From the NCBI RefSeq assembly GCF_009914755.1, contig NC_060927.1: a stretch of DNA of 64,000 nucleotides. One strand, 5' to 3'. Shown piece by piece: positions 1-64,000 of the stretch; position 1 is the stretch's first letter; every line of letters begins with the position of its first letter. Under the pieces are notes generated by a model. That model saw nothing but the letters and a program-made list of their open reading frames with translations. It did not search any database and was not told where the DNA came from. Both the position numbers and the translations under genes were made by a program. Origin of the DNA: the human T2T-CHM13v2.0 reference genome, Homo sapiens.

Positions 1-5580
<5,580 letters not shown>

Positions 5581-5847
5581 ATATTTTTACCAGAATATTT
5601 CATAAAATCAATGCACTGCTAGGAAAGATATGAAGTCACTTAACTGATCTGTCTAAACAGAACTGTTCACCTGTTCATAGTGAAGTACACAGGGTTTTCA
5701 TTTGAAGTCCTTAAAAAAACAAACAACCTGGCAGGAAACAAAAGGAATCTCATAATGACGAGTTTCATTAACTATGCATTTTCTCCAAGCAGTCCAACCC
5801 CATTCAGAAATAACACAAAATATCCAAGTGCTTTAAAATCCAAGGCC

Positions 5848-5853
5848 TTTAAT
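5848..5853 (-). terminator. Probable polyadenylation signal ATTAAA
   Basis: tttaat on + (ATTAAA on -), followed on - by GU/U-rich sequence (tttgtgttatttc). Confidence 0.65.
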
Positions 5854-6759
5854 TTAGTTTTTGGTAATGACCATAAATGCCTTCACAAAACCTCTTTTTC
5901 ACTGTAAATAGAAGGCACTAGGCATTACATAATACCCTTAAAGCAGTGATTCCTCCTGATGCTGGTAGAGATAAAACATTTAATGTCAGGGTTTACATAG
6001 TAACAAATTCTTCTTAAAAAAAAAAAGACAAATCTAAAAATCACGCACCAAAAATTATCAGTCACTCTTTCCCAGGTTCCCAGTGCAAATTTACATCATT
6101 TTTACAAGTACATAGTTTGAAATTAAGAGATAAACTAGGTATGATATGGTTTTCAACATGTGTTAGGTTTCAGTTAAATACAGTAAAAATGAAGACACCA
6201 TTATCATGCTAATTGGCATCTTTTGCTACTGTTTAGCTGTGCAAAATAGACTTGAAATGATACATCCTGTAGTGGCATAATTTAAAAGATCCTTGATATG
6301 ACACCAACAACTTACAAATTCTGGTCACAAACTGTATATAAATTGTACAATTATTAAAATATACCTTTTTGAAAAATAATAAGATGACCATTTATACCTA
6401 AATAAGGTTTCCCAGAAAGTTATGAAATACTTTTAGCATATAAAAGTAGTTGCTCCTTTTCTGAAAAGTCAGCTGTTGTTTCACAAAATAACTCATATGA
6501 TCCAAGGCAAACGATTTCTTTCAAATGCCATATTCTCTCTATGACTTTGAGGTATGCTTCAAGAGACTGTATCCATAAGAACAGGGCACATTTGGGTATT
6601 AGACCACAGTTACAAACGCAAGGAGTCTTTCTTGGGTCAGGAATGCCCTTAAGAGTTATATCGACAGAGAACAAAAGATAGCTTCTGAAGCCATATCCTT
6701 TACAAATACATACAACTAAATTTGGTTATTTAGAGGATAATTCAAGACACAGCTATTAA

Positions 6760-7117
<358 letters not shown>

Positions 7118-7510
7118 TTATTCAAACACAAACCAAACAACCCTACTCTACCAAATCACATTCTTCTATTTTTGGCAAGGTAGTATTGTTTAAACAAAAC
7201 AGAAACAAAAACAACAACAACAAAAGCTAACCATGACAGTGACTCAGGCGAAAGTTCCCATGTCAAACAATAGTAGGAAAAGTGTTTTAAGAAACATTAA
7301 TGTTGGGAAAAATAAAACGCTACCAAACAAATAATGCCAGAAATCAATCTTATCATCACTCAAATAAGTATCACATAAAAAACTCATGAATGCCTTTGAA
7401 ATAAGAATAGTTCAGTTTAAAAAAATAGCTGATTATGAGATTTATAATTAAAATGTCTTTGAAAAGCAGCCAAGTTCATTAGTTTAAACATTTAATAATA
7501 TTTAAATTAG

Positions 7511-7825
<315 letters not shown>

Positions 7826-8588
7826 TAAATTAGTAAAGGGTAAGAGAAAATAAACTCTTCCATCATTAATACTAGATGCCTTCTTGTCTTTGGAGAAACT
7901 GGTAACATTAAATTTTGAAAATGGAAGGGAAAATAATGAAAATCTATATGACAACTGAAAAAAACCCATCATGTCTATTAATAAACACAATGGGTAGCAA
8001 GAAACTTTTTTTTTAAACAATGATCACTCAACAGAATACCTTATAAAATTACGTATCATAATGAAGCTAAGGAAAAGCTTCAAGACTAGCAGCTGAACTG
8101 TGAAACATGTAGGACAACAGAAGGCACTACATAAGCATCAATTCCTTCTAACCATAGGACAGTTCAGTCTTTCTGTTCTTAAGAAGATAGCCAGTGTGAA
8201 TGTTATTTTTATATCCCCCTGAGTTTTAACATGATTGGGCAAAGCAGCACCAATTTAAAAAAATATCTGCAATGCCAGCACTGCAGTATGAAATCACTAA
8301 TACTGATGGCCCACAAGTCTCTCATAAGAGCACTTTAGAACATGATTAAAAATATAGAAATGCCTTTCGGTGTTTCAGTATTAAAGTGGAACCACCACAG
8401 ATATCCACTTTAAAAAGTAATGCACTAAAAAGGTCTGTTTATACAATACAGTCTTTCTACCCTGTAACTAGCATTCATGGCAATTTTCCACTCCGCTGCC
8501 ACTGAGAGATCTCCTTTGTGCGTCTGGTTGAAATGTCAGTATGCTTCATGATGCATAATCCTTTTTGGCTGGAAAATCTTGGCAAATA

Positions 8589-8720
8589 TCATGTCATGCC
8601 CGTTTTGAGCAGTATGCCTTGCAAGTCCTCTGGCAATGCTAAGATAATGGCATCTATGTGTGTCCGTAACTTTTCCATAGTGTCAGGTTTCACAGGTAAG
8701 TGCTCTCGATCAGCCTGCAA
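8589..8720 (-). CDS. DENND6A: DENND6A exon 20 coding part ([43 protein letters not shown]-stop)
   Basis: atgtag acceptor; TGA at 8591-8589 closes the 529-aa spliced frame. Confidence 0.96.
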
Positions 8721-9185
8721 CTACATAAGGAACATTTCATAACATTTAAATTATCCTCAGAATCTGTATTAATACATTACATTCTCTAAATAAACCATTT
8801 TAAAGGTCTAACAATTAGATACTTTCAGTCTTAGACCAGAAATTACAGAAACTAAAAAAGCAAGGAGCATTCTATTTAAACAATTCGTTATTGAGCTCAA
8901 TAAAAGGCTTCTATGTAAATTCATAATAATACCTAGAAATATAAGTGACAATGTTTTTATAGAGCTTATTAGATTCTATATACATAACGTTAGAATAATA
9001 TGGCATCATTATGGTCTGTTTCAGTGACCAAGTATTTTCAGCAGTATCTACCATCAATTGACCAATTTCAAGCCCTCTCATTTAAAAAGTTACTTCTGCG
9101 AACTATCATGGGTTGTCAGCTCACATGAGAGGACAATGTCTTCAAAGAAAAGTCAATTTAATCTTTGGCTGTTTTGGCTACATAC

Positions 9186-9260
9186 CAGCTTATTTTTCAG
9201 CTTCAAGACAAGGTCTACTGTTTCTACTTCTGTGTGTTTCTGGATCCAGAGAAGTAAGTC
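9186..9260 (-). CDS. DENND6A: DENND6A exon 19 (75 nt, [25 protein letters not shown])
   Basis: ttctag / gtatgt, phase 0/0. Confidence 0.96.
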
Positions 9261-9840
9261 CTAGAATAAATAAAGTCCCAAATCAGTAAGTTCTCAAAAT
9301 AATATTCAAACCTCTCTATTTCAATAGGTAAGGCTACTGTGAAGGAAAGACAAGAAGGAAAAGGAGAACAAAGTATTTAACCCAGATATAGCATTATAGT
9401 GCAAGAATAATTCTCATAATATTCTAATAACTGTTAGATAATTTTCTGCATTAGCCAGAATAATTGTCTCATATTTGGAAGTAAAACAAAATGTACTGAG
9501 GTGGCTTTTTTAGATCAAGCAAGAAAAACAAAATTGCAGCTCAAACTGTAACAGTAACCCCCACTTCCACTAAGTAGTGACTAATTTATAAGGAACATTA
9601 GTTAACAAATCAAGAGAACTGAACATGAATTTACTACTGGATGTACACTTCGTGTTTTCGGATATGCTCTTCCTGGGCTTATGTTGCAGGTGCATTCATC
9701 ATATTCCTTTTCTCAAAGCCACAGTGACTGGGAGTTTATGAGTAGAAAGTTAACACTGAGGTTAGCACACCTCACATTTAAAGCTAAATATAAATGAAAG
9801 TGAGACTATTCCTTTTATTTTCACAAGTAGTTTAATTTAA

Positions 9841-10197
<357 letters not shown>

Positions 10198-10299
10198 AGT
10201 CCACATTTCTAAAAGTGTTAATACTAACTAAAAAAGGTAAATACATCATACAGAAAAAGATGTGGAGTTAGGCTTCTTGGATTAGAATCCTTACTCTAC

Positions 10300-10499
10300 C
10301 CAGTAATGTGCTGGTAAATATTTAACAAGTGGTTCTCCAAAAGAGGTCTCTGGTTTGTAGCATTTGCCAATTTCTGTGGTGTAGTACTCCCACTGTAGGC
10401 TATTTCAAGCTGCCAACCTGAGGTTACTGAATACAGAGCTGAGAAGAGATGTGCACATTTGGCTCTTGTGAGCCAATGCAAGTGGACTCCAGCACACTG
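10300..10499 (-). mobile_element. MER63-like hAT DNA transposon inside a MIR remnant
   Basis: cagt..tgtgctgg / ccagcacactg termini; internal match to recalled MER63A. Confidence 0.7.
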
Positions 10500-10796
10500 T
10501 TGGCTCCACTACTTAGCAGGGATGTGATCTGAGGCAAGTCATTTAACTTCTAAGCCAAAAGTTTCCCATGATGCAGTTCATAACACACCTACCTCAAAGA
10601 ATCATTGTAAAGATTAAAAGAGATTATCTATATAAAGCCCCTATAATGTCCTTGGCACATAGCACATGATCTAGAAAAGTTAGTCATCATTACTATTTAT
10701 AAAGAGTGGATAAAGGGTACAATCTTCAACTTCTAAGCATAATTATCTTTATTTTCAACAGTTGTTAATCATTACACAAACACACAGTTTTCGAAC

Positions 10797-10899
10797 CTCT
10801 TCACAAAGAGCTTCTAGATGGAGTGCCTCCAATTTTTGGGTCATTTCCTTCCTCCGGGTCTTAAACCAGCCATCAAAATTTGGAGACTTTAGGAAATGC
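10797..10899 (-). CDS. DENND6A: DENND6A exon 18 (103 nt, [34 protein letters not shown])
   Basis: ttatag / gttcga (weak donor), phase 2/0; dDENN-type [10 protein letters not shown]. Confidence 0.96.
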
Positions 10900-11090
10900 C
10901 TATAAAAATACATTTTAAAAAAGTAAAGTTTGATTATAACTTATTTCCTTTCCTCAATACCTTTCCTAGTCAGAGAACCATGTCAAACTTTAGTAGAATT
11001 TTTTAAAAAGAATAAGCTTAAGTTTAGCTTTTTGTTTTGCTTTTAAATAAAGCACGACACATGGGTGTAAAACAGGGAAAAAAGACTAAC

Positions 11091-11200
11091 CGGTAAAGTC
11101 CAATCCAATCGCCTTTTATTCTAGAGGTTAGCTGAGGTCCTGTTTTCTCAAGTGTTTTCATAAATTCTTCTGGAAGAAACTGTCTTAATTGAGGTGGACT
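11091..11200 (-). CDS. DENND6A: DENND6A exon 17 (110 nt, [37 protein letters not shown])
   Basis: ttctag / gttagt, phase 0/2. Confidence 0.96.
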
Positions 11201-11300
11201 CTAGAAAACAGGACATATAATATTTAGAAATTAGGAGTGGATATGTTCACAGAAGTTAATTACAGTTAGAGGACCCAAATAGATTTGAATATATTCATAC

Positions 11301-11354
11301 CTTCCATGGGGAAATACTTTTCTGCAAAGGCATCAAGCTTGCCACATATCTTTC
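11301..11354 (-). CDS. DENND6A: DENND6A exon 16 (54 nt, ERYVASLMPLQKSISPWK)
   Basis: ttttag / gtatga, phase 0/0. Confidence 0.96.
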
Positions 11355-11551
11355 CTAAAACCAAGAAAAAAGTTAATAAAAGGAGTGTCTTCAAAAATAT
11401 TTAAACAGACCTACTTAAAAGGAATGGGTCTTTTAAGTTTTTAATCATATGCCCTTTCAATGGACAGCAACAACTCCATCACTCCCCACAAGAGATATAG
11501 CTAAATTTAGACTGACTTGGGAAGTCAGATTTCAAATAAAAATTCAACTAA

Positions 11552-14846
<3,295 letters not shown>

Positions 14847-14933
14847 TTAGTATACATAAAGGACATATTGCGTAACTGGATATTACATACCTGAACAAGG
14901 AAATTTAAATTAATAATATGAGCAACTAATTAC

Positions 14934-14998
14934 CTTCTGTAATTGTTTTATGATCTCTTCATCTCTATTTAAATATGGCTTATATGAAGTATAAACTC
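14934..14998 (-). CDS. DENND6A: DENND6A exon 14 (65 nt, [21 protein letters not shown])
   Basis: tcttag / gtaatt, phase 1/0, 81-nt intron 13. Confidence 0.95.
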
Positions 14999-15079
14999 CT
15001 AAGAGCAAAGAAAAGAAGGTAAACAAAAAAACCCAAGTACCATATAAATATATATTTAAAAATCAATAAAAGTCAATAC

Positions 15080-15145
15080 CAGGTTTGGAATCCAGAGTCT
15101 TTAGATTCTTCAGTTTTTTCACTTTAACCTGCTTAGGAATTTCAC
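15080..15145 (-). CDS. DENND6A: DENND6A exon 13 (66 nt, [22 protein letters not shown])
   Basis: cttcag / gtattg, phase 1/1. Confidence 0.95.
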
Positions 15146-16155
15146 CTGAAGGAAGCAGCATAAAGATTTTTATAATTATTCTAATCATACATATTACAAA
15201 ATTGGAACTTTATAAGATTTATAATCTGTTTATTACTTAAGTATGTTATAATGAAAGGATTCTTAACATCTATTAATATGTTAAGGGTTCATTCTTGGTA
15301 TTTTAAAACTGGATAACAAGAATACTGGATTACTACAACAGTACAGAAATAATTCATGTAAATTATATAAAATGGATATTTGATCTTTCATTAATATCTA
15401 TCATTACTTAAATTTTTCCCTTTTTGTCACTCAACCTGTAATTTAAAATCTATATGCCAAATACATAAAACTGAAAATTTAGATGCTGAATAGGAATAAA
15501 ATACCCTTTAAGTATAAATGGAATAGAGAGCAATTCTTAAATGACTATGCAGATGTAGTCTTCAAGGGTTTGTGGGGTTTTGTTTTGTTTTGTTTTGTTT
15601 TGTTTTTGATGCCTCCTCAAATTCAGCTTTTCCATTATAGAAACTTACACTGCCAGCAAGTGGTGATGGTGTGTGCAGCAACCACAGGTCTGAGCCACAG
15701 ATGGACAGGACTCCTGAGCAGGCTGCTATGTTGAATAGCTTGTGTAGTATATGCAGGCCCTGGTCTTAGGGTCAAAGAAAGCTAACACCTAAACAACCCT
15801 TATAACAGACAGAAAAATACCTCAAGATACACTTAAAAGTGTCATGAACAAACCTAATTTCAAAGATTTTCTCCACCCTCCCTCTTCTCTGCATAAGGGT
15901 TAAAAGAACCTAAGAACTGAAAGACAATCTAGAGATTATATTATTATAGAGATTATAATATAATTGAAGCCTCTAAATTCACAAAATGCCTTTGTTTAAA
16001 TAGTTACATAGATCAAACTGCTAATTGTGGTATATCTGGGGGTGAGATTTTAAGAACAAGGAACATTTTCCTTTGCAATCTTATATTGCTAAAAAATTTT
16101 AAGAGTATGTATTATGATAAAACAGCTATTTCTATAAACTTTTTACTTTGAAGTA

Positions 16156-16594
16156 CAGTTGAACATTGAACAGCATGGGTTTAAACTGTGCATATTCACT
16201 TATACATGATTTTTTTTCCTGCCTCTGCCACCCCTGAGTTAGCAAGACCATTCCCTCCTCTTCCTCTTCAACCTACTCAGTGTGAAGGCTATGAGGATGA
16301 AGACTTTTATGATGATCCACTTCCACTTAATGAACAGTCAATATATATTTTATCTTCCTCATGATTTTCTTAGTAACATTTTATTTCCCCTAGCTTACTT
16401 TATTATAAGGATACAATATATAATACATAAAACATACAAAATGTGTGTTAATTGACTGTTTATGTTATTGCTAAGGCTCTGATCAACAGTAGGCTGTTAG
16501 AACTTAAGTTATGGAGGAGTTAAAGGTATACACAGATTTTCTACTACACAGGAAGTTGGCATTCCTAATCCCTGTATTGTTCAAGGGTTAATTG
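16156..16594 (+). mobile_element. Tigger2a-like TcMar DNA transposon
   Basis: TA-flanked; TIR cagttgaacattgaaca ... tgttcaagggttaattg; internal ctgcctctgccacccctgag / gatgatccacttccacttaatga. Confidence 0.8.
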
Positions 16595-17002
16595 TAATTT
16601 CAGTTTTGCAGAGAAGCTGCCAAGTAATACAGTCTATAAAGGAAAGAGTGAAAGAGATTAAAAGAAAATTAGTCTATACTCCAAATGTGTCAACTGTCCC
16701 AGTAATAATTTTAAACAGATACTTGTTAAAAAAGCAGTATCATGGATACACAGACTTATTTTTTCATTGATTCAGTAAATATTAAGTAAATGCAAGATAC
16801 TGGCAATACAGGAACAAAACAGCTAATTACCCGTATCAATGAGCCACAGTCTAACAGCAAAATATGATACAGAGAAATGACAATATGGAGGGAAAGGTGC
16901 TGGGATAGAATTATGAACAAGATACTACGGAGACACAGAAGAGTGTCCTGGCCAAAGAAGAGTAAGAAAATTATTGAGGATTCCTAAAGGAGGTAACAGT
17001 TA

Positions 17003-17512
<510 letters not shown>

Positions 17513-18675
17513 TCACAATAAGAGTTTATTTATGATGCCCATTTCACAGATGAAGAAACTAAAGCATGGGCAGAACTTGATATTTACCTGGTATGCACCA
17601 GAACCAGCTGGTTACTGCCATCATTCATTCTGATTAATGAGTGCCCTATTAAGACAGGTTGTTAGCTCTGTCATAACTAGACACAGAGGAACATCTTGTC
17701 AAGGATGTGGGTGCACTAAAACTAGGTACAATCCAGAAAAAGCAATCCCTTTATATCAGGAGGAATGATCCTTCTGCAAGGTTAACACTAAATATATGTT
17801 TCTGGTAAAGTTTCAGGACACAGGAGAGCAAAATCTTAATTCTGCTGTGCCTTCCCTCTTGGTTCTAAAGAAGATGTTTTTTTCTCTAATTTTACTGACC
17901 CTGCCAGATTTTTTTTTTCCTTGTAGAACTCACAGTCTATCTCAGGTTTCAAAGCCAGAATCCTGAGCAGGGCTGTGTTGCACAACTTGTGCAGCATTTG
18001 CAGTGGGCCTGGGTGTTTTTTAACTCAACAAGCAGAAAAATACTCCAAGATATAAACCACTCATAAATTAAAAGATATATGAGATTTCATGACTATGACA
18101 CCAAATATACAAGCAATACAAAGAAAAAATAAATAAGACTTCAAAAAAAAAAAAAGCAGAAGAAAAAGAACAGAAGAAAACAAAAAAAATAAATAAATAA
18201 GACTATTAAATTATAAACTCCTGTGCACAGGCCGGGCACAGTGGCTCACGCTTGTAACCCCAGCACTTTGGGAGGCTGAGGTGAGTGGATCACGAGGTCA
18301 GGAATTCGAGACCAGCCTGGCCAACATGGTGAAACCCCATCTCTACTAAAAATACAAAAATCAGCTGAGTGTGGTGGCGCACACCTGTAATCCCAGCTAC
18401 TGGGGAGGCTGAGACAGGAGAATCACTTGAACCCAGGAGGCGAAGGTTGCAGTGAGCCAAGATCATGCCACCGTACTCCAGCCTGGAAGACAGACCAAGA
18501 CTCCATCTCAAAAAATAAATAAATAAAATAAACTTCTGTGCATCAAAGGACACCATCAAGAGAGCAAAAAGACAATACAAAATAGAAGAAAATATTCACA
18601 AAGCATATATCTAATAAGGATTACTATTCAGAATATATAAAGAATTCCTATAACTAAAAAAAAAAAACCCATTCA

Positions 18676-19095
<420 letters not shown>

Positions 19096-19277
19096 TCAAT
19101 ATCACCGATCATGAGGGAAATGAAAATGAAACCCACAATAAAATACTAACTCATGCCCATTAGGATGGTTACTATCAAAAAAAATGAAAAATAACAGGCC
19201 AGGTGTGGTGGCTCCCACCTGTAATCCCAACACTTTGGGAGGCCAAGGCAGGAGGACTGCTTGAGCACAGGAGTTTA

Positions 19278-19466
<189 letters not shown>

Positions 19467-20326
19467 CTATCACACACACACACAAAAAGACAAAATATTT
19501 AAATAGACATTTCACCAAAGATATATGAATGAAAGGAAGTAGATGAAAAAGTGCTCACCATCATTAGTCATTAGAGAAAAGCAAATTAACATCACCATTT
19601 CAAACATTCTAGAATGGCCATAATGAAAATGACAACATCAAATGTTGGCAGAGATGTTAAGAAATAGGAACCCTCATACATTGCTGGTAAGAATGTAAAC
19701 TGATGGGCCACTTTGGCAAACAGTTTGGTGATTTCTTAAACAGATTTATCAATTCATGCTGCTCTACCAATGATTTTGTGCAAAAGTTATCTACCTACAT
19801 CTAGCAGAGAGACTTCTTCCACTGGAAAGAGAAAACAATCAGTAGTCTACTACATTATAATTAATAGTCTAAATTAGTAGGCCCAAACCATGAAAATGTC
19901 AAGATTAAATTAAGATTTAAAAAAATTTATCATATCATCTCATATCCAAGACTCTAGCAACTGTTGTTCTCTGTATTATCATTAATACTCAGACAGAACA
20001 GTAACAGAATGGCAGGGGACCATGCCATTTACAGAGTACCATGCATCAGGCACTGTGTTTAATCCTCCTAGCAGACAAAAAATTTGAGGCTTAAAGATGC
20101 TATTCAGCCTATTAGCACACAGTTCTGATTGCCAAGATGAAGCCCTTTGCTTTTTCCTCTATTTCATAAGGCTTCTAAAAATTTCAGTAAGACCGAGTCC
20201 AGAATTTGTAAACAGTACTATTTAAAATGTTATCCTTGATTCTAATACTTCCATTTAGATATATGTATATACCAGAAGGAATATCTTGTAAAATCAGATG
20301 ATTAAGTCATGTTTTAAATATATCTA

Positions 20327-20983
<657 letters not shown>

Positions 20984-21529
20984 TTATTAGAAAATAACTT
21001 TATAATCCCAACTATTTCAGTGGAAAATTCATGAATGTCCATTGTCATGTCGGAGAGATGTCTTCCATTGGAAGGAGAAAATAGTCAGTAGTCCGCTACA
21101 TTACAATTAATAAAACAGTCTAAATTACTACGCCCAAACCATGAAATAAATGTCAAGATTAAATTAAGATTTAAAAAATTTTCTCATATCTTCTCATACG
21201 CAAGACTCATGTCCTTAATTAATGTACCATTTAGTTGTCATCTAGGTTAACAAAACTTCCAACCTCAGAATTCATATACTTAAACATCTGTTAAACTCCT
21301 ACCATGAACAAGGTACTGTATGTCTTTTCCATATGAAAAGACACTTTGAACCGCTCCCTAAATCAATAACCTGTGCTACAGGGACATATACTTGTTTTGA
21401 GACCTAGCTGTGTATTTTGTGATAAGTTGGGAATAATTCTAGTTTTCTATAAGGTTTTACTCAAGCAGTATTGGAAAGTTCTGTTTTATTGGGCTTCTAT
21501 ATATATAGAAAGTTCTGTTTTATTGGGCT

Positions 21530-21745
21530 TTTAAATATATATATAGTATATTTAAATATATATTTATATATATTTAAATATTTAAGTAATAAAAATATAT
21601 ATTTAAATATTTAAATATATATTATATATTTATATTCAATGTTATATTAAAATATATATTTAAATATTATATATTTAAATATATATTTATATTCAATATA
21701 TTATATTAAAATATATATTTAAGTATATATTTAATATATATAAAG
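21530..21745. repeat. AT-rich (TA)n-like low-complexity tract
   Basis: ~215 bp almost entirely A/T. Confidence 0.95.
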
Positions 21746-22028
21746 CTAACATTTTTAAGACTTCATTTTACTATAATTCTATAAGTGTTATATTATTATT
21801 CTATAATAATATAACACTATAAGTATATTTTTTGGTAGGAGGACATGACAGATTATACATATTATAAGAGCCTGCATATTTTAGTGGGAAATTAGCAGGA
21901 AATTATACCCTTCTCCAAAGGCCTTGAAGAAAGCTGCCATCAACATAAAAAATAATCAAGGATGAAAAGAAAGAAACCTGTTCAGCAACACTGCACACTA
22001 GAAACAGAACACCAAGTTTATACTTTAC

Positions 22029-22123
22029 CTGTAGGTTTAAGGTCTCCTATTCGAATAATGTGTGGCCAGTGCTGGAGTGTCTTAGCAAAAAAAGGGTTGG
22101 TTACTCCTAATATAACTGAGGGC
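22029..22123 (-). CDS. DENND6A: DENND6A exon 12 (95 nt, [32 protein letters not shown])
   Basis: ttatag / gtaaag, phase 2/1; [13 protein letters not shown] motif. Confidence 0.97.
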
Positions 22124-23095
22124 CTATAAAAAACAAAACAAAACAAAATAAAAAAGGTGAGAAAAAGATGAATGCTAAATCAGTGAAGAATAGTTTACTT
22201 TTTTTTTCAATGAACAATACACAGATTGATTTTTCCTTTATTCAACACATTACATATCAACTACATGCCAGGCAACACGTTTTACACTAGACATAAAAAG
22301 ACGAAAGGACACGGTCCTTCCAGCAGCACACAGGAAGAAAGATATACACACCCAGTTATGATGCCAAAATTAGAAGACAGTGAAGGTGGTTTAAAATGCA
22401 CAACAATTAGCCGAGCGCGGTGATTCACGCCTGTAATCCCAGCACTTTCGGAGGCTGAGGCGGGCAGATCACGAGGTTAGGAGTTCGAGGCCAACCTGGC
22501 CAACATGGTGAAACCCCATCTCTACTAAAATTACAAAAAATTAGCTGGGCGTACTGGTGGGCACCTGTAATCCCAGCTACTCAGGAGGCTGAGGCAGGAG
22601 AATTGCTTGAAACCAGGAGGCGGAGGTTGCAGTGAGCTGAGATTGCATCACTGCACTCCAGCCTGGGCAGCAGAGTGAGACTCTGTCTCAAAAAAAAAAA
22701 AAAAAAAAAAGCATAATAATCACAAAGGAGAACCTATGTCTACCAGGGGATTAAAGGACAGCCTCACCAAGGAGGTAATATTTACAGGAAGACGTGAAAG
22801 ATGAGTGGGCGTTTTTTGCCAAGTGGATGAGAGAGGGAAGAGTGATGCAGAACAAACTATGTGCAAAGCAATGAAGTGACATTATGGCCTGTCTGTAGAA
22901 CTACACAGAGTTTAGCATTCCTGGAGCAAAAGCAGAAAGGATGAATAGTCAGAAATGAGAATATTGTTGCCCGATCATTAGAGCCATGTTAGTATGCTAA
23001 GAAGTTTAGATGTTATCTTACAGGCAAAGGGAAACTACCAGATAACCAAGTGGAGGAATGCCGCATGAAAGAAAAAGCACTTATTAGAAAGATCA

Positions 23096-23380
<285 letters not shown>

Positions 23381-23990
23381 TCAAAAAAAAAAAAAAAAGA
23401 TCACTCTGGAAGAAATTTGGAAGTTATCTTATGAGGAGAGAAGGGGTTGAGGGAAAAGCAAATTTGGATATGCAAAACATGAGAGGCAGTAAGACTGGAA
23501 AGGGAGCAATAGAAAGAAGATAAGAAATGTAATCAGAGATATTTTAGGATATCAAACTGACAGAATTTGGTAAAATTTAATGTGGGGCATGTTACAAAGG
23601 AGAAATTTATGACAAGGTTTTGAGAACTAAGTGAAAACTAATGCCATCCATGAAAAGAAAGAAGAGGTATGAGATTAGGGGAGAAAAGAGGGAGACAAAA
23701 ATAATTCAGTTTGCACATGTTTAGTTTCAGATGCCATTAAGACTTCTATCTTCTATGGGGCAATGTGCTTAAAACATCCCCCTCCCCCCACAACACACAC
23801 ACACGCCTGGTTATATAGGTCTGGACCTCACAGAGATATTGGCTAGAAAGATATATTTCAGTCATTAACATGGGGTATTAACAGAAGCCATGGGTACAGA
23901 TAAGACTGTACAGAAAGGGCCAGGCACGGTGGCTCACGTCTGTAATCCCAGCACTTTGGGAGGCTGAGGCGGGTGGATCACTTGAGGTCA

Positions 23991-24308
<318 letters not shown>

Positions 24309-24319
24309 TCAGGAGTTCA

Positions 24320-24553
<234 letters not shown>

Positions 24554-24671
24554 TCAGAACTCAGAACACAATACCTAGCGAACACCAACATTTAAGGGAT
24601 TCGTAGAGAAAAGAAGTCTGCAAAGAAGATTGGGATGCACCACAAGACAGCCCAGGAGAGAACAGTATTAG

Positions 24672-24899
<228 letters not shown>

Positions 24900-25055
24900 T
24901 AACTCCTGGACTTAAGTGATCTGCCCGCCTCAGCCTACCAAAGTGCTGGGATTACAGGCATGGGCCATCACGACTGGCTGGTGATTAAAATATTTTTAAG
25001 GTTAAAAGTGTAAATGTTACAAGAAAGAAGAGGTGGCAGACCAGCCTGGGCAACA

Positions 25056-25197
25056 GGGAAGGGAGGGGAGGGGAGGGGAGGGGAGAGGAGGGGAGAGGAG
25101 GGGAAGGGAGGGGAGGGGTGGGGAGGGGAGGGGAGGGGTGAGGAGGGGAGGGGAGGGGTGGGGAGGGGAGGGGTGGGGAGGGGAGGGGAGGGGGAAA
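25056..25197 (+). repeat. (GGGGA/GGGGT)n polypurine tract
   Basis: ~28 pentamer units directly after the Alu fragment gaccagcctgggcaaca. Confidence 0.95.
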
Positions 25198-25646
25198 GAC
25201 AGAAAGAAAAGGAAAAACAGGGCAATGATATGCCCACTGGGTGAAACAGTGAGAAGGGTATTGATGATCTGGCAAGAACAAATTCAGTGAATATGAAGAA
25301 GTCAATCCGCAGTTGACTAGAAGCAACCAGAAAATCAGGAAGTGGAGATCGTACATGCAGATTTTTGTTGTTGCTTTAGAAATCTAGCTGTAAAAAGAAG
25401 GTGAGCGATAGAGCAAGAGCTAAAAGGGAAAGGGTAAGATTATTTTTTCTTTTTACAGATTGAAAAGATTTTTCATAAAGAAGTACAACTGAAAGTACAA
25501 CCCAGTCGCTATTAATGACAATATAGCTTCCATTAATAAATAAAATCACGTGGGCCGGGTGTGGTGGCTCACACCTGTAATCCCAGCACTTTGTGAGGCT
25601 GAGGCAGGCAGATCACAAAGTCAGGAATTCGAGATCAGCCTGATCA

Positions 25647-25868
<222 letters not shown>

Positions 25869-26032
25869 TCAAATAAGGTACTAACTCTTAAAATCTAAAA
25901 TTATTTCCAGCAGCTCCTCAAACTTTCCTTTTATAAGATCATTCTGCCTATAAGCTTTTATTACCAAAAATAATTCTACACAATTTTGGTTATAAAGGTA
26001 ATACCTGGTCAATAGAAGTTATTTTTACTTAC

Positions 26033-26128
26033 GGAGCTTGGGTACGGGTAGTATATTCTTTGAATTCACTATCATGAATAGTGAAATAAGGTCGGAAATC
26101 ACTGAAGTACTTTAATGGAGAAATACAG
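26033..26128 (-). CDS. DENND6A: DENND6A exon 11 (96 nt, [32 protein letters not shown])
   Basis: ccacag / gtaagt, phase 2/2. Confidence 0.97.
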
Positions 26129-26687
26129 CTGTGGAGCAGGAAGAACATGTAAAATAAAGGACACAGAAATTAAAGGTCCTAATCTATAACTAGAAAACAT
26201 CTATACAAACGGTATACACACAAAGGGATACTTTGTTTATTTTAATAAATGGTAAACTCATTTCACAGAATTAGAAAGACAGATATATGTAATGTGAAAT
26301 GGCATACTGAAAGAACACACTGGGTTTGGGGCAGAAGATGCGGTGAAATTCTGGCTCTACTGTTCACTAGCTATGTGCCTTTGACTCTACACTGATCATT
26401 CACACAAGTAATATTTATCAAGGAACAACTTCATGTAATGAATCAATGTGCCTGCCACTCAGAACAACAAAGGCATGGTTCCAGCCCTCAGGGAGCCTGA
26501 ATCAATTTTCTCATCCATAAAATGGTGCTATAATAAGCATTACCTTCTGATAGGGTTTTTGCATGGATCAATGCAATAATGGGTGGGGAAAAATACGACA
26601 GGTGGGAAGTGCTGCAAATATCACCAACAGGTTAAGTACTGCAGCATCCAAAAAAAAAACCCAGAAATAGTAACCAAATAGACTCAC

Positions 26688-26810
26688 TTAACAAGTGCCA
26701 ATACAGTCTCTGATGATTCCGATGGTGATGGCGCCATAACCACAAGGGGCTCCCCCAACAGCACCAGCTCCCAGAGCATCTGACTATGAAGGAAAACTGG
26801 GCAGAAACAC
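26688..26810 (-). CDS. DENND6A: DENND6A exon 10 (123 nt, [41 protein letters not shown]; core DENN)
   Basis: tttcag / gtgagt, phase 2/2; visible in ORF 26684..27010. Confidence 0.97.
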
Positions 26811-28129
26811 CTGAAAGGTGATGCACAGTAGAAATACTTTTTAATGTAGCCAATCCTGTTTTTAAAATTCCTACATAATCTTTCTAAAAACTCCACATTG
26901 ATATAAATTCTTCCTGCTATTTGTATCCTGATCTGATACACAAATTCATTTAGAATATGGTGATGTATAGAGACATAAGTCCCTTTTATCCACATAAAAA
27001 TATCTATCAATTTGACTCATCCTAATTTTTACAAAATTAAATGTAATATATTGACACACAGAATAACTGACAATAAAAGCATATAATTCTCAAATTGTTG
27101 TACCATATGATCGATCTATTTTATCAATATTGCTTTGATACTTTGAATTTCAATCCTAAATATTTTTAAGGAAATAAGAAAAATTAATTTTCCAAGGGCA
27201 CTTATTGGATATACTTAACTTAAAACCCAATACTTCTGACATTAAAGAATGATGACAAATCACAAGGGGGAGTGCTAATGCTGAACAAGAGCGAAACTCC
27301 TGGGCAGATACTCCCTCTACAGAAGTGCTGAGTATTTTTACAGCAGCCCTGGAATTGGGTGGAGGCCTGTTGGGACACAACTCTGCTAGTATGTTACCAG
27401 GCCTAAGACACTTGGTAACTTTCACTTATTTAGGAATTTCCTCCTGGCTTGGTAAAAAATTTTCCTAGTAGATTAGGGGGGAAAATCTTATCTATTTATG
27501 AAAATCACAACCAATCCACTCAGTTGAAAAGACACACATGCAAATAAAAAAGAAAAGAAAAATCAAACAACAATTAAGTGCAAAAATATGCAACAAATTA
27601 TGAGATGGAAATTAGGGGAGTTAATTTTAACTATTCAAAAACAAGATAAGTGCCACAAAAGAAACAAACAACAACAAAAAAACAGCTCATGGGTAAGGCA
27701 AAGGAGCTCTTCCTCTTCCCTTCCTAAACAACTCAGTCCTAAAGCAGAACATGGTAGGTATCTCTGCCATGAGGGAAAGAGAGCCGTATTGACCAGGGAG
27801 GCGTGTCAGAGCTTATGTAAGGTAAGGTGGACATCTACATGCAGATAGTGGCCTACTGTGGAACTGCTGGAGCCCAAATGTGGTGAGCAATGTATACATG
27901 TGTGGGGATTATTTGGTTTCAGTTCACAGAGCCCAGGAAGCACAGACAGGTAGCCTGATGAGTAGCATCAAAGACAGAATGAGTTGAGGAGGTTGTCACA
28001 ATGTGGGACCACCTGGCATAAGGTGTCAGAGCAGAGAAATGAGGGTATCTCCATGGAGAAGTACCCTGGAGTAGGGTAAGCACACAAGCAGGGTAAGGAG
28101 AGCACTCATGTGAGGCTTGACCTGGTGTT

Positions 28130-30283
28130 GAGAGTCAGAGCCCAAAAAGGGGAAGATGGCACCCACCTGGAGATGTGGTCTAGTGGGACAGAGTAACCTG
28201 AATGAGACAGGAGGGTATCCATGGGGGTGGGGGTGGGGGGTCAATCCAACAAGAAGAATCAGAGAGTGAGCAGGGTAAGGAGGGTATCCATGCAGAAGGG
28301 AAGCCAGGTGTAGAATGTCAGGGCCCAGTGGGGATGAGAAAACTATTAGCTTGGGGGACAAAGTTGCAGCAGAGTCCTAGCCAGAGCAATCAGAGAAGAG
28401 AAAGAAATAAAGAGCATGCAAATTGGTAATGAGGAATTTAAACTGTCACTGTTTGCTGATGACATCATATACCTAGAAAACCTTAAAAACTCATCCAAAA
28501 ACCTCCTAGAACTGGTAAATGAATTCAGCAAAGTTTCCGAATACAAAATTAATGTACACAAATCAGTAGCTCTCCTATACACCAACAGCAACCAAGCTGA
28601 GAATCAAATCAACCCCTTTTACAATAGCTGCAATACATAAAATACTAAGGAATATACTTACTCAAGGAGGTGAAAGACCTCTACAGGGAAAATGACAAAA
28701 CACTGCTGAAAAAAATCACAGACGACACAAACAAATGGAAACACATCCTATGCTCATGGATGGGTAGAGTCAATATTGTAAAAATGACCATACTGCCAAA
28801 AGCAATCTACAAATTCAACGCAATTCCCATCAATGCCCTCCTTACACTGCTTGTTCCCATCATTCGTCACAGAACTAGAAAAAACAATCCTAAAATTCAT
28901 ATGGAACCAAAAAAGAGCCTGCATAGCTAAAGTAAGACTAAGCAAAAAGAACAAATCTGGAAGCAATACATTATCTGCCTTCAAACTACACTGTAAAGCC
29001 ATAGTCATCAAAACAGCATGGTACTGGTATAAAAATAGGCATATAGACCAATGGAACAGAACAGAGAACCCAGAGATAAAGCCAAATGCTTACAGTCAAC
29101 TGATCTTCAACAAAGCAAACAAAAACATAAAGTGGGGAAAAGACACCCTATTTAACAAATGGTGCTGAGATAATTGGCAAGCCACATGTAGAAGAATGAA
29201 ACTGGATCCTCATCTCTCATCCTTTACAAAAACAAACTCAAGATTAATCAAAAACTTAAATCTAAGACCTGAAATCATAAAATTTCTAGAAGATAACATT
29301 GGAAAAAACCCATCCAGGCATAAACCTAGGCAAAGACTTCATGACCAAGAACCCAAAAGCAAATGCAACAAAACAAAGATAAATAGATGGGACTTATTTT
29401 GCTTCTGTACAGCAAAAGAAATAATCAGCAGAGTAAACAGACAACTCACAGAATAGGAGAAAATCTTCACAATCTATACATCCAAACAAAGGACAAATAT
29501 CCAGAATCTATAAGGAACTTAAATCAGCAAGAACAAAATAAACAATCCCATCAAAAAGTGGGCTAAGGACATGAATAGACAATTCTCAAAAGAAGATATA
29601 CAAATTGCCAACAAACATTAAAAAATGCTTAACATCACTAATTATCAGGGAAATGCAAATCAAACCCACAATGCACTAGTACCTCACTCCTGCAAGAATA
29701 GCCATAATCAAAAAATCAAAAAATAATAAATGTTGGTGTGGATGTGGTGAAAAGGGAATACTTTTACACTGTTGGTAGAAATGTAAACTAGTACAACCAC
29801 TATGGAAAACCGTACAGAGATTCCTTAAAGAACTAAAAGTAGATCTACCATTTGATCCAGCAATCCCACTACTGGGTATCTACCCAGAGGAAAGGAAGTC
29901 ATAAAAAAAAAAAAAAGATTCTTGCACATGCATGTTTATAGCAGCACAATGCACAATTGCAAAAATATGGAACAAGCCCAAATGCCCATCAATCAATGAG
30001 TGAAAAAAAAAAAATATATATATATATAGTTGTATGTGTGTATATATATATTTGTCCCCCATGCTAATACTTTTCTCATCTCCCCTGGGCCCTGACATTC
30101 TACACCTGGCTTCCCTTCTGCATGGATACCCTCCTTACCCTGCTCACTCTCTGATTCTCCTTGTTGGATTGACCCCCCACCCCCACCCCCATGGATACCC
30201 TCCTGTCTCATTCAGGTTACTCTATCCCACTAGACCACGTCTCCAAGTGGGTGCCATCTTCCCCTTTTTGGGCTCTGACTCTC
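28130..30283. repeat. 233-bp inverted repeat (arms 28130-28362 and 30051-30283)
   Basis: Manual alignment: 8 mismatches, no indels. Also seen as near-identical ORFs on opposite strands (28202+/29993- and 28026-/30034+). Confidence 0.97.
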
Positions 30284-30686
30284 TGTATATATATACACAC
30301 ACACACACACACACCGTGGAATACTACTCAGCCATAAAAAGGAATGAAATAAAGGCATTCAGAGCGCCCTAGATGGAATTGGAGACCATTATTCTAAAGT
30401 AACTTAGGAATGGAAAACCAAACATCATATGTTCTCACTCATAAGTGGGAGCTAAGCTATGAGGATGCAAAGACATAAGAATGATACTATGAACTTTGGG
30501 AACTCAGTGGGGAAAGGGAGGGAGGGGGTGAGGGATAAAAAGACTACATATTGGGTACAGTGTACATTCCTCGTGTGATGGGTATATCAAAATCTCAGAA
30601 ATCATCACTAAAGAACTTATTCATGCAACCAAACACCACCTATTCCCCAAAAACCTTTTGAAATAAACAAAAAACCTAAAAAAAAA
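28375..30686 (+). mobile_element. 5'-truncated L1PB-like LINE-1 (ORF2 3' part, 3' UTR, A tail) with a 15-bp TSD
   Basis: ORF2 peptides ([54 protein letters not shown]); L1PB-type 3' UTR; TSD aaagttgcagcagag at 28360-28374 and 30687-30701. Confidence 0.92.
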
Positions 30687-31175
30687 AAAGTTGCAGCAGA
30701 GATGCAGCATTGATTACTAACAGAGGTATTGATTAAATCAGTTAATAAAAAATAATTTAATATATGAGTGTGTATATATACATGCATTTACATACACACA
30801 CACACACACACACACACATACATACACACACACACATCCTAGCTTTGTCCACTTGAGAGGGTCTAAAAGCAATGATATCTCAATATCAATAAGCACACCA
30901 AGTGCCCAGATCTTGTCTTCTAAATCTTATTCTCTGCTAAAAAGAACAAAGGCTTTTTAGAGAAATGGCTGGTTCTAGGGCTTGGGAAGAGAAAATACAA
31001 GATGATCTGGAACCCAAGAGAATGGAAAACATGTCCACACAAAGACGTATACACAAATGTGGACAGTAGCATTATTCATAATAACCAAAAGTGTAAACCA
31101 TCCAAACCTGCATCAAAAGGTGAATGGATAGACAAAATGTAGTATATCCACATGGAATTTTTTTTTTTTTTTTGA

Positions 31176-31334
<159 letters not shown>

Positions 31335-31497
31335 TAGTAGAGATGGGGTTTCTCCATGCCAGTCAGACTGGTCTCGAACTCCCGATCTCAGATGATCTGA
31401 CCACCTTGGCCTCCCAAAGTGCTTGGATTACAGGCGTGAGCCACTGCACCTGGCCCATCCACATGGAATATTATTCAACCATTAAAAAAATGAAGTA

Positions 31498-31717
31498 CAG
31501 ACAGTCCCCATGTTACAATGGGTCGACTTACAATTTTTAACTTTATGATGTTGCAAAAGCAGTACGCATTCAGTATGCTCCTCAACATATGACAGACTTA
31601 CCTCCAGATAAGCCCATTGTAAACTGAAAATATCAAAAACGCACTTTCAACTTACAATTTGCAAACTTACAATGGGTTTAACAGGACATAACCCCCTTAT
31701 AAGTCTAGGAGCATCTG
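31498..31717. mobile_element. MER47/Tigger5-like DNA transposon derivative
   Basis: TA-flanked; caga...gacttacaat / ttataagtc..ggagcatctg termini. Confidence 0.65.
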
Positions 31718-32275
31718 TACTGATTCATGATACTGCACAGATGAACCTTATAAACATTATTCTGGGTGAAGGAAGACAGACACAAAAGGTCACATTTTGT
31801 ATGATTCTAGTTAAATGTAATGTCCAAAACAGGCAAGTCCATAGAGACAGAAAGTAAATTAGTAATGGCAAGGGGCTGGGAAGAAGAGGGAATGGGAACT
31901 GCTAATAGGTACAGGGTTATGTTTTGAGGTGATGAAAATGTTCTGGAATTAGCAGTGATGGTTGCACAACTTTGTGAATATATTAAAAAACTAGTGAATT
32001 GTACTTTAAAAGGTTGAATATTGTATGATATGATAATTACAAACCAGTTTATTTAATTACCAAAAAAAAAAAAGATAAACCCGGAATATCTCACACCAGA
32101 AAGCAAGACAGTGTTCAAAGAATGACAGAGATATGGCAAAAGAACATAGAAGCCACCCTGTACTAAGTTCTCACTGGCTAAACTGGGACAATTTGAATAT
32201 CAAAATAGGTAATAATGGATTAGAATCTATTGAATAAAACAAGAAATCAGAGTCCAAACAGATATATAAAAATAG

Positions 32276-32970
32276 TGTGGTGATTTAAAATATGTCCAGG
32301 CTGTGCATGGTGGCTCACTCCTGTAACCCCAACACCTAGGTGGGAGGATCACTTGAGGCAAGAGTTTAAGACTGGCCTGGGTAACATAGCAAGACACCCT
32401 CTCTACAAAAATAATAAAATAAAAATAAAAATAAATAAATAAATAACATCTGTCCACAAATTCTTTGACAGTCCTTTCAAAACATGGAGCCTAATTCTCC
32501 CGTTCTTGAGCGCGGACTGGATTACTGGTTTGATTGTAATTAACAGAATACGGTAGAAATGACAATGTACAACTTTGAAGGCTGAGTCATACGGGACACT
32601 GTGGCTTCAGCCTTCTCTCAGTGCTTGCTCTGGGAAAAGTTAGCTGCCATGTTGTGAGAACATTAGGCAGCCCTATGGAGAAGTCCATAAGGCTAGGGCT
32701 GAGACCTCCTAACAACAGCCACAGAGAACTGCGATCTCCAGCCAAGCTGTGCGAGTAAGCCTTGTAGGGAAGCAGACTCTCCAGACTCCTATGTCCAACT
32801 GACTGAAACCACAGATAACAACTTGACTGCAACCACATAAAAAACTCTGAGCCAGAACTACCCACCTAAGCAGCTCCCAGATTTCCAGCCCTCAGAAACT
32901 GTGTGAAATAATGTTTGTTCTTTTAAGCCTAAGTATTGGGATAATTTGTTACACATCAATAAATAACATA
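32276..32970 (+). mobile_element. MLT1 (MLT1F-like) MaLR LTR, interrupted by an Alu monomer at 32298-32445
   Basis: gctgccatgttgtgag, cagccctatggagaagtcca; 3' end gataatttgttacac..caataaataac. Confidence 0.7.
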
Positions 32971-33906
32971 TATAGTTTCAAATATCTCCCCCAAAAATAC
33001 CTAATTACAAAAGAAAAAACAATTAACTTATCAGTGGAGAAGCTTGGAGGATACCACATTAATCAAGTTATCAAACTGAACATCATCAATAACAAGTCAA
33101 GCTCAACTTATATGCCACCTCCTGACAGATGCAGAGCCTCAATCTAATCAGGAGTAAATACCAGACAATCCTAAACTGAGGAGTTTCTGCAAAATAACTG
33201 TCCTGTAATCTGCAAAATATCAGGATCATGAAAGTCAGAGACTAAAGAACTATTCTAGACTGAAGATGACTAATGAGATGTGACAGCTACATGCAACAGA
33301 TGATTCTCAACTAGACATTATTGTAACAACTGGTAACATTTGAACTGGTCTTAGTATTAGATGATATTAACTTATCAATGTTGATTTTACCAATTTTGAT
33401 GGTTGCGTTGTATACTTGTTTGTAGGAAATAGACTCTAAAGTATTAAGAGATGACAGGGCACCAAGTCGCCAGCTTACTACCAAATGGTTTGGGAAAAAA
33501 GTCTTCTGTATTGTACTTACTACTTTTCTGTTGGTTTGTAAAAATAAGCAAAGGAAAAATGAAAAAGGCCTACATGAAAACATCTCACCAACTGACTTTA
33601 ATAGTGGGATTCCTTTAAGGCACCAAGTTGCAAATTATTGTCTTTCAAGTATATTAATATATTATTAGCAAAGGGCACACATAGAAGATAGGAAGTATAG
33701 TTACAAGATAAATCATTCTTTGAAAGCTTTGTATTATACTGATAATATGTTATCAAAGTTGTTTTTTTGGGTGGGAGGTAAGTTTTTAATATTCAGGAAA
33801 GGAAACTTCTCTCGAACTAAAAAATATTAGTAGTAGGCCGGGCGCGGTGGCTCACGCCTGTAATCCCAGCACTTTGGGAGGCTGAGGCGGGCAGATCGTG
33901 AGGTCA

Positions 33907-34254
<348 letters not shown>

Positions 34255-34301
34255 TTATGCTAAGCTCCCACCACCAAAACAGCCATGCCTTGGGAAAATA
34301 A

Positions 34302-34563
<262 letters not shown>

Positions 34564-35333
34564 TGATCCACCTGCCTTGGCCTCCCAAAGTGCCGGGATT
34601 ACAGGTGTGAGCCACCGTGCCCAGCCAGAAATTCACTTCTAAGAATTAAACAGTGGTTTCAACCTTTTGAGAAAGATATAGTATGTTATTATAATCTGAA
34701 ACCTAAACCCAAAGGAAATCAACATGTGTCAGATAGCATCAGATACATTTTATGTGGTGACAGGCTTTCTCAATCTCTGAAACATAGAAACAGCTATAAC
34801 TGTTGTCTACTCAGCCAATGCGGTAGAAAGCCAAAATAACTTGTTTCTCAAGTCACAATAGGGAACAGGGGAGAGAAGCAGGTGGCAGGAGGTGATAACT
34901 GATGTGTCTCTCATTGTACTAGGAACAAATAGCAAATATCATCAAGTAAAATGTCCCTGACTCTAAGGCAAGAAAATGTCTATTTCTTTCAACAGAAAAC
35001 TGCCCTTCAATTCTAATCTCACCTCAAAAACAGAATGAGGAAACTATTTCTGTGATCAAGAAAGCTGAAACCAAAGGCGTGGTCCATGGAATAGACCTTG
35101 ACCTAGTGAAAGGAGCGCCTACACTCAACTGTATCTCTGCTACTCAAATTCAAATGCCTTTCTAGGTCTCTTTACTTTGCTTTCAAGCTCAGTCTTGGTG
35201 TAAATCTATCACCTTCAATATAACTGGATAAATATGTAAACTTTCATTCACACTAATAAACGTGAAATGTAAGCTCTACAGAAACAAAAAGCACAGTCAC
35301 AAATAAAGCATTAATCTAATCATTAGATATTAA

Positions 35334-35537
<204 letters not shown>

Positions 35538-35828
35538 TGAGATTACAGGCGGCCCGCCACCATGCCCAGCTAGTTTTTGTATTTTTAGTAGAGACGGGGT
35601 TTCACCATGTTGGTCAGGCTGGTCTCAAAATCCTGACCTCATGATCCGCCCGCCTCGGCCTCCCAAAGTGCTGGGATTACAGGCGTGAGCCACTGCATCT
35701 GGCGGGAAACAAGAATTTAAAAACAACAAACTTACTTGCCCCACTCTTAAAACAATATTATGTAATTCATATCCAGGAGACAAGACATGTGCTAATCAAA
35801 GGTGTTAGTGATGGGGGTAATTAACTAA

Positions 35829-36182
35829 GGGTTGAGCATCCCTAATGTGAAAATCTACATTACAAAATGTTCCCAAATCCAAAAGGTTTTGAGCATTGAC
35901 ATGATGCCACAAGTGGAAAATTCTACTTATGACCTCAAGGTAAGTCAAAGTCAAAATGCAATCAAAATTTAGTTGCATGCACAAAATCATTAAAAATATT
36001 TTTTTAAATTACGTTCAGGCTATGTGTATAAGGTGTATATGAAGCATAAGTGACCCTTGTGTTTAAACTTGGGCCCATCCCCAAGATATCTCATTATGTA
36101 TATGCAAAAATCCCCAAATGCAAAAAAGTCCAAAATCCAAAACACTTCTGATTCTGACCATTTCAGATATGGGATATGCAAG
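35829..36182. mobile_element. Tigger4/MER46 (Zombi)-like DNA transposon
   Basis: ggttgagcatccctaat.. terminus; tgatgccacaagtggaaaattc; cttgggcccatccccaagatatctcattatg. Confidence 0.75.
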
Positions 36183-36449
36183 ATTACCACAAAAGCTAAG
36201 ATAATCAGTAACAAACAATAAAGCGTAAGACTCATACCCAGAAGTTCAAAAGAAAAAATGTCCAATAATTGAACTCTATATTAATTTATGCCAATTCTGC
36301 AAATTATTCCTTAATGAGTCAAGTATCAAAACGAGAAATGTACACATTCTTCTTAGTATATTTTGCCTGTAATATTTATTCATTTTGGGGACACTCCCTC
36401 TTTTCATCCTAATAATGCCATAACATGTACTTTTTAAGAAAATTAATTT

Positions 36450-36930
36450 GTTTTAAAAGTCACATTTATAATTTATATGCAGTAAAATTTACCCTTACCA
36501 AAGATCTAGAATAGTTCCATCACCTCACGAAATGCCCGCAGCCCTTATGTAGTAGATTTCCTCCCCCAGCCCCAGGTAACCACTGATCTGATTTCTGTCC
36601 CTATAGTTTTATCTTTTCCAGAACATCATATAAATGGAATCATTCAGTATCTTTAAATTATCTGGAAACTTTCACTTAGCATAATGCTTTTGGAAGTCTT
36701 TCACATTGTTGCATGTATCAACTGTTCCTTCTTTTTTTTAACTGCTGAATAGTATTCCATGTGCATTCATGTATTACATTTTGTTTGTCCATTTACCAGT
36801 TGATGGATACTTCGGTTGTGTATAGTTTTATACTGTTATGAATAAAGCTACTATATAGACATTTGCATACAGGTCTTCATGTAGACACATTTTCATTTTT
36901 ATTGAATAAATACCTAGAAATAGGATGACT
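36450..36930 (-). mobile_element. Old L1M 3' fragment, sense to DENND6A
   Basis: ccccaggtaaccactgatctg, catataaatggaatcat, gctgaatagtattccat motifs. Confidence 0.7.
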
Positions 36931-37018
36931 GTACTGTGCTAGAGCAACATATAAAACTAACCAATCTTTTTTTTTTTTAAACTAACCAATCTTTTGAAGC
37001 AGTATTCCATGTAGTTTA

Positions 37019-37406
<388 letters not shown>

Positions 37407-38051
37407 TCATTTATAGCAGTGGTTTTTCAAGCTGGCCTATACATCAGAACTACCTGGGGAACTAGAACTTGGGTACCAATCCAAAGATTTAGCTGCTCTG
37501 GGTAAAGGCACAAACATTACTTTTTATTTTTCCTCTATTTCTTTTCTAAGTGCTAACAGTATCTCTTTTTTGTTTTTTCATTTTCCATGTTGACATTTTT
37601 CAAACATACAGAAAAGTAAAAACAACAGTGTGAGAAACATCATATACATATCACTCAGATTTAATGATTAATATTTGCCATTTTTCACGTCATCTATTTT
37701 TTCTTACTGAAGTATTTTAAAATAGAACACAAACATCATGACATTTCACTCCCAAATAAAATGCATCTCTTTTTTAAAAAAGCATGTTTTCTAACATTAT
37801 TACAATATAATTCTCACACTAAACCAAACAAAAATATTTTTACATATAATACATATTCTATATTTAAATTTCCCTAATTGTCAAAGCTTATAACATGTAC
37901 CCAGGGATGAACCATTGATTTATAACATGTAAAACATAACTATTTTCTTCCAATTTTTTCCACATCCTATATAATATTCATTTTTTAAATAAATTAACAC
38001 CACCACCACAAAGCAAAAGGAAGTCAGTTAATAAAATTTTTTATTCTTTAC

Positions 38052-38107
38052 CTGAAAATATCCACCTCATGAACAGTAGGTAAAATAACAGATATATTTG
38101 TGTCCAC
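38052..38107 (-). CDS. DENND6A: DENND6A exon 9 (56 nt, VDTNISVILPTVHEVDIF-R)
   Basis: tctcag / gtaaag, phase 0/2. Confidence 0.95.
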
Positions 38108-38420
38108 CTGAGAGATAGAAAAGAAAAATAAAAGAAGGTATCACCAAAATTTATGGAAAATTTTAAAATATATCTATCTCATGATCAATAAGCCATGCTG
38201 CCCTGTCTAACTTTTAAGATTCTCTTCCTTTAGGAACAGCCAGAGAGGGAATGGGTCTTACCAATATTCCCTAATATAGCAGAAAATCAAAAATAATGCA
38301 GATAACATGGATAAAGAATTAATCCCGGCCAGGCATGACAGCTCATGCCTGTAATCCCAGCACTTTGGTAGGACAAGGCGGGCGGATCACAAGGTCAGGA
38401 TATCGAGACCATCCTGGCTA

Positions 38421-38678
<258 letters not shown>

Positions 38679-39489
38679 TCACTTGATGCCAGGAGTTCGA
38701 GACCAGCCTGGGTAACAGAGTGAAATCCCATCCCTACAAAAAATATTAAAAATTAGCCAGGCATGGTGGCATGCACCGTAGTCCTAGCTACTTAGGAGGC
38801 TGAGGTGGGAGAATCACTTCAGCCCAGGAATTGGAGGCTGCATGAACTACGATTGTGCCACCGTACTCCAGCCTGGGAGACAGAGGGAGACCCTGTCCTT
38901 GTTTAAGAAAAAATTAATCCAATAGTAAATCAGATTAATTTGCAACTGTATGAAATACTCCCATTAATACTGGTTGATATGTAACAGAAATACTAGTTTT
39001 CCTACTGCTATCTGTTTTTTATTCAATTCAAAGAACAAAGTACAACAAAAAAATGTACACCAGTTAAAACATTTCAAATGAAAACTTCAACCCCACCCAT
39101 GAACAGATGGTGCTTTTGGAAAAATAAAGGGCAATTGTAACTACAGAATCCTTTTAACTGAGTTTTCTAAAATCAGAAGTCTGCTGGTCACTCTCCTAAG
39201 AGGTTCTGCCAGAATCAAAGCTTATTGAAAAAAATTCACTTTCCCCTTTTCCTCACAATTAAAATATAAATTCTGAGTTCTCCAGTCTCTACTGGAGAAA
39301 TAACAAGAAAAAAGACCCTAAGAAACATTAGAAAATATATTACCAATTCATTAAAAATTATTTAATGGGACATTTCAGTAATATTCAGAAATATGTAATA
39401 AACTCAAGAAACTCTGCATTTGCTAGTTTAAAAATTCTGTTAAAGAGACTATATATGTGCTGGATCATTCTACCATAGTACCACACTAC

Positions 39490-39552
39490 CTGCTGAGTTA
39501 ACTGCACTATTTGAGTTGTCCCAGGCTTGTCATGACATGTGGGAATCCGTAC
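39490..39552 (-). CDS. DENND6A: DENND6A exon 8 (63 nt, [21 protein letters not shown])
   Basis: ttttag / gtagtg, phase 0/0. Confidence 0.95.
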
Positions 39553-40921
39553 CTAAAAGAAAGACAGGAAATTATTTTTGGTTATAAAAGAATGGAGGAT
39601 GAGAAGTGCTGTATCCTGCTGCTAAAAAGGTATGGTCAGTAATGCCAAAAAAGCTACAAAAACAAAATTATCTATGTCAGAGTTAAAAACTAAGGTCATA
39701 TTTATTTTTAGTCACAGCAGAAAGTAAGTAAATCAAGGTCTCCATACCCACACACACACAGTAATCACTAACTCCCTGAGAAGTATGTTGAAAAACAAAA
39801 TGGACATCAGCTTCATACTGCTTCCTGTTTATTGTTCAAATCTTTGCTTCATTAATATACACACACCCAAACACACCCTCTCAAGCTTGCCAAATTTTTG
39901 GATAAATCTCACAGGAAACAATGAGAACACTCAATCCAGAACTATCAGTATTACTTTTGATGATTTCCCAAGGAAAAACACAATACAGATCCTACAAAAA
40001 TGGCCAAATGCAGAGAGAGAACATTGTCAAAAATAAGTCCTACTCGACAGTGACTTGCAAAGCACTTAGGGTACAACCTATACAAAGTCTGAGAGCAAAA
40101 TGCTAATTCATTTAAAAGAAAAATCTAACAGAGAACAAAACCCTGGGATGAACATGTGTGGTCTGACATCACGTGTTAAGAACATCACTTAGGACTAAGA
40201 ACCAATGGCTTTCCCAATTTCTCTTAATTTTTATTAATTCATACTCAATTCTACCAAGTAATCTGTTTCTGCATATCACTCATCTCTGGAGGCACTGGCA
40301 GGGCCATGGAATTGCAGAACTCCAGGAGGTAGCATTTACATATACATGTATTACATACAAATGACACTCTTCTGCAAACTCTACAGGATGCCATGAGATC
40401 AGAGGTGCCTGAAGTTGTGTGACTAATGGTTCTAGGAAGCAAAATGTATTGCAATATCTCTATAATGCCTCACATCAATGACAAACAAGGGAAAGCAATA
40501 ACATGATTAATATTAATAGAAGGTTAAAAAAGCAAAGCCCATGTGTGAGCTTCCTACAAAGTTCTTTTTTTTTTTTTTGAGACAGGGTCTCGCTTTTGTC
40601 CTGCAGGCTGGAATGCAGTGATGCAAACCTGGCTCACTGCAGTCTCAACTTCCCAGGCTCAAGCAATATCCCAAGTACCTAGGACTACAGGTGTGCACCA
40701 CCATGCCCCGTTAATTTTTTTATTTTTTGTAGAGACAAGGTTTCACCATGTTGCCCAGGGTGGTCTTCAACACTTGGGCTCAAGGGATCCACCCGCCTCG
40801 GCCTCCCAAAGTGCTCACAGGTGTGATCACAGGTGTGAGCCACCACGCCTGTCCAAAAGTTCTTTAAAAAGATCACAATTAGCCTAGGAAACATGGCAAG
40901 ATTCTGTCTACAAAAAGTTTA

Positions 40922-41122
<201 letters not shown>

Positions 41123-41126
41123 TTAC

Positions 41127-41206
41127 CTTCATTACCACCCCCATGATTGGCAGGTGTAATGTTTTCCCTGGCACTGGGGCAGGCCATCGATCAACATCAT
41201 TACAAG
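41127..41206 (-). CDS. DENND6A: DENND6A exon 7 (80 nt, [27 protein letters not shown])
   Basis: tttcag / gtaata, phase 1/0. Confidence 0.96.
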
Positions 41207-41812
41207 CTGAAAAATATAATAAAATATTTTCTTAGAATAAGTGAAAATATCAAAGTATTAAAAATGAGGCATTAGAAATAAGAACACTACTTTCCATACA
41301 GCAGAAAAAATATACCTGGAAGAATGAGAGATAAAAGGCAAAAGAAAAGTCAAAGTGATGAAAACATTTTATATTTCACTCAGAAATACACATGTTCTAG
41401 GATATAAATTGGTTAATTTATATCCTAAGTATTAAAGGGAGTTTTTGTATTCATTTATTACTACTAATTAGCTACAAAAGCACATCAACTGGCAAAGGCC
41501 TTCCATCTGTAGCAAGTGACATAAGGATTTTTCAATAGTACTCTGAGTATTAGAACTGTCAACTCGATATTCATTTATTATTATTCTAATAATAACAGGC
41601 ATCATCAAAGTAGTTAAAGGAGATAACAAAAGACAGTTTTGGATATCTGCAGGTACAGATGCCAGAAAAATAGTTTTATACCTTTCTCCTATCATATATT
41701 CCTTAAGTTCCTACCTGAATTTTTATAAATTGTTATAAATCAACTTCATTTTTATCACTTATTTCCAGTAAAAATTTTAAAACTCCTGCATAAAGGTATA
41801 TGTTAAACTTAC

Positions 41813-41918
41813 CTGCTTCCAAATAAGGTTCATTCTTTTCAAAATACTCTGGTGCTATCTGTTTGAGCACAGTGTGAAAAAAATGAATATAAGGTAGTTT
41901 GCTGATCAAAACCAAGGA
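41813..41918 (-). CDS. DENND6A: DENND6A exon 6 (106 nt, [35 protein letters not shown])
   Basis: cctcag / gtaagt, phase 0/1; visible inside ORF 41733..41981. Confidence 0.96.
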
Positions 41919-43130
41919 CTGAGGAAAAAACAAAAACAATGTTTTAAAAATTGCTTTGTCATTCATTTCTTGCATAATCAATTACTAACAAGCTAAATTC
42001 AGCAAAAAGTGTGGATTTTAAAATAAAAAGGCTTTTACAGTGGATAGTTAAAAGGAAACAAAACCATAGCTGCAGAACACAAAAAGTTTAACCTTATTGC
42101 TACACTTTAAGAGCATAATGGCATGTAACAGATTTTCCTGCTCTTCAAAAAAAGAATTTCCTATCAACAAACTAATGTCATGAGTAACTTCAAAAGTCTA
42201 GCTCCTGTTATCCTTACAATAGCAATATCAGGAATTAGCCATATGAACTTTCCCTATTAAAGAAAGAGTAAATTTTGATACTTTTCCAAAAGACTTATGA
42301 GTTATATTTTACAGTTCAACTGTCATAGCCACATAGTTGGAAATTGTAACCTTATGGTTTGATCATTTCAGATACAAATTATCCCAATTTTTAAACATTT
42401 TTTTTTTTTCTTAAAAACCACTTTTTATCTTTCTAACACCAATTAGCAGTCAGGGCAAATTCTGAGTACAAAAGGGAAAGGTATGTCTTGCTAGCTGGGA
42501 TTAAATAGGAAAGATTATTTTCTTTATTTTTGTTTCTTTCTTTTCTTTTTTCTTTTTTTTTTTTTTTTTTTTTTTGAGACAAGGTCTCACTCTGTCACCC
42601 AGGCTGCAGTGCAATGGTGTGATCATGGCTCACTGCTGCCTCAACCTCATGGGCTCAGGTGATCCTCCGACCTCAGCCTCCTGAGTAGCTGGGACTACAG
42701 GTGTATGCCATCAAGTCTGGCTATTTTTTGGGGGTCAGGGTGGATTTTTGGTAGAGATAGCGTTTTGCCATGTTGCCCAGGCTGGTCTCAAACTCCTAGA
42801 CTTAAGCAATCTGCCCACCTTGTCCTCCCGAAGTGTTGGGATTACAAGTGTAAGCCACTGTGACCTACCTGATTCTTTTTAAGAAACAAAAAGAATTGTA
42901 CATTTGGAATAGAAACAATAATGGCTAAGATGTTGCTAAAGTTTATTTACTGGCTCTTAAAAAAAATATAATAGTTCAGGCGTTTATTAGTTGCAACAAT
43001 ATTACAATCTGTTTATTCCTTCCCTTATTCTAAAATGTAAAACTTAAGTGGACTCCTCTGGCTTTTGACAGAATCCTGTGCAATAACTGTAACTTACTGT
43101 CAGGAATCTAGCACAGAGAGCAAAAATTCA

Positions 43131-43430
<300 letters not shown>

Positions 43431-44003
43431 CTACTTGAACCTGGGAGGCAGAAGTTGCAGTGAGCCGAGATCACACCACTGAACTCCAGCCTGGGCGACA
43501 AGAGCAAAACTCCATATCAAAAAAAAAAAAAAAAAAAAAAATCTATATATAAGCCAGGTGCAGTAGCTCACACCTGTAATTCCAGCACTCTGGGAAGCTG
43601 AGGCATGTGGATCACAAGGTCAAGAGTTCAAGACCAGCCTGGCCAAGATGGTGAAACTCCGTCTCTACTAAAAATACAAAAAATTAGCCAGGCGTCGGGC
43701 GGGCACCTGTAATCCCAGCTACTTGGGAGACGGAGGCACAGAATTGCTTGAACCCAGGAGGCAGAGGTTGCAGTCAGCCGAGATCGTGCCTCTGCACTCC
43801 AGCCTGGGTGACAGAGCGAGACTCCACCTCAAAAAAAAAAAAAAAAAAAAAAAATATATATATATACACACACACACACACATATATATAGCATGTTTAA
43901 AGATAAAATACCAAAGACTTTAAAGACTCTTAAATCTAACACTTTCTATTTTTCTAATCACAAAATAAAAAATACTTTTTTTATTAGTGTGTATGACAAT
44001 TAC

Positions 44004-44084
44004 CTTCTGAAAGTAGCCTCTTTTTAGAGTTTTATCTCGAACTTGTCGGAAATACACATATCCATAAAAATAAGCAGGATCCTT
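44004..44084 (-). CDS. DENND6A: DENND6A exon 5 (81 nt, [27 protein letters not shown])
   Basis: tcttag / gtaatt, phase 0/0; [14 protein letters not shown] motif. Confidence 0.96.
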
Positions 44085-44999
44085 CTAAGAAGAAAGTGAC
44101 AAGTAAGTGTGTGTGGGGGGGTACATATATATGTATCTATATCTATATCCATATCTATATCTTTTAATATTAACATCAGGCTCCTTTATAAACCCAAATC
44201 AAGACATGAGATATACACGAAGAGCTAGTTACGCTTTTCCAGCAACAAACAATAATCATGACAGCAACAGCCAGATCAGAACCTTCTAACTCTTGACATG
44301 GTCCATATGATGTGTGTAAAAGCTTAAAATTAAAACAAAAAAACCCTCCTAACTTGCCCAAAGATGGCAAAGTACTAATTACAATCTAAGTACTAAAGTC
44401 AAATTTTCCCCCTATAACTTACTCAGCTTACATTCTTTATTCGTATCTATACTAGGTGACTGAAGTTAAAAAAAAATCAAATTCTGTTTTCTCCAATGTT
44501 TTATTTAGTTTCTACAAAATTCTACCTACAATTTTGAGATTGTCAAGGATAAGGGATCAATCTTAAAACAAAATGAGGTATCCTAACATACAATTTCAAG
44601 AGAGAAAATAAAAGGAGTTAAATGACAATGTGAATCTTATATAGTCAGTTACACGTTAACCCAATAATAATGAAGCATAACAATGTTTATCAACATACAA
44701 TCTGAAAGGTAATTGCATTCCAAAAATTTAAGAAGCATTTACATCTTAATGGAGTAAACTTTGGCTCAGTTCCTTATTTGATTATTATTCCTTAAACAAA
44801 TATATATTGACCACCTACTTTGAACAGGGTGATGTGTTAGAGAAGATAAAAAGATGCATAAGACACAGTTCTTCCTCAAGGATATCATGATTTAGGAGGG
44901 ATAAGAAAGGAGAAAAATGAGGCCAGGTGCAGTGGCTCATGCCTGTAATCCCAGCAGTTTGGGAGGCCAAGGTGGGCGGATCATGAGGTCAGGAGATCA

Positions 45000-45268
<269 letters not shown>

Positions 45269-46490
45269 TTACAGGAAAGCCAAGGGGAAAAAGTAAAGAT
45301 TTCATGGAGGCAGCTGTTTTTGAATTGGGAATTGAAGGATGAATATGACTTAAACAAAGACAAAGGCATTCCAAGTTGAAAGGGCTAGGAGTTTCAGTAA
45401 AAACACAAAAGACAGAAAAATACATGCTATCTCAGGAAAAAGCACATAGTTCAGTTTGATTAAAATACGGCACATATATGGCACACATAGAAAGGAGATG
45501 AGGGTGAAACTTTGATGATGAAGTTCTTATTTTGGAAGGTCCAAAAAGTGAGGACAAGGAAGTAGTACTATACCTCTTTACTCGTTAAACAATTTGTAGT
45601 CATTTTAGATTTTACTTATATAATATATATGTACACTTTAGCTGGCAACACTGTATAAGGTATATTGTGCTGGAATAAAACAAGAGGTGGGATGACCTTG
45701 GGTAAGTTTCTTATGCTCAATAGCCCTCAATTCCCTCATCTACAAAAGGATCTCTCTTGGAGCACTGTAGGGAGGATTAATTAGATGATATATGCTTATT
45801 AATACAGTATCTAGAACATACAAAGCCCTAACAAATAACAGCTATTATTATCATTGGTTGGAAGAATATATTAGTAGTGACAGCAAGGAGGAGATGGCTC
45901 TAAGAGACATTTCACAGGTAGTATCTCTGCCATTAGTGGAACCAGGGAGGTAAACTGTAAAAACTGTTATCAGGCAAATTATGTCAAAGTCACACTGGAT
46001 GTGCTGATAGGGCATCCAGATGAAAACGTTCCTCATGTACTTAAAAAAAAATCTAGGCTGTAAGGTCATCTGAATTATTAAAATGTTTTAAATAAATAAT
46101 AACTAAAACAAGGCTCATTCAAAAATCAAAAAGAGACAACTATGTTATCAAGTATGACTACCTCAACTCTAGATGATAGTTACTGTACAGTACAACTCCA
46201 CTCCCACATCTAATTCAAGAATTTATTAACAAATGAAAGAAAATTACCTCAACATTCTAATCCATTTTTATAAATCACAGTGACATTATGTTTCAAACAT
46301 AGTAACTGTATAAAGTCCCTTTCATTCAGATGCTGAATCCTTATGAATAAGACTCACTTTGGAAATTCAGCTATATAATATAGTAGCAAAACAAAAGCAA
46401 AATATTTCTGAATGGTGTCAGCGGTAACTGAATAAATGAGTTCTAAAGTTTCCTCTCACATGGACATTTTCCTATGACTACTTTTCCAAC

Positions 46491-46603
46491 CTTTAAGTAA
46501 ACTGGTAAATCTTTGTCAAATTGATCCAGGAGACAATGCAGCGACACCCTCCTCCCAGAAGACTGTCGAAATCTAAAACAAAACTGGGTATCTCCAAGAC
46601 AAC
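46491..46603 (-). CDS. DENND6A: DENND6A exon 4 (113 nt, [38 protein letters not shown])
   Basis: cattag / gttgga (weak donor), phase 1/0, open frame. Confidence 0.95.
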
Positions 46604-47402
46604 CTAATGAAAATAAAAATGAAATAAATTAAGGATAGCTTAGTATAACATTTATCCAGTTTCATCAATTTTAGAGCTGAAAAAAATCCTATCAATCATT
46701 TTAACCCATTCTGTCATGTTTTGGAGGAAAAAAAGAAAATCCTAAGAGTTCCAGTGACTTGCTCAAAGCCATCCTTGCTGGTTAGAGGCAAAGCCAGAAG
46801 TAAAACATGCATCTTAACTCCTAAGTCTCTTTACTATTTTTCCTATTCCATATCCCTCATGTAATTAAACATTTTTGGAATATATCTGCATATAATGTTG
46901 ACTCACAAACATAATAATGAGCAAAAGATGCCAAACACAAAATAACACATATTGTTCAAATCCACTTTTATAAAATGTTTTGAAAGCAGGAAAAACTAAA
47001 CTGTCGTGCTTAGGGATGCATGGCTGGGTGATAAAAGTATAAAAAAAAGAAAAGTATTGTTATAAGAAAGGATAGTGGTTACATTTGGAGGAAAGATTCA
47101 CCTCAATTTCCTTGTCAACAAAATCAAGGAGTACTATTAGATAATCTCTAAAGTCACTTCCAGCAGTAACACTCAAAGACACTAAAATAAAATTCCCCAA
47201 TTTGACCTATGACTGTACTGAATTCCAAGCATCTTACCCAATACGATCACTAAGAAAACTAAAGATCTACAAGATCCAAAAAGATATAAAAGTTATGCTA
47301 TGAGCACCATAGCTTTCTGATGATTCACTGAAAAATAGAAAAATTTTAATGGAAATTGACTTTTTCTTTTACAAACGTAGTTATAAGAATTAACTTACAT
47401 AA

Positions 47403-47576
<174 letters not shown>

Positions 47577-47657
47577 TAGTAGAGATGGGGTTTCACCATG
47601 TTGGCCAGGTTGGTCTCACACTCCTGATCTCAGGTGATCTGCCTCCCAAAGTGCTAG

Positions 47658-47825
<168 letters not shown>

Positions 47826-49895
47826 TAAAATGTTATTTTTATATTTGTACAAACATAGCTACAGAGTGGATCAAAATGCCTAAGACTAAGACAAAACGTG
47901 AAGCTTCAAGAGCCAGCCCCCTCCCTTGACCCTCAGCTTATATAGTCACTCTCTCTGTGATTAGGGTGGTTAAGCTAGGTTGCTGAGAAACAGTATTTTA
48001 GACCAGAGCTTCTCACAATTTATTCCATAGACTGACGCCAGTCCATAAACTCTTGTTACTGTTCCATAACCAAATAAATATGCAAGTTGAGAATATATAT
48101 TTAGAAACTTTCATAGCAACTTGATATTGCTGTAATAAATTTGGACTTTTAGACCAGACACAGTGGCTCACGCCCGTAATCCCAGCACTTCAGAAGGCCA
48201 AGGCAGGTGGATCTCCTGAGGTCAGGAGTTTGAGACCAGCCTGGCCAACACGGTGAAACCCCATCTCTACTAAAAATATAAAAATTAGCCGGATGCGGTG
48301 GCAGGCACCTGTAATCCCAGCTACTCAGGAGGCTGAGGCAGGAGAATTTCTTGAACACAGTAGGCAGAGGTTGCAGTGAGCCGAGATCACACCACTACCT
48401 CCAGCCTGGGCAACAGAGCAAGACCCTATCTCAAAAAAAAAAATTAGACTTTTATTTTACATTTCTTTTTTTTCCTCATTTCATTTTATTTTTCTAACAA
48501 TTCAATTAAATTGTTTTTCAAAAATATTGGTCCATAACTGACTGGAAATATTAAAAACCCCAACTGGCCCTTCAACACGGTATGAGAAGTGCTGCTTTAG
48601 CAACTGGGAAGTGTAAAGCACATGATGATGTCCCTGCTGTCTACAAAGAAGAAATGTGTTGAGACGAATATTGTCTGCATGTCAAGTCCATCCAGAACAA
48701 GGAGGATTAATGTTTCCCTCAGATTCATCATTGCTTCAAACTCTCTCTACTAATGCTGAGTTTTTTTCTCTGGACATGTTTAAAATACAGTGACTTCTGT
48801 CCTTGGGCACTCATCACAGCTTAAGCCTCAGGAACACCTACATCCAGATGATGTTAATGGTAAATGATAAGGAAAAAAACACTGGACAAATATTTATCAG
48901 AGGGAAGGCCCTCTTTAAACTTAGGCTCCTAAAGATAAAAGCCATTCAAATGAAACAAAAAACTGAAACCTAAAAAACCAACCAAACAAAGCTTTTTTAA
49001 AGTCAGGAGAATCTAAGGTGGCGGAGGGGCGGGGAAGGGCAAACGATTCCAATCTCAAAAGCATTTTTATCTGTGTCATTTTTTCATCCAGTCTAACATG
49101 CTGTTTAAGTGGGTATACAATGGAAATAAAGGCTTGATTTATGTCTCTTTCCTAAAGACTGCTCTACTGTGTCTGGACTTTCTTCTACAGCAATTAAAGG
49201 TTATCCTGGGAAATAACAAATTCATTTCAAAGTTGGTACAGTAATCCTTTTTTTTCTTGAGATGGAGTCTCACTCCGTCGCCCAGCCTGGAGTGCAGTGG
49301 CACAATCTCGGCTCACTGCAACCTCAGCATCCCTGATTCAAGAGATTCTCCTGCCTCAGCCTCCTGAGTAGCTGGGACTACGGGCACACACCACCACGCC
49401 CAGCTAATTTTGTATATTCAGTAGAGATGGGGTTTCACCATGTTGGCCAGGCTGGTCTCGAATTCCTGATCTCAAGTTATCTGTCCGCCTCAGCCTCCCA
49501 AAGTCCTGAGATTACAGGTGTGAGCAACTGCACCCGGCCTCCAATTTTCATTTAATAAACACATAAAAAAACCAAACTGTATGGATAACTACAACTGAAA
49601 ATAGCAATTTCAAATATTTACAAAACATATAGTCTCTTGCTACCTAGGACAATGATGATCTGTTAAGACAGCAAAGTGCCTGCTTTCAGGTCTTTTGTAG
49701 ATTTTCCTTGTACCAACCATACTTCAAGTCACAAGAACCACACTTCATTTGATGTGCAGCACATAAAAAAAGCATTAAATAATATCTATGAGAAAAAAAT
49801 CAGTCAGGCGTGGTAGCTCACACCTCTAATCTCAGCACTTTGGGAGGCGGAGGTGAGCGGATCACAAGGTCAGGAGATCAAGACCATCCTGGCTA

Positions 49896-50301
<406 letters not shown>

Positions 50302-50550
50302 TCACTTGAACTGGGAGGCGGAGGTTGCAGTGAGCTGCGATCGTGCCACTGCACTCCAGCCTGGGTGACAGAGCAAAACTCCATCTCAAAAAAAAAAAAA
50401 AAAAAGAAAAAAGAAAAAAAAAATCTGTAGGTCATTCATAAGCCAAAAGTACTTAAAAATTTTTTTGATAATGACACATGCAGAGGCTATAAAACTAGAT
50501 ATAGGCTATCTAAACACCACAGAATTAACTTCTTAGCCTTGATGTATGCA

Positions 50551-51097
50551 TGCGGGGGACTTTTCCTCTACCATCTTAGGTTCACTAACTGGGGCCTGTG
50601 AAATAAACAGACAACAGATTAACGAGAAAAGATTTAGTTCGAATGCATACAAAGGCTTCAGAGAAAAAAAGTAAAAACCCAAAGAGGTGGTTAAACTTGG
50701 GAGCTTAGATACCATTTTAACAAAAGAAACTAAAATGCAGACAAAGGAAAAAGGATTTGGACTTCTAGGGGTGGTAATCTGTGGGAAGGTAAACATATGG
50801 GTAAAACTAATGAAAGATAAGGGTTATTTTAGCAAGGCTTATTTATGCAGAATTAAGCTGGTACCATCTCCAGTGATAAAGAGTTTTCTCTGGTGATTCA
50901 GAATTTTCTCCTCTTCCTGGTATGGGAAAGGGAAGGGGTGACACCTTCACAAAAGGAAATGTATGTCCTGCTTTTAGGCATATAGGGGGAGGGTAAAGGG
51001 CTCTTTTTGCATCTGCTGTTTCTCAGTTGCCTTCAACTCAAAATAATTCTTAAGCCAAAGTGGTATATTTGGGGGTGGTATATTCTGATCCCCTTCA
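50551..51097 (-). mobile_element. Solo ERV1 LTR, MER34-like
   Basis: Minus strand begins TGaaggggatcagaatataccacccccaaatataccactttggc and ends in CA; ~550 bp. Confidence 0.75.
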
Positions 51098-51704
51098 TGC
51101 TCATATAGAGAAGTGAAAAAGAGAGAGGAGCCATGACAACCAGCTATGATCTGAAAGAGAAGAGCATCCAGCATAATTCACTGGGATTCCATGCAGAAAG
51201 TCAGTTCATTCTGCAATCCATACAACTCAGCTTACTCTGAGACCTGGAAATCTAACCCATCACAGTATATAAGAAGTGTATGTACAGATTTTATAAGAAA
51301 AATGTTAACTGAAATGAAGATACATTCCTACAAGACCTCTGCATCATTATTTCATAAATGGGTCAAAAACACCAAAATAATTCCAGGTCAGAAAAAACCC
51401 CTTACTGGGATCTCTAAAAGGCAGTATCTAATTTACCAAGATACCACTTTTCTTTCATATAGTTCACCAAAGCTGAGTTCCAAATGGATAGGAAAAAAAT
51501 TCTGGAAGCATTTATACAGAAAGGAGAAAATGCTAAAAAAAATTTTGTTTAACTGTCAAATCTCTCAAATCAGATTAAATGAACTAACTAGCACAATATT
51601 AGAAGTAACCGGCCGGGTGTGGTGGCTCACGCCTGTAATCCCAGGACTTTGGGAGGCCGAGGTGGGCAGATCACGAGGTCAAGAGATCGAGACCATCCTG
51701 GCTA

Positions 51705-51950
<246 letters not shown>

Positions 51951-52623
51951 CTATAGGGTTATAACTGTGTGTGGCCTGAGAAGCTAAATGTTTTGGTCAC
52001 TATAAGCCAAGAAAAGCTAGTTTGAAAGTGAAACACAAGAGGTAACCTGAAGGATGTCAACGATTAGGACCACACAAAAGGAAGAGCTTGAAAGAGACTA
52101 ACAAAACCAAGCTCAACAATAAACAGACCCTTGTATGTTTTTTTCTATACACCAAGCACTACGCCAAGGCTTTACCTATATTAACCCATATAAACTACTG
52201 CACGTAACTTATGGCCTTGCTTCCTAACCAAATTTATCCTGGCTTTTTTTAGGTTCACTGCTTTTACAGAGTTCCTGGTAAGCTCCCAAATTCTGAACTG
52301 AAAGTAAACTACATACTATATAAACTATTTAATACATACTCCACGAATCCCAAATATACCAATGTCGCTGATTTTCAACCTCTTCGCTATTTTAAGAGTT
52401 TATTGTTCCTTGATGGTTTACCTCATCACACCATAACAGTTATTTTAAGAGTTGAAGCTACTAAAATCAACGATGACATGACTAGGCATCATTAAAATAG
52501 GAATAAAAATCATTGATCTGTTTGCAATCTAATATGCTATTTCAATCAATTTTCATACATTAACAGTATAACCAGTATTCTTAGTATAAAATTAAACAGA
52601 AACACTGTATGAAAAACAGTTAC

Positions 52624-52666
52624 CTGAATTTGAATCTGGAAAAGACAAATAGCAAATATTGGTTTT
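52624..52666 (-). CDS. DENND6A: DENND6A exon 3 (43 nt, KTNICYLSFPDSNS-G; uDENN FPDS motif)
   Basis: tttcag / gtaact, phase 0/1, 101-nt intron 2. Confidence 0.95.
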
Positions 52667-52767
52667 CTGAAAAAGAAAACAAAAGTGATGTATGCTGACA
52701 CATACATAATCAATAAAAACAAACAGAAATATAACAGTAAACTATACAGAGCAGTATTTTTACTTAC

Positions 52768-52806
52768 TTCTCTGTCAGTAAGTTTGGAATGCTGAGGATA
52801 AATTAC
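52768..52806 (-). CDS. DENND6A: DENND6A coding exon 2 (39 nt, [13 protein letters not shown])
   Basis: ttccag acceptor and gtaagt donor, phase 0/0. Peptide recognised as DENND6A. Exon numbering assumes one upstream exon outside the window. Confidence 0.93.
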
Positions 52807-52855
52807 CTGGAAGAAAAGAGTTAAATTTTGTTAAACATATTATAAACATTAGTTA

Positions 52856-53194
<339 letters not shown>

Positions 53195-53244
53195 CTAAAA
53201 TAGTAGTTGGTTATGGTCAAATCACTTTCAGAAATAGTTCACAG

Positions 53245-54090
<846 letters not shown>

Positions 54091-54131
54091 TAATGAAGTT
54101 TTTTTTGTGCTTTTTTTGTTTTTGTTTTTGA

Positions 54132-54450
<319 letters not shown>

Positions 54451-54452
54451 TA

Positions 54453-54794
<342 letters not shown>

Positions 54795-55047
54795 TCAAGA
54801 CCAGCCTGGCCAACAAGGTAAAACCCCATCTCTACTAAAAATACAAAAATTAGCTGAACATGGTGGTACATGCCTGTAATCCCAGCTACTCCGGAGGCTG
54901 AAGCAGGAGAATTGCTTGAACCTGGACCTGTGAGGTGGAGGTAGCAGTGGGCCCAAGATCGTGCCACTGCACTCCAGCCTGGGCTACAGAGCAAGACTCT
55001 TATCTCAAAAAATAAATAAATAAGATAAAATAAATAAATAACTAGTT

Positions 55048-55520
55048 CTGCAGCACTATTCACAATAGCAAAGCCATTAAATCAAATTAAATGCCCATCA
55101 ATGAGAGACTGGATAAAGAAAATGTGGTACATATATACCACGAAATACTATGCAGCCATAAAAAAAGAATGGGATCATGTCTTTTATGGGAACACGGATG
55201 AAGCTGGAGGCTATTATCCTCAGCTAACTAATGCAGGAACTGAAAACCAAATACTGCATATTGTCTCTTATAAGTGGGAGGAGCTAAATAATGAGACCTT
55301 ATGAACACAAAGAAGGAAACAACAGACACTGGGGTCTACTTGATGGTGGAGGGTGGGAGGAGGGAGAGGAGCAGAAAAGATAACTATTGGATACTGGGCT
55401 TAACACCTGGGTGATGAAATAATCTGCACAACAAACCCCTGAGACATGAGTTTATGTACATGTTTATGTAACAAACTTTTACATGTACCCAGAAACCTAA
55501 AATAAAAGTTAAAAGACAAA
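55048..55520 (+). mobile_element. Older L1PA (about PA13-15) 3' end
   Basis: aacacaaagaaggaaacaacagacactggggtctac ... cctaaaataaaagttaaaa. Confidence 0.8.
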
Positions 55521-57086
55521 AAGCAAAACAAAAAGAAACAGTTCACAAACTTTAATAATGAAACAAGGGGGAAAGCTGGGAGCATTGAGTAATATTTACA
55601 TTAGGTAAAAAAAGTTTTTGGTTTAAAGTTATCTCCAAAAGATTGGTAAAATCATTAAGTTATCAAGAACCATTTACCAATTGACTAATAACTCAAAGCT
55701 TACTGAGTCTTCTTTGGTAGCCTATAATCTAAAGAGAAAATAATCTTCAGCTGGCGTCTACTTCAGTAAATAATATTTTTCAACTGACTCCAACAAGTAA
55801 TACACATCCTAACTACTTAGTTATTAGTAAAAGAAAAATGAAACGGAAAAATAATTATCTGCAGTTTAAGAAACCTCAAGGACCATCTCCACAATAAAGG
55901 CTATCCTAATTCTCTCTGGTCCCTTTAAAGGATCATTATGCATTTTCTTAGGTTATTTTAGTGTCTGCAGTGACCACAACCACCTTCTGATGAAACTCCT
56001 GCCCCACAGCCCCTGCAAGGAAGCAGGGCTAGGTCAGATCAGCTACCAGCAGAACAAACAATAGTAAACAACACACCCAAGGGCACACACTCTACAAGCC
56101 AACCAAACTCTATGTTATAACCAACCTGACCTCCTTAGGAGATGAACATAACATTTATCAAAGTGACAAAAATTACACACTCAGTGCTTGACTAGTCAAC
56201 TGGCACTATACATTAGTCACAGAAGGCATCTTGTGTGCATTGGTAGTAATGCCTCTCTCATGCCACCAATTATCAAAGGCCAGTGATTTTCAAACATTAT
56301 ACCGGAGGTGCCTCAAAGGCCACCTGGTGGTACTAATGGCTGTCTTAGGAGAGTCAGGCCCCCCAAGCACATAAAGGCTGCAGCGAGCCAAGATCATGCC
56401 ACTCCACTCCAGCCTGGATGACAGGGTGAGACCCTCTCTCTCTCAAAAAAAAAAGTCCTTCTTGGCCAGGTGCCATGGCTCATACCTGTAATCCTAACAC
56501 TTTGGGAGGCCGGGGTGGGCAGGTCACTTGAGGCCAGGAGTTCGAGATCAGCCTGGCTAACATGGCGAAACCATGTCTCTACTAAAAATACAAAAAACTT
56601 AGCCAGGCATGGTGGTGGGCACTTGTAATCCCAGCTACTCAGGAGGCTGAGGCACAAGAATGGCTTGAACCTGGGAGGCAGAGGTTGCAGTGAGCTGAAA
56701 TCACACCACTGCCCTTCAGCCTGGCAAAAGAATAAGATTATTTAAAAAAAAAAAAAAAAAAAAAAAGGCCTTCTCTTGCTGTTACAAGATGTCTTAGAAA
56801 AAATCCTTCTCTAATCTTTTAACAGTTAAATCCTTGTTTCCAAAAGCATGGCACACATGCCAGTGGAGATGTTATATGGCGCAGAGCCCTTCTAAAATTT
56901 TAATAGTTATATGTACTGTACTTAATTTAATGTGTATTAGGAAAAAAGACCTAACACTCAAAATCAATATATCATGGATACAAATGCTTAAGATATAGCT
57001 AAGTAAAAAAAAGGGGCAGAGGGATGTGAAGAATCCAGTTAAAGAAAAATATTAATAGTACAAATAATATGACAAGGAATGACTGA

Positions 57087-57410
<324 letters not shown>

Positions 57411-57733
57411 TGAGTGCCTGACCTCAAGTGATCCACCCGCCTTGGCCTCCCAAAGTGTTAGAATTACAGGCATGAGCCACCGTGCCCAGCCTCAAACTGT
57501 TATTTTTTAAATCGTCAACTTTCCCAACACTATTTGCTCCAAACAAACAAAAAACTATTTCCCATTGATATGTAAGGCTCTAATGGTACCTTCTATTCCT
57601 ATGGCCTATCATTTTAATCAATTCTCTACAGTGAAAGACAGCAGGAAGATGGACAGAAACCAAGTCCTTACATTATTTCAACTATAAATTCAATTGTGCC
57701 TTGAGTCAGGCTTACCTGTGAACTTTGCAATAA

Positions 57734-57973
<240 letters not shown>

Positions 57974-58880
57974 TAAATTTTCTGTAGATATGGAGTCTTG
58001 CCATGTTGCCCAGGCTGGTCTCAAACTCCTGGCCTCAAATGATCCTCCTGCCTCCCACCTCCCAAATTGCTGGGATTATAGGCCACTACATCCGGCCTTC
58101 CTGTCACTTTTAACAGAAAGAATCATGGTTGCTTTTTTTCCTTGATGGCAGAAAGCACTACTGTATCTTAATTCATTAGATCTCAACATTCTTCCTGGCT
58201 TTGTATCAGACTGCATTTATGGGAAGTTTGACTCTTTCCCCTATCAGCTGGGATTAATATAATCCTTCTCAGTTCCTAAATAGAAGCACTTGGTAAGGGT
58301 TAGTTATATCCCATTCTTTGTAAGTTGTTATATCATCTTTAATATCCAACCATCTAAATGCTGAACTACTCAGCCATTTTTGTCAAAATCACTAACTCAT
58401 CACAATATCTCATTAAACCAGTCCAATACATCTTATTTAGCCATTCCTAAAGGAAATGATTCTTTTTTAAAAAAAAGAACTTTCTGTTATAATCCACTTA
58501 GACTAAATACCAAATTCTTTTGGCATTCATAGGATAATTTCTCCTGATACTTTTTCCAGGATAAATATAGATTTATAGAATATAGATGTTTAAATTTCAA
58601 CAAAGATATCTCTACAGCTTATCAGAAATCAATAGGAGATTCTCCCAGCACATAAATGCCTTGATAAACAGCTACTATTTTCTTCTGAGAAACACGTTCT
58701 TCAAGACCCATAAAGAGTACCTCACACACTGAACTGCCCTCAGAGGGGGCATAAAATGGTGGTTGGTTTCTACAAAGAGAACAAAAATAGTTTAAGATAA
58801 GATTTTTTTTTCCAGGCAATTGGGGAGATAAGAAATACAGTTGGGGCTCAAATCCAGAGATATCTAGTCCAGTTAGATGG

Positions 58881-59547
58881 TGCTATGGACTGAATCCCCC
58901 AAAAATTCACGTTAAAGCTCTAACCTCCAATCATATTTAGAGACAGGGCCTTTGGGAGGTAATTAGGTCATGAGTGTAGAGCTCACATGATGGCACTTGT
59001 GCCCTTATAAGAGGAAACACAAGAGATCTCTCTCTCTTTCTCTCTACCATGTGAGGACATAGCAAGAACACAGCCATCTGCAAGCCAGGAAGAGGACCCT
59101 CACCAGGAACAAAATTGGTAAGCAACTTCATTTTAAACTTTCCCCAGCCTCCAGAACCAAGAGAAATAGATTTCTGTTATTTAAGACATGCAGGCCAGGT
59201 GTGATGGCTTTTGCCAGTAATGCCAGCACTTTGGGAGACCAAGGCAGGTAGATTACTTGAGGCCAGGAGTGACCAGTCTGGCCAACATGGCAAAACCCTG
59301 TCTCTGCTAAAATTACAAAAATTAGCTGGGCATGGTGGCACACACCTGTAATCACAGCTACTCAGGAAGCTGAGGCACAAGTATGGCTTGAATCCAGAAG
59401 GTGGAGGTTGCAGTGAGCCCAGATGGTGCTACCGCACTCCACCCTGGACGACAGAGTGAGACCCTGTCTCAAAACAAAAACAAAACAAAACAAAATGATA
59501 CCCAGTCTTTTGGTATTTTGTTATAGTAGCCATAGCAGACTAATACA
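58881..59547 (+). mobile_element. MLT1A-like MaLR LTR split by an Alu
   Basis: tgctatggactgaat ... catgtgaggaca ... ggtattttgttatag..gactaataca. Confidence 0.8.
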
Positions 59548-60499
59548 GATGGTTTGTGGGAAGACAAGGCAAATATCTGAAAACAGGATGCACTGGTATG
59601 GTTACCATATGCACACATCCTATTCTTTTATCTTTCTAGCTTTTAGGAAACACAGTTAACTAGATATTCCCACCTGCCCTCACAGAAGGCAACAGACAAA
59701 ATATTAGCATTTTGCCTTCTTTCTTTTTCATTGTTGTTGTTACTTCTTATTCCACCATCCTAAGCCAAATCTTCAGCTTCTTCCTATCATCTCTTCTTCA
59801 CTTCAATTTTTTCTTTAAAGCCCAAATTTTCTTTAAAGTTCACATTTACTCACCTTGACTTTGGGCAAAAATAAATGAATACAGCTCTGCATCTTCAAAC
59901 TCTTAAGAGGCAGTGGGGAAGGATGGAAAGTACAGTACTGGTACCAAAACCATGTTTTGGTCCTAATTAGATGTGTCCTTGTGGGAAATCATTAGCCAGT
60001 CTATGCCTCAGTTTCTGCTTCCATAACATGAGGGTGTACCTTCCACATCAATGGTCCATTGTTGCTCACTGATGAAGTGGGGCAAGGTGAGCCTGAAGAA
60101 GTAAGGAGAGAGAAGACTATGTAGGGGATTGTGGGCTACATTAAAGAAGCTGCTGGAGAATTTTTAACCTTGAATGAGTCAAAAATACAGGCTGGGAAGG
60201 CGGGAGCTCAGCCACTACTGGTGAGGAACTATAGGAATTACAAATGCAACAGACAGCCTAACAGCAGCTCGGGAGGAAAAGCGAGATATAGAGATGGTAC
60301 AGGGTGCTGAGCAGGATTATGGACAGAAATTTGTGAGAAACTAGAACTGTTAGAAGAGCAGCAGCAGCAGTGGGAACAATGGACTGTATGTTCTTTGAAG
60401 CACAAAAGTTAACTTCAGGTGGAGTAAGTTACTTTTATAACTCTTACCTAATCTCAAAATAAAGTTTAAAAAAATAACAGCTCTAATTCACAGCATATA

Positions 60500-62370
<1,871 letters not shown>

Positions 62371-62532
62371 AATGGAAACATAGACACAATAATTCAAACC
62401 ATAAAAAGGCATAAAATCATAGTCTCTCTCCCATTGAGCTTGAGGTTTTCTTCCTTCAATAACCATTGTTAAACCATTTCCTATGTATCTTTCAAAGAAA
62501 AATTATGTATGTACTTTTTCTAACATAAATTA

Positions 62533-62646
<114 letters not shown>

Positions 62647-62648
62647 TC

Positions 62649-62679
<31 letters not shown>

Positions 62680-63028
62680 ATATTCTGTTCTGTTCTCACT
62701 GCTTTACACACTGCTTTTTTCCTTAAGATCTTGAAGATCATAGTATTTCAGTACATGATCTATTCATTAATTCTAAAGATGCTTTGAACTTTCCTGCTTC
62801 TTCCCTTGCTCATGCTTAAGAACTGATTCACCATTTATGCGCCTATCAAATTCCATCCAGCAGGGGAAATAAGTGATTTCTATTGCCTCTTTTTGTAATT
62901 TTTCCTCAATAAATATTGTGTATAATTTCTTAATTATATAAGCTGAAATTTTAAATTATGCAACCCTTAAGGTTCAAATCAATTTTCACCTTCCACCAGA
63001 AATTTTCACTTAGTCTCTGGACCACTGA

Positions 63029-63226
<198 letters not shown>

Positions 63227-64000
63227 TAGAGACGGAGTTTCGCCATGTTGGCCAGGCTGGTCTCGGACTCCTGACCTCAAGTGATCCACCCACCTCAGCC
63301 TCCCAAAGTGCTGGGACTACAGGCATGAGCCAGCACACCTGGCCGACTATATGCTCTTACTTGTCTCTTCAGTTAAATTCTGGAGAGCAGGGATTCTCAT
63401 GTCTTCATCTACTGATTAACATAATAGAATCCTTTGTGCATGTTAGGTACTTATTATGGCCTATGCAAATGGTCCCAGTGCTCCTATTATAATAGGTACC
63501 AACAAAAATTTAATGATGCTACCCTCATACTGATCCTGTATTACTTACAAAGGACGCTTAAGGTTAGGTAGGAATTCACTAAATGAGTAATACAGATAGA
63601 ATTCAAATAAACTAGACCAAAAGAGTAATTATTTCATTATTTCAGAAAAACTCAATAAATAATTACAATTGCTAACTTTATCAAGTGTTTTCCTTGTGCC
63701 AGGCACTGTATTGTATCAATTAATCCTCACAATACACTAGAAATGAGAACTATTATCATCTCACTTCATCTGCCCATGGCTATAAACTATTATCAGTTAG
63801 AAACCCTACCTTCAGGAAATCCAACTTTATGTCATTGACATAGGTCACGCTGGTCTTTTGTCCAAACAGAAGCAAGTATCTACTGTGCATTCCACAGGAC
63901 GGTAAAGCATTTTGCCAACTAAAGGATCACAAAAATGCTAAAAGCAGTTCATACAACTCAGAAAATAGCCCTGGGTACTATTATTACACTGAGTATTAGC

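What the first reader, a model, noticed from the sequence alone, without database searches (positions are those of the whole stretch)
28833..28856. Second, short inverted copy of the same 5' flank inside L1 ORF2
Seen: where L1 ORF2 should read ..IPIKIPPSFFTELEK.. (recalled consensus cccatcaaaataccaccatcattc), this copy has an extra block, tgccctccttacactgcttgttc, that shifts the frame. ORF 28670 runs [11 protein letters not shown], and ORF 28833 resumes at PSFVTELEK. The reverse complement acaagcagtgtaaggagggca matches 28084-28104 (acaagcagggtaaggagagca) at 19/21, about 25 bp upstream of where the 233-bp copy starts. Inference: a second excursion to the same flank strand in the same orientation. 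Two captures in one element favour repeated template jumping during a single insertion event.
Basis: partly seen in the sequence, partly recalled or inferred. Interest (0 to 1): 0.7.

Follow-up and report, generated by a model that had tools for sequence, protein, structure and literature searches.

The report
Flank-derived filler inside an old L1
An old, dead L1 retrotransposon in a human intron carries a private 23-base patch that looks copied, in reverse, from DNA just upstream of the element; it probably records a polymerase briefly switching templates and has no expected function.

Summary
At 28834-28856, 23 nt replace 7 nt of L1 ORF2 (net +16, a frameshift). All 7 aligned relatives lack the block. 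No other place in the 3.1-Gb genome matches it within 2 mismatches, so it is not L1 consensus.

Its reverse complement matches 28084-28104 at 19/21. This exceeds chance: 2 of 20,000 dinucleotide shuffles and 3 of 5,000 at 19/23 or better.

The source is not unique. The flank repeats the motif, and 28264-28287 and its inverted copy 30126-30149 match about as well (18/23).

Timing is open:
- For capture at L1 integration: a 233-bp inverted copy of the same flank and strand lies in the same element. Its inner end (28362) abuts the target-site duplication, where the endonuclease nick lay.
- Against: the two 233-bp arms differ by only 3.4%, where about 13-15% is expected from the L1's own divergence. 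That needs gene conversion or a later event. The copy also sits in a fragile palindromic (TA)n site.
- Primate orthologues, the decisive test, were not available.

My weights are: template switching at integration 0.45, later templated repair 0.35, host RNA as template 0.10, chance 0.08. It is a modest curiosity of a known kind.

The parts
28834..28856 (+). Private 23-nt non-L1 block that replaces 7 nt of L1 ORF2 (net +16, frameshift)
   Evidence: Unique in the genome at 2 mismatches or fewer.
28084..28104 (-). Candidate template a. Its reverse complement matches the block at 19/21. The similarity extends to 25/30 over 28084-28113 against 28825-28854.
   Evidence: (pair I2).
28264..28287 (-). 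Candidate template b, a paralogous motif unit inside the 233-bp arm: 19/24 overall, with a 15/16 core.
   Evidence: pair I4.
30126..30149 (+). Candidate template c, the copy of unit b inside the inverted 233-bp insert. It lies in direct orientation to the block (19/24).
28375..30689 (+). 5'-truncated L1 (ORF2 remnant plus 3' UTR) with a poly(A) tail at 30678-30689.
   Evidence: Relatives are 81-88% identical.
28363..28374 (+). 5' target-site duplication GTTGCAGCAGAG (up to 15 bp if the preceding AAA is counted)
30690..30701 (+). 3' target-site duplication GTTGCAGCAGAG
28130..28362 (+). Flank arm, the source of the 233-bp inverted copy. It ends at the base before the TSD.
   Evidence: pair I1.
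30051..30283 (-). 233-bp inverted copy of the flank inside the L1: 225/233 identical, no gaps. It is absent from 8 distinct L1 relatives.
30039..30050 (+). TGTATATATATA, left copy of a perfect 12-nt direct repeat that abuts the 233-bp insert
30284..30295 (+). TGTATATATATA, right copy of the 12-nt direct repeat that abuts the 233-bp insert
28825..28832 (+). TCCCATCA, left copy of an 8-nt direct repeat around the block (right copy at 28855-28862). Six of the 8 nt (CCATCA) are already repeated in L1 itself.

Best explanation
The block is filler DNA copied from the repeated motif in the element's own upstream flank. It was made when the polymerase building the L1 minus strand during target-primed reverse transcription left the L1 RNA, copied about 21 nt of the nicked (bottom) target strand, and returned to the RNA.

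The same integration had already made a longer excursion of 233 nt. That excursion ran to the 5' end of the nicked strand, at the endonuclease nick, before synthesis resumed on L1 12 nt behind where it had left.

Shown here:
- The block is private, is not L1, and resembles the flank beyond chance.
- Both inserts have the same strand sense and lie inside one TSD pair.
- The 233-bp copy ends at the edge of the TSD.

Inferred:
- The polymerase was ORF2p and the time was integration.
- The two 233-bp arms were later kept alike by gene conversion.

No function is expected: this is a dead, frameshifted L1 in an intron.
For: 1. The block is absent from 7/7 aligned relatives and from the rest of the genome at 2 mismatches or fewer.
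2. The inverted match to the flank is significant: 2/20,000 shuffles, 3/5,000 shuffles, and 1 complex hit among 59,956 real 23-mers. After the 233-bp pair it is the best inverted pair in 27300-30750 (I2).
3. The 233-bp inverted copy ends at 28362, and the TSD core starts at 28363. A strand copied from the bottom strand towards the nick would run off exactly there.
4. The two inserts come from the same roughly 280-bp flank, have the same sense and lie 1.2 kb apart within one element. One pass of one polymerase along the L1 explains both.
5. The block's divergence from template a (2/21 to 4/23) fits the roughly 15% expected for a copy as old as the L1. It fits 3.4% less well: P = 0.16 and 0.007.
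6. Both inserts are abutted by short direct repeats of L1 sequence, 12 nt and 8 nt, as if synthesis resumed a few bases behind the point of departure.
7. Print: purified ORF2p copies DNA and RNA templates about equally well, adds untemplated bases and jumps between templates (PMC10830420, passages read). [quoted passage not shown]
Against: 1. The 233-bp arms differ at 8/233 sites (3.4%). The L1's terminal branch is 0.064-0.10 substitutions per site, which predicts 24-34 differences: P(8 or fewer) = 9e-5 to 3e-8. So gene conversion must be assumed. Support for it is weak: 7 of the 8 differences lie in the outer 94 bp, permutation P = 0.055.
2. The 233-bp insert sits in L1's own near-palindromic TGG(TA)5CCA site, which is flanked here by (TG)n and (CA)n (I5). 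Another L1 copy also grew a microsatellite at that site (L004). This is a plausible DNA-level fragile site.
3. There is no microhomology behind the junctions in the direction of cDNA synthesis. The 6/9 similarity between L1 TCCCATCAA and flank TCACATGAG lies ahead of the return jump, not behind it.
4. The template is ambiguous among three places.
5. The block's template ends are not endonuclease-like sites.
6. No orthologue data were available.
Confidence: 0.45

Rival explanations
1. The change arose later, at the DNA level, long after integration. A break or stalled fork was repaired with short templated synthesis from the nearby flank, by microhomology-mediated break-induced replication or polymerase-theta-type end joining. 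This could be one break-induced replication run that started at the (TA)n palindrome and switched templates twice, or two separate events.
For: - The low divergence of the 233-bp arms (3.4%) is what a younger event predicts, against 13-15% expected at L1 age.
- The 233-bp insert lies in a palindromic AT-rich, microsatellite-prone site.
- The block has the classic form of a deletion plus filler insertion (7 nt out, 23 nt in).
- Imperfect homology (6/9) lies behind the entry junction if the plus strand was the nascent strand.
- Germline inverted templated insertions, some drawn from several templates, are documented in humans (PMC8421209, passages read). So are short template switches (PMC5453318, passages read).
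Against: - Nothing at a later time marks 28362/28363, so the end of the 233-bp copy at the TSD edge would be a coincidence. I estimate its probability at roughly 1% (inference, not computed).
- The template lies 711-750 nt from the block. The published searches looked within 100 bp (PMC8421209) or within a few tens of bp (PMC5453318). Those are limits of the searches, not proven limits of the process.
- Two separate later events drawing on the same flank in the same orientation would be unlikely.
- The block's 4/23 mismatches sit poorly with 3.4% if both inserts arose in one young event (Fisher P = 0.015, but 0.20 for 2/21).
Confidence: 0.35
2. The event happened at integration, but the template was RNA rather than DNA. 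DENND6A is transcribed from the minus strand, so its intronic pre-mRNA has the bottom-strand sequence. ORF2p could have switched from L1 RNA to this local host transcript.
For: - Per the supplied gene table, the L1 lies antisense in a DENND6A intron (between exons 26688-26810 and 38052-38107). An RNA of the required sense therefore exists wherever the gene is expressed.
- The strand sense of both inserts fits.
- L1 chimeras formed by switching to other RNAs are well documented (10.1101/2025.02.02.635956, passages read).
Against: - An intact pre-mRNA continues across 28362/28363, so the stop of the 233-nt copy at the nick is unexplained.
- Nothing shows DENND6A was expressed in the germline at the time.
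- For the 23-nt block alone, sequence cannot tell this apart from the DNA-template version.
Confidence: 0.1
3. The resemblance is chance. The block is an ordinary untemplated or otherwise-sourced filler insertion that happens to resemble a purine-rich flank motif.
For: - Over the full 23 nt the flank match has 4 mismatches, whereas 10 unrelated genome places have only 3.
- The flank is compositionally similar to the block, which raises the shuffle P to 6e-4.
Against: - 2/20,000 and 3/5,000 shuffles reach the observed match.
- There is no hit of 17/23 or better in 83 kb of other DNA.
- Only 1 complex 23-mer of 59,956 does as well against this flank.
- The three best hits in the 64-kb window all lie in the flank motif or its copy.
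Confidence: 0.08

Closest known systems
[quoted passage not shown]
   Same: Non-L1 genomic sequence from next to the integration site is enclosed within a poly(A)/TSD-bounded insertion. The authors attribute it to ORF2p DNA-templated synthesis or to processing of the ends.
   Different: From the passages I read, those cases involve processing of the reciprocal DNA end before it is joined. Here both inserts lie inside the L1 body with collinear L1 on both sides. There are two of them, and this is an old fixed germline copy. I did not see that paper's supplementary figures S9 and S10, which may show closer parallels.
ORF2p and non-LTR reverse transcriptase template jumping, and L1 chimeras with U6 or other RNAs
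   Same: One cDNA strand is continued on a second template. Untemplated bases may occur at the junctions (2 unexplained nt, TC, at the block's 3' edge).
   Different: Known chimeras switch once, at the end of the L1 template, to another RNA. They lie 5' of the L1 in the same orientation. Here the excursions are internal, return to L1, and copy target-site sequence of the opposite sense.
Twin priming (L1 5' inversion)
   Same: An aberrant integration product within one TSD pair, with small duplications at internal junctions.
   Different: No L1 segment is inverted here. The inverted material is flank DNA.
Short template-switch mutations and MMBIR templated insertions (PMC5453318, PMC8421209)
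   Same: A short inverted copy of nearby sequence replaces a few bases and creates a complex indel.
   Different: The template is 711-750 nt away rather than within about 100 bp. A second, much longer capture from the same flank lies 1.2 kb away.

Membership tests
L1 insertion made by target-primed reverse transcription | Homology to L1 ORF2 and 3' UTR, collinear with other copies | tested here: met
   Relatives are 81-88% identical over 28376-30010 and 30315-30677.
L1 insertion made by target-primed reverse transcription | 3' poly(A) tail and flanking target-site duplication | tested here: met
   A12 at 30678-30689. GTTGCAGCAGAG at 28363-28374 and 30690-30701, 12/12 identical.
L1 insertion made by target-primed reverse transcription | Endonuclease-type target on the nicked strand (TTTT/AA; the motif is recalled and also quoted in 10.1101/2025.02.02.635956) | tested here: inconclusive
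   The bottom strand reads CAACTTT/GTCC at the inferred nick, which is a degenerate match.
Insert made during the L1's own integration (template switch) | Insert enclosed by the same TSD pair as the L1 | tested here: met
   The block (28834-28856) and the 233-bp copy (30051-30283) both lie between 28374 and 30690.
Insert made during the L1's own integration (template switch) | A breakpoint that coincides with an integration intermediate (the nick) | tested here: inconclusive
   Met for the 233-bp copy: its end at 28362 lies 0-3 nt from the nick. Not met for the block, whose template ends at 28084 and 28104 mark nothing.
Insert made during the L1's own integration (template switch) | Copy-to-source divergence equal to twice the L1's divergence since insertion | tested here: inconclusive
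   Block: 2/21 to 4/23, compatible. 233-bp copy: 8/233 against 24-34 expected, so not met unless gene conversion is assumed.
Insert made during the L1's own integration (template switch) | Same phylogenetic distribution as the L1 | not testable with these tools
   Only the human assembly is held.
Replicative short template switch or MMBIR templated insertion | Inverted copy of a nearby template that replaces the local bases | tested here: met
Replicative short template switch or MMBIR templated insertion | Template very close by (within 100 bp in the MMBSearch definition, PMC8421209) | tested here: not met
   711 nt lie between the arms for template a and 535 nt for template b.
Replicative short template switch or MMBIR templated insertion | Microhomology at the switch junctions | tested here: inconclusive
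   Imperfect 6/9 similarity adjoins one junction; there is none at the other.
Twin priming | 5' part of the L1 inverted relative to the 3' part | tested here: not met
   Both L1 parts are collinear on the plus strand.
Part of an L1 subfamily consensus | Block present in many L1 copies | tested here: not met
   0 of 7 aligned relatives carry it. There is 1 genome place at 2 mismatches or fewer. 9 of 9 fetched 3-mismatch places lack L1 context.

The most novel reading that the evidence does not exclude
This element is a fossil of a single aberrant integration. ORF2p twice abandoned the L1 RNA in mid-element to copy the nicked target strand itself. The first time it copied 233 nt, running off at the 5' end left by its own endonuclease. 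The second time it copied about 21 nt. Each time it hopped back and resumed on L1 a few bases behind where it left (12 nt and 8 nt). That would be germline, in vivo evidence for serial DNA-templated excursions by ORF2p inside an L1 body, followed by long-term gene conversion between two 233-bp inverted arms 1.7 kb apart.
Probability: 0.4. Interest if true: 0.55.

Novelty: new member of a known kind. Interest (0 to 1): 0.35.

Why it matters
The patch has no expected biological function. It lies in a dead, frameshifted L1 in an intron of DENND6A.

Its value is as a record of mechanism. If both flank-derived inserts date from the integration, they show what the L1 enzyme can do in the germline:
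- use the nicked target DNA as a template;
- run off at its own nick;
- jump back into the RNA, more than once per event.

These behaviours are so far seen mainly with purified enzyme and in cells that over-express L1.

If the inserts are later, the locus is an example of templated repair around a palindromic (TA)n site inside L1. It is also a caution that L1-internal 'captures' can arise after insertion. Either way, a primate alignment settles it cheaply.

Tried and rejected
- **Whole-window positional null**. 6.7% of all 23-mers have an inverted match of 19/23 or better within 1 kb. I rejected this as a null because it is driven by interspersed repeats and A/T runs. I replaced it with block shuffles and with real 23-mers against the non-L1 flank.
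- **Reversed-pattern control** (2 hits against 10). I judge it too low, because the reversed pattern contains two CpGs (inference).
- **Flank as a repeat family.** Rejected: 27880-28362 matches only itself and its inverted copy in the genome at that search's sensitivity.
- **Block derived from a high-copy repeat or another part of L1.** Rejected: only 11 genome places match at 3 mismatches or fewer.
- **Further flank-derived pieces in the L1.** None found. There is no other private insertion of 4 nt or more in 28376-30010. The 3' part has near-equal lengths in 39 relatives. No further L1/flank inverted pairs stand above the low-complexity ones.
- **Private insertions in 6 relatives as a small control**. 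There are only 3 of 8 nt or more: two are simple repeats and one is a 15-mer without a local match. That is too few to give a rate.
- **An independent later retroposition of a flank transcript into the (TA)n site.** I considered this because of the 12-nt flanking repeat and the terminal AAA. I set it aside because the nick site (TATA/CA) is poor, there is no poly(A), and it does not explain the end at 28362.
- **Dating by a full-length L1 consensus.** Not done. I used consensus-free three-point branch lengths and a FastTree tree instead.

Full report
**What is there**

The window holds a 5'-truncated L1 on the plus strand, from about 28375 to 30689. It ends in A12 (30678-30689) and is bracketed by a perfect 12-bp target-site duplication (TSD), GTTGCAGCAGAG, at 28363-28374 and 30690-30701. 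The TSD is up to 15 bp if the preceding AAA is counted.

The sequence around the finding reads ...AATTCCCATCAA|TGCCCTCCTTACACTGCTTGTTC|CCATCATTC.... I searched the window's own genome, which is held as G000 (3.1 Gb). A search with 28700-29000 scored 40 of 3634 candidate L1 copies.
- The 26 other places that span the whole 301-nt query are 285-291 bases long.
- Seven relatives aligned base by base all read CATCAA + AATACCA (or CpG-decay variants such as AATACTG) + CCATCA.

ORF 28649-28930 ends in ...[11 protein letters not shown]..., and ORF 28788-29168 carries ...PSFVTELEK.... In a 7-sequence alignment of 28376-30010 this is the only window-private insertion of 4 nt or more.

**Is it L1 consensus or from elsewhere?**

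It is neither.
- Genome-wide the 23-mer has no other place within 2 mismatches and 10 places at exactly 3 mismatches.
- The 9 of those 10 that were fetched have no L1 context.
- A block belonging to any L1 subfamily or other high-copy repeat would give hundreds of hits.

**Is the flank match real?**

The reverse complement of the block matches 28084-28104 at 19/21, and 25 nt separate that stretch from the 233-bp arm. The null tests were as follows.
- Dinucleotide shuffles of the block against the real +-1 kb reach 19/21 in 2 of 20,000 and 19/23 in 3 of 5,000.
- 83,037 bases of other human DNA, both strands, give no hit of 17/23 or better.
- Of 59,956 real 23-mers from elsewhere in the window, 111 reach 19/23 against the 1-kb non-L1 flank. 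Of their 113 matched places, 112 fall in the target bins at 27525 and 27650, where every listed query is an A/T-rich run. One, at 27418, is complex sequence.
- A naive positional null over the whole window is useless: 6.7% of positions reach the mark, driven by repeats.
- An independent repeat finder ranks this pair (30 nt, 25/30, 28084-28113 against 28825-28854) second only to the 233-bp pair in 27300-30750.

I conclude with about 90% confidence that the block shares origin with the flank motif.

**The template is not unique**

The flank is single-copy in the genome apart from its inverted copy. Internally, however, it is a degenerate array that repeats a motif like AGCAGGGTAAGGAGGGTATCCATG at about 27806, 28029, 28087, 28209 (partial) and 28269.

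Over the 24-mer 28833-28856, three places tie at 5 mismatches:
- 28082-28105 (inverted);
- 28264-28287 (inverted, inside the 233-bp arm);
- 30126-30149 (direct, inside the inverted copy).

Template a gives the longest clean run (19/21). Templates b and c give a 15/16 core and match the outermost bases.

**The companion 233-bp copy**

Flank 28130-28362 recurs inverted at 30051-30283, 225/233 identical with no gaps. Eight distinct L1 relatives lack it. Four features bear on its timing.

1. Its inner end, 28362, is the base before the TSD core. In target-primed reverse transcription the bottom strand is nicked at the left edge of the TSD. A minus-strand cDNA that copied the bottom strand from 28130 towards the nick would run off its 5' end exactly there. 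The orientation of the insert is the one this predicts (reasoned). Nothing marks this position once integration is over.

2. The arms are too alike.
   - Consensus-free three-point estimates put the window L1's terminal branch at 0.081 substitutions per site (minimum 0.071). Without CpG columns it is 0.075 (range 0.064-0.102). FastTree gives 0.095.
   - Two copies made at integration should then differ at about 24-34 of 233 sites.
   - Only 8 differ: P(8 or fewer) = 9e-5 to 3e-8.
   - Seven of the 8 differences lie in the outer 94 bp, and the central 139 bp has one. This is a weak hint of gene conversion (permutation P = 0.055).

3. The insert sits in L1's own near-palindromic site. Relatives read ...AAAATGTGG-TATATATATA-CCATGG....
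   - In the window the insert is flanked by (TG)n(TA)n on the left and (TA)n(CA)n on the right, which are 19/20 complementary to each other (I5, 44).
   - Another L1 copy (L004) grew a microsatellite at the same position.
   - This is a plausible site of DNA-level fragility.

4. A perfect 12-nt direct repeat, TGTATATATATA, abuts the insert on both sides (30039-50 and 30284-95). Synthesis therefore resumed on L1 12 nt behind where it left, or the insert entered a 12-nt staggered break.

**A parallel at the block**

TCCCATCA occurs at 28825-32 and 28855-62, directly around a 22-nt core. L1 itself already repeats CCATCA here, so only 2 extra bases support a duplication. I record it as an observation only.

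In the direction of cDNA synthesis there is no microhomology behind either junction. The 6/9 similarity between L1 TCCCATCAA and flank TCACATGAG would help only a nascent plus strand.

**Weighing the readings**

- the nick coincidence of the 233-bp copy;
- two captures from one roughly 280-bp flank, of the same sense, 1.2 kb apart inside one TSD pair, which one pass of one polymerase explains;
- block divergence of 2/21 to 4/23, which fits about 15% better than 3.4% (P = 0.16 and 0.007 under 3.4%; Fisher against the arms 0.20 and 0.015);
- known enzymology: ORF2p uses DNA and RNA templates about equally, adds untemplated bases and jumps templates (PMC10830420, passages);

For a later origin:
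- the 3.4% arm divergence;
- the palindromic (TA)n location;
- the 'deletion plus filler' form of the block;
- documented germline templated insertions, some with several templates (PMC8421209, passages);
- short template switches (PMC5453318, passages).

One break-induced replication run that started at the broken palindrome and moved leftwards could in principle make both inserts, with the same topology as the cDNA model. It would leave the stop at 28362 to chance, which I estimate at about 1% (inference).

A variant of the integration model uses DENND6A pre-mRNA as template. The gene is on the minus strand according to the supplied table, so its transcript has the bottom-strand sequence. 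This fits the strand sense but not the stop at the nick.

My weights are:
- template switching at integration onto target DNA: 0.45;
- the same with host RNA as template: 0.10;
- later DNA-level templated repair: 0.35;
- chance: 0.08.

**Comparison with what is known**

This works like ORF2p template jumping and like the 'templated genomic insertions' seen at experimental L1 insertions. It differs in that the inserts are internal to the L1 body, return to L1, number two, and copy the opposite sense of the target.
- It is not twin priming: no L1 segment is inverted.
- It fails the proximity criterion used for MMBIR templated insertions: 535-711 nt against 100 bp or less (PMC8421209).

My four paper searches turned up no description of an L1-internal inverted flank copy that ends at the nick. 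These were keyword searches of an open-access library, and I did not see the supplementary figures of PMC11702581, so I make no claim that it is unpublished.

**Verdict**

The block is a real, private, flank-like filler in a dead L1. Whether it dates from the integration cannot be decided from the human sequence alone. A primate alignment of this locus would decide it. No function is expected. Interest is modest.

Noticed in passing
window 28130-28362 and 30051-30283: The 233-bp inverted flank copy is only 3.4% diverged from its source (8/233), where about 10-15% is expected from the L1's own branch length. Seven of the 8 differences lie in the outer 94 bp. Either gene conversion acted between short inverted arms 1.7 kb apart, or the event is much younger than the L1.
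   Followed up: partly
window 30039-30050 and 30284-30295: A perfect 12-nt direct repeat, TGTATATATATA, abuts the 233-bp insert on both sides, like a target-site duplication. The wider flanks, (TG)n(TA)n and (TA)n(CA)n, are 19/20 complementary to each other.
   Followed up: partly
window about 30000-30050 and 30284-30316; locus L004 about 2830-2885: L1 relatives carry a small near-palindrome, TGG(TA)5CCA, at this position. It has grown into microsatellites both in this copy and independently in another genome copy (L004), which suggests a recurrently unstable site in this L1 family.
   Followed up: no
window 27740-28362: The unique-sequence flank is itself a degenerate array that repeats a roughly 24-nt motif (AGCAGGGTAAGGAGGGTATCCATG-like) at irregular spacings of 69-287 nt. 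It also holds a (TGGGGG)3 run at 28222-28239. The genome search found no relatives elsewhere.
   Followed up: partly
window 28129/28130: The outer end of the 233-bp source lies at bottom-strand CTCTC/AACACC, a weak endonuclease-like site (pyrimidine run followed by AA). If a second nick occurred there, the 233 nt would be a strand segment bounded by two nicks and copied end to end. This is speculative.
   Followed up: no
window after 28612 and after 29399: There are two private L1 deletions (8 nt and 9 nt) relative to 6 relatives, and an A-run expansion at 29903-29905. These are ordinary decay.
   Followed up: no
window 30790-30836: An (AC)23 microsatellite lies about 90 bp downstream of the 3' TSD.
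   Followed up: no

What the first reader, a model, noticed from the sequence alone, without database searches (positions are those of the whole stretch)
28130..30701. L1 insertion that captured an inverted 233-bp copy of its own 5' flank, ending at the endonuclease nick
Seen: the L1PB-like element (28375-30686, TSD aaagttgcagcagag) is interrupted at 30051-30283, inside its TA/CA-rich segment. The interrupting sequence is the reverse complement of 28130-28362, the DNA immediately 5' of the insertion. The copied segment stops 3 nt into the TSD, and gtatatatata occurs on both sides of the insert. Established: in TPRT the first nick is on the bottom strand at the TSD 5' boundary, and L1 RT can switch templates. 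Inference: the nascent cDNA jumped from L1 RNA onto the bottom strand of the 5' flank, copied it until the template ended at the nick, then returned to L1 RNA. DENND6A pre-mRNA has the same polarity and is an alternative template. This differs from twin-priming inversion and 3' transduction, because target-site flank is embedded, inverted, inside the element.
Basis: partly seen in the sequence, partly recalled or inferred. Interest (0 to 1): 0.82.

Follow-up and report, generated by a model that had tools for sequence, protein, structure and literature searches.

The report
Inverted flank copy inside old L1
A 233-base inverted copy of the DNA just upstream of an old L1 retrotransposon really does sit inside that L1, but it looks about four times younger than the L1, so it is probably a later small inverted duplication and not a by-product of the L1's own insertion.

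Summary
Bases 30051-30283 are the reverse complement of 28130-28362 (225 of 233 identical, no gaps). The copy lies inside a 5'-truncated L1 that has a perfect 15-bp TSD. The donor ends 3 nt into that TSD. The genome holds no other match to the insert. Three things are new. (1) The insert is flanked by an exact 12-bp duplication, has no microhomology at either junction, and hit a 22-bp perfect palindrome. That L1 site has grown into a TA/CA microsatellite in 24 of 54 sister copies. (2) The L1 differs from its family majority at 7.3% of sites. Arms as old as the L1 should show 28-32 mismatches; they show 8 (P<=5e-6). Without gene conversion the copy is about a quarter of the L1's age. (3) L1 insertions with inverted duplication of the 5' flank, and small inverted duplications unrelated to insertions, are both in print. 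My odds: later inverted duplication at a fragile palindromic microsatellite 0.55, with the match to the old nick a 0.1-1% coincidence. Co-insertional template switch followed by about 30 Myr of concerted evolution 0.38. No primate genome was available. Orthologous loci would settle the question.

The parts
28130..28362 (+). Donor arm: unique, G-rich 5' flank of the L1 (54% GC, (TGGGGG)3 at 28222-28239). Its right end lies 3 nt inside the TSD.
   Evidence: It continues leftwards into similar degenerate repeats (D4, D10, D16), so the flank copy is the original.
28360..28374 (+). 5' target-site duplication of the L1 (AAAGTTGCAGCAGAG). The inferred first nick is on the bottom strand between 28359 and 28360 (5'-CTTT/GT).
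   Evidence: (D17, 15 of 15). The nick position is inferred from the TPRT model.
28375..30050 (+). L1 part a: ORF2 from the RT motif region to near its C-terminal end, decayed, ending in A12 (30003-30014) and a TA tract.
   Evidence: 110 of 1484 judged columns differ from the family majority.
30039..30050 (+). Left copy of the 12-bp direct duplication that flanks the insert.
30051..30283 (-). Inverted copy of 28130-28362 (225 of 233 identical). Both junctions are blunt, with 0 nt of microhomology.
30284..30295 (+). Right copy of the 12-bp direct duplication, followed by (AC)10 at 30295-30314.
30296..30689 (+). L1 part b: end of ORF2, 3' UTR, AATAAA at 30662-30667 and a 12-A tail at 30678-30689.
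   Evidence: 23 of 349 judged columns differ from the family majority.
30687..30701 (+). 3' target-site duplication.
   Evidence: D17

Best explanation
This is a later, L1-independent small inverted duplication. The L1 inserted by ordinary endonuclease-dependent TPRT roughly 45 Myr ago. Inside it, the naturally palindromic ORF2 site (family form about GTGG(TG)TATATATACACC) drifted into a perfect 22-bp (TG)3(TA)5(CA)3 palindrome flanked by A, TA and CA runs. Roughly 10 Myr ago (4-21 Myr) this hairpin-prone site broke or stalled a fork. Cuts staggered by 12 nt lay almost symmetrically about the palindrome centre (-7/+5). The lesion was repaired by copying 233 nt from the same chromosome 1.7 kb upstream in inverted orientation, by fold-back or template-switch synthesis after resection, or by capture of such a copy. 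Both ends were then joined without homology and the stagger was filled in, which gave the 12-bp duplication. On this reading, the donor ending at the L1's old nick site is a coincidence. Shown here: the structure, the uniqueness of the donor, the age gap, the palindrome and the family-wide instability of the site. Inferred: the break, the polymerase and the order of joining.
For: (1) Clock. This L1 differs from the majority state of 29 sister copies at 110 of 1484 and 23 of 349 judged columns (7.4% and 6.6%), equal to the family medians of 7.5% and 6.8%. The star-phylogeny estimate is 6.4-7.6%. The best other copies in the genome are only 81-88% identical. Two copies evolving freely since the L1 insertion should differ at 28-32 of 233 sites; 8 are seen, P=1e-7 to 5e-6. 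The arm divergence is 0.25 (0.11-0.48) of that expected. G>A and C>T changes are balanced (23 v 27), so no editing burst inflates the L1's age. (2) The 12-bp duplication is 12 of 12 identical. (3) Acceptor site. It is a 22-bp perfect palindrome. The same L1 site carries 50-826 nt of simple repeat in 24 of 54 sister copies, so it is unstable after insertion. (4) Size and class. 277 inverted duplications outside mobile-element insertions, median 284 bp, are the commonest inversion class in 1,019 humans (passages of PMC12350158). (5) The outermost 37 bp of the distal arm edge have 0 mismatches. My arithmetic gives P of about 0.006 if the edges had escaped conversion since the L1's insertion.
Against: The donor's proximal end falls within 3 nt of the L1's first-strand nick. 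For a donor placed at random within 2-5 kb this has a chance of 0.14-0.35% per landmark, perhaps 0.4-1% counting other boundaries a reader would have flagged. Both junctions are blunt, whereas most polymorphic inverted duplications show 1-15 bp of microhomology. Four of the 8 mismatches lie in the 34 bp nearest the TSD. That fits an old, unconverted edge, though error-prone synthesis next to a junction would also explain it. No orthologous sequence was available, so timing rests on the clock alone.
Confidence: 0.55

Rival explanations
1. Co-insertional capture. During TPRT the growing minus-strand cDNA had copied the L1 3' part up to the AU-rich palindromic site. It frayed off the RNA over 12 nt and switched to the bottom strand of the 5' flank. 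That strand would have been exposed as a 5' flap or as a cleaved resection fragment reaching 230 nt back from the nick. ORF2p copied it to its 5' end at the nick, added AAA without a template, then re-engaged the L1 RNA where the duplex ended. This re-copied 12 nt, and the insertion finished normally. A variant places the switch in second-strand synthesis, snapping back onto the resected flank. The two arms then evolved in concert by gene conversion for about 30 Myr before starting to diverge.
For: The donor begins exactly at the discontinuity made by the L1's own endonuclease, and its polarity fits. Its length of about 230 nt fits a resection gap; this is inference. The blunt junctions fit template jumping or ligation. 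The 12-nt overlap resembles the short duplications seen at twin-priming junctions, 10 of 32 in passages of PMC11702581. ORF2p copies DNA templates, adds bases past a template's 5' end and jumps templates (passages of PMC10830420). De novo L1 insertions with inversion or inverted duplication of reciprocal-end DNA, capture of cleaved ssDNA flaps, and template switching at the primary RT end are reported. Only 1 mismatch lies in the central 139 bp and 7 in the outer 94 bp (post-hoc P=0.009). Gene conversion among neighbouring Alus within about 10 kb is reported (passage of PMC8230782).
Against: 8 mismatches are seen where 28-32 are expected. Concerted evolution is documented here only for kb-scale palindromes and for diverged Alus and LTRs (listings; passage), not for a 233-bp pair. 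A-priori tests of mismatch clustering are not significant (P=0.105 and 0.139). The distal 37 bp of the arm carry no mismatch. With the canonical nick at 28359/28360, the AAA cannot be templated by the flap and must match the genome by luck. The switch point coincides with the L1's most unstable post-insertional site. 0 of 54 sister copies carry a non-simple insert at that site.
Confidence: 0.38
2. RNA-templated origin. The template would be DENND6A pre-mRNA (bottom-strand sense), or a plus-sense read-through transcript, copied either during TPRT or later by L1 machinery acting in trans.
For: A 12-bp duplication lies within the usual TSD size of ORF2p-made breaks, 12-18 bp in passages of PMC11702581.
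Against: An RNA running through the site has no reason to end at 28362. There is no poly(A) beyond the genomic AAA. There is no AG splice acceptor before the TTT, and no AATAAA upstream of 28362 on the plus strand. The implied nick sites at the acceptor (TATA/CA or TACA/CA) are poor matches to the recalled TTTT/AA preference.
Confidence: 0.04
3. Assembly artefact, or a copy from another locus.
For: None found.
Against: The only two matches in the 3.1-Gb assembly are the insert itself (100%) and its own flank (97%). The 8 mismatches between the arms argue against a mis-join of identical reads.
Confidence: 0.01

Closest known systems
Small germline inverted duplications (277 events outside mobile-element insertions, median 284 bp, in 1,019 long-read human genomes; PMC12350158, passages read)
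   Same: The size (233 bp), the inverted local copy, no long homology at the breakpoints, and independence from a contemporaneous insertion if the clock is taken at face value.
   Different: Most of those show 1-15 bp of microhomology; here there is 0 at both junctions plus an exact 12-bp duplication. The donor end also coincides with an old L1 nick site. I did not see their donor-to-acceptor distances (supplements not read).
[quoted passage not shown]
   Same: An inverted copy of the DNA on the 5' (reciprocal) side of an L1 insertion, starting next to the ORF2p-made break, with the TSD preserved.
   Different: There the copy lies between the flank and the L1's 5' end, arises from a small hairpin with 2-bp homology, and is made with the insertion. 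Here it lies 1.7 kb inside the L1 between two colinear L1 parts, has no homology, and looks about four times younger than the L1.
Twin priming (5'-inverted L1)
   Same: There are two synthesis tracts that overlap by a few nucleotides on the L1 template (12 nt here; 1-10 bp duplications in 10 of 32 cases).
   Different: The inverted piece is flank, not L1. Both L1 parts are in the same orientation.
3' and 5' transduction
   Same: Non-L1 genomic sequence lies within the bounds of an L1 insertion.
   Different: Transduced DNA comes from the source locus, is colinear and lies at an end of the element. Here it comes from the target site, is inverted and is internal.
Arm-to-arm gene conversion in palindromes (Y and X chromosome palindromes; listings and abstracts)
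   Same: This is the process needed to keep inverted arms alike if the copy is as old as the L1.
   Different: The documented arms are kilobases to megabases long and more than 99% identical. Here the arms are 233 bp with a 1.7-kb spacer and 96.6% identical.

Membership tests
Endonuclease-dependent L1 (LINE-1) insertion | ORF2 homology | tested here: met
   A frame at 28857-29168 matches ORF2p residues 834-936, E=8e-42. RVT_1 scores 26.3 bits, below the cut-off.
Endonuclease-dependent L1 (LINE-1) insertion | Poly(A) tail and flanking TSD of 7-20 bp | tested here: met
   12 A at 30678-30689. TSD 15 of 15.
Endonuclease-dependent L1 (LINE-1) insertion | T-rich bottom-strand nick site (recalled consensus 5'-TTTT/AA) | tested here: inconclusive
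   The bottom strand reads 5'-CTTT/GT at the TSD's 5' boundary. This is a degenerate match. The 3 A's make the exact nick ambiguous between 28359/60 and 28362/63.
Twin-priming 5' inversion | The 5' L1 segment is inverted relative to the 3' segment | tested here: not met
   Both L1 parts are on the plus strand and colinear with sister copies.
3'/5' transduction | The extra sequence derives from the flank of a source element and is colinear and terminal | tested here: not met
   The only other match in the genome is the target-site flank itself, inverted and internal.
L1-associated inverted duplication of the reciprocal end (Mendez-Dorantes et al.) | Inverted copy of the 5'-side genomic DNA starting at the ORF2p-made break | tested here: met
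   The donor ends at 28362, within 3 nt of the bottom-strand nick and 12 nt from the top-strand nick.
L1-associated inverted duplication of the reciprocal end (Mendez-Dorantes et al.) | Made in the same event as the L1 insertion | tested here: inconclusive
   The clock says no: 8 mismatches against 28-32 expected. Gene conversion could mask the age. Orthologues were not available.
L1-associated inverted duplication of the reciprocal end (Mendez-Dorantes et al.) | The copy lies at the 5' junction, with short homology at the inversion junction | tested here: not met
   The copy lies 1676 bp inside the L1. There is 0 nt of homology at both junctions.
Replicative/repair small inverted duplication | Local inverted copy of a few hundred bp, not tied in time to a mobile-element insertion | tested here: met
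   233 bp, donor 1.7 kb away, arm divergence 0.25 of that expected for the L1's age.
Replicative/repair small inverted duplication | Microhomology of 1-15 bp at the junctions (the majority of cases) | tested here: not met
   No shared base at either junction in either direction of synthesis.

The most novel reading that the evidence does not exclude
The copy was made during the L1's own integration. ORF2p (or the second-strand polymerase) left the L1 template at an AU-rich palindrome and copied the resected or flapped 5' flank up to the endonuclease nick. It then returned to the L1 template, embedding target-site DNA inside the element. The resulting 233-bp inverted repeat was then kept alike by gene conversion for tens of millions of years. 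This would be a fixed germline fossil of template switching onto target DNA with nick-precise resolution. It would also be one of the shortest inverted repeats known to evolve in concert.
Probability: 0.38. Interest if true: 0.65.

Novelty: new member of a known kind. Interest (0 to 1): 0.4.

Why it matters
If the copy is later, the locus is an ordinary example of a common class of structural variant. It is still useful as a warning that a striking boundary coincidence is not evidence of shared origin, and as an example of a palindromic L1 ORF2 site acting as a microsatellite nursery and break site. If the copy is co-insertional, it would show in a fixed germline element what has so far been seen only in induced and tumour insertions. 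That is, L1 integration can duplicate and invert the resected target flank, here inside the element with its end defined by the endonuclease nick. It would also show that arms as short as 233 bp can escape the molecular clock, which matters for dating duplications by arm divergence. In either case the locus places a 233-bp near-perfect hairpin in a DENND6A intron.

Tried and rejected
- No primate genome is reachable. The genome tool states that the window's assembly has no relatives held, so the orthologue test could not be run.
- A better donor elsewhere was looked for and rejected: 2 of 2 matches are local.
- A recently retro-copied old L1, which would reconcile the ages, was rejected. The best non-self match of the L1 is 85% over 1526 nt and 88% over 360 nt. 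Only 40 of 20162 and 40 of 4981 first-look candidates were scored.
- An APOBEC-type editing burst inflating the L1's age was rejected: G>A 23 against C>T 27 in the 5' part, 6 against 6 in the 3' part.
- A slow local clock was rejected: this L1's divergence equals its family's median.
- Microhomology was sought at both junctions for both possible nascent strands; none was found.
- Fold-back of the TSD overhang as primer was rejected. There is no usable self-complementarity in GTTGCAGCAGAG, and L1 part a lies between the TSD and the copy.
- A later L1-mediated retro-insertion in trans was rejected: no poly(A), poor nick sites, and no reason for an RNA end at 28362.
- Derivation from a twin-primed element by inversion between the arms was rejected. 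It needs an extra 245-bp duplication.
- Mismatch clustering as a signature of gene conversion was tested. The post-hoc window gives P=0.009, but the two a-priori statistics give P=0.105 and P=0.139, so the result is not conclusive.
- One paper look-up by a recalled id failed. The rate of 0.17% per Myr was taken from a passage of 10.1101/2025.02.02.635956.
- Searches for print precedents were. None listed an L1 with target flank embedded internally. Supplementary figures of the Mendez-Dorantes preprint (their S9, S10) could not be seen and may hold such a case.

Full report
**1. What is there**

The window is T2T-CHM13 chr3:57,660,001-57,724,000 (hub note; one search places it at G000:C3). Bases 30051-30283 are the reverse complement of 28130-28362. 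The match is 233 nt with no gap and 8 mismatches, 96.6% identical. A search of the whole 3.1-Gb assembly with 30040-30295 returned two matches only: itself, and 28130-28362 on the opposite strand (E=1e-104). Among the 25 longest of 107 inverted pairs in the window, no other pair exceeds 89%. I take those, from their length, to be Alu pairs (not tested).

**2. The host element**

28375-30689 is a 5'-truncated L1 in plus orientation.
- A frame at 28857-29168 matches human ORF2p residues 834-936 of 1275 (E=8e-42).
- The first frame holds the RT motif region (RVT_1, 26.3 bits, below Pfam's 29.6 cut-off).
- AATAAA lies at 30662-30667 and 12 A's at 30678-30689.
- AAAGTTGCAGCAGAG flanks the element at 28360-28374 and 30687-30701, 15 of 15.
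- The bottom strand reads 5'-...CAACTTT/GTCC at the TSD's left edge. This is a degenerate form of the T-rich nick site; the consensus is recalled, not tested.

Because the TSD starts with AAA next to the A-tail, the nick could lie anywhere from 28359/60 to 28362/63. The donor arm ends at 28362, inside that zone.

**3. The acceptor site**

I took two anchors either side of the insert and located them in the 58 sister L1 copies fetched from the genome. 54 of the 58 have both anchors. The median distance between them is 44.5 nt; in this copy it is 321 nt. The L1 is therefore colinear across the insert.

The family sequence at this point, roughly GTGG(TG)TATATATACACC, is itself palindromic. It has grown into 50-826 nt of TA/CA/GT-type simple repeat in 24 of the 54 copies. 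None of the 54 carries a non-simple insert there.

In this copy the insert is exactly 233 bp, flanked by an exact 12-bp duplication (30039-30050 = 30284-30295). Removing the insert and one duplicate leaves a perfect 22-bp palindrome. The duplicated block spans -7 to +5 around its centre. Neither junction shares a single base with the sequence that would have continued, whichever strand is taken as nascent.

**4. The clock**

- The best other copies in the genome are 81-85% identical for the 1526-nt 5' part and 85-88% for the 360-nt 3' part. Only 40 first-look candidates were scored in each search.
- A star-phylogeny estimate (mean distance to 29 copies, minus half their mean pairwise distance) gives 6.4-7.6% for this copy.
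- Counting columns where this copy departs from a majority of at least 60% among the others gives 110 of 1484 and 23 of 349, together 133 of 1833 or 7.3%. The same statistic has family medians of 7.5% and 6.8%.
- G>A and C>T changes are balanced, so no editing burst is involved.

Two sequences diverging freely since the L1's insertion should differ at 28-32 of 233 sites. They differ at 8, and the binomial P of 8 or fewer is 1e-7 to 5e-6. The arm divergence is 0.25 (95% range 0.11-0.48) of that expected.

At 0.17% per Myr (a rate quoted in a passage of 10.1101/2025.02.02.635956), the L1 is about 45 Myr old and the arms about 10 Myr apart per arm (about 4-21 Myr). The perfect TSD is not unusual for that age (P=0.11-0.15).

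**5. Two live readings**

(a) Later event. The palindromic microsatellite broke or stalled replication. The lesion was repaired by inverted copying of 233 nt from 1.7 kb upstream, and a 12-nt stagger was filled in.

This fits the clock, the identity of the 12-bp duplicates and the family-wide instability of the site. It also fits a common class of variant: 277 inverted duplications outside mobile-element insertions, median 284 bp, in 1,019 humans (passages of PMC12350158).

It does not explain why the donor ends at the L1's nick. The chance is 0.14-0.35% per landmark for a donor placed at random within 2-5 kb, perhaps up to 1% if other boundaries would also have been noticed. Blunt junctions are also atypical of that class.

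(b) Co-insertional event. The geometry is exactly what a switch onto the nick-bounded 5' strand of the flank would give.
- The minus-strand cDNA carries plus-sense flank, so its template is the bottom strand, whose 5' end is the nick.
- A 230-nt flap or resection fragment would set both donor ends (inference).
- The 12-nt overlap would be the frayed AU-rich end of the RNA:cDNA duplex (inference).
- ORF2p is reported to polymerise on DNA templates, to add bases past a template's 5' end and to jump templates (passages of PMC10830420).
- De novo insertions with inversion or inverted duplication of reciprocal-end DNA, captured ssDNA flaps and template switching at the primary RT end are reported (PMC11702581 passages; version 2 of the same preprint, passages and section 9).

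This reading must add concerted evolution of two 233-bp arms for about 30 Myr. Conversion among neighbouring Alus within about 10 kb is reported (passage of PMC8230782). The well-documented arm-to-arm cases are kilobase-scale palindromes (listings).

The mismatch pattern is ambiguous.
- One mismatch lies in the central 139 bp and seven in the outer 94 bp (post-hoc P=0.009). Two a-priori statistics give P=0.105 and 0.139.
- The 34 bp nearest the TSD hold 4 mismatches, which is the level expected for the L1's age.
- The 37 bp at the other edge hold none. My arithmetic gives P of about 0.006 at that level.

With the canonical nick, the AAA must be untemplated and match the genome by luck.

**6. 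Weighing**

The boundary coincidence favours (b) by perhaps 30-250 fold. The clock favours (a) by perhaps 10-50 fold, given my rough guess that a 233-bp pair stays in concert that long in 0.1-10% of cases. The acceptor site and the intact 12-bp duplicates favour (a) a few-fold. The blunt junctions favour (b) a few-fold. The base rates of the two classes are poorly known. These factors are my judgement, not computed results. I put (a) at 0.55, (b) at 0.38, an RNA-templated origin at 0.04, and an artefact or other origin at about 0.01-0.03.

**7. Comparison and novelty**

Under either reading the kind is in print: small inverted duplications, or L1-associated inverted duplication of the reciprocal end. 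Under (b) two things would be new. One is the internal position between two colinear L1 parts with a nick-precise end. The other is concerted evolution of so short a repeat.

I did not see the supplementary figures S9 and S10 of the preprint, which may already show such an architecture. My searches listed no paper describing one.

**8. What would settle it**

Orthologous loci from apes and monkeys would settle it. No such genome was reachable here.

Noticed in passing
window 29996-30316, and loci L004-L062 at the homologous site: The ORF2 site of this L1 family, about GTGG(TG)TATATATACACC and itself a 16-bp palindrome in many copies, has expanded into TA/CA/GT/GATA-type simple repeats of 50-826 nt in 24 of 54 sister copies. 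It acts as a recurrent microsatellite nursery inside old L1s.
   Followed up: partly
window 28130-28362 with 30051-30283: In DENND6A pre-mRNA (minus strand) the two arms can pair into a 233-bp duplex with a 1.7-kb loop (duplexfold -496 kcal/mol). This is a non-Alu long dsRNA in an intron and a candidate ADAR substrate. It was not checked against editing data.
   Followed up: no
window 30765-30836: Just 3' of the L1's TSD lies a second TG/TA/CA-type tract and an (AC)23 microsatellite. It resembles the L1-internal tract (families D1, D2 and D5; TRF row). Its origin was not examined.
   Followed up: no
window 27800-28362: The 5' flank is G-rich, single-copy in the genome, and built of degenerate internal repeats at spacings of 69, 182 and 239 nt (D4, D10, D16). 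It has a (TGGGGG)3 run at 28222-28239, a possible G-quadruplex. No family was assigned.
   Followed up: no
window 28202-28429 (+) and 29993-30211 (-): The two arms give mirror-image stop-free frames of 75 and 72 aa with no Pfam match for the flank frame. These are by-products of the duplication, not genes.
   Followed up: partly
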